NCBI GenBank assembly: GCA_963678375.2
Contig: OY782831.1
Coordinates: forward strand, 1,087,030 to 1,151,029
Length of the DNA stretch: 64,000 bases
Direction: 5' to 3'
Origin: Candidatus Cloacimonadales bacterium
Lineage (GTDB): Bacteria; Cloacimonadota; Cloacimonadia; Cloacimonadales; JAFGVF01
Shown: piece by piece, positions 1-64,000 of the stretch
Numbering within the stretch: position 1 is the first letter of the stretch
Layout: each line of letters opens with the position of its first letter
Translations under genes and position numbers: made by a program
Notes under the pieces: model-generated
What the model was told of the DNA's origin: nothing
Seen by the model: only the letters and a program-made list of their open reading frames with translations
Databases searched by the model: none

Positions 1-1
1 A

Positions 2-370
2 GATATTACTGGATTTGGTTTATTAGGTCATTTAGTAGAAGTAATACAAAATTCTTCTCTTGGGGCCAGAATAGAGTATAAGAAAGTTAGTGTTCTACCT
101 GAGGTCCTTGATTTTGCAAAAATGGGATTAGTTCCTGCTGGAACCTACAACAATAAGAATTACCGGTCTTGTTTTATTAAAGACATTGATAAGCACCCTA
201 AAGAAGAAATGGATATTTTATTTGATCCTCAGACGTCAGGTGGACTCCTTTACGGAGTAAGAGCTGATCAGGCTCAGGCAATGCTTAATGAACTATTACA
301 AGCAGGAATTGATGCCTATATATGTGGAGAATTTAGTAAAGATATTAATAAAATTGAGCTAGAGTTTTAA
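2..370 (+). CDS. selD: Selenide, water dikinase (selenophosphate synthetase) SelD, C-terminal fragment; the 5' end lies outside the window
   Basis: The frame is open from the window edge. Translation DITGFGLLGHLVE...GLVPAGT...DPQTSGGLL matches the conserved SelD C-terminal region. Stop TAA at 368-370. Confidence 0.85.
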   Translation, partial: DITGFGLLGHLVEVIQNSSLGARIEYKKVSVLPEVLDFAKMGLVPAGTYNNKNYRSCFIKDIDKHPKEEMDILFDPQTSGGLLYGVRADQAQAMLNELLQAGIDAYICGEFSKDINKIELEF

Positions 371-616
371 ATGGTCTTTGTTATTACCTTTACATCTTCT
401 CATCAAGCTATGTTTGCTAATAAAGCAATTAGTAAGAATGATTTAGTATGTGAAGTAATCCCTACTCCTAGAGAGATAAGTTCAGAATGTGGTTTTTCTC
501 TCTTAATTTATTTAGATGATCAGGAGCATTTAAAGTTGTATTTAAAAAAAAATCAGATAAAATATGATAAAGTTTATAGAAAGAAAGGAGAATTTTATGA
601 AGATTGTAGATGGTAG
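371..616 (+). CDS. DUF3343-like small protein (putative Se/S carrier family, typically next to selD/yedF)
   Basis: 81 aa. The ATG directly abuts the selD stop. The 'IPTPREISSECGFSL' region resembles the DUF3343 core, and the gene sits between selD and yedF. Confidence 0.55.
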   Translation: MVFVITFTSSHQAMFANKAISKNDLVCEVIPTPREISSECGFSLLIYLDDQEHLKLYLKKNQIKYDKVYRKKGEFYEDCRW

Positions 617-1226
617 AAAGCTTGCCTGTCCTAAGCCAGTATTACTTACAAAAGAAGCTATAAGTAATCCAGAAACAAGTCAATTAGAAGTCATTGTTGA
701 TAACAAGGCCGCTCTTGAAAATGTTAAAAGATTTTTAACTAATTTTGGCTTTGAAGTATTAAAAGTAACTACTCACAGTATTAATAATGAATCTGAGTTT
801 AGGATTTCAGCTAAAAGAATAAACTCTAACAAAGCTGATACTGAGTTTGACGCTAATGATTACCCCTGCCCTGTCCCCCAAACTTCAACGAAAGGTAAAA
901 CTATATTTTTCAAAAGTGAGTACCTAGGTTTAGGTGATAACGATTTAGGAACTTTATTAATGAAGGCTTTTATTTATACTCTCAATGAAGTCGATATGCT
1001 CCCAGAAAGACTACTTTTCATGAACTCTGCAGTTAAGCTTTGTTTAGAGAATGCAATAACATTAGAGAATCTTCAAAAGTTAGAATCAAAAGGGGTTGAT
1101 ATTTTAGTTTGTGGAACTTGTTTAGACTTCTTTGGTGTTTCTGAACAGTTAAGAGTTGGCAAAATCTCTAATATGTACGATATAGCGGGTTCTTTGACAG
1201 GTGACCCAAGTGTTATTAGTATTTAG
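597..1226 (+). CDS. yedF: Selenium metabolism protein YedF-like (TusA/SirA-like N-terminal domain plus DsrE-like C-terminal domain)
   Basis: The internal ATG at 597 is preceded by AAAGGAG. The N-terminus reads MKIVDGRKLACPKPVLLTKEA (the TusA-type CPxP motif). The C-terminal half contains 'VCGTCLDFFG'. The track start at 564 lacks a ribosome-binding site. Confidence 0.7.
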   Translation: MKIVDGRKLACPKPVLLTKEAISNPETSQLEVIVDNKAALENVKRFLTNFGFEVLKVTTHSINNESEFRISAKRINSNKADTEFDANDYPCPVPQTSTKGKTIFFKSEYLGLGDNDLGTLLMKAFIYTLNEVDMLPERLLFMNSAVKLCLENAITLENLQKLESKGVDILVCGTCLDFFGVSEQLRVGKISNMYDIAGSLTGDPSVISI

Positions 1227-1231
1227 AATTA

Positions 1232-3574
1232 TCACTTTCGATTTTTCTTATACTCTACTGACCTTAATAATACTTCAGTAAGCTTATTAATACTGATAGG
1301 TTTTGAAAGATAGTCATTCATACCTGATTCGATATACTTAGCTTCATCTTCTGTCTTAGCATTAGCGGTAACAGCTACTATATATGGTTGATTAATACTG
1401 TTGTTATCTCTGATAATTTTCATAGCTGTAACACCATCCATTACAGGCATTTCAACATCCATCAGAATAACATCATAGCTATTTCTATCAGCTATCTGAT
1501 AAGCCTCTTCCCCATTAGCTACTAGAAGTGGATTATATCCCAGCTTTTTCATAATTGTCATAATCAGTTTTTGATTGATTTTGTTATCTTCTGCAATGAG
1601 TATCTCTAAAGGATTCTGCTCTGCGAAATTTTTATTGATTACGAAACGTTTTTTAGCAATATTATCACTTTTCTTAATTTCTTTTGAAGCAGGTGGAAGA
1701 TTCAATTGAATGATAAAAGTTGATCCTTTAGAATATTTGCTTTTCACAGTTACTTCTCCCTGCATAGCATCAACTAATCTTTTAACTATAGCTAATCCTA
1801 AGCCTGTTCCCCCTCTTTGATTTGTCACAGAAGATTTAGTTTGAGTGAATGGGTCAAACAATTTTTTTATTTCATTCTGTTTAATTCCAATTCCAGTATC
1901 AATGACAGAGAATTTATAATTATGTTCCTTATCAATTTTTTCGAAAGAGACAACAATCCCTCCTTTATCAGTGAATTTAATAGCATTATAAATTATATTT
2001 AAGAGAATTTGCTTTATTCTAGTCTTATCACCATGAAAGTAATTTTTCTCAGATTTATCATAGTCAAACCTTAAATAGAGTCCTTTTTCTCGTGACCTAG
2101 AAATCACAATAGTTTCTATATCATTAAACAAATCAACCAAAGAGAAATCTGTTTTTGCTAGCTTGAAATTAGTTGATTCTAGCTTAGAAAAATCTAAAAC
2201 ATCATTGATAACTTCAAGTAATGTATCACCAGAAATCTTTATTGAATTAACATAATCTTCTTGCTCATCATTAAGATTAGTGTCCCTTAATAGGTCAGTC
2301 ATACCTAAAATACCGTTTAAGGGTGTTCTTATTTCGTGACTCATAGTAGCTAGGAACTGGCTCTTTGCAATATTTGCCGCTTCCGCCTTTTCCGTTTGTA
2401 GTTTTAATTTATTCTGGAATTCAATAAATTTTGTTACATCTCGTGAGATAATAGAAATTCCAACTAATTCTTCATTATGGATAATTGGACTTGTAGATAA
2501 TTCTCTATAAATTGTCTTCTTTTCGTCTCTAATAGTAATAGTTTTACTGTCACCTACACCTGTAAAAGCACCCTCTATGAAGTCTCTATGAGCTTCTAGC
2601 TTAGAAATATCTTTACTTTCGTACAGATTCATACCAATCTCAATTTTAAAGCCATACTCTTCCAGCAAATGTTTCTGGTAGGATTTATTAAAATAGACTA
2701 CATTCCCAGCAATATCAAGAGAGATAATCATCTCATCAATACTTTCAAGTAAAGAATTCAGATACAGTTTAGTAGTCATTAATTCAGAACGAGTTCTTAC
2801 TTCGTCATCAATGTTCCTATAGATAGCATAAAGACCATTAGAGCCATCAGGAAACATCAGTTTAGTACTTACTAATGATACATTAATAGGGTGTCCATCT
2901 TTATGTAGCCTAATAAGATGTAGTTTTACTGTCTGTCTAAATTCTAAGTCTTTATTGATCTTCCTACCAGCTTCTCTATCTTGATCAGAGCAAATTGCAT
3001 CATCGATAGATTTCCCAATTAAATCTGCTTTTGTATAACCAAAAATACTTGTAAACATAGGATTAAGATTGATAACTATACCTTCTCCGGTAGTTAGTGC
3101 AATAGCCTCAGGAGCACTTTCGAAAAGAGTTTTAAATAGAACTTCTTGCTCAGCCAAACGGTCAGCCATAAGCTTATTTTTCTTTGAAATTCTTGTATGT
3201 TCAATAATTGAATTTATTGCAATAGGAAGTCTAAATGAAAATTTAGCATTACTGAGACTGTAGTCTTCAACGCCAAGAGCTAATAACTTTTTAACATCAT
3301 TGATTTTAGACTTCTCAACAAAGGCAAAAACTGGTATATTATAGCTATCAGAAGCTAGTAACTCAACAATCTTAAAACTAATTTCCCACTCTATATTGCA
3401 ATAGAGAATAGCTAAGTCGATTTGATTAGAATTAATAATTTGCATTAGAGTGTTTTTGTTGTTAGCACTGTAAGTTATTACATCTGGCAAGTCTATTTCA
3501 AGCCTCTCTAATACTAGCTCCAAATCTTTCTGAGCTTGATAAATTATTAATATTTTGTATTTTTCTCTTTTCAT
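1232..3574 (-). CDS. Hybrid sensor histidine kinase/response regulator (degenerate N-terminal receiver, PAS domains, HisKA, HATPase, canonical C-terminal receiver)
   Basis: H-box 'MSHEIRTPLNGILG'. ATPase G-boxes 'DTGIGI' and 'GGTGLGLAIV'. C-terminal receiver 'ILIAEDN...DVILMDVEMPVMDG...KP'. Confidence 0.85.
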   Translation of the reverse strand: MKREKYKILIIYQAQKDLELVLERLEIDLPDVITYSANNKNTLMQIINSNQIDLAILYCNIEWEISFKIVELLASDSYNIPVFAFVEKSKINDVKKLLALGVEDYSLSNAKFSFRLPIAINSIIEHTRISKKNKLMADRLAEQEVLFKTLFESAPEAIALTTGEGIVINLNPMFTSIFGYTKADLIGKSIDDAICSDQDREAGRKINKDLEFRQTVKLHLIRLHKDGHPINVSLVSTKLMFPDGSNGLYAIYRNIDDEVRTRSELMTTKLYLNSLLESIDEMIISLDIAGNVVYFNKSYQKHLLEEYGFKIEIGMNLYESKDISKLEAHRDFIEGAFTGVGDSKTITIRDEKKTIYRELSTSPIIHNEELVGISIISRDVTKFIEFQNKLKLQTEKAEAANIAKSQFLATMSHEIRTPLNGILGMTDLLRDTNLNDEQEDYVNSIKISGDTLLEVINDVLDFSKLESTNFKLAKTDFSLVDLFNDIETIVISRSREKGLYLRFDYDKSEKNYFHGDKTRIKQILLNIIYNAIKFTDKGGIVVSFEKIDKEHNYKFSVIDTGIGIKQNEIKKLFDPFTQTKSSVTNQRGGTGLGLAIVKRLVDAMQGEVTVKSKYSKGSTFIIQLNLPPASKEIKKSDNIAKKRFVINKNFAEQNPLEILIAEDNKINQKLIMTIMKKLGYNPLLVANGEEAYQIADRNSYDVILMDVEMPVMDGVTAMKIIRDNNSINQPYIVAVTANAKTEDEAKYIESGMNDYLSKPISINKLTEVLLRSVEYKKNRK

Positions 3575-3678
3575 ACTGTAAAAAAATACTATATTATATA
3601 TTTAGTCAAATTAAAAATATTATTAATTATGCTATTCAGAAATATATATTTAAAAAATTAATAAAACAGAGGTAAAAC

Positions 3679-4593
3679 ATGAAAAATTTAGTTCTTATAC
3701 TTGCTTTGCTAATACTAGTTCTAACAGCTTGTCAAAATGATAAACAGGAATCTGATAAGTATTATGTTAGTATTTTACCCCAAAAGTTCTTTGTTGAAAA
3801 AATCATTGGTGATAACTTTGACGTCCATGTTCTTGTAAAACCAGGTGAAAGTCCTGCTAGCTATGAACCAACAACGAAACAGATGATAGACTTAAGTAAA
3901 ACAAAGGCCTTATTCACTATTGGTGTTCCCTTTGAAAAAAGCATAATCCCTAAACTTAAAGAGCAATATCCTAACTTAGAAATCTTAGCTACAGATAAAG
4001 GGATAACTAAACACAAACCTGAGAGCTTTTTAGAGTTAATGGAGGATAGTCATTCTCACCATGACCATAATACTGAAGAAGCTACTAGTCATCATCATCA
4101 CGAAGGACTTGACCCTCACATCTGGCTAAGTCCTAGTTTAGTCCAACTACAAGTTAGAAATATTGCAGACTACTTTATTAATTCTTATCCACAAGATGCG
4201 GATTTCTATCAGGAAAATAGAGATACGTTTATTAAGGAACTTGATGAAGTTTCTCAAGAAATCAAAGCAATTTTCGCTGAATCTGAAAATAGAGACTTTC
4301 TCTGCTTCCATCCTGCTTGGGGCTATTTCGCTGATGAATTTAATTTAAAACAAATTCCTATTGAAATAGAAGGTAAAGAACCTACTCCTCAAGAACAGAA
4401 GAAAATCATCGATTTTGCTAAACATAAAGGGATTAAATTTATCTTTGTGCAAGCTCAGTTTGATCAGAATATTGCAAAATCTATAGCAGATGAAATTGAA
4501 GGTTCTGTAATTTTGATTGACCCTTTAGCTCAAGATTATTTAAGTAACCTAAAAAATATTGCTAGAAAAATAGCAGAAAGTATGGAGCAATGA
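3679..4593 (+). CDS. znuA: Metal (probably zinc) ABC transporter substrate-binding lipoprotein, ZnuA/TroA family
   Basis: Signal peptide plus lipobox (LVLTAC). His-rich loop 'HSHHDHNTEEATSHHHHEGLDPHIW'. A 4-bp ATGA overlap with the downstream ATPase gene. Confidence 0.75.
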   Translation: MKNLVLILALLILVLTACQNDKQESDKYYVSILPQKFFVEKIIGDNFDVHVLVKPGESPASYEPTTKQMIDLSKTKALFTIGVPFEKSIIPKLKEQYPNLEILATDKGITKHKPESFLELMEDSHSHHDHNTEEATSHHHHEGLDPHIWLSPSLVQLQVRNIADYFINSYPQDADFYQENRDTFIKELDEVSQEIKAIFAESENRDFLCFHPAWGYFADEFNLKQIPIEIEGKEPTPQEQKKIIDFAKHKGIKFIFVQAQFDQNIAKSIADEIEGSVILIDPLAQDYLSNLKNIARKIAESMEQ

Positions 4594-5318
4594 AAATTAT
4601 AGAATTTAATAACGTTTATTTCGATTACGATAATAGCCCTGCCTTGATTGATATTTCTTTTTCAGTAGAAAAGAATGATTTTGTCGCAATTGTAGGACCT
4701 AATGGAGGGGGTAAATCAACTCTTCTAAAGCTAATTTTAGCTCAGATTACCCCTTCTAAGGGTTATCTTACAGTATTCGGAGATAAGAACTTCAAATCAT
4801 TAGAGAAGATTGGCTATGTTCCTCAGTTCACAACCCACCAGCATGACTTTCCTCTAAAGTTGATTGATATGGTTTTACAAAGTAAATTAAGAAGTAAATC
4901 ATTCTTCACGACTTATAGCAAAAATGATAAAGATAAAGCAATTAACATCTTAGATATGCTAGGAATTGCTGATTTTAGAAATAAGTTTTTATCAGAGCTT
5001 TCAGGAGGTCAACGGCAACGAGCATTAATAGCTAGAGCCTTACTTGACGACCCTGAAGTTTTAATTTTAGATGAACCAACTGCCTCTGTAGATATCTCAG
5101 TTGAACAGGATATCTATGACATATTAAAGGCTCTAAATAAGAACATGACAATTCTATTAGTGACCCATGATGTCAGCTTTGTTTCTAAATATGTGAATAA
5201 GGTGTTTTGTGTTAACAAATATCTTCACTCTCATAGTCTTGACCAGCTGACAAATAATGATGCGCAAGAAGTTTATAACAAATCAATGAAAATGATTAAA
5301 CATCAGTGTGGATTATAA
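4590..5318 (+). CDS. znuC: Metal ABC transporter ATP-binding protein (ZnuC-like)
   Basis: Walker A 'GPNGGGKST', signature 'LSGGQRQR', Walker B 'LILDEPT'. Confidence 0.8.
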   Translation: MKIIEFNNVYFDYDNSPALIDISFSVEKNDFVAIVGPNGGGKSTLLKLILAQITPSKGYLTVFGDKNFKSLEKIGYVPQFTTHQHDFPLKLIDMVLQSKLRSKSFFTTYSKNDKDKAINILDMLGIADFRNKFLSELSGGQRQRALIARALLDDPEVLILDEPTASVDISVEQDIYDILKALNKNMTILLVTHDVSFVSKYVNKVFCVNKYLHSHSLDQLTNNDAQEVYNKSMKMIKHQCGL

Positions 5319-5320
5319 TT

Positions 5321-6124
5321 ATGGATTTTTTCACTTCCCTCTTTACTGTCTCTTTTCTTAGAAATGCCCTCTTAGCTGGTCTATTGGCTAGTATTGTATG
5401 TGGTGTAATTGGGTCTTTTGTCGTTGTTAAAAGAATTTCATTTGTTAGTGGTGCTATTGCTCATTCAGTTCTAGGAGGAATTGGTATCGCCTACTTCATG
5501 AACTTCTCCCCCACTATAGGAGCCTTTATCTTTGCAGTTCTATCAGCTATTTTGATTAGCATAATTAAGCAGAGAAAGAAGCAAAATGAAGATACTGTAC
5601 TAAGTGCCTTTTGGGCAGTTGGTATGGCTATTGGTATCATTTTTATGTCAATGACTCCCGGCTATAACTCAAATCTGATGACCTATCTCTTTGGTAATAT
5701 TCTGCTAGTAACTAATTCAGACTTGCTTTCTTTATTAATTCTAGTATTTGTAATTCTTGCTACAGTTCTTGTTTTTTATCGTCAGTTTATAGCTATGATT
5801 TTTGATGAAGAGTTTGCAAGGTTAAAAAAGATTAAAGTCAATTTTCTCTATACCTTACTATTAATTCTCATCTCTCTAAGTGTCGTTATTCTTATCAGAG
5901 TGGTAGGTATTATCTTAGTTATAGCTCTCCTTACACTTCCTGCTGCTATCTCTCGTCTTTTTAATAGATCAATAGGGGGGATGATGGTGTGGGCTTCTTT
6001 CTTAGGCTTAATCTTTACCTTTTTAGGATTATGGTTTTCTTATCTATTAAATCTGCCCACAGGTTCTGTAATAATCGTTTTGGCTGGTTTAACTTATATA
6101 ATAGGAACTCTCATTAAAAGCTAA
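5321..6124 (+). CDS. znuB: Metal ABC transporter permease (ZnuB-like)
   Basis: A polytopic hydrophobic protein directly after znuC. ATG 5321 is preferred over GTG 5306, which overlaps the znuC stop, but the start is uncertain. Confidence 0.7.
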   Translation: MDFFTSLFTVSFLRNALLAGLLASIVCGVIGSFVVVKRISFVSGAIAHSVLGGIGIAYFMNFSPTIGAFIFAVLSAILISIIKQRKKQNEDTVLSAFWAVGMAIGIIFMSMTPGYNSNLMTYLFGNILLVTNSDLLSLLILVFVILATVLVFYRQFIAMIFDEEFARLKKIKVNFLYTLLLILISLSVVILIRVVGIILVIALLTLPAAISRLFNRSIGGMMVWASFLGLIFTFLGLWFSYLLNLPTGSVIIVLAGLTYIIGTLIKS

Positions 6125-6455
6125 ATCTTAGCTATAATCATTTAATTTCCTCATCATTACTGTGATTTTTATTGCTTGATAATTACTATGCCCATGAAAT
6201 CCTAGGAGTTTATTGCGACACTAACAGTGAAGGAAGCATCACGAGCATAAGCATATCTCTCTCAATTACTTGTATAAAGTACTAAATAATACATAACTAG
6301 TTAATTCCCTCTGTTTTTTGTAGGGAGTCAATACAAATTCAATCCCAACTTTTGAGGGCATAGTCTTAGCATAGCCACAAAAGATGTAAGAATAATCTGC
6401 ACTCTTCACTAAGGCCATACTACATCATCTAGTTTAAAATTAGTTAAATGGATAT

Positions 6456-6490
6456 TAGAAAAGCCTACTCTTTAAAAAGAATAGGCTTGT
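6456..6490 (-). terminator. Rho-independent-type terminator downstream of the GLUG-repeat gene
   Basis: AAGCCTA (6461-6467) pairs with TAGGCTT (6482-6488). On the minus strand the stem is followed by TTTTCT. Confidence 0.5.
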
Positions 6491-6506
6491 TGTTAATATT
6501 TATATT

Positions 6507-9500
6507 TTAATCGTTTATTATTACGCGGAAGAAGGCTTTGGTATCATTTGCCTGAGTATCGTATTGTAGGTTTGAAGTTACTCCCAACTCAAGCCAACCC
6601 GGGTCATCATTAGCTAAAGGAGTATCTGCTTTAAGAACCTTATAGGTAGTTACACCTGGAACAGCATCCCATTCTATCCGAACTGTATTTGCATTAAGCT
6701 GGCTTATAATAGGATAGATATCTTGTTCAGGCAACTCAATATGTTCTCGTAAATATGGATAACCTGAGTTATAATAATAACTTTCATCAGCCATCCAAGT
6801 ACTATTGAAATCATAAACATAGTAGGTATTTACATAAGGATATGTCATCTGTGCTGTTGTTCGGGCATAACTACCAACAGAACCAAGCTGACCTGAAGTT
6901 TCTCCATTAAAATAATTATAAAGATACATATCATCGGCTGTAGTACCCGAACCGATCATGCCACCTGTATTGTTCGAGCCTGTTACTAAACCTGTAGAGT
7001 AACAACGATAAACACGAGAATTAGAGCTATAAACATTGCCTATTAATCCACCAACTTCTTCTATACCGGTAGTTTGGCTATGACTAAAAGAGTCATAAAC
7101 ATAACCTGCATTTAAATAACCTAATAAGCCACCTACGTAGTTAGAACCTTTGATAATAACGTTTGTATGGCATTCACTTATGGTTGAACTTGTAGTAGCT
7201 CGTCCCACTAATCCTCCAACATAATGATTACCCAGCAAATTACCTTGAGCAGAACAGAGACTAACTGTACTGCCACTTATCTGACCTGCAAGCAGTCCTG
7301 AATTGTTTTGTCCTGATATAACACCTGTAATATTACTTGAATTAATACCAGTACCTGAAGTTGCATAAGCAACAAGAGTCGCTACTTGGTTTTTACCATT
7401 CACATTAGCATCTGTTATATTCACATTCTCAATTAAAGCATCATAGCCGTAACCGAAAAGAGCTTGATAATCACTATTCGGGTTATTCACAACTAATCCA
7501 GAGATAGTAAAACCATTACCATTAAAGCTTCCCCGGAAATAATGACTACTATTATATCTTCCAATTGGAGTAAAACCAAGCCCCTGTTTCCAAATCACAG
7601 AAGAAGACATATCTATATCATTCATCAATTCATAATGACCATAATAATCTTGCCTCATAGCATCTAATTGACAAGCTGCAGTTATTTGATAAGGAAATGC
7701 TTCTGTACCATTACCAGTAAGCTCTGATAGGCTTACTTGCTCCATTGAAGTATAAACAGTAAGATCTTGGATCTCGGGATAAGTGTTAAATCCGGTAAAA
7801 TCCCAAACCTGATTGAAATTAAAATTACTATAAGTTGCATGGTTCTGCATCTGACTAGTACTTAATCCTGTTCCTGCAATGCTGCTATCCTGTCCTGAAG
7901 TCTGGATATCCCAGTAGCTGTAATAAACATTTCCATTGCTATTGCCACCTAGAAGCCCACCAACTTCATTATCTCCTTCCACTATTCCTGTAGAAAAACT
8001 TCGACTGATAACAGAACCGTTTCCGAATAAATAGCCAACTAAACCACCAACCTCATTGTAGCCATTAACGTTTACATGGCTAAAACAATCTACTACTTGT
8101 CCATTATATACATGGCCAGTCAGCCCACCAACGTTCTCATAACCTATGATATCCCCATTACTATGAGAATAATAGAGAGATGTTTGATTTATTGAACCAA
8201 CTAAAGCTCCAATATAATTTTCACCCACAACATTACTGTTAGATGAACAATATAAAATTGAGGAGTAGTTGACTTGACCAGCCATATCTCCCAAGTAATT
8301 CTGTCCTAATACCTCTCCTGAAGTATGGCAGTTATAAATACTGCTACTAGAAGCCGATGTTCCTATAAGACCACCGACATTATTTCTTCCATGTACATTA
8401 AAGTCTTCTAACCTGAGGTTCTTTATTTCTGCTCCACTTACATAAGCAAACAGACCTTGATAATCTTCAACTGGTTTATTTATCACCAGGCCGGTAATAG
8501 TAAAATCATTACCATTAAAAGATCCTCTAAAGAAATGATTACTTGAGCCTGCCCCTATTGATTCAAAACCTTGTCCATTGTTCCAAATTACAGAAGAGGT
8601 TATATCAATATCATTCATAAGCTCATAATGAGCGTAATAATCCTGTCTGATTGCATCTAAATGAGAAGCTGTGTAAATTTGATAAGGAAATGCTTCTGTA
8701 CCGTTACCGGTAAGCTCTGATAGGCTTACTTGAGACAAAGGGGTATAGATAGTAAGATCTTGGAAGATTGGATAAGTATTAGCTTCTGCGAAAGCCCAAA
8801 CTTGATCAAAATTATAATTACGATAAGTCCCTTGCTCATGCATTTGATTAGTGGTTAATCCTGTTCCTGCAACACTATTAGACTCTCCAGAACTTTGAGT
8901 ATCCCAGTAAGAGTAATAAACAGAACCACTATTGTTGCTGCCTAAAAGACCACCTACTTCTGTTTCTCCTACTACTATTCCTGTAGCAAAACTTCTACTA
9001 ATAACTGCATTACTACCAGATAAATAGCCTACTAATCCACCGACTTTCTCGATTCCGGTTACTGTAGAATGACTATAAGAATCTACTAGCTTTCCCTCAG
9101 TTATATAGCCTATCATACCACCAACTTCATTATTTCCTGTAATAGCACCATTACTATATGAGTAATAAACAGAGCTACCTAAGTTGTAGCCCACAAGGCC
9201 TCCAACATAGTCTGTACCCTCTAAGGAACCTCGGGCAGAGGAAAGTGTTAACTGTGAGTTGTATGTTGAACCAATAAGTAGTCCTGTACGCTCCTGAGAG
9301 CTCATTTCGCCATCAGAATGACAATTAAAAATACTTGAATTAGTTGAATAACCCGTTAGAGCTCCAACTTTATTCTGTCCTGTAATGTTAAAATCTACTA
9401 ATCTAACATTCTTGATATTTGCATAACTTATTGAAGCAAAAAGCCCAATATAATCTGTTTCAGGTTGATTTATATAAAGATTACTTATAGTAAAACCGGC

Positions 9501-9797
9501 TCCATCGAAATTGCCATTAAAGGCTACTGATGAGTAAGTTCCTCCAATTGGATCCCACCCCAAAGAACTATTCCAAGGAGAAATATTAAGATCGATATCA
9601 GCTGTTTGAATAAAATGTTTATCAGAATGGGCTGTGCCAGTATAATTGTGAAGATTGTTTAATTGATTTGCATTTGCTATTTGCCATGGATCTGAATCAG
9701 TTCCGCTACCTCCGGCGAACTCTTGGGCTACAAGTGGACTTAATGCTAATCCGCAAGTTAAGATTATTAGCATACTCAGTCGAAAAGTTTGGTACAT
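6507..9797 (-). CDS. Large secreted GLUG-motif repeat protein (three ~331-aa modules plus a C-terminal Fn3-like domain)
   Basis: The start is moved to ATG 9797 (GGAGGA 5 nt upstream; signal peptide MYQTFRLSMLIILTCGLALSPLVAQE). There are many 'VGGLVGY/VGGLLG' GLUG motifs. The tail reads 'VRIEWDAVPGVTTYKV'. Confidence 0.75.
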   Translation of the reverse strand: MYQTFRLSMLIILTCGLALSPLVAQEFAGGSGTDSDPWQIANANQLNNLHNYTGTAHSDKHFIQTADIDLNISPWNSSLGWDPIGGTYSSVAFNGNFDGAGFTISNLYINQPETDYIGLFASISYANIKNVRLVDFNITGQNKVGALTGYSTNSSIFNCHSDGEMSSQERTGLLIGSTYNSQLTLSSARGSLEGTDYVGGLVGYNLGSSVYYSYSNGAITGNNEVGGMIGYITEGKLVDSYSHSTVTGIEKVGGLVGYLSGSNAVISRSFATGIVVGETEVGGLLGSNNSGSVYYSYWDTQSSGESNSVAGTGLTTNQMHEQGTYRNYNFDQVWAFAEANTYPIFQDLTIYTPLSQVSLSELTGNGTEAFPYQIYTASHLDAIRQDYYAHYELMNDIDITSSVIWNNGQGFESIGAGSSNHFFRGSFNGNDFTITGLVINKPVEDYQGLFAYVSGAEIKNLRLEDFNVHGRNNVGGLIGTSASSSSIYNCHTSGEVLGQNYLGDMAGQVNYSSILYCSSNSNVVGENYIGALVGSINQTSLYYSHSNGDIIGYENVGGLTGHVYNGQVVDCFSHVNVNGYNEVGGLVGYLFGNGSVISRSFSTGIVEGDNEVGGLLGGNSNGNVYYSYWDIQTSGQDSSIAGTGLSTSQMQNHATYSNFNFNQVWDFTGFNTYPEIQDLTVYTSMEQVSLSELTGNGTEAFPYQITAACQLDAMRQDYYGHYELMNDIDMSSSVIWKQGLGFTPIGRYNSSHYFRGSFNGNGFTISGLVVNNPNSDYQALFGYGYDALIENVNITDANVNGKNQVATLVAYATSGTGINSSNITGVISGQNNSGLLAGQISGSTVSLCSAQGNLLGNHYVGGLVGRATTSSTISECHTNVIIKGSNYVGGLLGYLNAGYVYDSFSHSQTTGIEEVGGLIGNVYSSNSRVYRCYSTGLVTGSNNTGGMIGSGTTADDMYLYNYFNGETSGQLGSVGSYARTTAQMTYPYVNTYYVYDFNSTWMADESYYYNSGYPYLREHIELPEQDIYPIISQLNANTVRIEWDAVPGVTTYKVLKADTPLANDDPGWLELGVTSNLQYDTQANDTKAFFRVIIND
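6747..9725 (-). repeat. Intragenic tandem triplication, period about 993 bp (boundaries approximate)
   Basis: The near-identical segment encoding QVSLSELTGNGTEAFPYQI recurs at about 7683-7739 and 8676-8732. The flanking sequence is colinear (DYY.HYELMNDID..SSVIW, FRGSFNGN.FTI.GL). The first unit is more diverged. Confidence 0.7.
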
Positions 9798-9976
9798 TAT
9801 ATCCTCCAGATATATATTTAAGTTTTGAAAATTCCTAACTAAATATCTAGTTTTAATACTATTCATGAGTTTCAGGACTATGTTAATTTATACTTCTCTT
9901 CATTTTTCTATCTATGAACAATGAATATAGTTCATTTCTTTAGGATTAAAGATACTTTGTCAAGAATAAATCCAAA

Positions 9977-11533
9977 TCATCCCCAAAAAGACTTTTCTAA
10001 ACTTCTATATTGAATAGATTCTGAGATATGCTGAGCCTTAATATTCTCACTACCATCCAAATCAGCTACTGTACGAGCAACTTTTAGTATTCTATCATAA
10101 ACTCTTGCTGAATATCCTCTCTTTTCTATAGTTAATTTTAGCAATTGATTACTATCTTCATCTAATTGGCAATAAATTCTGGTATGCTTAGGATTCATCT
10201 GGGCATTGCAAAAAATAGAGTCATTTTTAAACCTCTCTAATTGAACCTGTCTTGCCTTATTAACTCTGGTTCGAATATCCTTAGAATATTCTCCGTCAGG
10301 TATTCCTCCTAGATCTTTATATGGCACAGCTGGTACTTCTATATGAAGGTCAATTCTATCAAGAAGTGGGCCTGAGACTCTAGATCTATATCGTTGTATC
10401 ATATTCCCAGTACATGTACATTCATGGCCTGGAATATTACAGTTAAAGTAACCACAAGGACAAGGATTCATGGAAGTTACTAAAATAAATTTAGCAGGGA
10501 AATTAAGGCTTTGACTTGCTCTAGATACTGTAACAATACCATCTTCAAGAGGTTGCCTCAGTACCTCTAAAACAGATTTCTTAAATTCTGGGAGCTCATC
10601 TAAGAAGAGTACTCCATTATGAGAAAGTGAGACTTCTCCAGGTTTTGGATATGTTCCCCCACCAATTAAAGCTACATCGCTTGTCGTATGATGTGGTGAT
10701 CTATATGGTCGATTAACAACGATGCCATTTCTTTTATTTGTAGGAACTCCTGCTACTGAATGTATCTTAGTAGTCTCTAAGGCCTCATCAAGAGATAAAT
10801 CTGGAAGTATGGTAGCAAACCTCTTGGCTAACATTGTTTTTCCTGAACCTGGAGGACCAACCATTAAAATATTGTGTCCACCTGCAGCTGAAACTTCTAA
10901 GGCTCGTTTCACATGATATTGCCCTTTAACATCATGCATATCTATTTCAGATTCATTTAGAGAAGAAAAAATCTTCTTTAAATCTAAGACAAAAGGCTTT
11001 ATTTGAATTTTTCCTTCAAGGAAAGATATCGCTTCAACAAGTGAATGAACAGGAATCACATCTAAATCTTGGACAATTGCAGCCTCACTTGCATTTTCAA
11101 AAGGTAGAATAATTCCTTTTAGATCATCTTTTTTTGCTGCTAAAGCTATAGGTAAAGTTCCTTTTATGGGTTTGACGGTTCCATCTAGAGATAATTCTCC
11201 CATGATTGCATAATCTAAAGCATCAGGAACTCTAATTGTTTTGTAAGAAATAAGTAGAGCGATGGCAATTGATAAGTCTAAAGTTGAACCATCTTTTTTA
11301 AGATCAGCAGGAGCTAAGTTGATTATTTTTGTTCCCGCTTTGTTTTGATAGCCTGAGTTTGCTATAGCTGAACTGACTCGTTCTTTACTTTCTTTAACAC
11401 TATTTGAGGGCATTCCTACCATAATTGTAGGTCCTGATAATTTACCGTAGTGATCTACTTCTACTTCAATTTTATGAGCATCAATTCCCAGAGTTGTGTA
11501 GGAAATAGTTTTCCCTAACATAATAACCTCCAT
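9977..11533 (-). CDS. comM: YifB/ComM family Mg-chelatase-like AAA+ ATPase
   Basis: N-terminal Lon-protease-like domain. Walker A 'GPPGSGKT', 'LFLDELPEF', Cys cluster 'CPCGY', C-terminal ChlI-type helical domain. Confidence 0.85.
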   Translation of the reverse strand: MEVIMLGKTISYTTLGIDAHKIEVEVDHYGKLSGPTIMVGMPSNSVKESKERVSSAIANSGYQNKAGTKIINLAPADLKKDGSTLDLSIAIALLISYKTIRVPDALDYAIMGELSLDGTVKPIKGTLPIALAAKKDDLKGIILPFENASEAAIVQDLDVIPVHSLVEAISFLEGKIQIKPFVLDLKKIFSSLNESEIDMHDVKGQYHVKRALEVSAAGGHNILMVGPPGSGKTMLAKRFATILPDLSLDEALETTKIHSVAGVPTNKRNGIVVNRPYRSPHHTTSDVALIGGGTYPKPGEVSLSHNGVLFLDELPEFKKSVLEVLRQPLEDGIVTVSRASQSLNFPAKFILVTSMNPCPCGYFNCNIPGHECTCTGNMIQRYRSRVSGPLLDRIDLHIEVPAVPYKDLGGIPDGEYSKDIRTRVNKARQVQLERFKNDSIFCNAQMNPKHTRIYCQLDEDSNQLLKLTIEKRGYSARVYDRILKVARTVADLDGSENIKAQHISESIQYRSLEKSFWG

Positions 11534-11971
11534 TTAAGTTATATTTTCAAGATATTATAAATACTAAAGGTTGTCAATATAAAACTTTTAAATTTATATA
11601 AAATAGGCTTAATGGCAACATCTTAAATAAGCTATTAACCCACTTGAATTTAATAGGATTGAAGCCTGGAATATAAGAGAATATTAGGGGGATTATAGGC
11701 CTGTTCTCAAAAATCTCCTATCCTAATCGATGTAAAAAGGCTTAAATAGGTTAGCAAAATTTTCTATAATTTATCATGGAATAAATAAAAAGTAAAAATA
11801 ACAACTCTAATATGATGAATAGGAGAAAGAAAATAACCATTATACTTATTTTTCTGTAATGTTCTGAGCTTCTTAAATCAAGAAGTTTTTAGTATTTAGA
11901 TTTTTTTCTTGCCATAATTGATAGTTTAATTTTTTTGTCATAGTTGAGATAATAAAAAAAAAGAGGACTAT

Positions 11972-12532
11972 ATGGCTTCAACTTCTGACATCCGTAATGG
12001 AATGATTATAGAATGGAAAAATGGAATTTATGAATTTGTTGAATTCCTGCATGTTAAACCTGGTAAAGGGGCAGCATTTGTTAGATCTAAACTTAGAAAT
12101 GTTAGAACTGGACAAGTAGTTGAAAATACCTTTAGAACCAGTGAAACTTTCAATGAGATTAGAATTGAAAAGAGTAAAAAAGAATATTTATACAGAGATG
12201 GTGATTTCTATGTTCTTATGGATTTAGAAAACTATGAAATGATGAATGTTCATGCTGATGTGATGGAAAAATATGCAAAATTCTTGAAAGAGAATATGCA
12301 AATTACAATAAAAACAACACCTGAAAATGAAATAATCGACTTAGAATTACCTGTTTATGTTATTCAAGAAATTGCTGAGTGTGAGCCAAACATTAAAGGT
12401 AATACTGCTTCAGGTTCTGGAAAAGTAGCTACAACTGAAACTGGTTTAAGAATCATGGTTCCTTTCTTTGTTGAACAAGGAGAGAAAATTAAGATTGATA
12501 CTAGAACTGGTGAGTATATAGAAAGAGCTTAA
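11972..12532 (+). CDS. efp: Elongation factor P
   Basis: The 'HVKPGKGAAFVRSKLRNVRTG' loop with the conserved Lys. 186 aa. Confidence 0.9.
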   Translation: MASTSDIRNGMIIEWKNGIYEFVEFLHVKPGKGAAFVRSKLRNVRTGQVVENTFRTSETFNEIRIEKSKKEYLYRDGDFYVLMDLENYEMMNVHADVMEKYAKFLKENMQITIKTTPENEIIDLELPVYVIQEIAECEPNIKGNTASGSGKVATTETGLRIMVPFFVEQGEKIKIDTRTGEYIERA

Positions 12533-12566
12533 TAAAATAATAATAAGATATCCTTAGGAGGAATAA

Positions 12567-12779
12567 ATGGCAAAAGGAAAAGCATTTGCAGCAAAACTTG
12601 CTCACGAACTTTCAACTGAAGGTAAAGTGATGTGTCCTGTTTGTAACACAGAAGTAAAAAAAGTAAAATTAGTTAGAGCCAGAAACAGCAAAGGTAACAC
12701 CTGGGCACCAAAATATCAATTCGTTAGTATGTGTAAATGTAACGAAAAAGATATCATGGCTGGAAAAGTTAACGCTTAA
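12567..12779 (+). CDS. Small zinc-ribbon-like protein, function unknown
   Basis: AGGAGG lies 6 nt upstream of the ATG. 70 aa with CPVC...CKC. Followed by a strong terminator, so probably co-transcribed with efp. Confidence 0.5.
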   Translation: MAKGKAFAAKLAHELSTEGKVMCPVCNTEVKKVKLVRARNSKGNTWAPKYQFVSMCKCNEKDIMAGKVNA

Positions 12780-12797
12780 TTTGAATTGATTTATACA

Positions 12798-12834
12798 ATC
12801 CCTGTGCCACAAAACTAGTACAGGGATTTTTTTT
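12798..12834 (+). terminator. Rho-independent terminator
   Basis: ATCCCTGT (12798-12805) pairs with ACAGGGAT (12820-12827), followed by a T8 run. Confidence 0.8.
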
Positions 12835-12862
12835 AAAATCCTGTTTTTAGAAGGAGATTTTA

Positions 12863-14146
12863 ATGAAAAATACAATCCCAGTAGAAGTAACTTCTGAAGT
12901 AGGCAAACTAGATGGTGTGATTTTACACAGACCTGGTAGGGAAGTAGAGAACATGACTCCTGGCAACGCTGAAAAAGCTTTGTACAGTGATATTTTAAAT
13001 CTAAATGTTGCAGCAAAAGAATATGCTGACTTTTATGATGTTCTTTCTATGATTACTAAGACTTACGAAGTCAGAGACCTACTTACAGACGTACTTATAA
13101 ATGAAAAAGTTAAACACAATCTTATTCATAAAATTTGTCAGAATGAAAATGAACCTAGAATCTTCAATTCCCTGATGTCACTCTCACCTAAAGAGACAAC
13201 TAGACAACTATTTGAAGGTGTTATTCTCAAAAAAAACAACTTAACTAATTTCCTTAGTCAAGAAAAATATATACTTAGACCATTACACAATTTCTTCTTC
13301 ATGAGAGATGCTTCAATGTCTATTGGTAATGAAGTTCTAATTGGAAAGATGGCCAATCAAGTTAGGGAGAGAGAATCAATTATTATGGAAACTATCTTTG
13401 ATTATCATCCTGATTTCAAAACTAGAACTTTCAATCCTGTAAACTCTAAGAAAGTATCCCCTAACAAAATAACTATCGAAGGGGGAGATGTCTTAGTAGC
13501 TAATGAAAACACTATCTTGATTGGAATGGGTGGTAGATCAACTTCAGAGGGAATTGATTATTTAATAGAACATTATAAAAATAGTGGAAAAGACTTTAAC
13601 ATTATTGTTCAAGAATTACCTTTAGCACCTGAATCATTTATCCACTTAGATATGGTATTTACTTTCTTAAACTATAATCAGTGTATGGTCTATGAACCAG
13701 TTATCCTTAAGAATAACAGACTTGAAACAGTATCAATTCACATAAGAAATGGTCAAGTTAAGATAGCTTATGAAGATAACCTTATCAAGGCTTTAAAAAA
13801 TATTGGGCATGAAGTTGAGCCTCTCTTCTGTGGTGGAAGAACAGATGTCTGGACTCAAGAAAGAGAGCAATGGCATAGTGGAACAAACTTCTTTGCTGTT
13901 GGACCTGGCAAAGTACTTGGCTACGGTAGAAATACTCATACAATGGACGAGCTTGCTAAAAATGGATTCGCTGTTCTTCCTGCAAGAGATATTGTTGCCA
14001 AGAAGACTGATATAAGTAAATATGATAAGTATTGCATAGCTATTGAGGGATCAGAATTAGCTCGTGGTGGTGGTGGATGCCGTTGTATGACAATGCCATT
14101 CAAGCGACAAGCTATCAATGTAAAAACTACCGAAGAAGCTAAATAA
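12863..14146 (+). CDS. arcA: Arginine deiminase family protein
   Basis: N-terminal 'SEVGKLDGVILHRPGREVENMTP' and C-terminal 'ELARGGGGCRCMTMP' (catalytic Cys region) match the arginine deiminase pattern. Confidence 0.7.
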   Translation: MKNTIPVEVTSEVGKLDGVILHRPGREVENMTPGNAEKALYSDILNLNVAAKEYADFYDVLSMITKTYEVRDLLTDVLINEKVKHNLIHKICQNENEPRIFNSLMSLSPKETTRQLFEGVILKKNNLTNFLSQEKYILRPLHNFFFMRDASMSIGNEVLIGKMANQVRERESIIMETIFDYHPDFKTRTFNPVNSKKVSPNKITIEGGDVLVANENTILIGMGGRSTSEGIDYLIEHYKNSGKDFNIIVQELPLAPESFIHLDMVFTFLNYNQCMVYEPVILKNNRLETVSIHIRNGQVKIAYEDNLIKALKNIGHEVEPLFCGGRTDVWTQEREQWHSGTNFFAVGPGKVLGYGRNTHTMDELAKNGFAVLPARDIVAKKTDISKYDKYCIAIEGSELARGGGGCRCMTMPFKRQAINVKTTEEAK

Positions 14147-14155
14147 CTTGTACTT

Positions 14156-16114
14156 ATGGAAAAAATGGAAATAGTCGAGTATTTTGAAGGAAATGAGTCT
14201 CACTTTGCTAAAAAGTTAGAAGATAGAGATAATCGATATCTTATTGAAAAAGCATCTAAACAAAAGTTAAAGTTAAGTACTAATAGGGTTCTATTCAATC
14301 ATATTGTAATTTCAGATAATGATCTATCTGATATAATTGATGACTTAACTAAGGCTATTGAGACAAAAAAAGCAAACTTCTCAATTATTGAACTGTGGGA
14401 ACTTGCTCAGGAAGATATTCGAGAATATACTGTAGCAGAACTTGCTTCTTTCTTTGTTGATAATCCAGATTCAGTTATTCAATCTGCCCTATTTCATTCC
14501 ATAAGAGAAGAGAAAAATCACTTCAAACGTAAAGGTATTTTAGTTATTCCTAGAACAGCTGATCAGATTGAAGAGATTCTTATTCAAGAAAAGAAAGAGA
14601 AGGAAAAAGAAGAGATTTATTCTTTCTTCTCTGATAATATTGGGTTAGCTATGAGAAATGACTCTCTGGCTAACCCAGAAATTTTTGCTCACTTACAAAC
14701 CTGGTTAAGAGATGCTTCTAATGATGTTTTAACATCGGTTATTGAGAAGTATGCAAATGGACAAGATAGCCGTTATTTTATCTATAATATATTGAAAGCT
14801 AATAAAATTATTCCTGAAGATGCTGATAAATTTGCCATCATTTACGGCATTTCAAACCAATTCTCAGACCAGTCATTGCATGAAGCTCATAGTTTAGAAA
14901 TTGATATCAGCAATAGGGAAGACCTATCCCACTTAACTACCTATACTATTGATAGTGAGGAGACTAAAGAGATTGATGATGCAATTTCTTTCGATAGATT
15001 TGGAGATAATTATTTAGTAGGTGTCCATATAACTGATTTAGCCTCTTATGTTAGTAAAGATTCTGCTTTAGATAAGGAAGCTAGTGAAAGGATATCCACA
15101 GTATATCTGGAAACAGGTGAAATCCCTATGTTTCCTGCTCAAATATGCCATGATAAACTGTCTTTATTGAAAGGAGAACAACGCCCCACAGTAAGTGCTC
15201 TCTTTACTTTTTCACCAACATTTGAACTTCTAGAAAAAAGAATTACCCTTGCTAAACTAGCTGTTAAAAACAAGATATCTTACCAAGAGGTAGATAAGCT
15301 AATCAGAAAGTCTAAAGTGAATAATGATAATGATTTTATTATTCTCAAAAGCTTAACTAACCAGCTTAGAAGTAAAAGGTTTGAAGCAGGAGCTATCGAA
15401 ATTAATAGACCTGAAATTGAAATTAGAGTTATTGATAATGAGATAAAACTTAGAGCTACAAATCAAAGGTCTATTTCTAGAAGAATAGTCTCTGAAATGA
15501 TGATTCTGATGAATTCAACTATTGCAGAATTCGCGGCAAAGAATGATATTCCATTCATTTATCGAATCCAAGAAATGCCTAATGAAGATTATAAACATTA
15601 TCTTCAACCAAACTATTATGATCCAATTATGAATGATAAACTCATCAGAATGATTAGGCCTTCTAATTTCTCATCACAACCTAGCAAACATTACGGACTA
15701 GGTGTTGACTTCTACTCACAGGTTACTTCGCCTTTAAGGAGGTATTTTGACCTTCTTATCCAAAGGCAAATAGTTACATTCCTAAAGAATGAAAAACCTC
15801 TATATAACATAGAAGAGCTACTAAGCTATATCACAAGCATTGAAGCTACCAATAAGCTCTATTCCCAGCTATATAATTCTTCATTTAGCTATTGGTTTCT
15901 CAAGTATCTTGAGCAAAATTTGCAATACCAACCTTTACCAGCAGTTGTTGTTTCTGATAACCAAAATTCTTATACTTTCGAACTGCTTGAATTTGGTAAA
16001 AGATATAACTTGAGAACTAAAGAAAGGCTTGATATAGGAGATACAGTGAATTTAATTATTGATAGAGTTCAACCTGAAAAGGATATTATTAAGTTCTCTT
16101 TGATAAATGACTAA
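14156..16114 (+). CDS. RNB-domain exoribonuclease (RNase II/R family)
   Basis: 'TIDSEETKEIDDAISF' and 'HYGLGVDFYSQVTSPLRRYFDLLIQRQ' are RNB catalytic motifs. Confidence 0.8.
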   Translation: MEKMEIVEYFEGNESHFAKKLEDRDNRYLIEKASKQKLKLSTNRVLFNHIVISDNDLSDIIDDLTKAIETKKANFSIIELWELAQEDIREYTVAELASFFVDNPDSVIQSALFHSIREEKNHFKRKGILVIPRTADQIEEILIQEKKEKEKEEIYSFFSDNIGLAMRNDSLANPEIFAHLQTWLRDASNDVLTSVIEKYANGQDSRYFIYNILKANKIIPEDADKFAIIYGISNQFSDQSLHEAHSLEIDISNREDLSHLTTYTIDSEETKEIDDAISFDRFGDNYLVGVHITDLASYVSKDSALDKEASERISTVYLETGEIPMFPAQICHDKLSLLKGEQRPTVSALFTFSPTFELLEKRITLAKLAVKNKISYQEVDKLIRKSKVNNDNDFIILKSLTNQLRSKRFEAGAIEINRPEIEIRVIDNEIKLRATNQRSISRRIVSEMMILMNSTIAEFAAKNDIPFIYRIQEMPNEDYKHYLQPNYYDPIMNDKLIRMIRPSNFSSQPSKHYGLGVDFYSQVTSPLRRYFDLLIQRQIVTFLKNEKPLYNIEELLSYITSIEATNKLYSQLYNSSFSYWFLKYLEQNLQYQPLPAVVVSDNQNSYTFELLEFGKRYNLRTKERLDIGDTVNLIIDRVQPEKDIIKFSLIND

Positions 16115-16171
16115 TATGTAGCTAAAATTTACTATTGACAGTTTCATATTCAAATCAATTAATTCTCTAAT

Positions 16172-17392
16172 ATGAAAAAAATTGAGTTAGAGAAAATTAT
16201 TCAGCTGATTGCTAACGAAATACTTGCTTCAGAATTTGAAAACAATACCTATCTGGTTGGAGGATATGTACGCGATCTATTGCTTAAAAATGAACTCAAT
16301 GATCTTGATTTCGTTGTTAATCTCCCACAAGGAGGAGTAAAACTAGCCAATTATTTATACAAGAAAAGATTATGCTCTCGTCCTATTATCTATAAAAGAT
16401 TCGGTACAGCAATGGTCCAAATCTCTGGTCATAAAGTAGAATTTGTTATGACTAGGTCCGAATCTTATCAAGCTAAAAATAGGCATCCAGAAGTTGAGTT
16501 CGCCAGCCTACAAGCTGATGCCTTCCGACGTGACTTCACTATCAATTCTCTCTATTATAACATCTCTACACAAGAAATCATTGATGTTACGGAAAAAGGA
16601 TTTAATGACTTAAAAAATAAGCTAATTAGATCTACATCTAATCCAGATTTGATATTTCAAGAAGACCCTTTAAGAATATTAAGAGCTATTCGCTTTGCAG
16701 GCAGACTTAATTTTTCTATTGAAAAAACTACTTTGCAAGGTATCATTAAGTGGAAAAACCATCTCCAATATATCAGTATTGAACGGGTTAAAGATGAATT
16801 TATTGCTATGATTCTCAGGCAAGGCTTCGACAAAGCAATTAAGCTCTGCTATCAAACAGATCTGATGCCTTATATCTTACCACCTTTACAAGAGAAGAAA
16901 CAGGAAACCATAAAAGCTATAGCTAAAATTGATAATTATGAGCCAGACCTCCTCATAAGACTAGCCCTCATAGCCCTAGCTTGTGATAATTCTAAAAGTA
17001 TGGAAAAGGCTTTAATAAAACTTACCATAAATATCAAATTAGTAAAAAAAGCTATTAGAATCAGTGTATGTGTTAAAGCTCTCTTAAATTACTCGCAAAT
17101 CCCTTCTCTCAATTATTTTGTTTATAATAACCTAGAGGACCTCTCTTATGCTCTAAAAATTCTTGAAGTTTCTTTCCCAAATTTTACTTTTCAGCAAATT
17201 ATCAGAGAAAAGATAAGCCTGTTCAAAAGTTCATCATATCCTTTAAATGGTATTTATATCATTAAAAGACTAGGCCTCAAAAGCAATATTGAAAAGAATT
17301 ATTTCATCAAGGAAGCCAAGAGAATTTGGATAGAGAATCCCCACTTGACTAAGCAAGAAATAATTGAAATATTGAAAGGTATTAAAACATAA
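16172..17392 (+). CDS. tRNA nucleotidyltransferase (CCA-adding enzyme)/poly(A) polymerase family
   Basis: 'YLVGGYVRDLLL...DLDFVV' nucleotidyltransferase head, then 'RRDFTINSL' and 'EDPLRILRAIRFA'. Confidence 0.8.
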   Translation: MKKIELEKIIQLIANEILASEFENNTYLVGGYVRDLLLKNELNDLDFVVNLPQGGVKLANYLYKKRLCSRPIIYKRFGTAMVQISGHKVEFVMTRSESYQAKNRHPEVEFASLQADAFRRDFTINSLYYNISTQEIIDVTEKGFNDLKNKLIRSTSNPDLIFQEDPLRILRAIRFAGRLNFSIEKTTLQGIIKWKNHLQYISIERVKDEFIAMILRQGFDKAIKLCYQTDLMPYILPPLQEKKQETIKAIAKIDNYEPDLLIRLALIALACDNSKSMEKALIKLTINIKLVKKAIRISVCVKALLNYSQIPSLNYFVYNNLEDLSYALKILEVSFPNFTFQQIIREKISLFKSSSYPLNGIYIIKRLGLKSNIEKNYFIKEAKRIWIENPHLTKQEIIEILKGIKT

Positions 17393-17410
17393 GCAATTGC
17401 TGATATACAT

Positions 17411-17447
17411 AAAAAACCCCAATATTCACGGTAATTAGAATATTGGG
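17411..17447 (-). terminator. Bidirectional rho-independent terminator between the CCA-enzyme gene and glnA
   Basis: CCCAATATTC (17418-17427) pairs with GAATATTGGG (17438-17447). There is an A6 run on the plus strand (T6 on the minus strand, after the stem for glnA). Confidence 0.75.
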
Positions 17448-17470
17448 ATTAATTTTGATTTATTAGTTTT

Positions 17471-18907
17471 TTATACGTTATAATATAAAGCCATTTCCAT
17501 CGGATGAGGTCTATTATTAACTTCAGCAACTTCTTTACGTTTTAAAGCGATAAAAGATTCAATAAGTTCTTTATTAAAAACATCGCCAGCAAGCAAATAG
17601 TCATGATCAGCTTCTAAAGCATCTAAAGCACCTGAGAGATTCTCAGGAATAGATTCAATAGTAGCCTTTCTTTCTTCAGACCAGTTAAATACATTATCAT
17701 CATGTGGACCAAAGTTATGCCCAGTTCCGTCTAATTTTCTATTGATACCGTCTAAGCCAGCAAGTAAAAGAGCTGACATTGCTAAGTAAGGATTACAAGT
17801 TGCATCACCGGTACGGTATTCAAATCTTTTAGTTTCTTCAGTTGTTGCATACTTAGGGATTCTTATAGCAGCAGATCTATTAGCTAAACCGAAGAAGAGT
17901 TTTGTAGGTGCTTCAAAACCAGGTAATAATCTCTTGTAAGAGTTAGTTGATGGGTTAGTAAAAGCAGCTAAGGAACGTCCATGGGTTAAGATACCTCTCA
18001 TAAACCAAATAGCTTCATCTGATAAGTCAGCATATCCACCTTTTTTCCAGAAGATATTTTTCCCATTCTTCTTCAACATCATATGGAAGTGCATACCATT
18101 ACCAGCTTCGTTATAGATTGGCTTAGGCATGAAGGTAGCAGTGAAACCGTTTTCTAAAGAAACTCTTCTAATAATATCTTTAATTACTTTAGTATCGTCA
18201 CATGCCTTAGGGAAAGCTAAGAGTTCAGTTTCAATCTCTTGTTGAGAAGAGAGCCCAACCTCATGGTGATTATATCTAACATCTATATTTAAGCTTTCGA
18301 TAATTTCACACATCTGTAAACGAAGTCCATAGAATCTATCGTGTGGGTTATCCATATGATAACCTTTTGTATGTGACTGAGCTAAACCATTATAGTCCAC
18401 ACAGTCTTTAGGGAAACATTGTTTATCTTCTGAAGAAGAAATCTCACATGATACATTAAAGTTAGTATTTGAATATTTTACATCATCAAAAATGTGAAAT
18501 TCAAATTCAGGAATCCAATAAGAAGTATCAGCTATACCTGTTGATTCTAAATACTTTTGGGCTCTAAGAGCTACACTTCTAGGGTCTTTTTTAACACCAA
18601 TTCTACTTTCTGCATCACATATTGAACACAAAATTCTTAGAACTTTCCCATCGAATTCATAATCAGAAATTGGGTCAATATGAGCTGAAGTTAAATCTGG
18701 CATTAAAACCATATCACCAGATTCTACTGCTTTCATTCCTGGAATACTTGAACCATCAAAAGGAACACCTAACTCTATAACATTTTCTAATCTGGCTGCT
18801 GGAAATGAGATGTGATACCATCTGCCATCAAGACCTGCATACTTCAAATCAACGGCTTTTATTTCTTTTGCATCAATCATCTCTTGAATTTTCTTTAATT
18901 CCATCAA
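17471..18907 (-). CDS. glnA: Glutamine synthetase, type I
   Basis: 478 aa with 'MPKPIYNEAGNGMHFHM', 'NPSTNSYKRL' and 'NRSAAIRIP' motifs. Confidence 0.9.
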   Translation of the reverse strand: MMELKKIQEMIDAKEIKAVDLKYAGLDGRWYHISFPAARLENVIELGVPFDGSSIPGMKAVESGDMVLMPDLTSAHIDPISDYEFDGKVLRILCSICDAESRIGVKKDPRSVALRAQKYLESTGIADTSYWIPEFEFHIFDDVKYSNTNFNVSCEISSSEDKQCFPKDCVDYNGLAQSHTKGYHMDNPHDRFYGLRLQMCEIIESLNIDVRYNHHEVGLSSQQEIETELLAFPKACDDTKVIKDIIRRVSLENGFTATFMPKPIYNEAGNGMHFHMMLKKNGKNIFWKKGGYADLSDEAIWFMRGILTHGRSLAAFTNPSTNSYKRLLPGFEAPTKLFFGLANRSAAIRIPKYATTEETKRFEYRTGDATCNPYLAMSALLLAGLDGINRKLDGTGHNFGPHDDNVFNWSEERKATIESIPENLSGALDALEADHDYLLAGDVFNKELIESFIALKRKEVAEVNNRPHPMEMALYYNV

Positions 18908-19082
18908 TTTCTCCTCGGAAATACCAAAGATACTTCCTTTCTATTTTTATTTTTTTATAATTATTGTTTTGATGTGTATTGTGAGAACTATCAGTTAAAT
19001 AATCAAGCCTTCTGCTTGAAGTGGATGTGAACATCCGCGTTCTCCAGTTACTTCATCTTTTAGTTTATAGCAAAAATATTCC

Positions 19083-19745
19083 TTACAGCAAAGCATTAAT
19101 CATCTGAGCAAAGAAGCTCCAAACAATTTGAAATGGTTTATTGATAATTAATCCTATTATAGAAATGTTCAAAAAAGAGCCTAAAACTAAGGCACCTAGG
19201 ATTATATACATTCCATAGCGTTCAAGCTTTGAGTACTTTATATAAGCTTCATCAGATAAAAAAGCTCCCACTATTCTAGAGCCATCAAGTGGTGGAACAG
19301 GAATTAAATTGAAGAGAGCTAAAAATATATTTACTTGCATAGTAAGTTTAATCACATTAAAAGCTCTAACATTCTCACCAAGGCCTGATTTAGCTAGAAT
19401 GACATAAACTATAGCTAATAGGAAAGTAATTATAAAATTTGATAAAGGACCTGCAGCACCAGTAATTCCCATCCCTTTCTTATAGTTTTTAAAATTGTAA
19501 GGATTTATTGGTACTGGTTTGGCATAACCAAAGGCGAACCCAGCTGTCATAAAGAGTATTATTGGTAAAATTATTGTACCAAAGATATCTATATGTTGAA
19601 GAGGGTTTAAGGAGAGTCTACCCATTCGCTTTGCTGTATCATCTCCAAGCATATATGCTGTGTAACCATGACTTATCTCATGAATAACAATTGACATAAA
19701 TATGAAGAAGAAAGCTAATACTTGGGTTGTAAAATCCATATTCAT
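19083..19745 (-). CDS. Site-2 protease family (M50) membrane zinc metalloprotease
   Basis: 'HEISHG' HExxH inside a transmembrane helix, a polytopic profile, and 'NLIPVPPLDG'. Confidence 0.75.
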   Translation of the reverse strand: MNMDFTTQVLAFFFIFMSIVIHEISHGYTAYMLGDDTAKRMGRLSLNPLQHIDIFGTIILPIILFMTAGFAFGYAKPVPINPYNFKNYKKGMGITGAAGPLSNFIITFLLAIVYVILAKSGLGENVRAFNVIKLTMQVNIFLALFNLIPVPPLDGSRIVGAFLSDEAYIKYSKLERYGMYIILGALVLGSFLNISIIGLIINKPFQIVWSFFAQMINALL

Positions 19746-19761
19746 ATATTTATCCTATTTC

Positions 19762-20964
19762 TTACTTTTTAATAATTTTAGCGAATCTTCTTTTACCAAC
19801 CTTTATAGTAATTTCATCTTTTAACTCAATTTCTAAGTCTGGATTAGTAATTTTTTCACCATCAATAGAGACAGCATTTTGCTTGATCATTCTCTTTGCC
19901 TCTCCGTTACTCTTACATAAATCAGTATCTGTAAGTAATTTAATAATCCAGATTTTTTCTTCAGTAAAGCTAAATTCTTCTATATCATCTGGGATATTGC
20001 CTTTAGCAAAAACAGAATTAAAAGCATCTTCTTCAGCTTGGGCAATTTCTTGACCGTGATAGATTTTAACTAATTCACGTGCTAATAACTGTTTTAAAAT
20101 CTTTGGATTCTCACCTTGTTCTAATCTGTTTTTTACAGAATTTATTTCTTCTTCTGTATAGTTAGTTGCATAAGTAAAATAATTAATAATTAGACTATCA
20201 GGAATAGACATTACTTTTCCGTATTTATCTTTTGGGCTATCAAAAACTGCGATATAGTTATTTAAAGATTTACCCATTTTATTCACACCATCTGTACCCA
20301 TCAAAATTGGAGACATTATAGCTACCTGCTCTTCTTGATTATGATAACGTTGCATATCTCGTCCAGCAAGAAGATTAAATTTCTGTTCAGTTGCTCCAAG
20401 TTCAATATCAGATTCAATCGCTACTGAATCATAACCTTGTAGAATTGGATACATAATTTCATGCATCCCTAAAGGAAGTCCATTTTCATATCTTTTTCTG
20501 AAAGTATCATGGGCTAAGAATTGAGCAAGAGTAAATCTTCCCATTAACTTTATTACATCAGCCATAGTCATATTTCCAAACCACTCAGTTTGAAATCTCA
20601 CTTCAGTTTTATCTTTATCTAAAACAGTATAAAGCTGATCCATATATTTTTCGCAGTTCTTCATTATTTGGTCTTTTGTCAATGGAGGACGAGTTTCATT
20701 CTTACCTGTAGGATCACCTATTTGGGCAGTGAAATCACCGATAATAATCACACCTATGTGTCCTAGGTCTTGAAACTGTCTCATCTTTCGAATAGGGACT
20801 AAATGCCCGATATGAACTTGGGAACCAGTTGGATCTATACCATATTTTACTCTTAGAGGTTTTCCAGTTTTAGCTGATTTCTTAAGTTTGGCTATTAATT
20901 GTTCTTCAGGGACTATCTCTTCAACCCCTTTTTTCAGCATTTTTACTTGTTCTTCTATTGTCAT
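19762..20964 (-). CDS. tyrS: Tyrosine--tRNA ligase
   Basis: 'GIDPTGSQVHIGHLV' (HIGH), 'KMGKS' (KMSKS), C-terminal S4-like domain. 400 aa. Confidence 0.9.
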   Translation of the reverse strand: MTIEEQVKMLKKGVEEIVPEEQLIAKLKKSAKTGKPLRVKYGIDPTGSQVHIGHLVPIRKMRQFQDLGHIGVIIIGDFTAQIGDPTGKNETRPPLTKDQIMKNCEKYMDQLYTVLDKDKTEVRFQTEWFGNMTMADVIKLMGRFTLAQFLAHDTFRKRYENGLPLGMHEIMYPILQGYDSVAIESDIELGATEQKFNLLAGRDMQRYHNQEEQVAIMSPILMGTDGVNKMGKSLNNYIAVFDSPKDKYGKVMSIPDSLIINYFTYATNYTEEEINSVKNRLEQGENPKILKQLLARELVKIYHGQEIAQAEEDAFNSVFAKGNIPDDIEEFSFTEEKIWIIKLLTDTDLCKSNGEAKRMIKQNAVSIDGEKITNPDLEIELKDEITIKVGKRRFAKIIKK

Positions 20965-21173
20965 TATATTACCTCTTTTTATTATCTAAGATATTGCGAT
21001 ATTTTACTAACTGCATCATTTAAAAAGCCTTTTTTTACGTCAAGGAAAAAACACTGATAAGGATAGACAAGAAAACTGAGGGATTTCTTAGTATGAAGCA
21101 AAAGTGTTTTGGGTAATTTATCTTGATACAAGAAGATATTTCTTAACAAGAAACTTATTTTTTAAAAAAGTTC

Positions 21174-21200
21174 TTGCCACGAAATAATAACTTGTATAAT
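21174..21200 (+). promoter_or_regulatory. Candidate sigma70-type promoter upstream of the selenoprotein candidate
   Basis: TTGCCA (21174-21179) and TATAAT (21195-21200). The 15-nt spacer is short, so the call is tentative. Confidence 0.3.
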
Positions 21201-21253
21201 CTTGCAACAAGATGTGAAATATTTAAACAAAAAAATGGAAGGAGAATTTAAGT

Positions 21254-23119
21254 ATGAAAAAAGCAATGATTTTTGCTATGTTGTTACTTAGTTTACTTTC
21301 TCTCACAGCAGCTCAATTAAATGTTGTTGGAGAAGTATTCACAGAGTCTTGGTGAGGATACTGTCCACGCGCAAGAACAGGTCTGTTCAATCTTTATAAT
21401 AACCACCCTAATGTCGTCCCACTTATTTGGCAAGGAGATTCTAGCAATCAATCCCCAAATTATTCTTCAAGAAGAGGATTGGTAGGTTCAAATTCACAAG
21501 GTATTCCACAAACTGCTTTCCAAGGTACTGAACTAGAAGTCGGTGCAGCTGTTGATGCCTATAATGCTCAATTCTTACCTATTTACAACCAATTAATTAA
21601 TAATGAAGCTCCAATGACTATCGACTCCTACTTACTAGGTAGTGCTGGAGAATATAGCTTAAATGCTAATATCCAGCTTGAGGAAGCCTTTGATAATGCA
21701 AATGTTAAAGTTCTTTATATTTTAACCAGATATATAACTGATAGTTATTTCTCATCTGTGATTGCTTATGCAGAAGAAGATTTTACCCAAACTAATGCAG
21801 GTCAAAGTGGTACATATAGTCATGCATTCTCAGTTGATTCAAGCTGGGATGCTTCAACTATCAAAGGCTTTGTCTTAGTTCAAAGAATGTTAACTGGTGA
21901 CTCAGAAATTTTCCAAGCTGATGAAGCTGGTTCTTCAGCTGTTTCAATGACTGAAGCTGATTTCGGTCCAGCCTATATTGGTTCAGCTTTCACTAAATCA
22001 TTTGTTGTTGCTAATGTTAGTGGTTCAACTACTGATGTTACTATTACAATGGATGCACCTGGTTTTGAACTTTCAGGTGAAATGAACTATTCACTTGCTG
22101 GTGGAGCTATCCAAAACCATACTATCACTTTCTTACCAACTGAAGAAGAAAACTATAGTGGTGTAATTACTATTGCTACAGATATTCCAGGTTTTGAAAT
22201 GAATACTATTAGCCTTTCAGGCTCAGGATTTGCTAATCAAGCCCCTGTTGCTGAAAACTTAAGATATGATGGTGTTCTTATGAAGAACTTCTCAGTAGAT
22301 GTTATTTATGACTTCATGGATGCTGACGATGATGATGAAGGGGAAACAATGATGGCTTGGTATAGCTCAGATGATGGTGAAAACTGGACTGACTTTAACA
22401 ACATCAATGCTGATATTCAAACCCTACATTTCACTGCTGACCATGTTGGTAAATATTTCAAATTCACTCTTACACCTATTGATGAGCACCAAATGCCAGG
22501 TCAAGAACTTTCAGTTGTTACTCCTACACCTATAAGTGACTTAGTAGCTCCTACTAACTTCGCTTACACTATAGAAAATGGTAACGATGTTGTTCTTACT
22601 TGGGATCCACCTATCTTCCCTGAAGTTAGAGGTCTTTTTGGCTATAAAATCCAAAGAGGTTCTGCCTTTATCGCAACTATTATGGATACTGAAACCCTTA
22701 CTTACACTGATGAAAATGTTGAAGATGGAACCCATGTCTATGTCATTAAAGGTGTTTACTCTCCTGGTGGACTTTCAATGCCATCTGAACCTATTGAAAT
22801 TATCGTTAATAATGGCGTTTCTAACGAAAATGATACTCAAGAACTAATCGTTAGTAAATCATCTTACCCTAACCCATTTAGTCAGACTTCAGCTATCGAT
22901 ATTCAAGCTAAAAGAGCTCAACATATTCAAGTTGCTATTTATAACTTGAAAGGACAGTTGATTAAAACTCTAGCTGATGAAACATTCGCTCAAGGTATGC
23001 ATAATATTTCTTGGGACGGAAGAGATCAAAATGGCAACAAATGTTCAAACGGTGTTTACTTCTATAAAGTCGTAACTCCTGAAAAGACATTCAGTTCTAA
23101 AACTATTTTAATCAAATAG
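21254..23119 (+). CDS. Candidate secreted selenoprotein: Omp28-like/thioredoxin-like U-x-x-C N-terminal domain, Ig/Fn3-like domains and a T9SS C-terminal sorting domain. In-frame TGA (Sec) at 21353-21355.
   Basis: ATG 21254 with AAGGAG upstream. Signal peptide MKKAMIFAMLLLSLLSLTAAQ. The same frame reads through TGA into the 546-aa track ORF (21479..23119), which has only a TTG start and no signal peptide. Motif 'FTESW-U-GYCP'. C-terminus 'SYPNPFSQTSAI...NGVYFYKV'. Confidence 0.6.
21353..21388 (+). other. UGA recoding site plus candidate bacterial SECIS hairpin
   Basis: TGA at 21353-21355. GAAC(AG)/(CT)GTTC hairpin at 21375-21388 with an apical GGU; the loop lies about 26 nt from the UGA. The stem is short, so support is weak. 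Confidence 0.3.
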
Positions 23120-23150
23120 ATTTTTCTATTTGTAGAAAATATTCCACAAA

Positions 23151-23177
23151 AGCAGGTCCGGTGACCTGCTTTTTTTG
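23151..23177 (+). terminator. Rho-independent terminator
   Basis: AGCAGGTC, CGGT loop, GACCTGCT, followed by T7. Confidence 0.85.
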
Positions 23178-23369
23178 TTTATAAATCTTTTAGTTCCCCC
23201 TCCTTGATTGTTACACACGCCTTAGAAGGCCAATAAAGTATAAGGAGAATACCAATGAAGGAATAGGTAGAAGCGAGAACAAGACGAAAACATTTTAAGT
23301 AGAGTAGAATTTGACAAAAAACAATTAAATAATATATTGTAATAAACAATAAAAAAATTGAGGATAACT

Positions 23370-24665
23370 ATGAAAATATTAATATTGATAGCTATGGTTT
23401 TAGCTAGCTTTACCTTTCTTCAAGCTGATGTAGAAGATGACTTTGTTGATGCCATTACTAATGGAAGATATGAAGAGGCAGAAGGTTATTATAGTCCTGA
23501 ACTAACAGAAGCTTTGCAAAAAGGAAAATTAGAGTTTGTTTGGAATGGAATTTTAAGAAACACAGGTGATTTTGAAGTTATAGTAGAATCAAAGAGAGAA
23601 AATAGGGAAGACTTCTATTCAGTAGTTACAACTCTCAAGTTTGAGAATGTTTATATGGATATGGTATTAACAGTAAATAAAGATAATCAAATATCTGGAC
23701 TTTTCTTCCGACCTTCAGAATACACAGGTGATTTAGAACAAGTTCCACCTTATGTAGATGAATCTAAAATGATAGAAGAAGAAGTAGAATTTGATTGCAA
23801 GGGCTACAAAATGTATGGAACTTTAACAGTTCCAATGAATCAAAGATCTTTCCCAATAGTAATAATGGCAACAGGTTCTGGTCCAAACGATAGAGATGAA
23901 AAGATAGGCGCTAATAAGCCCTTTAAGAATATTGCTCAAGGCTTAGCTTCTCTAGGGGTAGCAAGCTTGCGTTATGATAAGCGTACTTTGACGCATGGTG
24001 CAGAGATTGCAAAGATTACTGATTTTGATATTGATAATGAATATACAGAAGAGATAGATGCAGCTATTGATTTTGTATCAACAAAATATGCTGGAAGAAA
24101 TATATATTATTTAGGTCATAGTATGGGCGCTTTTATGGTACCTAGAGTAATGAACAGCAATCCTGAGATTAGAGGAGCTGTAATGTTAGCTGCCAACGCT
24201 AGGCCATTAGAGGATTTAGTCTTGGAACAGACGGAATATATTATGGTAGAAACTGATGACATAAACGCAATGCGATATGCTTTAATTGAAAAAGCTGTTG
24301 CAGAAGTAAAGAAAATTGAAAACCTTGATAGTGAAGTTGAAGAACCATTATTATTAGATGTTTCTAAAGAATACTGGTTATCCCTAAATCTTTATGATCC
24401 TATAAAAGAAGCAAAAAAAGTTCAAGGACAAGTATTGGTTGTTCAGGGTGAACGTGATTATCAAGTTACTATGACAGACTTCAATATATGGAGAAAGAAC
24501 TTTGGTAATAATAAGAGTTGGCACTTTAAATCCTATGAAGACCTAAATCATCTCTTTATGAAAGGTCAGGGTAAATCTCTTCCAAAGGAATATATGAAAC
24601 CTGGATATGTAGCAGAGAAAGTAATTCAAGATATAGCAAGATTTATAAATAACTTAGAACAATAA
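23370..24665 (+). CDS. Secreted alpha/beta hydrolase with an N-terminal DUF3887-like domain
   Basis: ATG 23370 follows GAGGA. Signal peptide present. Nucleophile elbow 'GHSMGA'. The track's TTG start at 23358 is rejected. Confidence 0.7.
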   Translation: MKILILIAMVLASFTFLQADVEDDFVDAITNGRYEEAEGYYSPELTEALQKGKLEFVWNGILRNTGDFEVIVESKRENREDFYSVVTTLKFENVYMDMVLTVNKDNQISGLFFRPSEYTGDLEQVPPYVDESKMIEEEVEFDCKGYKMYGTLTVPMNQRSFPIVIMATGSGPNDRDEKIGANKPFKNIAQGLASLGVASLRYDKRTLTHGAEIAKITDFDIDNEYTEEIDAAIDFVSTKYAGRNIYYLGHSMGAFMVPRVMNSNPEIRGAVMLAANARPLEDLVLEQTEYIMVETDDINAMRYALIEKAVAEVKKIENLDSEVEEPLLLDVSKEYWLSLNLYDPIKEAKKVQGQVLVVQGERDYQVTMTDFNIWRKNFGNNKSWHFKSYEDLNHLFMKGQGKSLPKEYMKPGYVAEKVIQDIARFINNLEQ

Positions 24666-24777
24666 TCAGCATGATAAGTCTGCTTATTACAAAGAGTAAA
24701 TTTCAGCAAAAAAAAAGCTTGCTACTTTTTACCCTTAATTTTTTGTGGCTAAGTTGAGTAACTCAAAAGGAGATATC

Positions 24778-25191
24778 ATGACTGATAAACAACAAATGGA
24801 CGAAACAATGGAAGGGCCATTAACTCTTACATTAACCTTGGAAGATGGAAAAGAATTGAATTGCGAAGTTCTAGCAAGTCTTGAACATAATGATAAAGAA
24901 TATATCGCAGTTCTTCCTGAAGATGAAGATGAATTCTGGATTTACGAATATTCAGAAAATGAAGATGGTACTCTTAATATCAATAACATTGAAGATGATG
25001 ACACTTTTGATGAAGTTGGAAAAGCTTTTGAAGAAATGTTTGATGCAGAAGAAGATATTGATGCTATGATAGAAAACGATGACGAGGAAGAAGAACATAA
25101 ATGCAATTGCGGTTGTGAAGACAATAATGACGACTGTGACTGCGATGATGATGACTGCGATTGTGATTGCAAGGATTCAGATAAAAAATAA
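24778..25191 (+). CDS. DUF1292-like acidic protein with a Cys/Asp-rich C-terminal tail
   Basis: ATG 24778 follows AAAGGAG. 'LEDGKELNCEVLASLEHNDKEYIAVLPEDE...FWIYEY' resembles DUF1292. The tail reads HKCNCGCEDNNDDCDCDDDDCDCDCKD. Confidence 0.55.
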   Translation: MTDKQQMDETMEGPLTLTLTLEDGKELNCEVLASLEHNDKEYIAVLPEDEDEFWIYEYSENEDGTLNINNIEDDDTFDEVGKAFEEMFDAEEDIDAMIENDDEEEEHKCNCGCEDNNDDCDCDDDDCDCDCKDSDKK

Positions 25192-25212
25192 ATAAGTCTA
25201 TTATCACTTTTA

Positions 25213-25237
25213 AAGCAGGGTTATCCCTGCTTTTTTA
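25213..25237 (+). terminator. Rho-independent terminator
   Basis: AGCAGGG, TTAT loop, CCCTGCT, followed by a T-run. Confidence 0.8.
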
Positions 25238-25347
25238 TTTTACCTTTATAATCCTAGTAATGCTATAGAACTTTGTGTTTAAGAAAATTATTTACAGAAA
25301 AGAAAACATTTAAAAAATTGTACTATTAAGAAAACTTCGGAGGAGCC

Positions 25348-27069
25348 TTGCTAAAAAGATTCATAGCCTTTTATAAACCACATAAAGTCTTATTCTACAT
25401 TGATATAATAGCTGCAATAATAGCATCAGTTTTAAGTATCGTATTTCCTACAGTGACTAGAAAGCTAGTAGGTGAAACAATACCTGAGAAGGATGTTAGA
25501 ATGATTATCATCTTCTTTGCCATTCTCTTAATCATCTTCATAGCCAAGGCAGTTCTTAATTATATAAGAGTCAAATGGGGGCATATTTTAGGCGTTCGGA
25601 TGGAAGCTGATATGCGTTCTAAGCTCTTTAGGCACTTACAAAAACTATCTTTCACATATTATGATAATACTAAGACTGGTCATATAATGTCTAGAATTAC
25701 TAATGATTTGAATACAATAGCAGAGGTTGCCCATCATGCACCCGAAGATTTGATAATTTCGCTTTTCACTATTATAGGATCTTTCATTTTTATGTTTAAG
25801 TTTAATGCTACTCTAGCTTGGTTCGCTCTAATTCCTTTACCTTTTATGGTAATCTGGGGACTAACACTAGGTAGAAGAATGAAATCAGGTTTTAGGCTTG
25901 TCAGAAAGAAGATTGCAGATATGAACTCTTCAGTAGAAAACTCTGTTCAGGGAATTAGAGAAGTGAAATCTTATGCGAATGAAGATATTGAAATTGCTAA
26001 GTTTGGTAATGTTAATCTGCATTTTAAGCGAGCCAAAGAAAAGATGTATTCTCTCATGTCACTTTTCCACACAGGAATGGGTTTTATAACAGATCTTTAC
26101 TATGGTATTGTTTTAGGTGGAGCTACTTGGCTGATTCTGAATAATAGGCTTGAAGTTGCTGATTTGCTTGCTTTTATCTTATATATCAATTATATTTTAA
26201 ATCCAATAAATCGCTTAATAAACTTTGTTGAGCAGTATCAACAAGGAACTACTGCTTTTGAAAGATTCACTGAGATAATGGATATTGAGCCTGATATTAA
26301 TGATATAGAAAAACCAATCCAACTAACTTCTGTAGCAGGGGAAATAGTGATGAGAAATCTTGATTTTAAGTATCAGGGTTCTTCAGAGATGATTCTTTCA
26401 AATATTAACTTAAATGTTAAAGCTGGAAAAACAGTTGCCCTAGTTGGTGAATCTGGTGCAGGGAAATCAACTCTTGTTTCACTCATTCCTCGCTTTTATG
26501 AACCCCTAAAGGGTGACATCTTAATTGATGGTGTTAAAGTGAGAGATTTAGAGCAGAAATTCTTACGAGATAACATTGGTATTGTTCAACAAAATGTATT
26601 TCTTTTCGACACTACAATTAGAGAAAATATCCTCTATGGTCAACCCGAGGCAAGTGATGAAGAGGTTATTGAAGCAGCTAGGCGAGCCAATATTCTTGAT
26701 TTTATTTTAAGTCTGCCTGATGGTTTCGAAACTTTAGTAGGGGAGAGAGGTGTCAAGTTATCTGGAGGGCAAAAGCAAAGAGTTTCTATAGCAAGAGTAT
26801 TCTTAAAAGACCCACCTATTTTAATATTTGATGAAGCAACATCTTCTTTAGACACAGAATCTGAACTATATATTCAAGAAGCCTTGAGCCAGTTAAGTGT
26901 GGGAAGAACAACCTTGATTATAGCCCATAGACTATCAACTGTTGCTAATGCTGATTATACTTATGTAATGCGTAAAGGGGAGATTGTTGAATCTGGCCAA
27001 CATCAAGAATTACTTGCTGACAAGGGATATTATTATAACCTTTGCTCAAGAATGAATGTTTTTGAGTAA
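25348..27069 (+). CDS. ABC exporter, fused permease/ATP-binding protein (MsbA-like type)
   Basis: TTG start after GGAGGA. Six-helix transmembrane domain. Walker A 'GESGAGKST', 'LSGGQKQR', 'LIFDEATSSLD'. Confidence 0.85.
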   Translation: MLKRFIAFYKPHKVLFYIDIIAAIIASVLSIVFPTVTRKLVGETIPEKDVRMIIIFFAILLIIFIAKAVLNYIRVKWGHILGVRMEADMRSKLFRHLQKLSFTYYDNTKTGHIMSRITNDLNTIAEVAHHAPEDLIISLFTIIGSFIFMFKFNATLAWFALIPLPFMVIWGLTLGRRMKSGFRLVRKKIADMNSSVENSVQGIREVKSYANEDIEIAKFGNVNLHFKRAKEKMYSLMSLFHTGMGFITDLYYGIVLGGATWLILNNRLEVADLLAFILYINYILNPINRLINFVEQYQQGTTAFERFTEIMDIEPDINDIEKPIQLTSVAGEIVMRNLDFKYQGSSEMILSNINLNVKAGKTVALVGESGAGKSTLVSLIPRFYEPLKGDILIDGVKVRDLEQKFLRDNIGIVQQNVFLFDTTIRENILYGQPEASDEEVIEAARRANILDFILSLPDGFETLVGERGVKLSGGQKQRVSIARVFLKDPPILIFDEATSSLDTESELYIQEALSQLSVGRTTLIIAHRLSTVANADYTYVMRKGEIVESGQHQELLADKGYYYNLCSRMNVFE

Positions 27070-27091
27070 GGAGATAAAGGAATACTATCAA

Positions 27092-27952
27092 ATGAATAAA
27101 TTTAAGCAAAAAGACCAGGCAATTATTTGGATGCTAGTCTCAGCCTTAGCGTTCGCTATTATGGGAGCTATGGTAAAATTAGCCAATCAAGTTCCTGTAA
27201 TAGAGAAAGTCTTTTTCAGAAATCTAATCACTTTTCTTTTGATGCTAGTGATTATTATAAAGCAAAGGGAAAACCCCTTCAAGCAAGGACAAGCTAGTAA
27301 ATTTTTAATTATTAGGTCATTAGCAGGTTTAATGGGCGTAATTCTCTACTTCTATGCTATATCTAATATGCCTTTAGCCGATTCAACAATGCTAAACAAG
27401 TTATCCCCTTTCTTTGTAATTTTATTTGCTGGTATTTTCTTGAAAGAGGGATTCAACTTAAGAAAAGTAATAGTCATTATTGTAGCTTTTGTAGGTGCCT
27501 TATTGATAATAAAACCCCAGTTTGACATGAGTATCTTTCCTGCAATTGCTGGTTTATTATCAGCTGTGTTCGCTGGTTTAGCATATACTATAGTTAGATT
27601 TCTTAAAGGTAAAGCAGCCTCTAGTATGATTGTATTTTATTTCTCAACCATTTCAGTTTTGGGAACTTTTCCTATAGTTTTCAGGAATTTTATTATGCCA
27701 AGCACTATAAGCTTGCTAATTTTGATAAGCATAGGTATTTTTGCCGGTATTGGTCAAATTTCTTTAACTAAAGCCTATCATTTAGCTCCAGCTTCTGAGA
27801 TATCAATCTATAATTACGCATCTATACTTTTTGCTACTATTTTGGGACTATTTATAGGAGACTCATTTCCTGACATTCTTTCCATCATCGGAGGAATAAT
27901 AATATTTTTAACTGCATTCTATAATTACAAACTGATGAATAAAAAAAGTTAA
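27092..27952 (+). CDS. EamA/DMT family transporter
   Basis: About 10 predicted transmembrane helices in two EamA-like halves. The internal ATG 27092 is preferred over the overlapping 27056 start. Confidence 0.7.
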   Translation: MNKFKQKDQAIIWMLVSALAFAIMGAMVKLANQVPVIEKVFFRNLITFLLMLVIIIKQRENPFKQGQASKFLIIRSLAGLMGVILYFYAISNMPLADSTMLNKLSPFFVILFAGIFLKEGFNLRKVIVIIVAFVGALLIIKPQFDMSIFPAIAGLLSAVFAGLAYTIVRFLKGKAASSMIVFYFSTISVLGTFPIVFRNFIMPSTISLLILISIGIFAGIGQISLTKAYHLAPASEISIYNYASILFATILGLFIGDSFPDILSIIGGIIIFLTAFYNYKLMNKKS

Positions 27953-28034
27953 GTTAATATTGGAATATAACTTGCATTTAAGTAATCAAAATATTAAGAA
28001 ATGATATAATTATTAATAAATATAAGAGGATTTT

Positions 28035-30386
28035 ATGAAAAAAAGCTTACTTCTATTACTTTTAGCAACCACAAGCCTGCTATTTAGTCAGGGAACTTTA
28101 CCTGATTGCTATCCAACCAACCAAGAAATCACTGATCAGATTCTTCAATATCAAGAAGACTACCCTGAAATTTGCCAAGTTTCAATAGCTGGTTACTCTC
28201 AACAAGACAATTTACCTATCTATTTGGTTAAATTATCTCAAGATGTTGAAGAATTTCAAGCTGAAAAACCTGTTGTTTTGTTTAGCTCTCTTATCCACGC
28301 TGAAGAAGTTTTAGGTATTCCTATTACTCTTAAAACCATGGATGAGATTCTCACAAACCAAAATAGTGCTCCATACTCTAATTGGTTGCAACATTTACAA
28401 ATCTACTTTATACCTACTTTAAATCCTGAAGGTTATCAAGTAGTAACTGATGGACTTGACACTTCTTTCCGCAAAAACAAACGTGATAATGATGAAAATG
28501 GTTTGTTTGATTTCAATGCTGTAGTTGGCCATGATATTGATGGTGTAGACCCTAACCGTAACTTCCCTCTAAATTGGGTACACGGAGACACACTTTATTC
28601 TACTTCTGGACTTGAAGTATATGATTACTATCGCGGACCAGCTCCCCTATCTGAATCAGAAGTTAATGTTATTTGGGATTTTGTTGAAGAATATAAACCA
28701 GTTTATTCAATCCAATGGCATTCATCTAGAACAGGTAATTTATCTGAAAAAGTCTACTATCCTTGGAATTGGTACAATCTTAGACCTTCACCTGATGTCG
28801 ATATGTCAGAACAATTGGGTCTAGGTATTGCTACTAATATGCTTAAAGAAAATCAAGCAAACACTTATGAGTGCTACCCTGGTACAGGTCGTAAGGGGAG
28901 TCAAGATCATTCCCTTTATCAAGCTTTTGGAACCCTACAAATCTTAGTTGAATGTGGAACCCTTAACCTTCAACCTGAAGAAGATGGTATGAACTTTGTT
29001 GCCCAACAAGGCTATAACGCTTCAGCTTGGATGCTTAATAGAGCTCTCCCTACCAGTATTGATACAGATTCAAACTCTATGCTAACTGGTGTTATTACTG
29101 ATGCTGTTACAGGCCAACCTTTAGAAGCAGAAATTGAAATTGACGGGAGAAATCAGAGATATCTAAGACCTAGATTATCACTAGCTGAAAGTGGAAGATA
29201 CTTCCGTCCTTTAGTTAATGGACAATATACTCTTATTGTTAAAAAAGAAGGCTATTATACCCATACTCAAAATATTACTGTCTATAATGTTAGAACTACT
29301 AAAAATGTAGAACTAAATCCACTTCCTGCTCCCAACTCAAGCCTAGCACTTAATGTTGAAGGTTTCTGGGGACAAGGCAAGGTAAAACTGGAATATTTAG
29401 ATATAGCTGACCATGTAGTTGAAGTTGATGATTTATCTCCTGATAATGTTAACAATATCGACCTTATTTCTGGAGATGTTATCCTTACTTTTGAAAGTGA
29501 AGATCGCTATTTCACTGATGAATTCACTATTCCTGCCGGTCCTTCTGCTATTAATATAGATCTTAATAATTTCCAAGATCTCTTCACTGATAACTTCGAG
29601 AACTTAGATAACTGGACAGGGACTGACAACTGGGCTATTACTTCATATACTAATTCTGAAGGAATTTCTCAATCATTTATGTCAGACTCTAAACACTGGA
29701 ACTTTACCTTTGAATCAGGTTTTGATAACTCTTTCTATGAACATAATTGCGATTATCATTTAACTACTACTGAGCCAATTTCTATTAACCCAGATAATAT
29801 TAATTATATCGAATTGGAACATTGGCTTTATACTGAATGGGATTATGACTGGGCAACAGTTTATATTAGCCCTGATGGAGTAAACTGGATAGATACACCT
29901 GTTTGGACCGAATCTGGTCAGTTTGACTACCTTCATAAAGATTGGATTAAAATTCCTGAAGATTTCAGCTCAAATCAACTTTACATCACCTTATCACTCA
30001 CTGATGATGGTGCTGAACAGAGATTGGTTGACCCAGGTTGGAATATTAACAAGATTTCAGTTAAATCTTTTTCACCTCTTGTAACTTCAAATGAAAATGA
30101 TGCTATTCAACCTTCAACTTCAATCCTAGGAAAAAACTATCCTAACCCATTTAATCCTGAAACCTCAATCAGCTTTAATTTAGATAATAATTTGAATAAA
30201 AATGCTAAGATTGAAATTTATAACTTAAGGGGTCAGAAAGTGAAACAAATCCCTCTTCATGAAAATGAGATTAAAGCTGGAAAAGTTACTTGGAATGCTG
30301 AAGATCAAGCTTCTGGTGTTTACCTATATCGCTTGACTTCTGATGGTATTGTGATTGATACTAAAAAAGCTACACTAATGAAATAA
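28035..30386 (+). CDS. M14-family zinc carboxypeptidase-like protein with a carboxypeptidase-regulatory-like domain and a T9SS C-terminal domain
   Basis: Signal peptide. 'SLIHAEEVLG' (HxxE), 'GVDPNRNF', 'GVITDAVTGQPLEAEIEI'. C-terminus 'KNYPNPFNPETSISF...SGVYLYRL'. Confidence 0.7.
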   Translation: MKKSLLLLLLATTSLLFSQGTLPDCYPTNQEITDQILQYQEDYPEICQVSIAGYSQQDNLPIYLVKLSQDVEEFQAEKPVVLFSSLIHAEEVLGIPITLKTMDEILTNQNSAPYSNWLQHLQIYFIPTLNPEGYQVVTDGLDTSFRKNKRDNDENGLFDFNAVVGHDIDGVDPNRNFPLNWVHGDTLYSTSGLEVYDYYRGPAPLSESEVNVIWDFVEEYKPVYSIQWHSSRTGNLSEKVYYPWNWYNLRPSPDVDMSEQLGLGIATNMLKENQANTYECYPGTGRKGSQDHSLYQAFGTLQILVECGTLNLQPEEDGMNFVAQQGYNASAWMLNRALPTSIDTDSNSMLTGVITDAVTGQPLEAEIEIDGRNQRYLRPRLSLAESGRYFRPLVNGQYTLIVKKEGYYTHTQNITVYNVRTTKNVELNPLPAPNSSLALNVEGFWGQGKVKLEYLDIADHVVEVDDLSPDNVNNIDLISGDVILTFESEDRYFTDEFTIPAGPSAINIDLNNFQDLFTDNFENLDNWTGTDNWAITSYTNSEGISQSFMSDSKHWNFTFESGFDNSFYEHNCDYHLTTTEPISINPDNINYIELEHWLYTEWDYDWATVYISPDGVNWIDTPVWTESGQFDYLHKDWIKIPEDFSSNQLYITLSLTDDGAEQRLVDPGWNINKISVKSFSPLVTSNENDAIQPSTSILGKNYPNPFNPETSISFNLDNNLNKNAKIEIYNLRGQKVKQIPLHENEIKAGKVTWNAEDQASGVYLYRLTSDGIVIDTKKATLMK

Positions 30387-30419
30387 AGTTCATTTATAAC
30401 TAATAAATATACTCATATT

Positions 30420-30446
30420 AAAGCCCCGTAAATGGGGCTTTTTTTA
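30420..30446 (+). terminator. Rho-independent terminator (left edge of the A+T-rich island)
   Basis: AGCCCC, GTAAAT loop, GGGGCT, followed by T7. Confidence 0.85.
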
Positions 30447-30508
30447 ATATCTTCAGTATAGAACTGTTTCACCTAGCATTGAACAAAATCATAAAAATAC
30501 AAAATTTT

Positions 30509-30538
30509 TTGTTACTTTTTCTATTAATCTCTTATAAT
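30509..30538 (+). promoter_or_regulatory. Candidate promoter of the AAA+ ATPase gene
   Basis: TTGTTA (30509-30514), an 18-nt spacer, TATAAT (30533-30538), then GGAGG and ATG 30563. Confidence 0.35.
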
Positions 30539-30562
30539 ATAAAAACTAATTGGAGGTTTTTT

Positions 30563-32401
30563 ATGAAAGTATACAAATACTTGGCTGAAATTGGAGATTT
30601 GATATGTTTACAAAAGGATAAAACTGATTTGGATTCTTTGATAGATAATTTTATAAACCTAGAGATAATAAAGCCCTACTCTTTAAGCAGTTTTGATATT
30701 AAATTTATAGCATGCATGTGGATCGAAGTAATTGAGAACAATACTACTACAACAGATATATTTAGTATTCTATCAAAATTTATCACATCCCGAAATGAAC
30801 ATCTAGATTCTTTCGACAATATTATTACTTTGTTAAAAAAAGATATTCTATACTCTTCTATTAAAGAAGTAATAATCTTGGATAATTGGTTAGAAGATAC
30901 AAATATATATATAAATTATAAAAAGAGTGAACTAATAACTTGTAAGATTGAATTTCATAGAGATTTTATACAGCTACTTTTTGGAGAAAAAAAAATCAAG
31001 CAAGTAGATAGTAACATCCCTTATGAGAACAACCTAGAATATCTTAGTGATTGGTTCTCTTATCTTGAATACCTCAACAATTTTAAAGACGAGAAGTCAT
31101 GTTCTACTTGTAAAAACAAAATCTTATCTTCTTATAGGGCTCAAACTTACTTAAAGGTCTTTAACTGGAGAATTAAAATAAACAATAGATTGAAATTATC
31201 CAATCAGACATTTGCATTTGATACTCTTAGTGAAGAATTTAATTTAAATACAAAAGAGAAGATAATTCTTATGTATCTTGTAAAAGCAAAATTAGAGGGT
31301 GAAATATTTTCTACTAAAGATGTTGTTGAGCTTATTAGTATAAATCAAAATGAGATATTTGCTAATAAGCAATATCTTGACCCAAAGGGACACTTAGCTA
31401 AAAGCAGATTAATTGAATTTACAGAAAGCTCATCGCTTATTTCAGAAGACATAGATATTAAAATTTCAACAGATATCATAAATAGAATTTTCAATAAAGA
31501 GCCTGTGACTGATGAAGATAAAATAAAACAAATCATAGAAAGTGATAGTATATTTACCTTGATAAAACCCACACAGACTTTTGAACAGCTAATTCTTCCT
31601 TTAGATATTAAGGATACGATAAAAACATCTCTTAAACTATATGACCGAACAGTTAGTTCCACAATGCAATCATGGGGCCTGTTGGAAAAACCTGCTAATT
31701 TGCTTGGAGATGATAAAAGGCATAAACAAAGTCTGTTGATGCTCTTTTACGGACAGCCAGGTACAGGCAAAACATTTACGGCAAGAGTAATAGCAAATTA
31801 TTTAGGTAAATACTTATTAGTAACTGATATAAGCAAACTAAAATCTAAATGGGTAGGAGAGAGTGAAAAGAATATTAAACGTTTGTTTACTACTTATGAG
31901 AAAATAGTCAGAAAAGTTGAAAATCCTCCTGTATTACTGCTTAATGAAGCAGATCAATTTTTAACTAAAAGAAATAGTAAGTCTGGAAATCCTGTTGAGA
32001 ACATGCTTAATTCTATGCAAAACTTATTCTTGGAATCTTTCGAAAACCTTGATGGCTTTTTAATAGCTACTACTAATCTAGTAGATAATCTTGATGAAGC
32101 CTTTAGTAGAAGATTTCACCTTAAATTTAAGTTACCATCACCTACAGCAAATGAAAGATTAAAATTATGGAAATCCAAACTTCCCAATATTATTCCAGGG
32201 TATGAAGATATTGATTTGATTTATCTAGCCAATAACTATAATCTAACAGGTGGACAAATCGATGTGATTATCCAAAATGCTTGTACTCAAGCAGCAGCAA
32301 AAGAGGTGCCTTTATTGACACAAACTGATTTAGAAAAATACTGCAATCTCGAGAAGAATAGTGCCTTTGATAAAACTAAAAGAAAACTTATAGGGTTTTA
32401 G
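30563..32401 (+). CDS. AAA+ ATPase (classical AAA clade) with an uncharacterised N-terminal region of about 390 aa
   Basis: ATG 30563 follows GGAGG; the track's TTG start at 30479 is rejected. Walker A 'GQPGTGKT', Walker B region 'VLLLNEADQF', 'ATTNLVDNLDEAFSRRF' (sensor-1/Arg finger region). Confidence 0.75.
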   Translation: MKVYKYLAEIGDLICLQKDKTDLDSLIDNFINLEIIKPYSLSSFDIKFIACMWIEVIENNTTTTDIFSILSKFITSRNEHLDSFDNIITLLKKDILYSSIKEVIILDNWLEDTNIYINYKKSELITCKIEFHRDFIQLLFGEKKIKQVDSNIPYENNLEYLSDWFSYLEYLNNFKDEKSCSTCKNKILSSYRAQTYLKVFNWRIKINNRLKLSNQTFAFDTLSEEFNLNTKEKIILMYLVKAKLEGEIFSTKDVVELISINQNEIFANKQYLDPKGHLAKSRLIEFTESSSLISEDIDIKISTDIINRIFNKEPVTDEDKIKQIIESDSIFTLIKPTQTFEQLILPLDIKDTIKTSLKLYDRTVSSTMQSWGLLEKPANLLGDDKRHKQSLLMLFYGQPGTGKTFTARVIANYLGKYLLVTDISKLKSKWVGESEKNIKRLFTTYEKIVRKVENPPVLLLNEADQFLTKRNSKSGNPVENMLNSMQNLFLESFENLDGFLIATTNLVDNLDEAFSRRFHLKFKLPSPTANERLKLWKSKLPNIIPGYEDIDLIYLANNYNLTGGQIDVIIQNACTQAAAKEVPLLTQTDLEKYCNLEKNSAFDKTKRKLIGF

Positions 32402-32570
32402 AAATACCATGCATGAGATTAATAATATGAATATAGTTTTTATATATTTGATAGGCTATTTCATTGAATTGAGTTTTTAATGCATGTTAATTTTTATAAA
32501 ATATATTGACTAGAAATTTATAGCTGTTTATTTTTGTTGAAGTTAAAGAAATCTAAGCAAGGAGTTTGTC

Positions 32571-34634
32571 ATGACAGATAATAAGTATGGTTTGATTTTG
32601 ATTGAAGATTTATTTAAAAACAAAAATTTTATAATTCCTGATTATCAAAGAGGATATTCTTGGGAAATAGAACATCAAGAAGCTTTCTTAAAAGATGTTA
32701 TGAGAGCAATCGAGTTAGATGATTATATCCATTTCACAGGAACGATTGTTGTTCATCATACTGAAAATGGATATGAAGTTGTAGATGGCCAACAGAGACT
32801 TACAACTTTAGTAATACTTCTAAAAGTACTTTATAATAAGATTAACAAGGAAATATCTTTCGAAGAGTTTAATAAAAAGTTTTCATTGCAATTAAATAAA
32901 GAAACCAATGACTTTTATAAGGGAATTTTATTTTTCAATACTAACCCAGCAATAGATAACAAATCTTGTAGAAGTATTAAAAATTGTTACGACTTATTTA
33001 ATGAAAAGCTAGATGATATTATTCCCAACGTTGATTTAAAAGACTTTGAAGCACAACTAATGAAAAAGATTGGATTTCTTTTTTACATTACAACTAATCA
33101 TAAAAATATTGGAGCAATGTTCGAAATCATTAACAACAGAGGAAAAAGTTTAAGCCAATTAGAAAAAATAAAAAACTATCTTATTTATTATGCTACAGTC
33201 AACAACAATGTTGAAATTAAAGAACTAATTAATACTTTATGGGGAAAAATATTATATAACCTCATGAAGTGTAATAAAGTTAGTAATGAAGAAGAGAATA
33301 GTTTTTTAAGATATCTTTGGGTCGTTTTTTCTGATACAAAAATTAAAGATAGTTATGATATTTATAGTCTAGTAAAAGATGCTTTCCCAGATGAGGGTGA
33401 CATAGCAAATATTGAGGATGTAAAAAGTTTCATACACTTCATCCATTCATCCTCACGTGCATACCTTGAATTATTTACAAGTGATAATATTTTTTGTATG
33501 AACCTAAGAAACCATAGCCCTTTGGTTCCAATATTACCATTGTTCATTAGCATAAAAAATAGTGAAAACGTAGATGAAGAAGAAAAAAATGAGCTCTTGA
33601 ATTTGATTGAGATTTTAAATTTTAGAGTTTATGTTCTTCCATCCAAACAAAGATCTGATAAAGGACAAAGTACTTTATTTGCTTTAGCATATCAGTTTTA
33701 TAACGATAAATTTGAAATAAACAAGGATGACAAAAATGAAATTGAATTATTTAATAACAAAGATGACACACTTAAAAAAAATCTTAGTGTCGAAGTACTT
33801 AAGTATAGATTGATAAAATTTATTAATGAAAATTGTGATGAAAATACTTTTGTTCAGAATTTAACATTAGACATAGGAGAGAAATATGATTATTATAAAT
33901 GGAACGGATTGAAATTTTTCCTTGCAAATTATGAAGTATATCTATCCCAAGAGAAAGACGGAAGAACAGAGAAAATTGAATCATATCTAAATGCACAAGG
34001 TAATGAAAGAAATGATAAACAAGAAAAAGAGCATATTTGGGCAAGAGCAAACAGAGAATTTGAGACTGTAATAACTACTATAAATGATAAAAAGGAAAAA
34101 ATTAAACAAATTAATTTAACAAATCTGCATGAGAAATCTAGATTAGGAAATTTTGTGTTATTACATAAGAATACTAACATTGTGGCTTCAAATAGTGATT
34201 TGTCTAATTTTGAGGGAAAAGTAGCAAGTAAATATCTTGTTCATCATACAAAGAGTAAAAATACAAAAAAAGAAGTAAACTTCAAATTAAATGAATATAA
34301 AAAAATAAATAAGCAAAACATCCAAGTGAATAATTTAGAAGAATATCATAATAATTCTAAACAATATATCACTGACAGTAAAAAAGATTATAAATTCAGA
34401 TTTTTAGATTATTATCAAAATATTATAGATTTAAATGAAACAGAGTTAGTAAATTTTGCTTTAAAGAGATGGAGTTATCCAAACGAGAAATTAAATAAGT
34501 TTATAATAGATTCTAAATTAGCTCAACTGAAATATCAAAAATCCAAAGATTCTGTTAAAGTATACTTCAAAAAAAGTGAATATAAAGAAAGTATTAAAAA
34601 TGCAAATAATATCTTTAATAATCAAAAAATATAA
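32571..34634 (+). CDS. DUF262/DUF1524 (GmrSD-like) putative type IV restriction/defence nuclease
   Basis: N-terminal 'IIPDYQRGYSWE' and 'VVDGQQRLTT' (DUF262, ParB-like NTPase). C-terminal 'EKEHIWAR' and 'LGNFVLLHKNTNIVASN' (DUF1524 His-Me finger). Confidence 0.75.
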   Translation: MTDNKYGLILIEDLFKNKNFIIPDYQRGYSWEIEHQEAFLKDVMRAIELDDYIHFTGTIVVHHTENGYEVVDGQQRLTTLVILLKVLYNKINKEISFEEFNKKFSLQLNKETNDFYKGILFFNTNPAIDNKSCRSIKNCYDLFNEKLDDIIPNVDLKDFEAQLMKKIGFLFYITTNHKNIGAMFEIINNRGKSLSQLEKIKNYLIYYATVNNNVEIKELINTLWGKILYNLMKCNKVSNEEENSFLRYLWVVFSDTKIKDSYDIYSLVKDAFPDEGDIANIEDVKSFIHFIHSSSRAYLELFTSDNIFCMNLRNHSPLVPILPLFISIKNSENVDEEEKNELLNLIEILNFRVYVLPSKQRSDKGQSTLFALAYQFYNDKFEINKDDKNEIELFNNKDDTLKKNLSVEVLKYRLIKFINENCDENTFVQNLTLDIGEKYDYYKWNGLKFFLANYEVYLSQEKDGRTEKIESYLNAQGNERNDKQEKEHIWARANREFETVITTINDKKEKIKQINLTNLHEKSRLGNFVLLHKNTNIVASNSDLSNFEGKVASKYLVHHTKSKNTKKEVNFKLNEYKKINKQNIQVNNLEEYHNNSKQYITDSKKDYKFRFLDYYQNIIDLNETELVNFALKRWSYPNEKLNKFIIDSKLAQLKYQKSKDSVKVYFKKSEYKESIKNANNIFNNQKI

Positions 34635-34940
34635 TAGTTTTTATATTGTTTAAAATGTCTATCAATAAATAAGATTAAGTACAGTGGGAAAAAACATGGA
34701 TTTATTATAATAACTTGTTGGCACGATATTAAACCCCTACAGGGTTGCTTTAGTTTCGGTTATTATACCTAGGGTGACACTCCTAATTGGAGCTTACCCC
34801 AGGCTAAATTACTAATCCCTTTGAGTCTTCGCTAAAGCTATGCCTTAACAGGTCAGGGATATTTTGAATATAATCATACTAATGATAAAATTTAGTCTTT
34901 AACAATTTTCTTCCACCAGACTTGAACTTGAGCCTTCTAT

Positions 34941-35804
34941 TTAAAGATATCTTGATGCTAAATAATCAATATAATCCTTATGGTTTTGATAATGTTTCTT
35001 ATAAAGTTTAACTATCAATTCTTGATAAGATAGCGAAATGAAATTTATCTTATCTTTTTTAGCGATTTTTTTAAACTCTTCAATTTCAGATCTGTGTTGC
35101 TGACCTTCACATCCAAATGTATCATACCATAAATAAAGAAGCTTAAAAGCTTTCTTATTTTTGTATTTTTCATTTAATCCAAGTATGTGTTTGATTAATT
35201 GAGCTATGTGTAAATGTTTTATATCTTTTTCATCAGGTGATATTTTAATAGCTAATTGTTTTAAATTCGGTAAGTCTTTCCAAATATCCTTTTTTAAATA
35301 TATGCCTTGCACTCCACTTTGTTTTTTGGCGGGATATGCTTCAGTAAATTTACATTCGATTGCAAAAACTTCGATTTTTGAGTTCTTCTTATTTTTAATT
35401 ACTACATCTATATTTGGTGATTTTTGAAAAGATTTATCAATTATATATTTTTCCTCAAAAACAATACTTGATGAGATCTTATTACTTTCTCTGCAAAATC
35501 CACAAGCTGATGCAATCTGAGATATGTCTTTATTAATCCAGTATTGAAAAATGTTAAGCCCTAAGGCTGAGGAAGAATGTAAAGCATTCATCTTAGCTTT
35601 AATATTCCCCTTTGAAGTCAACTCTCCACCATCAGCAACCTTAAACATTTCCTTAATATCTTCAGATATAGGCATAAAAAAATTATCCTCTAAGGAATCA
35701 CAGTATATTTCTCGTCCACTTATTGTCTCACTACCAACCAGTTTTATGTTGTTTCTTTTTGCCCACAACTCTAGCTTGTTTAGTATTATTTCTTTGCTGT
35801 TCAT
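34941..35804 (-). CDS. Predicted PD-(D/E)xK-fold nuclease (restriction-endonuclease-like), convergent with the GmrSD-like gene
   Basis: 'PNIDVVIKNKKNSKIEVFAIECKFTE' fits the D...(D/E)xK pattern. 'ALHSSSALGLNIF' lies upstream. No adjacent methyltransferase. Confidence 0.5.
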   Translation of the reverse strand: MNSKEIILNKLELWAKRNNIKLVGSETISGREIYCDSLEDNFFMPISEDIKEMFKVADGGELTSKGNIKAKMNALHSSSALGLNIFQYWINKDISQIASACGFCRESNKISSSIVFEEKYIIDKSFQKSPNIDVVIKNKKNSKIEVFAIECKFTEAYPAKKQSGVQGIYLKKDIWKDLPNLKQLAIKISPDEKDIKHLHIAQLIKHILGLNEKYKNKKAFKLLYLWYDTFGCEGQQHRSEIEEFKKIAKKDKINFISLSYQELIVKLYKKHYQNHKDYIDYLASRYL

Positions 35805-35950
35805 CTATTCTCCTAAGTTTTTAATTTTTCCAATAAAACAAGATATCTCCACCTATTCTTGATTGCTACTTTCCTTATTAAAATCCAATAACTTATGGAG
35901 AGATTAACAATCAAGAAAGCAAAAGAAAGGAAAGTTTATTTTTATAAAAC

Positions 35951-36688
35951 CTAGCTAGAGAATTCTTTAAGGTATTTCTCTGCTTGAGTTAAATCTGCAG
36001 GAGTATCAATGCCAATACCAGTATAAGTGGTTTTAACCATCTTAATTTTAAAACCATTTTCTAAGAATCTTAACTGTTCAAGTTTCTCAATCTTTTCTAA
36101 AGGACTTTGCTCAAGATTAACAAAATCAAGTAATGCTTGTTTTCTATAAGCATAAACTCCAACATGTTTAAAATATTTAACATCAGAAATTTTATCACGA
36201 TTAAAAGGTATTGGAGAACGAGAGAAATACAAGGCCTGGTGATTTACTCCACAAACAACTTTTACATTATTAGGATTAGAAATCTCTTCTTGGTCTTTAA
36301 TTTCATGCATCAAGGAAGCAAGGTTAACGCTTTTGTCTTCAAAAGCTGCTATAAGCTCTTTGAGAGGTTCAATTTTAATAAAAGGTTCATCACCCTGGAC
36401 ATTGATTATTAGGTCGTAATCCAGTTCCTGAACAACTTCTGCTATTCTATCAGTACCACTTTGATGATTCTCAGATGTTAGGATACAAGTAGCTCCAAAA
36501 TCTTGAACTCTCTTTTGAATCATTTCATTATCTGTTGCTATAATAATAGGAAGGTTAAGTCCTTTAACGGCTTCATATACATGTTGAATAATAGGTTTAT
36601 TTGCAAGAGAAACAAGGGGCTTACCAGGGAAGCGAGTAGAGGCAAATCTGGCAGGTATAACAATAATTGTCTTTAAATTTGAACTCAT
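35951..36688 (-). CDS. kdsB: 3-deoxy-manno-octulosonate cytidylyltransferase
   Basis: 'IVIPARFASTRFPGKPL', 'SGTDRIAE', 'NVQGDEPFI'. Confidence 0.9.
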   Translation of the reverse strand: MSSNLKTIIVIPARFASTRFPGKPLVSLANKPIIQHVYEAVKGLNLPIIIATDNEMIQKRVQDFGATCILTSENHQSGTDRIAEVVQELDYDLIINVQGDEPFIKIEPLKELIAAFEDKSVNLASLMHEIKDQEEISNPNNVKVVCGVNHQALYFSRSPIPFNRDKISDVKYFKHVGVYAYRKQALLDFVNLEQSPLEKIEKLEQLRFLENGFKIKMVKTTYTGIGIDTPADLTQAEKYLKEFSS

Positions 36689-36690
36689 AA

Positions 36691-37524
36691 CTACTCCTTA
36701 ACTTCAATCTTGGATAGACTATATTTAGGTTGCCATTTTAATTCCACATAAGCATCATAAACCCAGGCATTTTCGCTTTTCCTTAAAAGTAAAGAATTAC
36801 GAGTATTCTTGATATTCTCAATTATGAGGGAAGCATCAATCTCAACAAACTTTTCTTGCATTTGCTGACTATTGATTATTGATGCCTTCACCTCTGGTTT
36901 AATACCGGAAATAAGATTATATACAGCATCATTATAGGCTTCATTATAAGCAGTTATCATATCAACTGCAGTATATTTACCAGAACTTATTAGCCACCTG
37001 TCTCTTGTAATAACTCTATTATCATTAAACCAGGTAGGTGGGGTATTGATTATTTGAGTGAGACTATCTATTTTTACTTTTTCAGCATGACTACCTACTA
37101 AGCCGATGGTCATTCCTAATAATTGATGTGTATTAAGAACATCACAATTACTAAAGTAGTCTTTAAGAGCTGGAATGTCACTAACAACCTGTAACTTAAA
37201 CTCAGAAAGAATTGGTGTTAAAATCAACTCATTCTCTTTCATTTTCATCTTTGCAATAACTACTGAAGATTTCTTTCGCTGAGAAAGTATTGCCCCTTTC
37301 TCTTTAATTTTGTCTTGAGTTACTTGGGGATTATAAATGTAAGTAGCAGCAATTCCGATTGTTAAGTCCTCTGACGGCATAGTAAGAAACCAGTTTGGTA
37401 GAATCAAATCTCCCACTAAAGAATCTCTTTCAGTTTTCTGGAGTGTTTGTTCATGATTTGCTTTCTGATTACTAGAACAAGATATTAGAAGAAAAAAAGT
37501 AAGAACAATTACTAGTTTTTTCAT
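36691..37524 (-). CDS. Lipoprotein of unknown function
   Basis: Signal peptide with a lipobox (LLISCSS). Lies in the operon between mnmG and kdsB. Confidence 0.5.
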   Translation of the reverse strand: MKKLVIVLTFFLLISCSSNQKANHEQTLQKTERDSLVGDLILPNWFLTMPSEDLTIGIAATYIYNPQVTQDKIKEKGAILSQRKKSSVVIAKMKMKENELILTPILSEFKLQVVSDIPALKDYFSNCDVLNTHQLLGMTIGLVGSHAEKVKIDSLTQIINTPPTWFNDNRVITRDRWLISSGKYTAVDMITAYNEAYNDAVYNLISGIKPEVKASIINSQQMQEKFVEIDASLIIENIKNTRNSLLLRKSENAWVYDAYVELKWQPKYSLSKIEVKE

Positions 37525-37528
37525 ATAA

Positions 37529-39364
37529 TTACCTTTTTTTATAATACTTCTTTAAATAAACTAATAAAGAAGAAACATCTGTAAAATTAACTCCAGGAAT
37601 TCTGGACATTTGTCCAATATTACTAGGTTTTATCTTGCTTAATTTTTCCCTTGCTTCATAAGCAATTGATTCAATTTCCATAAAATCAATATCCTGTGGG
37701 ATTAGTTGGTTTTGGACATTCTCAAACTTGTTAATATCAGCTAGTTGGCGTTTTAGATAACCTTCATATTTACACTCTAAGGAGACTCTTTCTGCTAAAT
37801 CATCTGGAATTTCTTGGTCAAATTTAAAACCAAATCTGCTTAAATCAGCAAAAGAAATATCAGGTCTCTTTAGCAGTTTGATAAACTTAATAGGTTCTTT
37901 AACACCTTCTATTGCTAAGCAGTTATTAGTCTCAAGCTTATCAATAATTCTATCTTTCAAGTCTTGGTTTTGACTAAACTTTTGCCATCTTTCCTCAGAA
38001 ACTAGACCTAACTTATACCCCAAAGGCATTAATCTTTCATCAGCATTATCCTGACGTAAAAAAAGTCGATACTCTGCTCTAGAAGTAAACATACGATAGG
38101 GTTCATTAGTTCCTTTAGTAACTAAATCATCTAAGAGAACTCCGATATATGATTTTGATCTATCAAATTGAAGAGGATCTTGTTTATTTAAAGAGAGAAC
38201 CGCATTAATTCCTGCTGCAATTCCTTGAGCACCAGCTTCTTCATAGCCAGAAGTACCATTGATTTGACCAGCTAAGTAGAGACCTGAAATGCTCTTTGTT
38301 TCCATAGTTGATTTGATATCTGACGGAATAACATAGTCATATTCAATAGCATAAGCATAACGGATTAGTTTGGCTTTCTCTAAACCTGAAATTGAATGGA
38401 TTAGCTGAATTTGGACATCAGGAGGTAAAGAATTACTTACCCCATTGACATAAGCTTCATAAGTATCGGTCCCTTCTGGTTCAATAAAAACATGGTGCTG
38501 GTTCTTATCTGAAAATTTAACTATTTTATCTTCAATTGAAGGACAATATCTAGGACCAACTCCTGATATTTTACCACCGTATAGTGCTGACTTTTGGAGA
38601 TTCTTTTCAATAATCTCATGACTTCTAGGATTTGTATGAGTCAACCAGCAATCAACTAAATTCTTTACTTTTACATCACGGTAGAAAGAAAAACCGCTAG
38701 GGTTATCATCTCCAGGTTGCACCTCTAACTTGGAATAATCAATTGTTCTTAAATCAATCCTAGCAGGTGTGCCTGTTTTAAATCTAGCAATATTCAAGCC
38801 TAGTTTACGTAAAGATGCTGAGAGGTCATTTGATGCTGGTTCACCAGATCTTCCACCTGGATATTGCTTATGCCCTATGTGAATAGCCCCTTTTAAAAAA
38901 GTACCATTTGCTAAAACTACTTTAGGAGCATAATAACTGTAACCTATTTGAGAGATGACGCCATTTACTTGCTTGTGAGAATCAATTAAAACCTCAGAGA
39001 TTGTATCTTCAATAATTTGCAAGTTTGGTTGATTTTCTAAATGCTGTCTCATTATTTTGGAATATAAATCTCTATCATTCTGAGATCTAGGAGCCCAAAC
39101 AGCAGGTCCCTTTTTTTTGTTAAGCATTCTAAATTGGATTCCACTTAAATCAGCAACATAACCTAACTCTCCACCCAAAGCATCAATTTCCCGAGCTAGA
39201 TGTCCTTTAGCTGGTCCTCCAACTGAAGGATTACAGGACATTCTTCCGATACTCTCTAACTTTATCACAAATATAGCAGTGTTAGCTCCCATTCTAGCAG
39301 CTGCTAAAGCAGCCTCAACTCCTGCATGACCTGCACCAACGACTATTACATCAAATTTATTCAT
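37529..39364 (-). CDS. mnmG: tRNA uridine 5-carboxymethylaminomethyl modification enzyme MnmG (GidA)
   Basis: 'DVIVVGAGHAGVEAALAAARMG', 'GPRYCPSIEDK'. 611 aa. Confidence 0.92.
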   Translation of the reverse strand: MNKFDVIVVGAGHAGVEAALAAARMGANTAIFVIKLESIGRMSCNPSVGGPAKGHLAREIDALGGELGYVADLSGIQFRMLNKKKGPAVWAPRSQNDRDLYSKIMRQHLENQPNLQIIEDTISEVLIDSHKQVNGVISQIGYSYYAPKVVLANGTFLKGAIHIGHKQYPGGRSGEPASNDLSASLRKLGLNIARFKTGTPARIDLRTIDYSKLEVQPGDDNPSGFSFYRDVKVKNLVDCWLTHTNPRSHEIIEKNLQKSALYGGKISGVGPRYCPSIEDKIVKFSDKNQHHVFIEPEGTDTYEAYVNGVSNSLPPDVQIQLIHSISGLEKAKLIRYAYAIEYDYVIPSDIKSTMETKSISGLYLAGQINGTSGYEEAGAQGIAAGINAVLSLNKQDPLQFDRSKSYIGVLLDDLVTKGTNEPYRMFTSRAEYRLFLRQDNADERLMPLGYKLGLVSEERWQKFSQNQDLKDRIIDKLETNNCLAIEGVKEPIKFIKLLKRPDISFADLSRFGFKFDQEIPDDLAERVSLECKYEGYLKRQLADINKFENVQNQLIPQDIDFMEIESIAYEAREKLSKIKPSNIGQMSRIPGVNFTDVSSLLVYLKKYYKKR

Positions 39365-39373
39365 TATTGTCCT

Positions 39374-39982
39374 TTAAAACAGTAATTTTTCTATCCATTG
39401 AGTTACTTGATTTATCCCAACTTTCTTAATTGATGAGAAAGGAATAACTTCTACTTCTTGAAGTTCAAACTCTTTCTTAATTCTTGCCACCTCTTTAGGA
39501 ATGGTTGTCTTCTTTATCTTATCACATTTAGTAGCAACAAAACAGAAGGGGATGCCAGACTCTACTAAGAGATCCTTCATTAATATATCTTTGGGGTCAG
39601 CTTTTCTTCTTATATCAACTAAGAGAGCTATACCCTTAAGTTGATATCTTTCAGTAAAATAAGTAGAAATCATCTTTCTCCAAGAATCCCTTTCTGCTAA
39701 TGAAACCTTAGCAAAACCATAACCTGGTAAGTCACAAATAGTGAAAAACCCAGATTCTTCACTCGCAGGAAACTTTACTCTTATTTGAAAAGTGTTTAAC
39801 AGTCTTGTTTTCCCTGGCTTTCCTGATGTTTTAGCTAATAACTTTCTATTAGTAATAGTGTTTATTAAGGTTGATTTACCTACATTAGATCTTCCTGCAA
39901 AGGCAATTTCACCAAAAATAGTCTCTGGATAATCTTTAGGATAAACGGCACTCTTAACAAACTGTGATTCTACTATTCTCAT
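39374..39982 (-). CDS. engB: Ribosome biogenesis GTP-binding protein YihA/EngB
   Basis: 'GRSNVGKSTLIN' (G1), 'DLPGYG' (G3), 'TKCDK' (G4). Confidence 0.85.
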   Translation of the reverse strand: MRIVESQFVKSAVYPKDYPETIFGEIAFAGRSNVGKSTLINTITNRKLLAKTSGKPGKTRLLNTFQIRVKFPASEESGFFTICDLPGYGFAKVSLAERDSWRKMISTYFTERYQLKGIALLVDIRRKADPKDILMKDLLVESGIPFCFVATKCDKIKKTTIPKEVARIKKEFELQEVEVIPFSSIKKVGINQVTQWIEKLLF

Positions 39983-40353
39983 GATTGTTCTGAATAAATT
40001 ACAGAAGACTTTTCAGACTCCCATACCTCAATTTCATAAACCTTACATCCAGCAATATCAATCATGTCATCAAGCCTTTCATAAAGGTATTTAGCAATAT
40101 TTTCAGATGTAGGATTTAGTTGTGTGAAAGGTTCTATAGTGTTTAAATGCTTATGATCTAACTCTTCCATCAAAACATTAAGCCATCCTTTAGCAACAGT
40201 AAAATCCACTGCCATTCCAAGTTCATCTACTTTCTCACAGTTTAAGCAAATCCTCACTTTCCAATTATGCCCATGTATATTCTTACATAATCCTGGATAT
40301 TCTCTGAGGTTATGGGCTGCAGAAAAATAGGAAGTAACATTTATTTTATACAT
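39979..40353 (-). CDS. queD: 6-carboxy-5,6,7,8-tetrahydropterin synthase
   Basis: 124 aa with 'FSAAHNL...C.NIHGHNW' and 'VWESE'. A 4-bp overlap with engB. Confidence 0.8.
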   Translation of the reverse strand: MYKINVTSYFSAAHNLREYPGLCKNIHGHNWKVRICLNCEKVDELGMAVDFTVAKGWLNVLMEELDHKHLNTIEPFTQLNPTSENIAKYLYERLDDMIDIAGCKVYEIEVWESEKSSVIYSEQS

Positions 40354-40720
40354 TTTTCTTCTCCTTAAATTATCTATAATTATAAATTACACGATACTAA
40401 ACAAGCTTCCTGTGTCAATAAAAAGATTAGTAATATTTAACTCAATCACGACAATAAGCTCTTTTTTTTCAACTATTTTTATTTAACTCCAATAGATCAA
40501 TAGTCTATAGAGAACAATACTATATTCTTCTACTTTCTTCTCTAGAAAACTAGATTGCATAACTTGAAATTAAGTAATAATTATAACTTAATAGAATATT
40601 TTCTTATCAAAACATTTAATATAAAATAAACATTAAAAGAATTATCAACAGATATTTATGAAATTTTACTTTACATTTTTATAGTAGTTTCAATAATTAG
40701 TATAATAAGGATTGTATACC

Positions 40721-43063
40721 ATGAATAACAATAGTATTCCTACAGAAAACATAATGAACTTATTACAGAAAGCCCAAGAGATTATCCATATCTCACCTGA
40801 CATGAGTCTTAAGTACGCTCTTCTTGCCCAAGAAAGAGCTTCTTCAGGTGAAAAACAGGCATATTTTGGTGTTTTTAATAAGATTATTGGTGAATGCTAT
40901 TTTCTCTTAAATGAATTAACTTTAGCAAAAGAATACATCAACAAAGCTAAGGAATACTATTATCAAAGAAGTGAACTGCTTCCTAAACTTGAAATTAACT
41001 CACTACTGGCTAAGTTCTATGTTAAAATCGGTGATACAGACAAAGCTGTCGAGATTTACCATGAAATGTTATTGGCTTCAACAACTCTCCACTTCTCTAA
41101 AGGTATTGTTATGGCTCTGCTTGAAATGGCAACTATGTACATTCAAGCTAGAGAGTATAGGTTAGCTTATGATGTTTTATCATCTATAAATGAAGAAGAC
41201 TTAGCAGACGCTTCAAAACTCATAAAATTCAAGGTCTATAGCAATACAATTTTAGCTTCTATTAAGTGCAATATTACCAATAAGCTTACTAAACTTTTAA
41301 AAGCTTCTTATAAAATAGCACAAGATTTAAACGATGATACTTTCTATAAAACATGCTATGAAAATTACTACCTTTACTATAAAGTAATGAATAATATACC
41401 TTTAGCATTTGAATATTTAGAGAAAAGTTATAATATAAATAATGAAATAAACCTAAAAAAATCTCAAACTAATTTAGCAAAACTATTAAACCAGTTTGAA
41501 ATTGATAAAAGAGAGCAAGAGATTAGTCAAATTGAAGAAAAGAGACTTGCTTTAGAAGAAGCAAATAAAATCATAAGAAAGCAAAAACTCTTCTTGGAAA
41601 CAATTTTAGACACCATACCTAATGCAATCTATTATAAGGATTTGCAAGGAAATTATCTAGGATATAACAAAAAATGGGTTGATTTATTTGTTGGCAAATC
41701 TAAAAGACACAATATAAAAAATCTATATGATGTACTTCCTAAAGAACAAGCGGATACTTTAACTAGTGATGATAAAGATTTATTATATCAGAAAAGGTTG
41801 ACTAAAAATGAGTACAAACTTTATCTTGCAGACAAAAAAGAACATTCATTAGTTATCTATAAAGATCTTTTTAGAGATGAAAGAGGAGCTATTGATGGTA
41901 TTATAGGTGTTGTAAATGATATTACAGAATATAAAAACACTTATCAAGAAGCTTCTAAAACTAATAGTTTTTTAAATGCTATTTTTGATTATGCACCAAT
42001 AGGCATTTGCATTTTTTCTAATGATGGCAAAATAGAGAAGGCAAACAATTATTTAAAAAATATTCTATTGCAATATGAAGATGCTCCTTTCGATAATATC
42101 TTAGACTTTGTTTTAGATGAAGATAAGCAACAAATAGTTACTAGTTTAGCAAGATCTTCATTAAGTAAAGAAAGTAATACAACAGAATTAAGACTGCAAG
42201 CCCAGAACGGTATGATAATTTATGCTGAGATATCTTACTCACCTGTCTTTAGTCCAACAGCCCATAAATCAACTAATCTGGCAATTATAAAAGATATAAC
42301 TGACAGAAAAATATATAATGAGACTCTTCTTAGGTCTGAAAGAAAATTACGAGACGCTAACTATGCTAAAGATAGATTTTTCTCTATTATAGCCCATGAC
42401 TTAAGAGGTCCTATCGGTAACTATAGAGAAGTATTTAAATTACTCTCAACTAAAAGAAACATCTTCACAGAAGAAGAAAAAGCAAATCTGATGGCAGAAC
42501 TATATAAGTCAGCAGACCATACATTTGATTTGCTAGAAAACCTATTACAATGGACTAGAAGCCAGAAAAATGAACTTCAGATAATCCCTAATTACTATTC
42601 AATTTTTGAAATAACAACTAATACAATTAATACATTATCAGCACTAGTAGAAAAGAAGAAGCTAACTATTGAAAATGATGCAAAGCTTGAACATAGTGGT
42701 TATTTTGATATTAATATGATTTCAACTGTTATTAGAAATTTAATTTCAAATGCAATAAAATTCTCATACCCTAAATCAAAAATAACTATCTCTTCGACAA
42801 TAGATAATGATTTACTTTTAGTTTCTGTTAAGGATTATGGCGTTGGTATTCCTAAAAAGAAACTAAACACACTATTTGACCCTAAAGAAATGTCCTCAAC
42901 ACTAGGAACTTCTAAAGAAAAAGGGACTGGATTAGGTCTTGTTTTATGCAAAAGTTTTGTAGAACTTAATCATGGATCTATTTGGGTTGAAAGCAAAGAA
43001 AATGAAGGAACAACATTCACCTTCACTCTTCCATTGGAAAATTCTCTTCAAGAAAATCACTAA
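40721..43063 (+). CDS. Cytoplasmic sensor histidine kinase with a TPR-like N-terminal region and PAS domains
   Basis: H-box 'FSIIAHDLRGPIGN', N-box 'NLISNAIKFS', G-boxes 'DYGVGIP' and 'GTGLGLVLC'. No adjacent response regulator. Confidence 0.8.
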   Translation: MNNNSIPTENIMNLLQKAQEIIHISPDMSLKYALLAQERASSGEKQAYFGVFNKIIGECYFLLNELTLAKEYINKAKEYYYQRSELLPKLEINSLLAKFYVKIGDTDKAVEIYHEMLLASTTLHFSKGIVMALLEMATMYIQAREYRLAYDVLSSINEEDLADASKLIKFKVYSNTILASIKCNITNKLTKLLKASYKIAQDLNDDTFYKTCYENYYLYYKVMNNIPLAFEYLEKSYNINNEINLKKSQTNLAKLLNQFEIDKREQEISQIEEKRLALEEANKIIRKQKLFLETILDTIPNAIYYKDLQGNYLGYNKKWVDLFVGKSKRHNIKNLYDVLPKEQADTLTSDDKDLLYQKRLTKNEYKLYLADKKEHSLVIYKDLFRDERGAIDGIIGVVNDITEYKNTYQEASKTNSFLNAIFDYAPIGICIFSNDGKIEKANNYLKNILLQYEDAPFDNILDFVLDEDKQQIVTSLARSSLSKESNTTELRLQAQNGMIIYAEISYSPVFSPTAHKSTNLAIIKDITDRKIYNETLLRSERKLRDANYAKDRFFSIIAHDLRGPIGNYREVFKLLSTKRNIFTEEEKANLMAELYKSADHTFDLLENLLQWTRSQKNELQIIPNYYSIFEITTNTINTLSALVEKKKLTIENDAKLEHSGYFDINMISTVIRNLISNAIKFSYPKSKITISSTIDNDLLLVSVKDYGVGIPKKKLNTLFDPKEMSSTLGTSKEKGTGLGLVLCKSFVELNHGSIWVESKENEGTTFTFTLPLENSLQENH

Positions 43064-43090
43064 AGAAACAAAGGCAAACATAACAAGCAA

Positions 43091-44062
43091 ATGAAAATAC
43101 TAATTATTAGATTTAGCTCCTTAGGAGATATCATTCTAACTCAACCAATTATTGCAGAACTCAAAGAACATTTTCCAGGAGCTGAAATTGACTATTTAAC
43201 GAAAGATATATTTGCCCCCCTAGTGGAAAATTATTTTTTCATAAACAGAGTCTTAACTGATTACAAATCTTTATCATCTCTATGGAATATAAGGAAAAAC
43301 AAATACGACTTGATCATTGACCTGCATAATAAACTTAACTCTTGGATTGCTAAAAGAATTATTCAAGGTAAAAAATGCATTACTTATAACAAGAAAAGAA
43401 AATTAAGACAAAAGATAGTGGCTCATAAAACTAATCAAACGATTAATTCCACAGTAGATTTGTATAACAGTATTTTCACTAAAATGAAACTTAACTTTTC
43501 TTTTAGACAACCTCTCTTACGGGTGCCACTTTCTTCAAAAAATCTTCTTATCAGACCAGAAAAATATAAAGTTATGATTTTCCCTGGTGCCACTCATAAC
43601 ACTAAAAGAATCCCTTGTCATAAACTTATCTCTTTTATTAACAATTATGACCATAATGACACTGTTTTCTATCTAATGGGCTCACCCAACGAAAAGAATA
43701 TTACTAGCAGAATAAAAGAGAATAGTAATAAGGCTTGCATAGATTTAGCTGGAAAATTTGACTTAGTTGATTTAGTTATCGCTATAAGTCAAGCCGATAT
43801 AATCATAACCAATGACTCTGGTCCGATGCATATTGCCGCAGCCTTAGAAAAACCACAAATTGCCTTTTTTGGTTCAACAAATACTTCATTAGGTTTTAGA
43901 CCCTTAAATTCAAAAGCTAAGATAATTACATATCCAGTAGAGTGTTCACCTTGTAGTTTACACGGAGAGAAGGAATGCCCTTTAAAACATTTTTCCTGCC
44001 TACAAAACATCTCTATCGAAACTATATATGCAAACTATATAGACTTACTCCAACTCAAATAG
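43091..44062 (+). CDS. Glycosyltransferase family 9 (LPS heptosyltransferase-like)
   Basis: 'MKILIIRFSSLGDIILTQP' and 'TNDSGPMHIAAAL'. Confidence 0.8.
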   Translation: MKILIIRFSSLGDIILTQPIIAELKEHFPGAEIDYLTKDIFAPLVENYFFINRVLTDYKSLSSLWNIRKNKYDLIIDLHNKLNSWIAKRIIQGKKCITYNKKRKLRQKIVAHKTNQTINSTVDLYNSIFTKMKLNFSFRQPLLRVPLSSKNLLIRPEKYKVMIFPGATHNTKRIPCHKLISFINNYDHNDTVFYLMGSPNEKNITSRIKENSNKACIDLAGKFDLVDLVIAISQADIIITNDSGPMHIAAALEKPQIAFFGSTNTSLGFRPLNSKAKIITYPVECSPCSLHGEKECPLKHFSCLQNISIETIYANYIDLLQLK

Positions 44063-44091
44063 ATTATATTTCAACATCTAGGACAATATTA

Positions 44092-44970
44092 ATGACATCG
44101 AACTTAATCAATGGACTCCTTGCTTTTGTATTGTGGGGCTTGTTTCCCATTTACTGGCGAGCCTTACAAGCAGTACCTGCTCCTGAAATCTTAGCTTACA
44201 GAATAGTAGGTTCATTATTTTTTGTTTTCTTTTTATTAGTTATATTGAACAAATGGACTTGGTTAAAAAAACTTACTTTCAAGAAGTTCTCCTTCTATGG
44301 GTTAACCTCTATTTTCATATCAATAAACTGGTTAGTGTATATTTGGGCAGTTAATAATGACCAAGTAGTTGAGGCAAGTCTAGGTTATTATATAAACCCT
44401 TTAACAAATGTCCTATTGGGTAGAATTTTCCTAAAAGAGAAACTTAGATCAATGCAAAAACTAGCTATCTTTATTGCCTTACTTGGAGTTACCTTCCTTA
44501 CCTATAAATATGGGAAACTACCCTGGGTTTCCTTAATTCTAGCAATCTCTTTTGCTGTGTATGGACTCCTCAAAAAGAAATCTGACTTAGGTGGTGTTGA
44601 ATCCTTTTCTCTAGAATCTTTAATCTTATCCTTCCCTGCTTTAGCTTTTATTATTTTCCTTATCAATCAAGGGAGTAGTTCTTGGGGAAAACTAGGACTG
44701 CAAGCAGACCTCCTCTTACTAGGGGCTGGAGTAGCAACAGGATTACCACTTGTACTTTTTAACTTAGCAGCCAAGAAATTAACTTTAACCTCCCTAGGAA
44801 TGCTACAATATATAGCACCTACTTTCCAGTTATTAATAGGACTACTTGTATTCAAAGAGCCTTTTCCAATGGATAAGTTGATTGGATTCATAATTATCTG
44901 GTTAGCTCTTATAATCTACACAAGCGAATTAATTCACCATAATAATAATGAGAGAAAAAAAATATTATAA
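44092..44970 (+). CDS. rarD: RarD-type EamA family transporter
   Basis: The start is moved to ATG 44092. 'GLLAFVLWGLFPIYW' and 'GYYINPL' are typical of RarD. Ten transmembrane segments. Confidence 0.7.
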   Translation: MTSNLINGLLAFVLWGLFPIYWRALQAVPAPEILAYRIVGSLFFVFFLLVILNKWTWLKKLTFKKFSFYGLTSIFISINWLVYIWAVNNDQVVEASLGYYINPLTNVLLGRIFLKEKLRSMQKLAIFIALLGVTFLTYKYGKLPWVSLILAISFAVYGLLKKKSDLGGVESFSLESLILSFPALAFIIFLINQGSSSWGKLGLQADLLLLGAGVATGLPLVLFNLAAKKLTLTSLGMLQYIAPTFQLLIGLLVFKEPFPMDKLIGFIIIWLALIIYTSELIHHNNNERKKIL

Positions 44971-44980
44971 ACTAAGTACT

Positions 44981-45910
44981 TTAATCTAATATTTTCTGAC
45001 TATTTTTAAAGTGTAGTTTAGCAATATGCTGCAAGGTATCTGCTCCTAAACTAGTTACAATTTTCTTGCCAGTAACTATAGTAGTATTTCCCCCACCTTT
45101 AGGTAGGGTAAAACCAATTTCTCTAGAATAATATTCAATACCTGCATTAAATTTCGCTCTAGCTAAAATTGAAGCAGTAGCAACAGCAATATCTCTCTCC
45201 CCTTGATGGGCTTGCAAGATATCACAGTTATCAATTTTCTCAGAGTGTAAGTAGTATTCGACCAAGCCTTGTTTAGTAAATCTATCTACAAAGATACCTT
45301 GAGGATTAAACTTTCTAGCTAAATTGGCAATAACTTTTGAATGACACCAAGCTAATAAATGATTAAGATTTTTCTTGCTTTGTGTAAAATTATGATATAG
45401 TTCATTATATTTTTTGGGGGTTAAAGTTATTAGTTGATAACGATTGGGGAACCTTTCCATTATCTTTTTAGCAATTATATTTATCTGATTATCCTGCAAT
45501 TGTTTACTGTCTTTTACACCTAATCTTTTAAGAGAAACAATATCTTGAGATTGGCAATAAAACCCTGCAACAACTAAAGGCCCATAATAGTCGCCTTTAC
45601 CGGACTCATCACTACCAACCCAGCTATCCCAATTGTGCAAGTTATCTAGCTCAAGTATAGCCTTACTCCTTTCTACTTGAATAACTATTTCATTTATAAT
45701 CCTGTTTATTCTACTTTCTTTATTCGTAACAACAAATGAAACTTTATTCTTCTTAGCACTATAATAGATATTGACTTTACTGTTTTCATTTTCCAAACTA
45801 AACTCCAACTGACATCCGTAAGCTAGTTTTTTCTGACTAACTAAGTGAAGTCTTTTCTTTAGAGCTAAGCTTTTAAATCTACTTAATATATCCGTGAATT
45901 CTTGACTCAT
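44981..45910 (-). CDS. rnhC: Ribonuclease HIII
   Basis: An N-terminal domain of about 85 aa followed by 'GSDESGKGDYYGPLVVA' and 'DSK' RNase HII/HIII motifs. 309 aa. Confidence 0.75.
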   Translation of the reverse strand: MSQEFTDILSRFKSLALKKRLHLVSQKKLAYGCQLEFSLENENSKVNIYYSAKKNKVSFVVTNKESRINRIINEIVIQVERSKAILELDNLHNWDSWVGSDESGKGDYYGPLVVAGFYCQSQDIVSLKRLGVKDSKQLQDNQINIIAKKIMERFPNRYQLITLTPKKYNELYHNFTQSKKNLNHLLAWCHSKVIANLARKFNPQGIFVDRFTKQGLVEYYLHSEKIDNCDILQAHQGERDIAVATASILARAKFNAGIEYYSREIGFTLPKGGGNTTIVTGKKIVTSLGADTLQHIAKLHFKNSQKILD

Positions 45911-46120
45911 GCTTACTTCCTTTATCCCGAATAATGTAGTAGAACCTTAATGAAGAGTGCAGGTTCTTTTTACAAAGGGCTCCTACGTTATTTGGGTTTA
46001 AGAAGAAAATTAAAAGCAATAATAATATGTCAATCTTTATCAATAATGAATATATTTTTCCATACAAATAATTTGACTAATTTATTTATTCTTATTATCT
46101 TGTCTATTAGGAGTGTGAAT

Positions 46121-46561
46121 ATGAAAAAAGATATTTTTTCTCAACTAAAGACCATTGAAGATGGTATGAATAATTTACTTGGAGCAATGTCTTCGCTAAC
46201 TCACAGTAAATACACTTTCCATGATAATTATGATGAAGTGTGGACACCCAACTGTGATGTTTATATATCGAACTCTAAATTGAATATAGTAATCGAGTTA
46301 GCTGGTGTAGAAAAAGATTCTATTGAGTTAATCTTTAATGATAGCTACTTATTACTAAAAGGTAACAGAGATTTTGGAGTTCCTTGTAGCGATGTATGTT
46401 TCTATCACATGGAAATTGAAACTGGTTCTTTTGAAAGGGCTATTTACTTTCCCGATGTTCAAATAAATAAAGAAAATCCAATAGTTAAGTTCGAAAATGG
46501 TATTTTGAACATACAATTCGAATTATGGGAGGAAAAAGAATCAATAATAACTGTAGAATAA
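46121..46561 (+). CDS. Hsp20/alpha-crystallin family small heat-shock protein
   Basis: ATG 46121 follows AGGAG; the long hydrophobic extension from 45950 is rejected. 'PNCDVY...LNIVIELAGVEKDSIEL...LLLKGNR' and 'ENGILNIQF'. Confidence 0.75.
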   Translation: MKKDIFSQLKTIEDGMNNLLGAMSSLTHSKYTFHDNYDEVWTPNCDVYISNSKLNIVIELAGVEKDSIELIFNDSYLLLKGNRDFGVPCSDVCFYHMEIETGSFERAIYFPDVQINKENPIVKFENGILNIQFELWEEKESIITVE

Positions 46562-46704
46562 ACTAAATATCCCATTTAATAGTCAAAATCTGAATTAAAT
46601 GCTTGATAAAAATATTACACCATTGTTATTTCTCTGTAAATTCTACATTTAAGTGTTGACAGGTTAATGCTTTAGAATTTCCTTGCATTTAAGGAGTTTA
46701 ATTT

Positions 46705-47859
46705 ATGATTTATCCAGACTTCAATAATAGTTTGCTTAATTTAACAGCATCAATATCTTTAGCTTATGGTTGTAGTTCTTCTTACCAACCCCTTACAAGT
46801 CTACCAATTAGTGATTTACAGAACAAGAAAAACGTAATTTTAATTGTTATAGATGGCTTAGGCTATAATTTTTATAAAGAAAAAGTAAAAGAACCTATAC
46901 TCGCAAATAGCAATTTTGATCCAATAACATCTGTATTCCCTTCTACAACTGCTGTTGCTATAACTTCAATTTTGACTGGTAAGTCTCCTTATGAACATGC
47001 CCTAACTGGCTGGTTTGTCTATTTAAAAGAATTGGGTTCTGTATCGAAGATTTTACCCTTAGTACCCAGATATTCTGAGAGTGTTTATTTTGATAATGAT
47101 GAAGACTCTAATGATATCTACGGGTTTGATTGCCTTCTTGACAGTTTCAATGTAGATACTCATTTTATCCATCTCAATAAGTATCAAGATGACTCCTATC
47201 AAAAACTATTACGAGGGAAATCACACTTTCATGGTTTTGATGATTTATCAGAGTTTTCCCATACCATAACTAAGGCAATTAATACTAGAAAATCAAGTAA
47301 GAAGTTTATCTACTCTTATTGGAATGGCTTAGACGCAGTATCTCATAAATATGGATATGACTCCAAAGAGGCTGTTGAGCATTTTGACCAGATTCAATCA
47401 GAGTTGGCAAATATTGCAAAAAATATAAATACTGAAGATACAGGCTTAATAATCACAGCTGATCATGGTTTTATAAATGTCCCAAACCAGAATAAAATCA
47501 GAGTAAAAGATATACCAGGTTTGAGAGAATGTTTAGTTTTACCACTTATGGGTGAACCCCGTTCTCCTTATTGCTATATCAGATCAGGTAAAGAAAAGCA
47601 ATTCAAAGAAGTTTGGAAAAAACACCTATCTGATTATTCTCAACTTTTTCATATTGACGAGTTGGTTAAAAAACAAATTTTTGGTCTATACCAAATGCAT
47701 AGTCGTTTCCCAGACAGAGTTGGAGATTATATTCTATTTATGAATGACGGTTATGTCTTAATAGATAATGTATTACTAGAGAAGGAGATGGATTTAGTGG
47801 GCTACCATGGTGGGCTTACCCAAAATGAAATGCTAGTTCCGCTTATTTATATAGGATAA
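46705..47859 (+). CDS. Alkaline phosphatase superfamily protein (nucleotide pyrophosphatase/phosphodiesterase-like)
   Basis: 'ILIVIDGLGYN', 'SVFPSTTAVAITSILTG', 'ITADHGF', 'GYHGGLT'. Confidence 0.7.
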   Translation: MIYPDFNNSLLNLTASISLAYGCSSSYQPLTSLPISDLQNKKNVILIVIDGLGYNFYKEKVKEPILANSNFDPITSVFPSTTAVAITSILTGKSPYEHALTGWFVYLKELGSVSKILPLVPRYSESVYFDNDEDSNDIYGFDCLLDSFNVDTHFIHLNKYQDDSYQKLLRGKSHFHGFDDLSEFSHTITKAINTRKSSKKFIYSYWNGLDAVSHKYGYDSKEAVEHFDQIQSELANIAKNINTEDTGLIITADHGFINVPNQNKIRVKDIPGLRECLVLPLMGEPRSPYCYIRSGKEKQFKEVWKKHLSDYSQLFHIDELVKKQIFGLYQMHSRFPDRVGDYILFMNDGYVLIDNVLLEKEMDLVGYHGGLTQNEMLVPLIYIG

Positions 47860-47861
47860 AA

Positions 47862-48335
47862 ATGAAATATATTATACTTTTAATTACCTTACTTGTGCTT
47901 ATTGTTGCTTGTAAAAAAGAAATTAACGAGAAAGAACGACCAATAGATAACTTACGAATTGATACCTTATCTCAGGAAGATGAAAAGCCAGACTTTACTA
48001 ATTCTAAGATGGTTATTAATCCTGAAACAGGAGATACTTTGTACTTGGACTTCATTGTAGATAAGAAGTTAAACGATAAGAAAGTCTATAATAAATTTTA
48101 TGTTATTACTACTTATTCGTCTTATACTAAAGATAACAAGCTTGAAGCAGAATTAGCTAAATGGAAAAAATTAGAAGCTAATAGCTATATAGAAGAGGTT
48201 AAACTGGGACAAGCTAGTAAATACTTTGTTGCTCTAGGCAAGTACAATAATCGTGAGCAAGTTATCGAGGTATGGGAAAAGTTTAAGAAAAAGTATCCAA
48301 GTGAGATGATAAATTTCCAAGCTATTACTCAGTAG
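47862..48335 (+). CDS. Lipoprotein with a SPOR-like C-terminal domain
   Basis: Lipobox 'LIVAC'. C-terminal 'FYVITTYSSYT...A......YFVALGKYNNREQVIEVWEKF' resembles a SPOR repeat. Confidence 0.45.
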   Translation: MKYIILLITLLVLIVACKKEINEKERPIDNLRIDTLSQEDEKPDFTNSKMVINPETGDTLYLDFIVDKKLNDKKVYNKFYVITTYSSYTKDNKLEAELAKWKKLEANSYIEEVKLGQASKYFVALGKYNNREQVIEVWEKFKKKYPSEMINFQAITQ

Positions 48336-48488
48336 GGATTTATTCTGAAGTTTAACTAGATTAATATCCAATTCAATGGCTAAATTTAGCATTAAAAATA
48401 ACTTTTTATATTAATGGATAACAAATTGCATTAACTATATGATAAGAAAGTGATTATTAAATTAGATATAAAGAAATGAGGAGAAAAA

Positions 48489-51400
48489 ATGAAGAAAATT
48501 ATTTTGTTAATTTCACTGATTATGTCTTTCACAATGGTGATGGCTATTCAGGAGAATTTAATGGACCTACACCAGAATTCAATTACATTACAAAACAGTA
48601 ATGACTATGGTGTAGATATCAGTTATGAACTAGGAACAATTGAGATTAAAACTAATAATACCCGCGGTGGTGAGTATGCAGAAATTTCTGCTAACGACTA
48701 CTCTTTAACTAAAGATGAAGGTTTACCTCAACTTCCATACAGTCAGAAAATTATTTCTGTTCCACTTGGTGCAAGTGTTGAAGCATCTGTTGAAATAAAA
48801 TCAGCAAGTAGTGTTAACCTATTTGCTAGAGGTTTTAATAATCAAATTATCCCAGCTCAAGCTTCAGTAGCTAAGTGTGATAATATTGAAGATATGCCTT
48901 TTGCTAAAAACCAAGAAATTTATAACTCAGATAAAAGCTTTAAGTACCAACCAGTAACAGTTAATGAAATTGGTATTCTTAGAGGTATGAGACTTTTTGA
49001 AGTTAACTTCTACCCAGTAGAATACAATCCAGTATCTGGACAAGTTCGTGTTATAAACTCTGCTGATGTTAACATTGAATTCATCAATGGTGATATCTAT
49101 GCTACTGAAGAATTAAAAGCTAAAACAAGATCATTTATGTTTGAGGGCATCTATGCTCAAAATATTTTCAACTACTACCCTTCAAGATCTTCTTTAGAAA
49201 ACTATCCACTTGGTTACTTAATCATTACTCCTAACCAGTTTATGGATACTTTAGAACCTTTCATTACTTGGAAACAAGAACAAGGATATAATGTTACTGT
49301 TGGGCTTACTGAATCTATAGGTTCTTCAACTACAGCTATCAAAAACTATATCCAGAATATCTGGAACGCAGCTACTCCTGATAACCCTGCTCCATCTTAC
49401 TTATTAATAGTTGGTGACACTCCTCAGGTTCCTGCTTTTACAGGTTCTACAGATTCAGGGCATGTTACTGATCTTAACTATGTAAGATTATCTGGAACCG
49501 ATTATCTTCCTGAAATGTATTACGGAAGATTCTCAGCAACTTCTGTTGCTCAATTAACACCTCAAGTTAACAAAACTCTTACTTACCAAAAATATGAAAT
49601 GTCAGACCCTTCATACTTAGAAAGAGTTACCCTTATTGCAGGTGTTGACGGATATTGGGCGGATACTCATGGTAATGGTACAATAAATTATGGTAGCGAT
49701 AACTATTTTAATGAAGATCACGACTTAGACGTTACTTCTTACTACTATCCACAATCTGGTAATTCAGCTACAAGCATTATCGCAGATGTTAGTGCTGGTT
49801 TAGGTTACTTAAACTATACTGCTCACGGTTCTGAAACATCATGGTCAGACCCTAGTTTCACTATTGCAAACATTAATAGCTTGCAAAACTCAGGTAAATA
49901 CCCTGTTGTTGTTGGAAACTGCTGTTTAACTAATCACTTCAATACAGGAACTTGCTTTGGTGAAGCTTGGTTAAGAGCTTCCAACGGAGCTGTTATTTAT
50001 ATTGGTGGAACAAACTCTACTTACTGGGATGAAGATTACTGGTGGTCTGTTGGTCACTTTACACCGACATCTACTGATAGCCCAACCTATGCTGGAACAG
50101 GTTATGGTATGTTTGATGCACTCTTCCATGAACACAATGAAGCTTTCGAAGACTGGGCACATACTGCTGGGTCAATGGTATTCACTGGAAATATGGCAGT
50201 TCAAGGATCTGCATCTACCAGAAAGAATTACTACTGGGAAATTTATTCTATCATGGGTGATCCTTCATTAATGCCATATATTGGTGTTCCAGAAGTTCAG
50301 ACTGTCGATTATTCAAATACTATGCTTGTTGGTATGACTTCTCTAAATGTTACTGCAGCTCCCTATAGCTATGCTGCTCTCTCCAAAGACGGCCAACTTC
50401 TTGGAACTGTTTTAACTGATGGTTCAGGTAATGGTACTATTAACTTTGACGCTATTAACGTTCCTGGTAATGTTAAATTAGTTGTCTCTCATACTGACTA
50501 CCAACCTTTCATTACTGACATAGAAGTTGTTCCTGCTGAAGGACCATTCTTAGTTATCGATAACCAACAAATTACTGGAAATGTAGCAGCAGGGCAAGAC
50601 CTTGATATGGCTCTTACTATTGCTAATGTTGGTGTTGAAGCTGTAGCAGATGTTGATGTTACTCTTATTAGTATTGATGGTAATGCAACTATTGTTAATG
50701 GTTCAACATCAATTGCTAACATTGATGCTAACAGCACTAGCCAATTAGCTTCTGCTTTAGAAGTTACTCTTGCTGATGGTATTAACCACGGGCAAAGTAT
50801 TGCTTTTAACTTACAACTAGCTTCTGCTGAAGAGACTTGGGAATATGACATAAACTTAACAGCTGTAGGACCTCACTTTGTTATTACTGATGTTGAGGTA
50901 AACGATGGTGATAATAATCTTCTTGATCCTAATGAAACTGCTGAATTATTAATCAGTTACCAAAATAATGGCTCTTTTGTAGCTAATAATACTATAGCTA
51001 ACCTAATCTCTACTACACCTGGAATTACTATCAGCGACACTAACATAGAAATTGGTGATATTGCTGTTAATGCATCAGGTCAATTAGCTATTAATGTTGA
51101 AACTTCTGCTTATATGGAAACTGGTACTGTTGCTAACTTTACTACTAGCTTTACTAGTGATAGTAATGTTATCTCTTCAGATAGCTTTGCTCTTTCTGTT
51201 GGCTTGCTCTTTGAAGACTTCGAATCTGGTGACTTCTCATCTGATTTCAACTGGAATGCTCCTGGTTGGTCTGTAGTTTCAAGTCAAGCCCATGAAGGCT
51301 CTCATTCTGCTAAATCAAATTCTATTAGTAATAATCAGTCTGCTTCTATGACTGTCCAAATGAATGATGTTACTGCTGGTCAATTAAGCTTCTGGGTAAA

Positions 51401-52256
51401 AGTATCTTCAGAAAGTGGTTATGATGAATTAACATTCTATATCGATAATGCCCCACAAGATAGCTGGAGCGGTACTGTTAACTGGCAAGAAGTTTCCTAT
51501 GATATTACTGATGGGGATCACACTTTCAAATGGGAATACAGTAAAGACTTTAGTGTTAGCGAAGGTGATGATTGTGCCTGGGTTGACTATATTGTCTTCC
51601 CTACTGCTGCTACAGAAGTTGGGGATCCTGTCATAGCTATTGATATGACTGAATATGATTTTGGTAGCGTAACTGAAGGACAAACACAATTCACAATTTC
51701 TAATTCAGGTGAAGGTATCTTGGCTGGTCAAATCTCTGTCAACAGCCAAAGCGTATTCTCTATTGGCATTGAAGACCAAGAAGGATCTAACCAAGTTAAC
51801 TACTCGCTTGACCCAACAGAAACTCTAGAAGTTACCATTTACTTCTCTCCAACTGCTAACCAAGAATACTCAGATAATATTATTATTACTTCAAATGACC
51901 CACAACAAGGACAAGTTGTCATCTCTGTTAACGGAACTGGCCAAGGTGTGTCAAATGAAGACGATAATCTTATTCCACAAATAACAAAACTTCAAGGAAA
52001 CTATCCAAATCCATTTAATCCTGAAACAGCTATTAAATATGCTGTTAAACAAGATGGTGATGTTTCCTTAAAAATATTTAATTTAAAAGGCCAGCTAGTT
52101 AAAACTCTTGTTAATGAACAAGTTAAAGCTGGATATCACAGAATTATCTGGGATGGTAAAGATAACTTTGGAACAGATGTTGCAACTGGTATATACTTGT
52201 ATCGTCTAGAAACCAAAACATATAACCAAACCAAAAAGATGATGCTGATGAAATAA
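48489..52256 (+). CDS. Peptidase C25 (gingipain-like) family protein with a T9SS C-terminal domain
   Basis: Signal peptide. 'YLLIVGD', 'LNYTAHGSETSW' (His), 'VVVGNCCLTNHF' (Cys). C-terminus 'GNYPNPFNPETAIKY...TGIYLYRL'. Confidence 0.8.
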   Translation: MKKIILLISLIMSFTMVMAIQENLMDLHQNSITLQNSNDYGVDISYELGTIEIKTNNTRGGEYAEISANDYSLTKDEGLPQLPYSQKIISVPLGASVEASVEIKSASSVNLFARGFNNQIIPAQASVAKCDNIEDMPFAKNQEIYNSDKSFKYQPVTVNEIGILRGMRLFEVNFYPVEYNPVSGQVRVINSADVNIEFINGDIYATEELKAKTRSFMFEGIYAQNIFNYYPSRSSLENYPLGYLIITPNQFMDTLEPFITWKQEQGYNVTVGLTESIGSSTTAIKNYIQNIWNAATPDNPAPSYLLIVGDTPQVPAFTGSTDSGHVTDLNYVRLSGTDYLPEMYYGRFSATSVAQLTPQVNKTLTYQKYEMSDPSYLERVTLIAGVDGYWADTHGNGTINYGSDNYFNEDHDLDVTSYYYPQSGNSATSIIADVSAGLGYLNYTAHGSETSWSDPSFTIANINSLQNSGKYPVVVGNCCLTNHFNTGTCFGEAWLRASNGAVIYIGGTNSTYWDEDYWWSVGHFTPTSTDSPTYAGTGYGMFDALFHEHNEAFEDWAHTAGSMVFTGNMAVQGSASTRKNYYWEIYSIMGDPSLMPYIGVPEVQTVDYSNTMLVGMTSLNVTAAPYSYAALSKDGQLLGTVLTDGSGNGTINFDAINVPGNVKLVVSHTDYQPFITDIEVVPAEGPFLVIDNQQITGNVAAGQDLDMALTIANVGVEAVADVDVTLISIDGNATIVNGSTSIANIDANSTSQLASALEVTLADGINHGQSIAFNLQLASAEETWEYDINLTAVGPHFVITDVEVNDGDNNLLDPNETAELLISYQNNGSFVANNTIANLISTTPGITISDTNIEIGDIAVNASGQLAINVETSAYMETGTVANFTTSFTSDSNVISSDSFALSVGLLFEDFESGDFSSDFNWNAPGWSVVSSQAHEGSHSAKSNSISNNQSASMTVQMNDVTAGQLSFWVKVSSESGYDELTFYIDNAPQDSWSGTVNWQEVSYDITDGDHTFKWEYSKDFSVSEGDDCAWVDYIVFPTAATEVGDPVIAIDMTEYDFGSVTEGQTQFTISNSGEGILAGQISVNSQSVFSIGIEDQEGSNQVNYSLDPTETLEVTIYFSPTANQEYSDNIIITSNDPQQGQVVISVNGTGQGVSNEDDNLIPQITKLQGNYPNPFNPETAIKYAVKQDGDVSLKIFNLKGQLVKTLVNEQVKAGYHRIIWDGKDNFGTDVATGIYLYRLETKTYNQTKKMMLMK

Positions 52257-52312
52257 CCTCCTTGTATGCTAGCAGAAAAAGGTTGGGCTCCCCGCCCAAC
52301 CTTTCTGCATTT
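52198..52312 (+). repeat. Direct repeat copy A (last 19 codons plus stop of the C25 gene, plus terminator)
   Basis: 114/115 identical to 53187-53301. The single mismatch is at 52277 (A) versus 53266 (C). Confidence 0.95.
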
Positions 52313-52313
52313 T
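52276..52313 (+). terminator. Rho-independent terminator of the C25 gene (a bidirectional hairpin)
   Basis: AGGTTGGGC (52280-52288) pairs with GCCCAACCT (52294-52302). T-rich on both strands. Confidence 0.75.
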
Positions 52314-53186
52314 ATCTAATCCTGTTTCAATTTTTTCCCTATGTGCATTATTCCTCCTTATCCACCGCTCTTTTTTAGATTATTCCCTCATTCTCCACCT
52401 AATGCTGATAGTTATTTTTAATAAAACTCTCAAGAAAAAAAGCTCCTTCTCCTTTAACCCTAATAGTTTAGTAGAACTTTACTATAGAGTGAAGATTATT
52501 CTAGCAAAATCCCTTTCTTTGAGAGCTATAGGAGGTGTTTCAATATAGACGCATAAAATATAAATATTCGGAGAAATTATGGATCTTACTTTTGCAGAAT
52601 AATATAGTTCTAATCACAAAGGTCTATTGCACATTCTGGGTTTAACATTACCCACTGATTTTTACAGGAGCATACTAACAGAATACTTATCTTGCCATTC
52701 AGCCAAAACCCCAATCCAATAAGAGCTACTCTAACCAGAACAAAATAGTAAAGGGTGGTCTTGAAGGGAATAAGCTATTAAAAACATCTTTTTAATAACA
52801 CTTACTTGCTTTTTGTTAATAATTTCTTTTGTGCAATTTTTACAATATTGATACTTTTAAAAAGTTTATAACTAAGTAAGCTTTTAGTTAAACTTAAAGC
52901 TTCGTAATAACTTCTAATAATTAAATCAACTCATCTAACGTCTATCAGGTTATCTAATCTGTATACATAATATACATCTGACTAGATTTAACCTATAACA
53001 ATGTAGACACTTTGCCTGAATTTGAGATAATTATAACTTTTGCTACTTTTAGGGGAAGACTCTTAGAAAATTATAACAGAGCACTAAAAGTCGAATAATC
53101 AATGTGTTAAGCCAACACTCTTATATATTTGTTAAAATTTGATTAATTTTTTTTTGTTTGGAACGGCTATTGCATTATTATATAAG

Positions 53187-53301
53187 TGTATCGTCTAGAA
53201 ACCAAAACATATAACCAAACCAAAAAGATGATGCTGATGAAATAACCTCCTTGTATGCTAGCAGACAAAGGTTGGGCTCCCCGCCCAACCTTTCTGCATT
53301 T
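53187..53301 (+). repeat. Direct repeat copy B (orphan C25-gene 3' fragment plus terminator)
   Basis: See copy A; the offset is 989 bp. No ORF continues upstream of copy B. Confidence 0.95.
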
Positions 53302-53302
53302 A
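53265..53302 (-). terminator. Terminator hairpin in repeat copy B, placed directly 3' of the TPR gene
   Basis: The same GC-rich hairpin as copy A. It lies 11 nt beyond the TPR gene stop (53313) on the minus strand. Confidence 0.7.
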
Positions 53303-53312
53303 TAAGCTTTTT

Positions 53313-54008
53313 TTATTTTCCCCAATATTTGTCTTGAGGATATTTTTCTTCTAATTGCTTTGCTAACTTCTTATAATCTTTTTTCATTTTATTTGCTTTC
53401 AAAATTTCTAATTTTAAAAAACTTTCCTCTTGAGATGAAAATTCTTCTTCTGGTTCTTCAATATCTTTTCCTTTATAAGACATGCCTGTTTCAAAAGTTT
53501 TCAAAGCTTCCTTATTTTTATCTAGTTTAAGCTGTACTCTTGCTAACCATAAATAAGCGTCATAATGTTCAACTCTTGTTTCTATGGCTTTTTCCAAAGC
53601 TTTTTCTGCTTCTTCCCATTCTTGTAAATTATAATAAGCTTCACCTTTGTGCCTCCAGGGACATGACCAGTTTTCAAAATTTTCATTTAAGTAATCATAA
53701 TGTGGTATAGCTTGTTCAGATCTTCCAAGCGCAAGGTAGATATTGGCTAACTGAAACCTTTGGGCTGGTTGTAAATCACTAGTCATTGCTTCAAGTTTAT
53801 TCATAGCTTTATTCATTTCAGAGTAGTGGACCATAAGTAGATTATAGTTGGCACTAGTCAGATCTTTAGAATTATTTGCATCTTCTAATACAGCCTTTAC
53901 ATTGTCATAACTAGCATCTTCAAAATAAGACTTTAGCAAATCTTGGCTAGCTCCAAAGACAAATCCACTAACCAGCAAGAAAATTAAAATACATGAAACT
54001 TTTTTCAT
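53313..54008 (-). CDS. Secreted TPR-repeat protein
   Basis: Signal peptide MKKVSCILIFLLVSGFVFG. Several TPR-like 34-aa units (e.g. 'AEKALEKAIETRVEHYDAYLWLARVQLKL'). Confidence 0.65.
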   Translation of the reverse strand: MKKVSCILIFLLVSGFVFGASQDLLKSYFEDASYDNVKAVLEDANNSKDLTSANYNLLMVHYSEMNKAMNKLEAMTSDLQPAQRFQLANIYLALGRSEQAIPHYDYLNENFENWSCPWRHKGEAYYNLQEWEEAEKALEKAIETRVEHYDAYLWLARVQLKLDKNKEALKTFETGMSYKGKDIEEPEEEFSSQEESFLKLEILKANKMKKDYKKLAKQLEEKYPQDKYWGK

Positions 54009-54511
54009 AAATAAAAACTCCTATTCAATAATTAGACCAATATTTTTGAATAAGATTAGATATGTCAAATATTAAAAAAGACTATTAAGTTAAGTAAGAT
54101 TAACTTTAACCATATTATAAGTTTATTGTAGCCATAACCTTGAGGTAAACTAGTCTTTCCAAGCGAAAATGATAATGATAAAAAATGAGCTACATTTTAA
54201 TAATTCAGCTTATATTTTACTCCTCATATACTATTTTTGAGCTTATAAATCATACATTGTTCCTTCATTATTACTCTCCCTTTATATAAGTAGAAATCTA
54301 TTGGGAGAGTTATTATGATGGTATAAAAAAACTTGTATCAAGAGCCATAAATCCAAATAAAATCATAGTACATTGACTTTATTGTTCTCATGTGATGAAG
54401 CAAGAGAGTAATAGTAATGTGAATAATATTCTGCTAGTAATAAAAGAATCCTATACAAAAAAGCTTGTCAAAAAAGTAATATATATTAAATTAGAATATA
54501 GAGACAACATT

Positions 54512-56215
54512 ATGAAAAAATTTAAACTTATACTAATATTACTCCTCTTCCATATTATTGGACTTAGTGCTAAAGAATGGACAATTCTTATTTATATGGC
54601 TGCAGATAACGGCTTGCACCAATACGCTCTTGAAGATATTGCTGAAATGGAAACTTCATCTTTCAGTTCTCAAGCAAACATAATAGTAGAAATGGATGGG
54701 GACAACGATAGCGACTTAGCTGCTACTTATAGATATAAGATAGAAGAGAATACTCAAGCTGGAATTCAATCTCCAATAATTAGCAACTTAGGGGAAACAA
54801 ATTCTGGTTCCTACCAAACCTTAAAAAGTTTTGTGGATTGGGGATTCAATAGATATAAATCTTCTAACAAAGCTTTAATCATCTGGTCTCATGGTAATGG
54901 ATGGGCGAAAGACTTAAAGGGAAAAGGTATAGCACCAGATAACTCTTCTCAAAGTTTTATTAGTATGTCTAATCATGAAATGCAGGCTGCCTTAAGCGAT
55001 ATAAAGCTTGATCTCCTAATTTATGACGCTTGTAATATGCAGACCCTTGAAAACTTAATTGAGCTCAAAAGTAGAGCAGACTACATTATTGGTTCAGAAG
55101 CCAGTGTTCCCTCAAGCGGTTTGCCTTATGGTCAGATTTTCGACTACTGGCAATCAGCTTCAAATATTGATTCCTTAGTAATAAATATCCCTAAAATATA
55201 TGTAGATGCTTATCGCCCTGGTAATATTTACAATTCAGGCTCTTTCTTAAGAAGAGTTGCGGCTTCTACTGCTAAGATGATTGAAATAGATAATTTTGAA
55301 CAAGAAATAAATACCTTCTTAGCTAAGTGGAGTGAAGATACTAGAGAATTTATTCTTGCAAGAGAGAATCTGAATGAATTCGGGATAACTTCCACAGATA
55401 TTGATATAAAAGAATTATTAGACGACTTGATTGAAAATAGTGATAATAGTGACTTAAAGTATGATAGCCAAAATCTCTCAGAAAGCCTAGAATCTCTTTT
55501 CATAAGCTATGATTCTTCTTCTTTCAATTATAAAGTAGGTCCTGCTACATTATGGTTTCCGAGATATTCATATCAATTTGAAAATAATTGGCAAATTTAC
55601 AGAAATTTAAATTTTGCTAAAGGAGCTATAGGAAATTTTTTAAACAATTTGTTAGCTCCTGATGAAATCCCTCCCTTTCCTTTTGAAATTACTAAGTCAC
55701 AAGTAGTAAATGAGACTATCTATTTAGATTGGGAAAATCATCTTGACCCTGACCCTTTAAGCTACCAAATAAATTTTACTTTTATTGATGGGACAAATCA
55801 GACGATTAATCTTGAAAATATTGGATTTTATCAGGGTAGAGTCATGCAAGATGGCCAAGTATATATTATAGCCCAAGATGCTGCAGGCAATCAGACAAAA
55901 TCTCCTATCCAGGACTTTAAAGTTAATCCTGACTATGGCCAGCTTTATATTGCACCCAACCCTATAAGAAAAGATAATAAAGGTGAAGTAATATTTTTCG
56001 CTCAAAATACAGGGGGCAAAGAGGCTGAGATAAGCTTGTTTTCCCTGAGTGGTAAGATTATATCGAAAACTAAAATTAGCTTATCTGAGGGGATGAATGA
56101 ACACAAGATCAACTTAGCTGACATTGTTAAAGGTAGATTGAGTTCAGGAATTTACTTATGTAGTCTCAAGATTGATAACAAATATTATAAAACTAAATTC
56201 GCAGTAGAAAATTAA
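54512..56215 (+). CDS. Clostripain-like (peptidase C11) family protein with a T9SS C-terminal domain
   Basis: ATG 54512 with a signal peptide. 'WTILIYMAADNGL', 'IIWSHGNGW' (His), 'LLIYDACNM' (Cys). C-terminus 'IAPNPIRKD...SGIYLCSL'. The track's GTG start at 54392 is rejected. Confidence 0.75.
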   Translation: MKKFKLILILLLFHIIGLSAKEWTILIYMAADNGLHQYALEDIAEMETSSFSSQANIIVEMDGDNDSDLAATYRYKIEENTQAGIQSPIISNLGETNSGSYQTLKSFVDWGFNRYKSSNKALIIWSHGNGWAKDLKGKGIAPDNSSQSFISMSNHEMQAALSDIKLDLLIYDACNMQTLENLIELKSRADYIIGSEASVPSSGLPYGQIFDYWQSASNIDSLVINIPKIYVDAYRPGNIYNSGSFLRRVAASTAKMIEIDNFEQEINTFLAKWSEDTREFILARENLNEFGITSTDIDIKELLDDLIENSDNSDLKYDSQNLSESLESLFISYDSSSFNYKVGPATLWFPRYSYQFENNWQIYRNLNFAKGAIGNFLNNLLAPDEIPPFPFEITKSQVVNETIYLDWENHLDPDPLSYQINFTFIDGTNQTINLENIGFYQGRVMQDGQVYIIAQDAAGNQTKSPIQDFKVNPDYGQLYIAPNPIRKDNKGEVIFFAQNTGGKEAEISLFSLSGKIISKTKISLSEGMNEHKINLADIVKGRLSSGIYLCSLKIDNKYYKTKFAVEN

Positions 56216-56310
56216 GTATTAATAAATTTTACTTAAGAAAATATCAATTTGTTAAGTACTTCACTTTAATTTATAATGTTAACAATATGTTAATTATAGT
56301 TTTATAGATT

Positions 56311-56503
56311 TGTGGACAAAATTTATCTTTATCAATGTGGAAAAGATTTGGTTAATTTCTCTTAAATTATTATAAAAAAAAGCAATTAGACTCTTAAATC
56401 CTCTTGTGGATAAGTAGTGCATAACCACTTGTACAAACCTACACATTGTGTGCTAAACTATTGTTTTAAAGAAAGATAGCATATATGTGGATAATGTGGA
56501 TAG
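56311..56503. promoter_or_regulatory. DnaA-box cluster (candidate oriC or DnaA-binding locus)
   Basis: TGTGGACAA 56311-56319, TGTGGAAAA 56336-56344, TGTGGATAA 56405-56413, TGTGGATAA 56486-56494, TGTGGATAG 56495-56503. All share one orientation (the complement of TTATCCACA) and lie inside a 555-bp A+T-rich intergenic region. Confidence 0.55.
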
Positions 56504-56770
56504 TATGTGTAAGTATTAGTTAAGTCTAAACATTAAATAGTCTATGAAGCTTTCTACTTAGTAGTTTTCAATCATAGCTTTATCGAAATTGAAAGCTGAT
56601 TAGTAAATAATAGAAAACCAGCTGGATAACATCTTTATTATAAGACATTCTCATTAATAAAATCAAAAAAAAGTGAGTATATCTTGACATAGCTAATTTA
56701 GAGATTATTTTGGTTAAATCAAATAAGTGTAATATTACACCATAATTAAAAAAGATAAAGTAAAGGAATT

Positions 56771-58426
56771 ATGATAGCAGTATATATTGATGATAACAGT
56801 AATAGCAATTTGAATACGATGATCAACTATATAGTTGAGTTTACTTTCGTAACTCTAGGTTATAGTCATAAGATTATCTACTCTCTTAAGGGTTTGTCAG
56901 AGTTTGATGTCTTAATTTGGTATGATTCAAAAGGTATTCAAAAGAATCAGATTGCTAACTTTGCTAAAAAGATACCAATTATTGTTGTCAGATATCATGA
57001 GAATCTTTATATACCAAGTCAATTAAAAGGTAACAATCTAACTTCTAAGATTAAAAAAATTAAGTTTTATAACGAAATTATTCCTATAATTCATAACAAT
57101 CTTTTAACTAATATAGTAGAAGAAGTTAGACAGAGCGATATAGCACTTACAATTCTAAATTTTGATATTTTTGGAAATCTTTATTATCATATTACTGATT
57201 GCGAGTTCCGGGCTAAAAAAGCTGATGAAGGAATTATAGAGCAAGGAAGTGTATTTGATGAATTTTATCACGAACCCATCGTTAACCACCTTTTAGCCTT
57301 CACAGAAAAAATCATAATTAACTGTTGCCAAAAACTAGATTTCTTGCTAATAAAAAAAGAGTACTGGCCTCATGGTGAAGATTATGCAGTAATTTTTACC
57401 CATACTATAGATAAGCTAGAGAAATGGGGAAAAGGAGTTTTTAGCGAGTTTTTATTAGATTCAATGCCCCTGTTACTCAAAGGAAAATTTAAAGAAGTTT
57501 TTAGAAATTTATCAAGCGGACTTAAGTACTTTCTTACTGACGAAGAGCAATATTGGAATTTTGAAAACTATTTAGATTTAGATGAGAAGTATGGAATAAT
57601 TTCAACCTGGTTTGCCTCCCTATTAGAAGATAATGGTTTTATTTACAATGTTGATGAAAACAAGATGATTAAAGAATTAAATAGAATTCTAAGTAAGGGT
57701 CATGAGCTAGGAATCTTAGTTAATCCATACGAAATGGACCAAATTAAGATAAGAACAGCCCACAGCAAACTAAGCAAGATAACAAGTAATGATCAAGGTG
57801 GAATTAGGGTAACAGGAAGACCTCTTCATGATAGTATTTCTTTAGCTATCCACCGAAATAACCTTCTTTATGATTGCTCAATACTTTCTCCAAATATAGA
57901 CCTTTTCAAAAATGGCAACATACTACCTCATCATAAATTAATTGATGGAATTAGAACTTTCCCTTTAGAAATACCAATTACTTTTAGTGATGAAATTCTA
58001 AAATCTTCTAAGTACTCTTATAGGTCTTATGAATCAGCTAAACTAAAAATGGATAATCTAATTCAGAAAGTTCATGCTAGCGGTGGTTTGATTTGTTTCG
58101 ATTTCACCATAGCTAACTTTAAAGACATTAGCTATCTAGAAAAACTTTATACTTATACTTTAGAGAGAATTAAAGAGACCAACTATTATAATAACTCATG
58201 CAAAAAAATCTCACTTTGGTGGAAGGCAAGAAAAAATGTTATTATTACTAATGTTGAGTGGGGAGCAAATATTCTCTTTTTAGATGATTTCTCTTTCTTT
58301 ACTTTTAGGATTCATTCTAAGAAGAAAATTAAACAAATAACTATGGTAGAATATCAAATTGAAGATGATATTGTTACTATGTCTAATATAAAGGCTAATA
58401 CAGCTGTAGATCTAGTGATGGAGTAA
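56771..58426 (+). CDS. Hypothetical protein, first gene of the polysaccharide operon; possibly related to deacetylase/glycoside-hydrolase-like folds
   Basis: A 551-aa intact ORF. I recognise no secure motif. 'AVIFTHTIDK' weakly recalls NodB-type 'THD.D' motifs. Confidence 0.35.
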   Translation: MIAVYIDDNSNSNLNTMINYIVEFTFVTLGYSHKIIYSLKGLSEFDVLIWYDSKGIQKNQIANFAKKIPIIVVRYHENLYIPSQLKGNNLTSKIKKIKFYNEIIPIIHNNLLTNIVEEVRQSDIALTILNFDIFGNLYYHITDCEFRAKKADEGIIEQGSVFDEFYHEPIVNHLLAFTEKIIINCCQKLDFLLIKKEYWPHGEDYAVIFTHTIDKLEKWGKGVFSEFLLDSMPLLLKGKFKEVFRNLSSGLKYFLTDEEQYWNFENYLDLDEKYGIISTWFASLLEDNGFIYNVDENKMIKELNRILSKGHELGILVNPYEMDQIKIRTAHSKLSKITSNDQGGIRVTGRPLHDSISLAIHRNNLLYDCSILSPNIDLFKNGNILPHHKLIDGIRTFPLEIPITFSDEILKSSKYSYRSYESAKLKMDNLIQKVHASGGLICFDFTIANFKDISYLEKLYTYTLERIKETNYYNNSCKKISLWWKARKNVIITNVEWGANILFLDDFSFFTFRIHSKKKIKQITMVEYQIEDDIVTMSNIKANTAVDLVME

Positions 58427-58429
58427 GAT

Positions 58430-60832
58430 TTGAAAACAATTTTAATCGTAACTATTAGTCATAAGGCCAAAGATGTTAGATTATACTATAAAATTGCAAA
58501 AAGTTTGAGTGAAAGATTCTCTGTTACGATACTCCATAATCAAGCAAATTTAAGCGATTATGATGAAGATATAAAACTTATTGGCTTAAATAATCTTAGT
58601 AAAACACAGTTTCTAATTCAGGCTGCCCTGCAGATAACATTAACTAGCCCAAATGTTGCAATTCTTATAGAACCTATCCTCTTAACCTTGGTTAATCCTA
58701 CAACTAAAACAAAATACGTCTATGACTGCCATGAGTTTTTTAACCTAGCTCAAAAAGAAAAATCACTTAATAAAGGTAAACAGTTTATAGATACCTTCTT
58801 GCATGAAAATTTGGAGAAAAGATTTATACCTAAATTGAATGCTTGTATTACAGTAAATGACTTGATTACCCAGAAATACCAAAGTATGGGTACTCATAGT
58901 ATCACTATTCCAAATTATCCACAAAATCAAACAGGTCCTAAAAATTTGTCAGAAGAAAGTATTTATGACTTTGTTTATGCTGGTGGTTTGTCTCCAATGA
59001 GGGGAATAAAAGAGATAATCCAGGCTACTTTTTTTGTTAAGCAGGTATTCCCTCAAATAAAAGTCTTATTACTCGGTAAAGAACAGATTTCTGGTTTCAG
59101 AGATGACTGCTTAAACCTAATAGACCAACTATATTTAACAGATAATATTACTTTAATTGAAGCTATTCCCTTTGACCAAGTTTATGATAAGTATTATCAG
59201 TCTAAGTGTGGTATTTGCATGCTATCACCCAATATTACCCGTTATAAATATGCTCTACCGATAAAACTACTAGAATATCTTGATGCAGGTTTACTAGTAA
59301 TTACCAACGATTTTCCTATGACTAAACAGATTTCGCAAAGTTCGCAAGGTATTATAACAGCTAAATTTACAGCTCAAGACCTTGCTAATAAAATGCTGAA
59401 AATTATTACTCTCAGTGATTCTGATATTGAGAAACATAAGATAATTGCAGCTAAGTTAATCTCAGAAAAATATAATTGGGAATTAGTAGCTCCTAGATTA
59501 ATAAATCTTTTTGAGAGATTAACCAATACAAGCAAAAAGGCTCTTCTAATATCTTATTTTTTTCCTCCATTAGGTGGAGCTGGAGTTCAAAGACCTCTAA
59601 AGATAGCAAAATACGCCAAAGAATCAAACTGGGATGTTTCTGTTTTAACTATCGAAGATATTGTATTTCATTCTTATGATCAATCTCTACTGAATGAAAT
59701 TGATTCTGAAGTCATTAGGGCTGATTCTTGGGATATAATGAGTTTACTTCAAAAAATAAGGGTCTTAAAGACAGAAAACATTGGAAAAAAAGTAGATAAA
59801 GCTTATTTCCAAACTGATGATTTTAAGAAGAAACTGGTAAAGGCTCTCTTCTTTATGGATGAAAAGATTGGTTGGTTTATCCCTGCAGTGCTAAAAGGTC
59901 TTAAACAGGTTATCAAAGAAGACTTTTCAGCAATTATTGTAACGATCTATCCTCCTTCATCACTATTAATAGCTTACTCAATAGCTAAAATTGCAGATAT
60001 CCCCCTCTTTATTGATTATAGAGATCACTGGACCTTGAGTTCTTACTTTGATTTCTCAAATCAGACTTCAAGAAAGGCCTATCATAAGCTTGAAGGTTTT
60101 TTCTTAAACAAGGCAAGAGGTATTATAACTATTGGCCAAGTGATGAAAAAAGAGTTAGCAGAAAGTTTTAAGATATCTCAGAGTAAAATAGCTGTCTCTT
60201 ATAATGGATATGATGATGACGACTTTAAGCAGGTAAGTCAGACTCTTGCCTTATCTTCTGGTCCAACATTACCTACTAAGAAAAAGATTAACATAGGCTA
60301 TATAGGAAATATGTACAAGCATAGAACTTCAAAGTACTTCCTTCAAGCTATACAAGACTTAATTACTCAACAAGAAATTTCTAAAGACGAAATTCAAATA
60401 AACTTAATGGGTAATTACTATTTTGAGGAACAAGAAGTATTTACCAAATCTGGCTTGCAAGATATTATAAAAATTAGTCCACAAGCAGAACACCATATAG
60501 CTATCAAAGAAATGCTTAAACAAGACATTCTCCTTCTGCTCATAGCCACTAAGAGTGGAAAAAATGTTCTAACCGGTAAGATTTTCGAGTATTTGAAAAG
60601 CAATAAACCAATTTTAGCACTTGTTCCTAAGGCAGGCGAAGCAGAATATTTGCTTAAAAAAATAGGAAACCCTTGGCTAGCCCCTTTAGAAGACATTGAT
60701 GCTATTAAAAGTCAAACTCTTGCAATAATTAACTTTGTAAAGAAAGGAAATAGGGTCAATTTTGATATTTCAGATTATAGCAGGCTGACCCAAGTTAAGA
60801 AGATTTTCAGCTTTATTGAGGAAAGAATTTAA
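58430..60832 (+). CDS. Fused two-module glycosyltransferase (GT-B/GT4-like halves)
   Basis: TTG start after GGAG. Each half of about 380-400 aa ends in a GT-B-like 'K..EYL..G.P(V/I)' region (KLLEYLDAGLLVITND; KIFEYLKSNKPILALVP). Confidence 0.5.
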   Translation: MKTILIVTISHKAKDVRLYYKIAKSLSERFSVTILHNQANLSDYDEDIKLIGLNNLSKTQFLIQAALQITLTSPNVAILIEPILLTLVNPTTKTKYVYDCHEFFNLAQKEKSLNKGKQFIDTFLHENLEKRFIPKLNACITVNDLITQKYQSMGTHSITIPNYPQNQTGPKNLSEESIYDFVYAGGLSPMRGIKEIIQATFFVKQVFPQIKVLLLGKEQISGFRDDCLNLIDQLYLTDNITLIEAIPFDQVYDKYYQSKCGICMLSPNITRYKYALPIKLLEYLDAGLLVITNDFPMTKQISQSSQGIITAKFTAQDLANKMLKIITLSDSDIEKHKIIAAKLISEKYNWELVAPRLINLFERLTNTSKKALLISYFFPPLGGAGVQRPLKIAKYAKESNWDVSVLTIEDIVFHSYDQSLLNEIDSEVIRADSWDIMSLLQKIRVLKTENIGKKVDKAYFQTDDFKKKLVKALFFMDEKIGWFIPAVLKGLKQVIKEDFSAIIVTIYPPSSLLIAYSIAKIADIPLFIDYRDHWTLSSYFDFSNQTSRKAYHKLEGFFLNKARGIITIGQVMKKELAESFKISQSKIAVSYNGYDDDDFKQVSQTLALSSGPTLPTKKKINIGYIGNMYKHRTSKYFLQAIQDLITQQEISKDEIQINLMGNYYFEEQEVFTKSGLQDIIKISPQAEHHIAIKEMLKQDILLLLIATKSGKNVLTGKIFEYLKSNKPILALVPKAGEAEYLLKKIGNPWLAPLEDIDAIKSQTLAIINFVKKGNRVNFDISDYSRLTQVKKIFSFIEERI

Positions 60833-60833
60833 G

Positions 60834-61931
60834 ATGCCAGTTATATTACATCTAGGTCTACTACCTATCTTATCTGGAGTGCAAAATGTTATGCTACAGA
60901 TCTTATCTGCTATTGAAATTGATGATTATGAAATCAAAGTTGCCACTGCACCTGATGGCCCACTTATCGCAGAAATAGAAAAACGTGGCTGGAAACATAT
61001 TGCTATACCCTCATTAGTTAGACAAATAAACCCCATTAAAGATTTTCAGGCCATGAGACAATTAGCTAAAATTATCCAACAAGAACAAGTAGATATTCTC
61101 CATACCCACTCATCCAAAACTGGTCTTATGGGTAGAATTGTAGGTAAAATGTGTAAAGTACCAACAGTAATTCACACAGTCCACGGATACCCTTTTCATA
61201 AATTTCAAAACCCTTTACTTTATCTTGTTTACCAAAAAGCAGAATGGTTTGCTGGTCGCTATTGTGATTATTTAATCTCAGTAAATCAAGAAGATGCTGA
61301 GCTAGCTCATAAGAGCTTGAAGATTCCTAAAAACAAAATTAAATACATTCCAAATGGAGCAATTGCTAAACAAAAATCAAATATTCTCAAGAGTAATGAG
61401 ATTGTGATAGGGACACTTTCACGTTTTTGGAAACAGAAAAATATGGTTAACACTATCAAAGTTGCTATAAAGGCCTGCCTTCACAAAAAAGAATTAAAGT
61501 TTATCTTTGTTGGTGATGGAGAAGATTTAGCTTTATGTCAAGAATTAATCAAGTCTGCTAATCTAACAGAAAGAATTATCTTACCAGGTTGGTCTCATGA
61601 TAAAGAAAAATGGCTAAAATCATTTGATGTTTTCTTATTATACTCTTTATGGGAAGGACTTCCCTTATCCATTTTAGAAGCAATGTCATACGGGCTTCCC
61701 ATTATTGCCTCTGATATTAAGGGAAATAGAGAATTAGTTGATGAAAGTAATGGTTTCTTAATAGATCCTGAAGATAACTCTCAGCTTCTGAACTTATTTC
61801 TCAGGCTTCCTAAACTGAAAAATGATTTACATAAAAAAGGAGAAGCTAGTTATAATAAACTTGTTCAAGACTACTCTTTGAATTATTTTAATAATAGATA
61901 CAGAAAATTATATCAACAAATAAAAAAATAG
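60834..61931 (+). CDS. Glycosyltransferase family 4 (GT-B fold)
   Basis: 'SLWEGLPLSILEAMSYGLPIIASDIKGNRELV' is the E-x7-E type motif. ATG 60834 lies just after the upstream stop. Confidence 0.8.
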   Translation: MPVILHLGLLPILSGVQNVMLQILSAIEIDDYEIKVATAPDGPLIAEIEKRGWKHIAIPSLVRQINPIKDFQAMRQLAKIIQQEQVDILHTHSSKTGLMGRIVGKMCKVPTVIHTVHGYPFHKFQNPLLYLVYQKAEWFAGRYCDYLISVNQEDAELAHKSLKIPKNKIKYIPNGAIAKQKSNILKSNEIVIGTLSRFWKQKNMVNTIKVAIKACLHKKELKFIFVGDGEDLALCQELIKSANLTERIILPGWSHDKEKWLKSFDVFLLYSLWEGLPLSILEAMSYGLPIIASDIKGNRELVDESNGFLIDPEDNSQLLNLFLRLPKLKNDLHKKGEASYNKLVQDYSLNYFNNRYRKLYQQIKK

Positions 61932-61942
61932 AGAAAAAAAAT

Positions 61943-63061
61943 ATGATAAAAAACTTATTACTGGCAACTCCACTCTCTTTGGAAAATCATATCAGTGGTG
62001 ATGCTTTAATTCAAAGTTACTGGAAGTACTTACTAGCTGGATTAGTTGTTTTTTTACTTACTTATCTCTTAGTACCAGTGAACATCAAAATAGCCAATAA
62101 GAAGGGTTGGTTAGACTATCCTAATGAAAGATCAGCTCACCCTAAACCTATTCCTATCAGTGGAGGGTTAGCTTTTGGACTAGTAATTTGCTTTGCTCAA
62201 ATAGCATTTGGTCTCTTCTTTTGGGATACCCGTAGCTCAATAATGATTTATGGCTTAGCAATAATTAATATTCTCATCTTAACAGTTGGCTTGGTTGATG
62301 ACTTATTAAAGCTCAAAGCAAGAGATAAACTCTTTTTACAGTTACTAATTTCAGCTCTTTTATATATTGTGGGTTTCAGAATTGAAATCCTAACAAACCC
62401 TTTTGGACCTGACCTTTATCTGCAATATCTCAGTTTCCCTTTTACTATATTCTGGTTTTTAGCAATTTCTAATGCTATCAACTTGATTGATGGTTTGGAT
62501 GGTCTTGCAGCTGGAATTACCCTTATAAGTGGCCTTGTACTCTGCTTGGTAGGTCTTATTTCTAGTAACCCCCTTGTTTTCTACCTTGCTTTAATCCTAG
62601 TTGCAGGAAACCTTGCCTTCTTGAAATATAATTTTTTTCCAGCAAAAATATTTATGGGAGATTCAGGAAGTTTATTTAATGGCTTCAATTTAGCAGTCTT
62701 ATCTGTTACTGGTATCTCTCAATTCAAAGGTGTTACGGCTATGACTATTGCCTTGCCTGTTGTAGTAATGATCTTTCCGATAATGGATACAATTATGGCA
62801 ATGATCAGAAGAATTAAAAAGAAACAGAGTATTTTCTTAGCTGATAAAGAACATATTCACCATAGACTTTTAAAACTTGGACTTTCACAAAAAGGAATCT
62901 GTTATATTGCTTATTTCTTGACCTCACTCTTTGGTCTACTAGCAATAGGTTTTTACTTCTCTACTAAACAGATTTTTTTAATCGCTTTAACTATTCTCAT
63001 TGTTTTATGTTTTATTTTCGCATGGCTGTTACTACAGTCAATTTTTAAAGATACAAAGTAG
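61943..63061 (+). CDS. MraY/WecA-family polyprenyl-phosphate N-acetylhexosamine-1-phosphate transferase
   Basis: 'NAINLIDGLDGLAAG' and 'FMGDSGSLFNGF'. Polytopic membrane protein. Confidence 0.8.
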   Translation: MIKNLLLATPLSLENHISGDALIQSYWKYLLAGLVVFLLTYLLVPVNIKIANKKGWLDYPNERSAHPKPIPISGGLAFGLVICFAQIAFGLFFWDTRSSIMIYGLAIINILILTVGLVDDLLKLKARDKLFLQLLISALLYIVGFRIEILTNPFGPDLYLQYLSFPFTIFWFLAISNAINLIDGLDGLAAGITLISGLVLCLVGLISSNPLVFYLALILVAGNLAFLKYNFFPAKIFMGDSGSLFNGFNLAVLSVTGISQFKGVTAMTIALPVVVMIFPIMDTIMAMIRRIKKKQSIFLADKEHIHHRLLKLGLSQKGICYIAYFLTSLFGLLAIGFYFSTKQIFLIALTILIVLCFIFAWLLLQSIFKDTK

Positions 63062-63070
63062 GAGTTATTA

Positions 63071-64000
63071 ATGAAGAAGATTTGCTTAACCTTATCTCTC
63101 ACAATTTGGGCACTTGTAGTTATATCACTTGAAAAATGGGAAGTTTATACTAACACTTCACACATCTATCAAACCTTGCAAAATGATTCTAAATTATTAT
63201 CTGTATCTTGGGGTGGACTCGAAGAATATGATATTAATTTTAATGCTAGCCAAAGAAGGCTTGACTTAACTAATAAATATACAACTATCAACGGATTAGC
63301 CAGCAATGAAATCCGAAGTCTCTATGCTAGAGATAATAAAATTTGGACTGGTACTTATAATGACGGTGTTACTATTGTTGAAAACGGCCAAGTCTATATT
63401 ATAAATGACGATAATGGTCTTATCTCCAATAAAGTTATAGCTATTAAATCTATAGATGATTTGGTTTATGTAATTACAGAGGGAGGATTCTCTACTTTCT
63501 ATGAACTTGATCAAGTATCTTTTCCTATTCTCTCACGTAAATACTCACAAGCTTCTACTTCTGGAGCGCTTATCTCTGAAACTATTAATGATATTACTGT
63601 TTTCCAAAATTATGTCTTTTTAGCTACTGATGCTGGTATTCTTTATTTTCCTTCTACATCACTAGATAACTTTGATCAATGGACTCATTTAAGCTCCTCA
63701 AACTCTCAATTACTAGATAATAATATCATAAAATTCTCTGTCAAAGATAATAAGCTGGCTATTGCTAGTGACAATGCTATTCAAATTGTTACTGACTTTT
63801 TTGACCAAGCAACCTGGGATAATTATTCCTTCCTTGAAGATAATAATACTAGTAATACCGGTCATACTTATATTCAAACGATTAACTTTGATATCTTTGG
63901 TAATCTTCTTTTTTCAACTGGTATCTGGGATGAATCACTTACAACAATGTCAGGTCTTTCAAATTCTCTTTTGCAAGTTATTACCTTAGAAGGCAATATC
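63071..64000 (+). CDS. Secreted protein with two-component-regulator-propeller-like repeats; the 3' end lies outside the window
   Basis: Not in the ORF track because no stop falls in the window. ATG 63071, with GGAG upstream, opens 310 codons without a stop (checked by hand). Signal peptide MKKICLTLSLTIWALVV. 'NGLASNEIRSLYARDNKIWTGTYNDGV' looks like a Reg_prop repeat. Confidence 0.6.
   Translation, partial: MKKICLTLSLTIWALVVISLEKWEVYTNTSHIYQTLQNDSKLLSVSWGGLEEYDINFNASQRRLDLTNKYTTINGLASNEIRSLYARDNKIWTGTYNDGVTIVENGQVYIINDDNGLISNKVIAIKSIDDLVYVITEGGFSTFYELDQVSFPILSRKYSQASTSGALISETINDITVFQNYVFLATDAGILYFPSTSLDNFDQWTHLSSSNSQLLDNNIIKFSVKDNKLAIASDNAIQIVTDFFDQATWDNYSFLEDNNTSNTGHTYIQTINFDIFGNLLFSTGIWDESLTTMSGLSNSLLQVITLEGNI

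What the first reader, a model, noticed from the sequence alone, without database searches (positions are those of the whole stretch)
30447..35950. A+T-rich three-gene island: AAA+ ATPase, GmrSD-like DUF262/DUF1524 nuclease and a convergent PD-(D/E)xK-like nuclease (candidate defence locus)
The 5.5-kb block lies between a strong terminator (30420-30446) and the kdsB operon. By eye it is more A+T-rich than its flanks and uses Lys/Asn/Ile-heavy codons, though I computed no numbers.

Every gene in it has a conflict-system flavour:
- an AAA+ ATPase with a large unassigned N-terminal region
- a DUF262 (DGQQR) plus DUF1524 (His-Me finger) fusion of the GmrSD/BrxU/SspE type
- an oppositely oriented nuclease-like ORF with a D...ECK motif

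There is no methyltransferase, integrase or phage gene nearby. The combination of an AAA+ ATPase with a GmrSD-type nuclease and a second nuclease is not a named system that I recognise, so it may be a new multi-gene arrangement. It could equally be three stand-alone defence genes stacked in a hotspot.
Basis: partly seen in the sequence, partly recalled or inferred. Interest (0 to 1): 0.7.

Follow-up and report, generated by a model that had tools for sequence, protein, structure and literature searches.

The report
Stacked defence genes, not one system
This A+T-rich 5.5-kb block is a small pile-up of three separately mobile anti-phage-type genes, not a new three-gene machine, but its AAA+ ATPase belongs to an undescribed family that repeatedly sits beside swappable DNA-cutting enzymes and deserves a test of its own.

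Summary
Three ORFs lie between an M14 peptidase and kdsB. The block is the lowest-GC stretch of the window (27.3% vs 32.8%).

The "new three-gene system" reading is not supported.
- The AAA+ gene (true start 30563, 612 aa) is a self-contained cassette with its own promoter and a conserved ~115-bp 3' element.
- In its closest relatives (81-97% identity) that cassette sits at different genomic sites. It is followed by McrB/McrBC in three distinct relatives and by housekeeping genes in one, never by the GmrSD-like or REase-ARP gene.
- The GmrSD-like protein is a HEC-06-type enzyme. HEC-06 is a validated single-gene defence.
- The PD-(D/E)xK protein belongs to Pfam REase-ARP. That family is mobile and usually solitary or paired with an AIPR protein. 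It was never found next to an AAA+ homologue (0 of 163 loci).

The interesting residue is the AAA+ family. It has tandem winged-helix N-terminal modules with no structural relative, a Vps4/p97-like unfoldase module, and an invariant NE Walker B. In other phyla it sits in operons behind a BrxR-like WYL regulator and ahead of variable nucleases. PADLOC has no full-length model for it, and I found no paper on it.

The parts
30420..30446 (+). G+C-rich hairpin plus T-run (intrinsic-terminator-like) at the left edge of the block. The sequence just after it is shared with relative L086, where the upstream gene is different, so it probably belongs to the AAA+ cassette.
   Evidence: Terminator scan. 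Alignment A7.
30478..30562 (+). Conserved upstream region of the AAA+ cassette: promoter-like TTGTTA-N18-TATAAT (30509-30538) and GGAGG ribosome-binding site (30552-30556).
   Evidence: DNA homology with L001, L002 and L086 begins here while the upstream genes differ. Promoter scan.
30563..32401 (+). AAA+ ATPase, 612 aa. The N-terminal ~376 aa hold two winged-helix-like modules. The C-terminal part is a classical-clade AAA module: Walker A GQPGTGKT, Walker B NE instead of DE, pore loop KWVGESEK, and arginine-finger motif AFSRRF.
32402..32515 (+). Conserved 3' element of the AAA+ cassette (~115 bp): an AU-rich imperfect hairpin plus a U-rich tract, ending in a TTGACT -35-like box (32506-32511). 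Homology with relatives stops right after it.
   Evidence: Alignments A3 and A6. The fold is not better than shuffled sequence (z = -0.39).
32506..32534 (+). Promoter-like site TTGACT-N17-TATTTT for the GmrSD-like gene. The -35 box lies in the conserved element and the -10 box in the cargo.
   Evidence: Alignment A6.
32571..34634 (+). GmrSD-family (HEC-06-like) DUF262 + DUF1524 nuclease, 687 aa. It carries DGQQR at residues 72-76, E487-H488, R524-L-G-N527 and N536.
34941..35804 (-). REase-ARP family PD-(D/E)xK nuclease, 287 aa (D133, E150-C151-K152). It is solitary here, with no AIPR partner, and lies on the same strand as kdsB, downstream of it.

Best explanation
The block is a small defence islet made of three autonomous modules. 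They have come to lie side by side and do not form an obligate system.

(1) GmrSD-like gene. It encodes a single-polypeptide, HEC-06-type, modification-dependent (type IV) restriction enzyme. By analogy with GmrSD, BrxU and HEC-06, the DUF262 domain (DGQQR) binds and hydrolyses NTP, and the DUF1524 His-Me finger (E-H...N...N) cuts phage DNA that carries modified bases. No methylase is needed. This mechanism is inferred from family membership.

(2) REase-ARP gene. It encodes a stand-alone PD-(D/E)xK DNA nuclease of a horizontally mobile family. Here it is without the AIPR partner it has elsewhere.

(3) AAA+ gene. It is a self-contained cassette: terminator-like hairpin, promoter, gene, then a 115-bp 3' element. 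It encodes a hexameric, Vps4/p97-like, substrate-threading ATPase with a family-specific tandem winged-helix N-terminus.

In this Cloacimonadota lineage, the junction right after the conserved TTGACT box of the cassette is a recurrent exchange point for methylase-less restriction cassettes. GmrSD sits there in this genome and McrBC with a hypervariable McrB N-terminus in relatives; one relative, which keeps only the first ~45 bp of the 3' element, has housekeeping genes downstream.

Shown: the domain content, the intact catalytic motifs, the cassette boundaries, the cargo replacement, and the lack of three-gene co-occurrence.

Inferred: anti-phage activity, separate transcription of the genes, and the unfoldase mechanism.
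For: Cassette boundaries and cargo swap:
- DNA shared with L001 (82%), L002 (89%) and L085 (97%) runs from about 85 bp before the ATG to about 115 bp after the stop, then breaks.
- Downstream genes are GmrSD + REase-ARP (window), McrB-like (L085), McrB + McrC (L001, L002/L003), and BamA/radical-SAM/IspD/GlmS (L086).
- The upstream genes differ in all of them.

GmrSD-like gene:
- PADLOC HEC-06 match at E 2.5e-33.
- Family-invariant DGQQR and E-H/N motifs.
- Pfam GmrSD_C hits 25 of 30 family members.
- HEC-06 protects as a single gene, and mutating these motifs abolishes defence (bioRxiv 10.1101/2024.01.29.577857).
- Homologues sit as guests inside MmeI/Eco57I-type loci.

REase-ARP gene:
- 1770 homologues at 50-66% identity across phyla.
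- Contexts are unrelated to the AAA+ or to each other: housekeeping genes; IS91/integrase/Mutator elements; an AIPR partner on a conjugative element.
- It lies within 5 kb of an AAA+ homologue in 0 of the 163 loci compared.

Islet character: lowest GC in the window, and core genes on both flanks.
Against: - The AAA+ subfamily is not randomly placed. Type IV enzymes (McrB or GmrSD) lie within 5 kb in 7 of 47 full-length-subfamily loci against 0 of 116 distant-clade loci (p = 1e-4).
- GmrSD-type genes neighbour it independently in L015, L098 and L167.
- In other phyla the AAA+ stop overlaps or abuts a nuclease gene (L006 -4 bp, L105 +11 bp). Functional coupling with a nuclease therefore cannot be excluded.
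- No strong terminator separates the AAA+ and GmrSD-like genes, so read-through is possible.
- REase-ARP also lies beside a GmrSD gene in L178.
- The loci compared are not phylogenetically independent.
- Synteny of the M14-kdsB junction in relatives could not be examined.
Confidence: 0.65

Rival explanations
1. Modular two-part system. The winged-helix AAA+ ATPase is the conserved sensor or motor of a defence system whose nuclease effector is interchangeable (DUF2779, GmrSD, McrBC, HNH, PD-(D/E)xK, MBL). In most lineages a BrxR-like WYL repressor controls it. In this window the GmrSD-like protein would be the current effector, and the AAA+ would recruit, license or reset it, for example by unfolding a phage inhibitor or remodelling the nuclease.
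For: - In 47 full-length-subfamily loci, WYL lies within 5 kb in 24, DUF2779 in 10, McrB in 4, GmrSD in 3 (5 by Pfam) and MBL in 3. In 116 distant-clade loci the counts are 2, 1, 0, 0 and 0.
- WYL-to-AAA+ gaps are 46-70 bp. The gap from AAA+ to the next gene is often -4 to +21 bp, which suggests operons.
- No methyltransferase family appears among the 25 commonest neighbour families.
- Across L085, L001, L002/L003 and the window the cargo is always attached at the same junction, with a shared -35 box.
Against: - GmrSD/HEC-06 and McrBC are complete, self-sufficient enzymes (established knowledge for McrBC).
- L086 (81% identity) has no nuclease neighbour.
- In the window's clade a 170-bp spacer with its own promoter-like site separates the genes.
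- Many subfamily loci have only small ORFs, or nothing recognisable, downstream.
- Co-location in defence islands produces exactly this kind of enrichment without any functional link.
Confidence: 0.2
2. The AAA+ is an ordinary cellular protein-remodelling or stress ATPase with no role in defence. The GmrSD-like and REase-ARP genes simply landed in the permissive intergenic space between it and kdsB.
For: - A large Campylobacterota-type clade of the family is a core gene fixed between nfo/fadL/acyl-CoA ligase and nuoABCD, and the genes inserted there are housekeeping.
- L086 has a purely housekeeping context.
- The window's AAA+ gene has native-looking GC3 (z = -0.2).
- There is no full-length hit to any PADLOC model. 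The NCBIfam IteA score is 91 against a cutoff of 510.
Against: - The full-length subfamily to which the window protein belongs is strongly enriched for WYL regulators and nucleases.
- The cassette sits at a different locus in each close relative.
- The distant clade lacks the first ~120-150 residues and is only ~33% identical, so it may have a different function.
Confidence: 0.12
3. The block is a remnant of a prophage, integrative element or transposon that delivered all three genes together.
For: - Low G+C and sharp boundaries.
- REase-ARP homologues ride with IS91, integrase and Mutator elements and with a conjugative element elsewhere.
Against: - No integrase, transposase, tRNA or convincing flanking repeat lies in or beside the block.
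- There are no PHROG hits beyond generic AAA or DUF262 matches.
- The three genes have different histories in relatives.
Confidence: 0.03

Closest known systems
HEC-06 / GmrSD-family type IV restriction enzymes (also BrxU, SspE)
   Same: Single polypeptide with an N-terminal DUF262 domain carrying DGQQR, a long helical linker, and a C-terminal DUF1524 His-Me finger (E-H...N...N). Best PADLOC hit is HEC-06. It occurs as a guest gene next to other defence genes.
   Different: Only ~35-43% identical to its nearest full-length homologues. The HEC-06 profile covers only residues 11-420. Pfam GmrSD_C falls below threshold in this protein. There is no Hma, BREX or Ssp system around it. The target modification is unknown.
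McrBC, the cargo at the same junction in relatives
   Same: A methylase-independent, NTP-dependent restriction module attached after the same conserved AAA+ 3' element.
   Different: McrBC is not present in this window. The window's AAA+ is a classical-clade AAA, not a McrB-type AAA_5 GTPase.
IetAS (IetA/IteA AAA ATPase plus IetS protease) and other classical-clade AAA ATPases (Vps4, p97/Cdc48, Msp1, PAN, FtsH)
   Same: The AAA module has a Vps4-like pore loop (KWVGESEK) and arginine-finger motif. Best PADLOC and NCBIfam hits are IetA/IteA. Best structural hits are p97, Msp1, PAN, FtsH and Vps4.
   Different: The similarity is confined to the ~210-residue AAA module (91 bits against the IteA cutoff of 510). 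No IetS-like protease is nearby. The N-terminal 376 residues (tandem winged helix) have no structural relative. Walker B is NE, not DE.
BrxR/CapW-type WYL-regulated defence operons
   Same: In 24 of 47 loci of the same AAA+ subfamily an HTH-WYL-WCX gene lies within 5 kb, and where it directly precedes the AAA+ gene the gap is 46-70 bp, as BrxR precedes BREX and other defence loci.
   Different: No WYL gene exists anywhere in this 64-kb window. The cassette has its own promoter instead.
Pfam REase-ARP (PF22558) / PDDEXK_13, paired with AIPR abortive-infection proteins
   Same: Full-length match with an intact D...ExK motif. 50-66% identical to members in many phyla.
   Different: Solitary here, convergent with the GmrSD-like gene and lacking an AIPR neighbour. 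No member has been characterised as far as I could find.

Membership tests
GmrSD family (DUF262 + DUF1524; HEC-06-like) | N-terminal DUF262/GmrSD_N domain with the DGQQR motif | tested here: met
   PF03235 at E 4.4e-34, residues 11-204. D72-G-Q-Q-R76 is invariant in the 30-sequence family alignment.
GmrSD family (DUF262 + DUF1524; HEC-06-like) | C-terminal DUF1524/GmrSD_C His-Me (HNH-type) nuclease motif | tested here: met
   E487-H488, R524, G526-N527 and N536 are invariant and present in the window protein. PF07510 hits 25 of 30 aligned family members. It does not reach E 0.1 in the window protein alone.
GmrSD family (DUF262 + DUF1524; HEC-06-like) | Match to the HEC-06 profile over the whole protein | tested here: inconclusive
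   PDLC04157 at E 2.5e-33, but covering protein residues 11-420 and profile positions 14-442 of 558.
GmrSD family (DUF262 + DUF1524; HEC-06-like) | Cleaves modified (e.g. glucosyl-hmC) DNA; protects against phage as a single gene | not testable with these tools
   Shown for HEC-06, BrxU and GmrSD in the literature. Not tested for this protein.
SspE (Ssp phosphorothioate-sensing system) | Full-length SspE similarity and neighbouring sspABCD genes | tested here: not met
   SspE profiles match only residues ~17-116. The neighbours are the AAA+ and REase-ARP genes.
IetAS | IetA/IteA equivalog score and an adjacent IetS serine protease | tested here: not met
   NF042959 gives 91 bits against a cutoff of 510, over the AAA module only. 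There is no protease gene in the block.
McrBC | McrB-type AAA_5 GTPase plus McrC nuclease | tested here: not met
   AAA_5 scores 18.8 bits, below its cutoff of 22. Local McrB and McrC HMMs find nothing in the window. McrBC is present in relatives L001 and L002.
Classical-clade AAA+ unfoldase | Walker A, aromatic-hydrophobic-Gly pore loop 1, and second-region-of-homology arginines | tested here: met
   GQPGTGKT, KWVGESEK and AFSRRF are invariant. They align to p97 D1/D2. Top structural hits are p97, Msp1, PAN, FtsH and Vps4.
Classical-clade AAA+ unfoldase | Canonical Walker B hhhhDE | tested here: not met
   LLLNEAD: Asn replaces the Mg-coordinating Asp. This is invariant in 65 sequences. The catalytic Glu is retained. 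The consequence for hydrolysis is unknown.
WYL (BrxR/CapW)-regulated defence operon | HTH-WYL-WCX regulator gene directly upstream | tested here: not met
   The WYL HMM gives no hit anywhere in the window. A WYL gene lies within 5 kb in 24 of 47 loci of the same AAA+ subfamily.
REase-ARP (PF22558), PD-(D/E)xK superfamily | Profile match above the gathering score and an intact D...(D/E)xK catalytic motif | tested here: met
   65.8 bits against a cutoff of 27, residues 38-287. D133 and E150-C151-K152 are invariant in 26 sequences.
REase-ARP (PF22558), PD-(D/E)xK superfamily | Adjacent AIPR (PF10592) partner, which I take to be implied by the family name | tested here: not met
   The neighbours here are the GmrSD-like gene and kdsB. 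An AIPR gene follows the homologue in L179/L180. That 'ARP' means AIPR is my inference.

The most novel reading that the evidence does not exclude
The winged-helix AAA+ ATPase defines an undescribed, widespread anti-phage module of Cloacimonadota, Marinimicrobia, Zixibacteria and others. It would be a BrxR-like WYL-controlled, Vps4-type unfoldase with an NE Walker B and a DNA- or protein-sensing tandem winged-helix N-terminus. It would work together with an interchangeable methylase-less nuclease. In that reading, the AAA+ and GmrSD-like genes of this window are one functional variant of a new modular system, with McrBC and DUF2779 variants elsewhere.
Probability: 0.2. Interest if true: 0.75.

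Novelty: new variant of a known kind. Interest (0 to 1): 0.45.

Why it matters
As a three-gene system the finding dissolves. It is another example of defence genes stacking, and it contains a new, divergent member of the validated HEC-06/GmrSD class.

Two things are still worth carrying forward.
- It gives a very clean natural example of cassette exchange. Alternative type IV restriction modules (GmrSD, or McrBC with a hypervariable specificity domain) are attached at one precise junction behind a conserved gene. This is useful for understanding how defence repertoires turn over in uncultured phyla.
- It points to a discrete AAA+ family that meets the usual guilt-by-association criteria for a defence gene yet has no full-length PADLOC v2.0.0 model and did not appear in the literature I could search. 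Its N-terminal region matches only 79 clusters among 1.84 billion representative proteins and has no structural relative. It is tightly linked to WYL regulators and nucleases.

If the AAA+ family is confirmed, it would add a protein-unfoldase-based mechanism to bacterial immunity.

Tried and rejected
- Three-gene co-occurrence: searched 163 AAA+ loci (47 full-length plus 116 distant-clade) for REase-ARP and found none. GmrSD is present in only a few.
- Mobile-element signatures: no tRNA, no Rfam family, and no convincing flanking direct or inverted repeats. The only candidate is a 13-nt ATAGTTTTTATAT at 32433 and 34634, which may be chance.
- Structured RNA in the conserved 3' element: RNAalifold gives a long AU-rich hairpin with two compensatory pairs, but the single-sequence fold is no better than shuffles (z = -0.39). 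I treat it as at most a weak terminator.
- Hotspot downstream of the AAA+ in Campylobacterota: the inserted genes there are housekeeping (AlaRS, PFOR, CarB, a P-type ATPase, a GGDEF protein). Rejected.
- Fold of the N-terminal region: Foldseek against the PDB and BFVD gave no hit at E <= 0.001, only local MarR/SarA-type winged helices.
- A sequence-profile search of REase-ARP against the PDB found nothing.
- Literature searches for REase-ARP, PF22558, PF22977, and WYL + AAA+ + DUF2779 returned nothing relevant.
- Phage origin: PHROGs gave only generic AAA and DUF262 hits, and none for REase-ARP.
Full report

Yes. Between the M14 carboxypeptidase gene (28035-30386; it carries a T9SS sorting tail) and kdsB (35951-36688, minus strand) lie three ORFs:
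- 30479/30563-32401 (+)
- 32571-34634 (+)
- 34941-35804 (-)

The first ORF, as listed, starts at a TTG. All homologues are 612 aa and align from the ATG at 30563, which follows GGAGG at 30552-30556. The gene is therefore 30563-32401. The terminator-like hairpin at 30420-30441 is detected.

Composition:
- The block is 27.3% G+C against 32.8% for the rest of the window. It is the lowest-GC 5.5-kb stretch in the window.
- Its three genes are the three lowest-GC genes among the 40 genes of at least 150 aa (z = -2.3, -4.1, -2.3).
- Their Lys+Asn+Ile content is high (z = +1.7 to +2.8).
- Third-position G+C is unremarkable for the AAA+ gene (z = -0.2) and the nuclease gene (z = -0.3). It is low only for the GmrSD-like gene (z = -1.7).

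The A+T richness is thus mainly a matter of protein composition. Only the GmrSD-like gene looks compositionally foreign. Other low-GC genes in the window are ordinary (a histidine kinase, HSP20).

**2. What the three proteins are**

*(a) AAA+ ATPase.*
- Pfam gives AAA (residues 421-553 of the 640-aa ORF, E 3e-26) and the variant winged-helix domain PF22977.
- PADLOC and NCBIfam match only the AAA module to IetA/IteA. The NCBIfam score is 91 bits against a curated cutoff of 510.
- An AlphaFold model built on a 65-sequence alignment (mean pLDDT 79.5) places the C-terminal module with p97/Cdc48, Msp1, PAN/Rpt, FtsH and Vps4.
- Family-invariant residues include Walker A GxPGTGKT, the Vps4-like pore loop K-W-V-G-x-S-E-K, and the A-F-S-R-R-F arginine motif. 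These are the hallmarks of a hexameric, polypeptide-threading unfoldase. That mechanism is inferred from established knowledge of the classical AAA clade.
- Walker B is unusual. It reads LLLNEAD: an Asn aligns with the Mg-coordinating Asp of p97 (IIFIDELD). This is invariant in the family.
- The N-terminal 376 residues, modelled alone (pLDDT 83.4), contain two helix-plus-beta-hairpin modules. They have no structural relative at E <= 0.001 in the PDB or BFVD, only local MarR/SarA-like winged-helix similarity.
- Searched against 1.84 billion representative proteins, this N-terminal region finds only 79 clusters (42 at E <= 1e-10). Almost all are 575-655 aa with the same architecture. This is a discrete family with a fixed design.

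*(b) GmrSD-like protein.*
- Pfam finds only GmrSD_N/DUF262 in this protein.
- In an alignment of 30 homologues (34-43% identical to the window protein, >=90% coverage), these residues are invariant and present here: DGQQR (72-76), E487-H488, R524, G526-N527 and N536.
- Pfam GmrSD_C/DUF1524 hits 25 of those 30 homologues.
- The best PADLOC models are HEC-06 (E 2.5e-33), with weaker N-terminal hits to Orf5 and SspE. The best solved relatives are a DUF262 protein (9jfl) and SspE.
- HEC-06 has been shown to protect against phage as a single gene. Mutating its DGQQR and E-H motifs abolishes defence (bioRxiv 10.1101/2024.01.29.577857).
- Homologues P0127 and P0128 (37% identical) sit immediately after MmeI/Eco57I-type methylase genes. 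This fits the "embedded guest gene" behaviour described in that paper.

*(c) PD-(D/E)xK protein.*
- It matches Pfam REase-ARP over its full length (65.8 bits against a cutoff of 27) and PDDEXK_13.
- The family is large (1770 hits) and unusually conserved: 50-66% identity at 284-290 aa across WS2, Ratteibacteria, Bacteroidota and others. That pattern suits a horizontally mobile gene.
- It has no PADLOC, NCBIfam or PHROG hit and no PDB sequence relative.

**3. Do the three genes travel together?**

No.

*AAA+ relatives, close to distant.*

| Locus (identity to window AAA+) | What follows the AAA+ gene |
|---|---|
| L085 (97%) | McrB-like gene |
| L002/L003 (89%) | McrB + McrC |
| L001 (82%) | McrB + McrC |
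| L086 (81%) | BamA, a radical-SAM enzyme, IspD, GlmS (no nuclease) |

- The upstream gene is different in every case where it is known: M14 peptidase, GMP synthase, YitT, M29 peptidase. L085 has no upstream sequence.
- DNA alignments show a shared cassette. It starts about 85 bp before the ATG, including TTGTTA-N18-TATAAT. In L085, L002 and L001 it runs about 115 bp past the stop, ending at a conserved GTTGACTA. L086 keeps only the first ~45 bp past the stop.
- Homology breaks immediately after that box. In the window the box serves as the -35 of a promoter-like site (TTGACT-N17-TATTTT, 32506-32534) for the GmrSD-like gene.
- Relatives L085, L002 and L001 continue from the same box into McrB.
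- The McrB N-terminal domain is hypervariable. L085 against L002 is 41% identical over 121 aa. L085 against L001 is 28%.

*REase-ARP relatives.*
- In the same MAG as L086 (GCA_016342615.1) the 66%-identical homologue is on another contig. It lies beside an HATPase_c_4/HTH protein and a PLD-SNF2 helicase.
- In L170 it lies among housekeeping genes.
- One identical protein occurs in at least three contexts beside an IS91 Y2 transposase, a tyrosine integrase and a Mutator transposase. It also occurs once beside a GmrSD gene split by IS1595.
- In L179/L180 an AIPR (abortive-infection) gene follows it directly, on a conjugative element that also carries AbiEii and an MmeI/type-ISP enzyme. I infer that "ARP" in the Pfam name refers to this AIPR partner, which is absent here.
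- Across the 163 AAA+ loci compared (47 full-length plus 116 distant-clade), no REase-ARP gene lies within 5 kb.

**4. What the AAA+ family's wider context says**

The family splits in two.

*Campylobacterota-type clade* (~578 aa, ~33% identical, lacking the first ~120-150 residues). It is a core gene fixed between nfo/fadL/acyl-CoA ligase and nuoABCD. The genes occasionally inserted there are housekeeping.

*Full-length subfamily*, to which the window protein belongs (37-97% identity; Cloacimonadota, Marinimicrobia, Zixibacteria and others). Its context is very different.

Pfam counts among 146 neighbour proteins within 3 kb in 46 non-redundant loci:

| Neighbour family | Count |
|---|---|
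| WYL / WCX | 22 |
| DUF2779 | 10 |
| GmrSD_N | 5 |
| Metallo-beta-lactamase / beta-CASP | 5 |
| AAA_5 (McrB) | 4 |
| McrC | 3 |
| DUF2130 | 2 |

- PADLOC adds single PDC-S01, PDC-S26 and HEC-05 hits.
- HNH and other PD-(D/E)xK proteins also occur.
- No methyltransferase family is among the 25 commonest neighbour families.

Comparison using locally built HMMs, counting loci with a hit within 5 kb:

| Neighbour | Full-length subfamily (47 loci) | Distant clade (116 loci) | Fisher p |
|---|---|---|---|
| WYL | 24 | 2 | 1e-13 |
| DUF2779 | 10 | 1 | 2e-5 |
| McrB or GmrSD | 7 | 0 | 1e-4 |

The loci are not phylogenetically independent, so these p-values are only indicative.

Spacing argues for real operons in other phyla. 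The WYL-to-AAA+ gap is 46-70 bp. The gap from the AAA+ stop to the next gene is often -4 to +21 bp (DUF2779 at -4 in L006 and +11 in L105; small ORFs at 2-12 bp followed by nucleases).

GmrSD-type genes neighbour the AAA+ independently in L015 (GmrSD-WYL-AAA+), L098 and L167/L168 (WYL-Fic-?-DUF2779-GmrSD-AAA+).

HTH-WYL-WCX regulators of the BrxR/CapW type are known markers and controllers of defence loci (bioRxiv 10.1101/2021.12.19.473356; 10.1101/2022.01.04.474952).

The window has no WYL gene at all.

**5. Most likely explanation**

The block is a stack of three autonomous modules (confidence about 0.65).
- The GmrSD-like gene is a HEC-06-type, methylase-independent restriction enzyme. By analogy it hydrolyses NTP through DUF262 and cuts modified phage DNA with its His-Me finger.
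- The REase-ARP gene is an orphan PD-(D/E)xK nuclease of a mobile family.
- The AAA+ gene is a separate cassette. In this lineage its 3' junction is a recurrent docking and exchange point for type IV restriction cassettes.

Shown: the domains, motifs, boundaries, cargo replacement and lack of co-occurrence. Inferred: anti-phage activity, separate transcription, and the unfoldase mechanism.

Rivals:
- The AAA+ is the conserved partner of an interchangeable nuclease effector (about 0.2). The operonic WYL-AAA+-nuclease loci and the bias toward methylase-less nucleases support this. The self-sufficiency of GmrSD and McrBC, the nuclease-free L086, and the 170-bp spacer with its own promoter oppose it.
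- The AAA+ is an ordinary cellular remodelling ATPase (about 0.12). The core Campylobacterota clade and native GC3 support this. The enrichment data oppose it.
- The block is a mobile-element remnant (about 0.03). There is no integrase, tRNA or flanking repeat.

**6. Comparison with known systems and novelty**
- The GmrSD-like gene is a new, divergent member of a known and validated kind.
- REase-ARP is a curated but uncharacterised family, represented here by a solitary member.
- The AAA+ works like a Vps4/p97-type unfoldase. It fails the membership tests for IetA (score, and no protease partner) and for McrB (wrong AAA clade). It lacks the WYL partner that its subfamily usually has.
- I found no model for the full-length AAA+ protein in PADLOC v2.0.0 and no paper describing it or a WYL-AAA+-DUF2779 arrangement. 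DefenseFinder and literature outside the held library could not be checked.

Overall this is a new variant of a known kind (a defence-gene stack or islet). It contains one component family that could turn out to be new.

**7. Limits**
The insertion history at this site is therefore unknown.
- ORFs in fetched loci were called with a simple longest-ORF procedure.
- The enrichment statistics ignore phylogenetic non-independence and uneven contig lengths.
- No function was tested experimentally.

Noticed in passing
window 31943-31954 (AAA+ residues N461-E462-A-D464 of the 612-aa protein): Walker B reads LLLNEAD instead of hhhhDE. Asn replaces the Mg-coordinating Asp. This is invariant in 65 family members and aligns to D304-E305 of p97. 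The effect on ATP hydrolysis is unknown.
   Followed up: partly
L016-L084 and L113-L166 (Campylobacterota-type loci): A ~578-aa clade of the same AAA+ family, lacking the first ~120-150 residues, is a conserved core gene sitting between nfo/fadL/acyl-CoA ligase and the nuoABCD operon in Sulfurimonas, Sulfurovum, Arcobacter, Sulfurospirillum and Nitratiruptor. Its function is unknown.
   Followed up: partly
L091:647-4549; P0038 and P0043: Two AAA+ paralogues occur in tandem, separated by an 84-aa ORF. Two further paralogues (Candidatus Tenebribacter davisii) both list a longest contig of 40,547 bp, so they may share a contig.
   Followed up: no
L173-L177 (gene at 6001-6867): An identical REase-ARP protein is found in several different genomic places, always next to an IS91-type Y2 transposase, a tyrosine integrase and a Mutator transposase. 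This suggests it rides on a composite mobile element.
   Followed up: no
L178:7728-10076: A GmrSD gene split into GmrSD_N and GmrSD_C halves by an IS1595 insertion lies about 860 bp downstream of a REase-ARP gene. This is a second REase-ARP/GmrSD adjacency, in an unrelated genome.
   Followed up: no
L179:6001-8788 and L180:5387-8174: A REase-ARP gene is followed after 107 bp by a 604-aa AIPR (PF10592) gene on a conjugative element that also carries AbiEii and an MmeI/type-ISP enzyme. This probably explains the family name and may be a two-gene abortive-infection system.
   Followed up: partly
L085:2035-2722, L002:12009-13811, L001:12010-13824: The McrB N-terminal (presumed specificity) domain is hypervariable between close relatives (41% and 28% identity), although the DNA up to the start codon is conserved. 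This is consistent with diversifying selection on target recognition.
   Followed up: partly
window 32433-32445 and 34634-34646: The 13-nt string ATAGTTTTTATAT occurs inside the conserved AAA+ 3' element and again exactly at the GmrSD-like stop codon, so it brackets most of the cargo. It could be a recombination scar or chance in A+T-rich DNA.
   Followed up: partly
L004:11047-16902: A giant (about 1973 aa) UvrD-helicase/PDDEXK_1 fusion lies a few small ORFs downstream of a 46%-identical AAA+ homologue. The small ORFs include an HNH protein and a faint DnaB_C-like protein.
   Followed up: no
L006, L095, L102, L105, L106, L130, L167: DUF2779 proteins (PD-(D/E)xK plus RNase-H-like) recur directly downstream of the AAA+, sometimes with overlapping stop and start codons. 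They are sometimes preceded by a ~510-aa protein with a D...ESK motif or by ~80-aa ORFs. The literature library holds no defence role for DUF2779.
   Followed up: partly

What the first reader, a model, noticed from the sequence alone, without database searches (positions are those of the whole stretch)
56216..56770. Five co-oriented DnaA boxes (two perfect) in a 555-bp A+T-rich intergenic region: candidate oriC away from dnaA
Within 193 bp (56311-56503) there are five boxes:
- TGTGGACAA
- TGTGGAAAA
- TGTGGATAA
- TGTGGATAA, directly abutting TGTGGATAG

That is two exact matches and three one-mismatch matches to the complement of the TTATCCACA DnaA box, all in one orientation. They are flanked by very A+T-rich tracts (e.g. 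56368-56382 and 56640-56760) that could act as an unwinding element. Such density is very unlikely by chance.

No dnaA or dnaN gene is in the window, and mnmG is 17 kb away. If this is oriC, it sits next to a T9SS protease gene and a polysaccharide operon. Alternatives are a DnaA-titration or DnaA-reactivating type site, or DnaA-dependent regulation of the downstream operon. A further near-consensus box (TTATCCACC, 52358-52366) lies on the opposite strand in the ORF-free tract 4 kb upstream.
Basis: partly seen in the sequence, partly recalled or inferred. Interest (0 to 1): 0.6.

Follow-up and report, generated by a model that had tools for sequence, protein, structure and literature searches.

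The report
Secondary DnaA-box cluster beside the origin
The five DnaA boxes are real and conserved in every relative of the same genus, but they are not the replication origin, which lies 15.5 kb further on just outside the window; they are most likely an extra DnaA-binding site near the origin of the kind known to damp replication initiation in Bacillus and E. coli.

Summary
Five co-oriented DnaA boxes (two perfect, three with one mismatch) lie in 193 bp of a 555-bp, 76% A+T intergenic region. Such clusters are about 300-fold over-represented genome-wide.

The headline reading, that this is oriC, is refuted by four lines of evidence:
1. The genome is Ca. Cloacimonadales, in two contigs. Its GC-skew switch, corrected for gene orientation, maps to 1159-1160 kb of contig C1. 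The finding sits at 1143.4 kb (ΔlogL about −8).
2. A 7-mer test conditioned on gene orientation agrees (ΔlogL about −13).
3. At the switch lies a 390-bp intergenic region with nine boxes and a canonical basal unwinding system, TTATCCATA-TATCCACA-CACA-CTACTACTAATACTAATT followed by an A+T-rich run. It matches the B. subtilis architecture, is almost letter-identical in the genus, and occurs once per genome in 21 of 61 genomes of the order.
4. In a rearranged congener the two clusters lie 74 kb apart, and the skew switch follows the nine-box cluster (ΔlogL about −24).

The finding's cluster is nevertheless under selection. It is present in six genus genomes, and a seventh assembly breaks at its first box. 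Its boxes are 92% conserved against 51% for the spacers. It stays tied to the 3' end of the protease gene while mobile DNA separates it from the downstream operon.

Best reading: a genus-specific, oriC-proximal DnaA-box cluster of the DBC/datA type. This is a new member of a known kind, with no experimental evidence.

The parts
56311..56319 (-). DnaA box 1 (TTGTCCACA; TGTGGACAA on +)
   Evidence: Position conserved in all five aligned species: TGTGGA[CT]A[AG], pairwise column identity 0.89.
56336..56344 (-). DnaA box 2 (TTTTCCACA; TGTGGAAAA on +), exactly 25 bp after the start of box 1
   Evidence: Invariant in all five aligned species (identity 1.0) and present in G001. The 16-bp gap between box 1 and box 2 is conserved.
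56363..56384 (.). Semi-conserved A+T tract TAAATTATTATAAAAAAAAGCA between boxes 2 and 3
   Evidence: Alignment A1, columns about 213-235; 9-column windows there score 0.76-0.79 identity against a spacer mean of 0.51. Function unknown; too short and too poorly conserved to call an unwinding element.
56405..56413 (-). DnaA box 3 (perfect TTATCCACA)
   Evidence: identity 0.96 across species. G002, G004 and G001 carry an extra abutting box here.
56486..56494 (-). DnaA box 4 (perfect TTATCCACA)
   Evidence: invariant in five species.
56495..56503 (-). DnaA box 5 (CTATCCACA), directly abutting box 4
   Evidence: The TGTG core is invariant and the rest is variable (identity 0.76). This abutting pair occurs only once in the genome.
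56506..56523 (+). Conserved motif TGTGTAAGTATTAGTTAA (consensus GTGTAAGTAGTAGTTAAT) flanking boxes 4-5. It resembles DnaA-trios but lies on the wrong side of the boxes for a basal unwinding system.
   Evidence: Alignment A1 columns 356-376; 9-column windows score 0.80-0.87. Genus-specific signature. Does not recur at other clusters. Unexplained.
56524..56655 (.). Variable spacer and insertion point that separates the box module from the promoter module
   Evidence: BLAST homology to congeners stops at about 56523 and resumes at about 56656. G003 has about 2.1 kb of ~54-bp repeats inserted here. G004 has about 3.8 kb including an IS200/IS605-RAYT-like transposase gene.
56656..56770 (+). Conserved upstream (promoter) module of the 551-aa gene and polysaccharide operon
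   Evidence: It travels with the 551-aa gene in all congeners at 74-81% identity. It contains a sigma-70-like TTGACA-16-TATTTT at 56684-56711 (consensus match only) and no DnaA box.
54392..56215 (+). Upstream gene: clostripain-family (C11) protease with a T9SS C-terminal sorting domain. The box array always begins about 95 bp after its stop codon.
   Evidence: Pfam PF03415 at 5.5e-44 and PF18962. Linkage is conserved in G001-G005, and the G006 contig ends at box 1.
56771..58426 (+). Downstream gene: 551-aa protein without a family match, first gene of a glycosyltransferase operon
   Evidence: No Pfam or NCBIfam hit. GT1/GT4 genes follow. Its distance from the box array varies from about 146 bp to about 3.8 kb among congeners.

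Best explanation
The five boxes form a non-origin DnaA-box cluster (DBC) on the left replichore. It lies 15.5 kb from the true oriC, which is at C1:1158695-1159084, about 7.7 kb beyond the end of the window.

Inferred mechanism: DnaA binds the three strongly conserved high-affinity boxes (2, 3 and 4) and extends cooperatively over boxes 1 and 5 and the abutting degenerate sites, giving a stable head-to-tail DnaA array. Because the site is replicated almost immediately after initiation, its copy number doubles at once. It would then sequester or inactivate DnaA and damp premature re-initiation, as shown for the oriC-proximal DBCs of B. subtilis and proposed for datA of E. coli.

What is shown here: the boxes exist, they are non-random, they are under purifying selection as an autonomous module, and they are not the origin. 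What is inferred: DnaA binding and the negative-regulatory role.
For: Not the origin:
- Orientation-corrected GC-skew regression puts the switch at 1160 kb; 1143-1144 kb has ΔlogL −7.8 to −8.7.
- A held-out 7-mer test conditioned on gene orientation puts the switch at 1159-1163 kb; 1143-1144 kb has ΔlogL about −13. The 1144-1158 kb interval behaves like the left arm.
- In G002 the clusters are 74 kb apart. The switch is at 1537 kb, on the nine-box cluster (1538.4-1538.7 kb), and the finding-type cluster has ΔlogL −24.
- A canonical BUS (tandem boxes, 4-bp spacer, CTA CTA CTA ATA CTA ATT, then an A+T-rich run) is found only at the nine-box cluster. It is conserved in five species and in a second genus. 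It matches the B. subtilis BUS in the supplement of PMC8287927.
- The BUS signature is unique in each of 21 of 61 genomes of the order, with no control hits.

A selected DnaA-binding module:
- Five to seven co-oriented boxes are present in G001-G005.
- Box columns show 92% pairwise identity against 51% for spacer columns. No permutation out of 20000 reached that value.
- Box spacing is conserved.
- The module survives insertions of mobile DNA next to it.

Fits the DBC concept:
- The same genomes keep two further conserved non-origin clusters, at the dnaA promoter and inside a gene.
- B. subtilis DBCs are mostly oriC-proximal. Deleting them causes over-initiation, and their effect scales with closeness to oriC (PMC3245932).
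- No Hda-like protein turned up in the Bac_DnaA domain search. The only short hit is an IS21 IstB.
Against: - There is no experimental evidence that DnaA binds here, or that deleting the site changes initiation.
- The cluster is restricted to one genus. G008 and G024 have no equivalent within ±40 kb of oriC, so it cannot be an essential part of initiation control in the order.
- Five boxes can hold only a small fraction of cellular DnaA, so pure titration by this site alone would be weak.
- No conserved IHF-type site lies between the boxes, as datA requires. The single consensus match, at 56242-56254, is at chance level and is not conserved.
- The conserved GTAAGTAGTAGTTAAT motif beside boxes 4-5 is not explained by this model.
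Confidence: 0.55

Rival explanations
1. DnaA acts here as a transcription factor or roadblock. The array might terminate or attenuate read-through from the C11 protease gene into the polysaccharide operon. It might instead control an unannotated or antisense transcript, or the operon promoter at a distance, so coupling expression to the replication cycle.
For: - No intrinsic terminator is predicted after the protease gene, yet the array always starts about 95 bp after its stop codon and shares its orientation.
- Some B. subtilis DBCs do regulate adjacent genes (PMC3245932).
- Sigma-70-like hexamers exist between boxes on the minus strand at 56397-56369.
Against: - The distance to the operon promoter varies from 146 bp to 3.8 kb, with IS and repeat insertions in between.
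- The candidate minus-strand -10 element is not conserved in G002 or G004 (alignment).
- No conserved small ORF lies in the region and no Rfam family matches.
- Five high-affinity boxes are more than typical operator sites need.
Confidence: 0.2
2. The array is a DnaA-reactivating (DARS-like) site that promotes ADP release from DnaA. It would stimulate initiation rather than damp it.
For: It is a short cluster of high-affinity boxes in non-coding DNA with a conserved flanking sequence. E. coli DARS1 needs three boxes plus a specific flanking region (PMC4585315). Here a conserved 18-bp flank follows boxes 4-5.
Against: - Extreme proximity to oriC is the position expected for a negative element such as datA or the B. 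subtilis DBCs. E. coli DARS sites are thought to act later in the cycle.
- All boxes are co-oriented and spread over 193 bp, not arranged as a compact three-box core.
- There is no sequence similarity to DARS.
- Nothing here separates the sign of the effect.
Confidence: 0.07
3. One reading: this intergenic region is the chromosomal origin, or a second functional half of a bipartite origin.
For: - It has five boxes in an A+T-rich intergenic region within the flat bottom of the raw cumulative skew curve, 1135-1160 kb.
- A trio-like GTAGTAG motif lies next to a tandem box pair.
Against: - The skew and 7-mer switch lie at 1159-1163 kb.
- In G002 the switch follows the other cluster, 74 kb away.
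- There is no BUS in the required orientation: best score 4, not conserved, against 15-16 at the true origin.
- The trio-like motif is on the wrong side of the boxes.
- The cluster is absent outside the genus, while the BUS locus is order-wide.
- Separations of 11-74 kb are incompatible with known bipartite origins, whose halves flank a single gene.
Confidence: 0.03
4. The TGTGGA-type repeats are not DnaA sites in vivo. They would be binding sites for another factor, or structural parts or attachment sites of a mobile or repeat element that populates this spot.
For: - Mobile DNA inserts immediately to the right of the array in G003 and G004.
- G003 carries a second partial copy (boxes 4-5 plus 231 bp at 88% identity) beside the same ~54-bp repeat array at 94.3 kb.
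Against: - The conserved 9-mers are exactly the DnaA consensus or one-mismatch variants. The same variants (TTTTCCACA, TTATCCACA) are used at the true oriC and at the dnaA promoter.
- Boxes 1-3 are not part of the duplicated segment.
- G000, G005 and G002 have the array without any adjacent mobile element.
Confidence: 0.08

Closest known systems
Bacillus subtilis non-oriC DnaA-box clusters (DBCs; Ishikawa 2007 PMC2533591; Okumura 2012 PMC3245932)
   Same: Intergenic clusters of several consensus or near-consensus DnaA boxes outside oriC. They lie mostly close to oriC, coexist with a separate cluster at the dnaA promoter, and sit next to different genes in different species.
   Different: - The B. 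subtilis DBCs were defined by ChIP and by the over-initiation phenotype of the six-cluster deletion. Neither is available here.
- In B. subtilis dnaA sits at oriC, whereas here dnaA is 656 kb away.
- This array is strictly co-oriented, with an abutting (0-bp spacer) box pair and a conserved flanking motif.
Escherichia coli datA (DnaA-ATP hydrolysis locus, DDAH)
   Same: About five DnaA boxes in non-coding DNA. It lies close to oriC on a fixed replichore, and boxes are conserved while spacers drift (PMC4585315).
   Different: - datA needs an IHF-binding site at fixed spacing between boxes 2 and 3. No conserved IHF-type site lies between the boxes here.
- datA is about 470 kb from oriC (from my own knowledge). 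This site is 11-74 kb away.
- There is no sequence homology to datA.
Streptomyces coelicolor oriC-proximal DnaA-box cluster (cited in PMC3245932 as its reference 40)
   Same: A secondary box cluster near oriC that is implicated in negative control of replication frequency.
   Different: It comes from a different phylum, uses a different box consensus and sits in a high-GC context.
Canonical oriC with a basal unwinding system (BUS; Richardson 2016; Pelliciari 2021 PMC8287927)
   Same: It uses the same DnaA-box motif and includes a tandem box pair.
   Different: - It lacks the box-spacer-(CTA)n-A+T-rich arrangement in the correct orientation.
- It is not at the skew switch.
- The genuine BUS of this genome is at C1:1159022-1159075.

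Membership tests
Chromosomal replication origin (oriC) | Coincides with the leading/lagging strand compositional switch | tested here: not met
   The switch is at 1159-1163 kb and the finding is at 1143.4 kb. ΔlogL is −8 for GC skew and −13 for 7-mers. In G002 ΔlogL is −24.
Chromosomal replication origin (oriC) | DnaA box(es), then a spacer of at most 16 bp, then at least three DnaA-trios (3'-NAN-5', ideally GAT), then an A+T-rich unwinding region, in the fixed orientation of the BUS | tested here: not met
   The best hit in the finding scores 4 (ATC TTT CTT) and is not conserved in congeners. The nine-box locus scores 15-16 and is conserved. Orientation was taken from PMC8287927 and PMC8235120.
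Chromosomal replication origin (oriC) | Cluster of DnaA boxes in an intergenic region | tested here: met
   Five boxes in 193 bp. This feature is shared with non-origin clusters and so does not discriminate.
Chromosomal replication origin (oriC) | Conserved as a single locus across related genera | tested here: not met
   The finding's signature occurs only in genus g1. The BUS signature is single-copy in 21 of 61 genomes and 12 of 36 genera of the order.
Non-oriC DnaA-box cluster (B. subtilis DBC type) | Several consensus or one-mismatch DnaA boxes clustered in non-coding DNA outside oriC, beyond chance | tested here: met
   Poisson probability about 5e-8; four clusters observed against 0.0125 expected.
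Non-oriC DnaA-box cluster (B. subtilis DBC type) | Boxes maintained by selection (conserved while spacers diverge) | tested here: met
   92% against 51% column identity, and no permutation out of 20000 reached the observed value. Boxes are present in G001-G005, and the G006 contig ends at box 1.
Non-oriC DnaA-box cluster (B. subtilis DBC type) | oriC-proximal location | tested here: met
   The distance from the BUS is 15.5 kb in G000, about 18, 16 and 15 kb in G003, G005 and G004, and 74 kb in G002. All are at most 2.5% of the chromosome.
Non-oriC DnaA-box cluster (B. subtilis DBC type) | Stable DnaA occupancy in vivo, and over-initiation when deleted | not testable with these tools
   This needs ChIP, EMSA and genetics. 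The organism is known only from metagenome-assembled or uncultured genomes.
E. coli datA (DDAH locus) | IHF-binding site at fixed spacing between essential DnaA boxes | tested here: inconclusive
   The only WATCAANNNNTTR match is at 56242-56254, left of box 1. It is at chance frequency (12 matches against 10.9 expected in the window) and is not conserved. Two HU/IHF-family genes exist, but their binding specificity is unknown.
E. coli datA (DDAH locus) | Stimulates hydrolysis of DnaA-bound ATP | not testable with these tools
   This is a biochemical assay.
E. coli DARS | Compact core of three DnaA boxes plus a specific flank that promotes ADP release | tested here: inconclusive
   A conserved flank exists at 56506-56523. 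The boxes, however, are spread over 193 bp and all co-oriented, and activity cannot be tested.

The most novel reading that the evidence does not exclude
Cloacimonadota lack an identifiable Hda and keep dnaA and dnaN far from oriC. They may control initiation through a small set of conserved extra-origin DnaA-box clusters. One would be this strictly head-to-tail array with its unexplained trio-like flank. Another would be a cluster embedded inside a protein-coding gene that is conserved across genera. The array's flank (GTAAGTAGTAGTTAAT) could be a single-strand DnaA or co-factor site that makes the locus a catalytic DnaA-inactivating element, not a passive sink. That would be an analogue of datA evolved independently of IHF.
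Probability: 0.12. Interest if true: 0.6.

Novelty: new member of a known kind. Interest (0 to 1): 0.33.

Why it matters
The result places the chromosomal origin of an uncultured Cloacimonadales lineage precisely, at a canonical DnaA-box/DnaA-trio unwinding module far from both dnaA and dnaN. It also shows that the more eye-catching five-box array in the window is a separate element. That matters in practice for origin annotation and for growth-rate estimates from metagenomic coverage.

Biologically, it extends oriC-proximal auxiliary DnaA-box clusters to the FCB-group phylum Cloacimonadota. Until now they have been studied only in Firmicutes, Actinobacteria and E. coli. It also gives a compact, well-delimited 213-bp module (window 56311-56523) that could be tested with purified DnaA.

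It does not open a new kind of mechanism unless the flanking motif turns out to have a function.

Tried and rejected
- **Raw cumulative GC skew.** The minimum is at 1,159,392, but the bottom is flat from about 1135 to 1160 kb because a 25-kb block of plus-strand genes masks the replication signal. It was replaced by a regression with a gene-orientation term.
- **Plain 7-mer strand log-odds.** The minimum fell at 1108 kb. I rejected this as confounded by coding-strand usage and redid it conditioned on gene orientation.
- **Hda homologue.** The 242-aa Bac_DnaA hit is an IS21 IstB helper ATPase.
- **Rfam.** A scan of the whole window gave no matches.
- **Small ORFs in the intergenic region.** Only non-conserved ORFs of 20-50 aa were found.
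- **Terminator scan after the protease gene.** None was found.
- **IHF consensus.** Matches are at chance level.
- **parS.** The only one-mismatch site is at C1:1079217, about 80 kb left of oriC, so parS is unrelated to the array.
- **Recurrence of the flank motif.** It does not recur at the other DnaA-box clusters.
- **Literature on Cloacimonas origins.** No paper turned up in the library.
- **The search for related loci with the protease.** It returned only one congener, which served to name the lineage.

Full report
**1. The observation**

The window is C1:1087030-1151029 of a two-contig, 2.97-Mb genome with 32.7% G+C. A congener's record is titled Candidatus Cloacimonadales.

Two are perfect and three have one mismatch (sequence).

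They lie in a 555-bp, 76% A+T intergenic region. Upstream is a clostripain-family (C11) protease gene with a T9SS sorting domain. Downstream is a 551-aa gene without a family match, which heads a glycosyltransferase operon.

Boxes with at most one mismatch occur at 0.42/kb genome-wide. Five in 193 bp has a Poisson probability of about 5e-8. Random placement of the genome's boxes yields 0.0125 clusters of five or more per 300 bp, and four are observed.

**2. Where the origin is**

The four clusters are:
- the finding, at C1:1143340-1143532;
- nine boxes in a 390-bp intergenic region at C1:1158695-1159084, 15.5 kb downstream and 7.7 kb past the window's end;
- five boxes directly upstream of dnaA at 1815.5 kb;
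- five boxes inside an ORF at 1001.3-1001.6 kb.

The raw cumulative GC-skew minimum is at 1,159,392, inside or next to the nine-box region. The curve is flat from about 1135 to 1160 kb, because a long block of plus-strand genes sits there.

I regressed per-kb skew on a replication term and a gene-orientation term. The effects were 9.9 and 30.9 per kb, with a residual s.d. of 28.9. The best switch is at 1160 kb, and 1143-1144 kb is worse by 7.8-8.7 log-likelihood units.

A second test used 7-mer usage on the coding strand of leading-strand versus lagging-strand genes. It was trained outside 1.0-1.3 Mb and applied to that held-out zone.
- The best switch is at 1159-1163 kb.
- ΔlogL is about −13 at 1143-1144 kb.
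- The interval 1144-1158 kb scores −9.3 per kb, like the left arm at −7.7.

Gene-strand bias fits the skew minimum being the origin and not the terminus: 64% of left-arm genes are on the minus strand and 59% of right-arm genes are on the plus strand. Contig C2 has a monotonic skew, so it is a piece of one chromosome arm and not a separate replicon.

**3. The nine-box locus has a textbook unwinding module**

The supplement of Pelliciari et al. 2021 (PMC8287927) writes the B. subtilis basal unwinding system as 3'-AATAGGTGT TTAGGTGT CCGG GATGATAATGAAGATGAT-5'. On the top strand this is 5'-TTATCCACA AATCCACA GGCC CTACTATTACTTCTACTA. The equivalence of CTA and 3'-GAT-5' is stated in PMC8235120.

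At C1:1159022-1159075 this genome reads 5'-TTATCCATA TATCCACA CACA CTA CTA CTA ATA CTA ATT AATAAAAAGAAAAGG. That is the same tandem box pair with one base of overlap, a 4-bp spacer, six trios and an A+T-rich run.

The module is nearly letter-identical in four congeners and is recognisable, with three trios, in another genus. The signature TTATCCAYATATCCACANNNNCTACTACTA, allowing up to three mismatches, has these properties:
- It occurs in 21 of 61 Cloacimonadales genomes, spanning 12 of 36 genera.
- It occurs exactly once in 20 of them and twice in G046.
- The reversed control gives no hits.

The finding's cluster has no such module in the required orientation. Its best score is 4 against 15-16, and that weak hit is not conserved.

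**4. A natural experiment**

In the closed genome G002 a rearrangement separates the two clusters by 74 kb. The finding-type cluster is at 1463.9-1464.1 kb and the BUS cluster at 1538.4-1538.7 kb.

The orientation-corrected skew over 400 kb switches at 1537 kb, with ΔlogL −0.9 at 1538 kb. The finding-type cluster is rejected at ΔlogL −24.

**5. What the five-box array is**

It is not a chance relic. The co-oriented array, with five to seven boxes, is present in G001, G002, G003, G004 and G005. In G006 the contig ends at the first box.

In a five-species alignment, box columns show 92% pairwise identity against 51% for the remaining intergenic columns. None of 20,000 permutations reached the observed value. 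Boxes 2 and 4 are invariant. The 25-bp offset between box 1 and box 2 and the abutting 4-5 pair are conserved.

The array always starts about 95 bp after the protease stop codon. Its distance to the downstream 551-aa gene varies widely:

| Genome | Distance to 551-aa gene |
|---|---|
| G005 | about 146 bp |
| G000 | 268 bp |
| G002 | about 610 bp |
| G003 | about 2.3 kb |
| G004 | about 3.8 kb |

The extra DNA is mobile. G004 has an IS200/IS605-RAYT-like transposase gene and G003 has an array of ~54-bp repeats.

BLAST homology splits the intergenic region into three parts:
- a box module, up to about 56523;
- a variable gap, 56524-56655;
- a promoter module, about 56656-56770, that travels with the 551-aa gene.

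The array therefore behaves as an autonomous, selected cis-element and not as an operator of the polysaccharide operon.

**6. Context: a set of extra-origin clusters**

The dnaA-upstream cluster is the expected autoregulatory site.

The intragenic cluster, inside a 534-aa lamin-tail-domain ORF, is also conserved. It has five to eight boxes in the same arrangement in four congeners and in another genus, although overall DNA identity there is only about 67%.

The lineage thus maintains at least three DnaA-box clusters besides oriC, which is the situation described for B. subtilis. There, six non-origin DBCs are mostly oriC-proximal. Together they restrain initiation, and they act more strongly the closer they are to oriC (PMC3245932). 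E. coli datA, with five boxes plus an IHF site close to oriC, plays a comparable negative role (PMC4585315).

The search for Bac_DnaA domains found no Hda candidate. The only short hit is an IS21 IstB.

**7. Most likely mechanism**

I infer that DnaA binds the high-affinity boxes and oligomerises head-to-tail along the co-oriented array. Because the site lies only 11-74 kb from oriC, it is duplicated within seconds to minutes of initiation. That immediately doubles a sink for, or inactivator of, DnaA and so disfavours re-initiation.

Which steps are shown and which are inferred:
- **Shown:** the boxes exist, they are selected, they form an autonomous module, they are near oriC, and they are not the origin.
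- **Inferred:** DnaA occupancy and the sign of the effect.

My confidence that this is not oriC is above 0.9. My confidence in the whole DBC/datA-like reading is about 0.55.

Rivals:
- transcriptional roadblock or regulation by DnaA (0.2);
- mobile-element-related or non-DnaA motif (0.08);
- DARS-like activator (0.07);
- origin or bipartite half (0.03).

**8. Limits and loose ends**

- The array is genus-specific. Its signature is absent from 35 other genera of the order.
- G008 and G024 have no secondary cluster within ±40 kb of their BUS. G007 has an unrelated four-box cluster at −21.8 kb.
- No conserved IHF-type site lies between the boxes, so membership of the datA type is unproven.
- The conserved 18-bp flank TGTGTAAGTATTAGTTAA (56506-56523; consensus GTGTAAGTAGTAGTTAAT) looks like DnaA-trios. 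It lies on the side of the boxes from which a BUS filament would not extend. It occurs nowhere else in a comparable context. It remains unexplained.

**9. Verdict**

The element is a new member of a known kind, an oriC-proximal auxiliary DnaA-box cluster, in a phylum where none has been described. Interest is modest at 0.33.

The by-products are arguably as useful as the finding itself: a precise oriC/BUS for Cloacimonadales, and an intragenic DnaA-box cluster conserved across genera.

Noticed in passing
Outside the window: genome C1:1158695-1159084 (locus L005:7666-8055): The true oriC candidate is a 390-bp intergenic region between a sigma-54 response-regulator gene and a 411-aa DNRLRE/disaggregatase-repeat gene. 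It has nine DnaA boxes and a canonical BUS (TTATCCATA-TATCCACA-CACA-CTACTACTAATACTAATT followed by an A+T-rich run). dnaA is 656 kb away and dnaN is on the other contig.
   Followed up: yes
Outside the window: genome C1:1001344-1001564 (L007:5345-5565), inside ORF L007:4558-6162 (-): A cluster of five DnaA boxes lies inside a 534-aa lamin-tail-domain protein gene. It is conserved, with five to eight boxes in the same arrangement, in four congeners and one other genus, although overall DNA identity is only about 67%. It lies 143-228 kb from oriC. An intragenic DnaA-box cluster under selection is unusual.
   Followed up: partly
Locus L031:1700-3930 (G003) and L063:2784-3640 (G003 C1:94.3 kb): G003 carries an array of ~54-bp repeats in both orientations, inserted right after the box array. 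A second locus has the same repeats plus a partial copy of boxes 4-5 and 231 bp of flank (88% identity). This may be REP/RAYT-type mobile repeats.
   Followed up: partly
Locus L035:3450-3911 (G004): An IS200/IS605-family or REP-associated tyrosine transposase gene (153 aa) is inserted between the box array and the polysaccharide operon.
   Followed up: partly
window 52257-53312: This is an ORF-free tract of about 1 kb downstream of the C25 (gingipain-like) T9SS protease gene. No Rfam family matches anywhere in the window. The single TTATCCACC at 52358 is not significant.
   Followed up: no
window 56771-58426: The 551-aa first gene of the glycosyltransferase operon has no Pfam or NCBIfam match. 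It is conserved in all congeners (74-81% DNA identity at its start).
   Followed up: no
Genome contig C2 (484,826 bp): Cumulative GC skew falls monotonically from about 83 kb to the end of the contig. C2 is therefore part of the left replichore and probably contains the terminus near 83 kb; it is not a plasmid. dnaN lies on it at 307.9-308.2 kb.
   Followed up: partly
Genome C1:1079217 (about 7.8 kb before the start of the window): This is the only near-perfect parS-like site in the genome (TGTTTCACGTGAAACC, one mismatch). It lies about 80 kb left of oriC.
   Followed up: no
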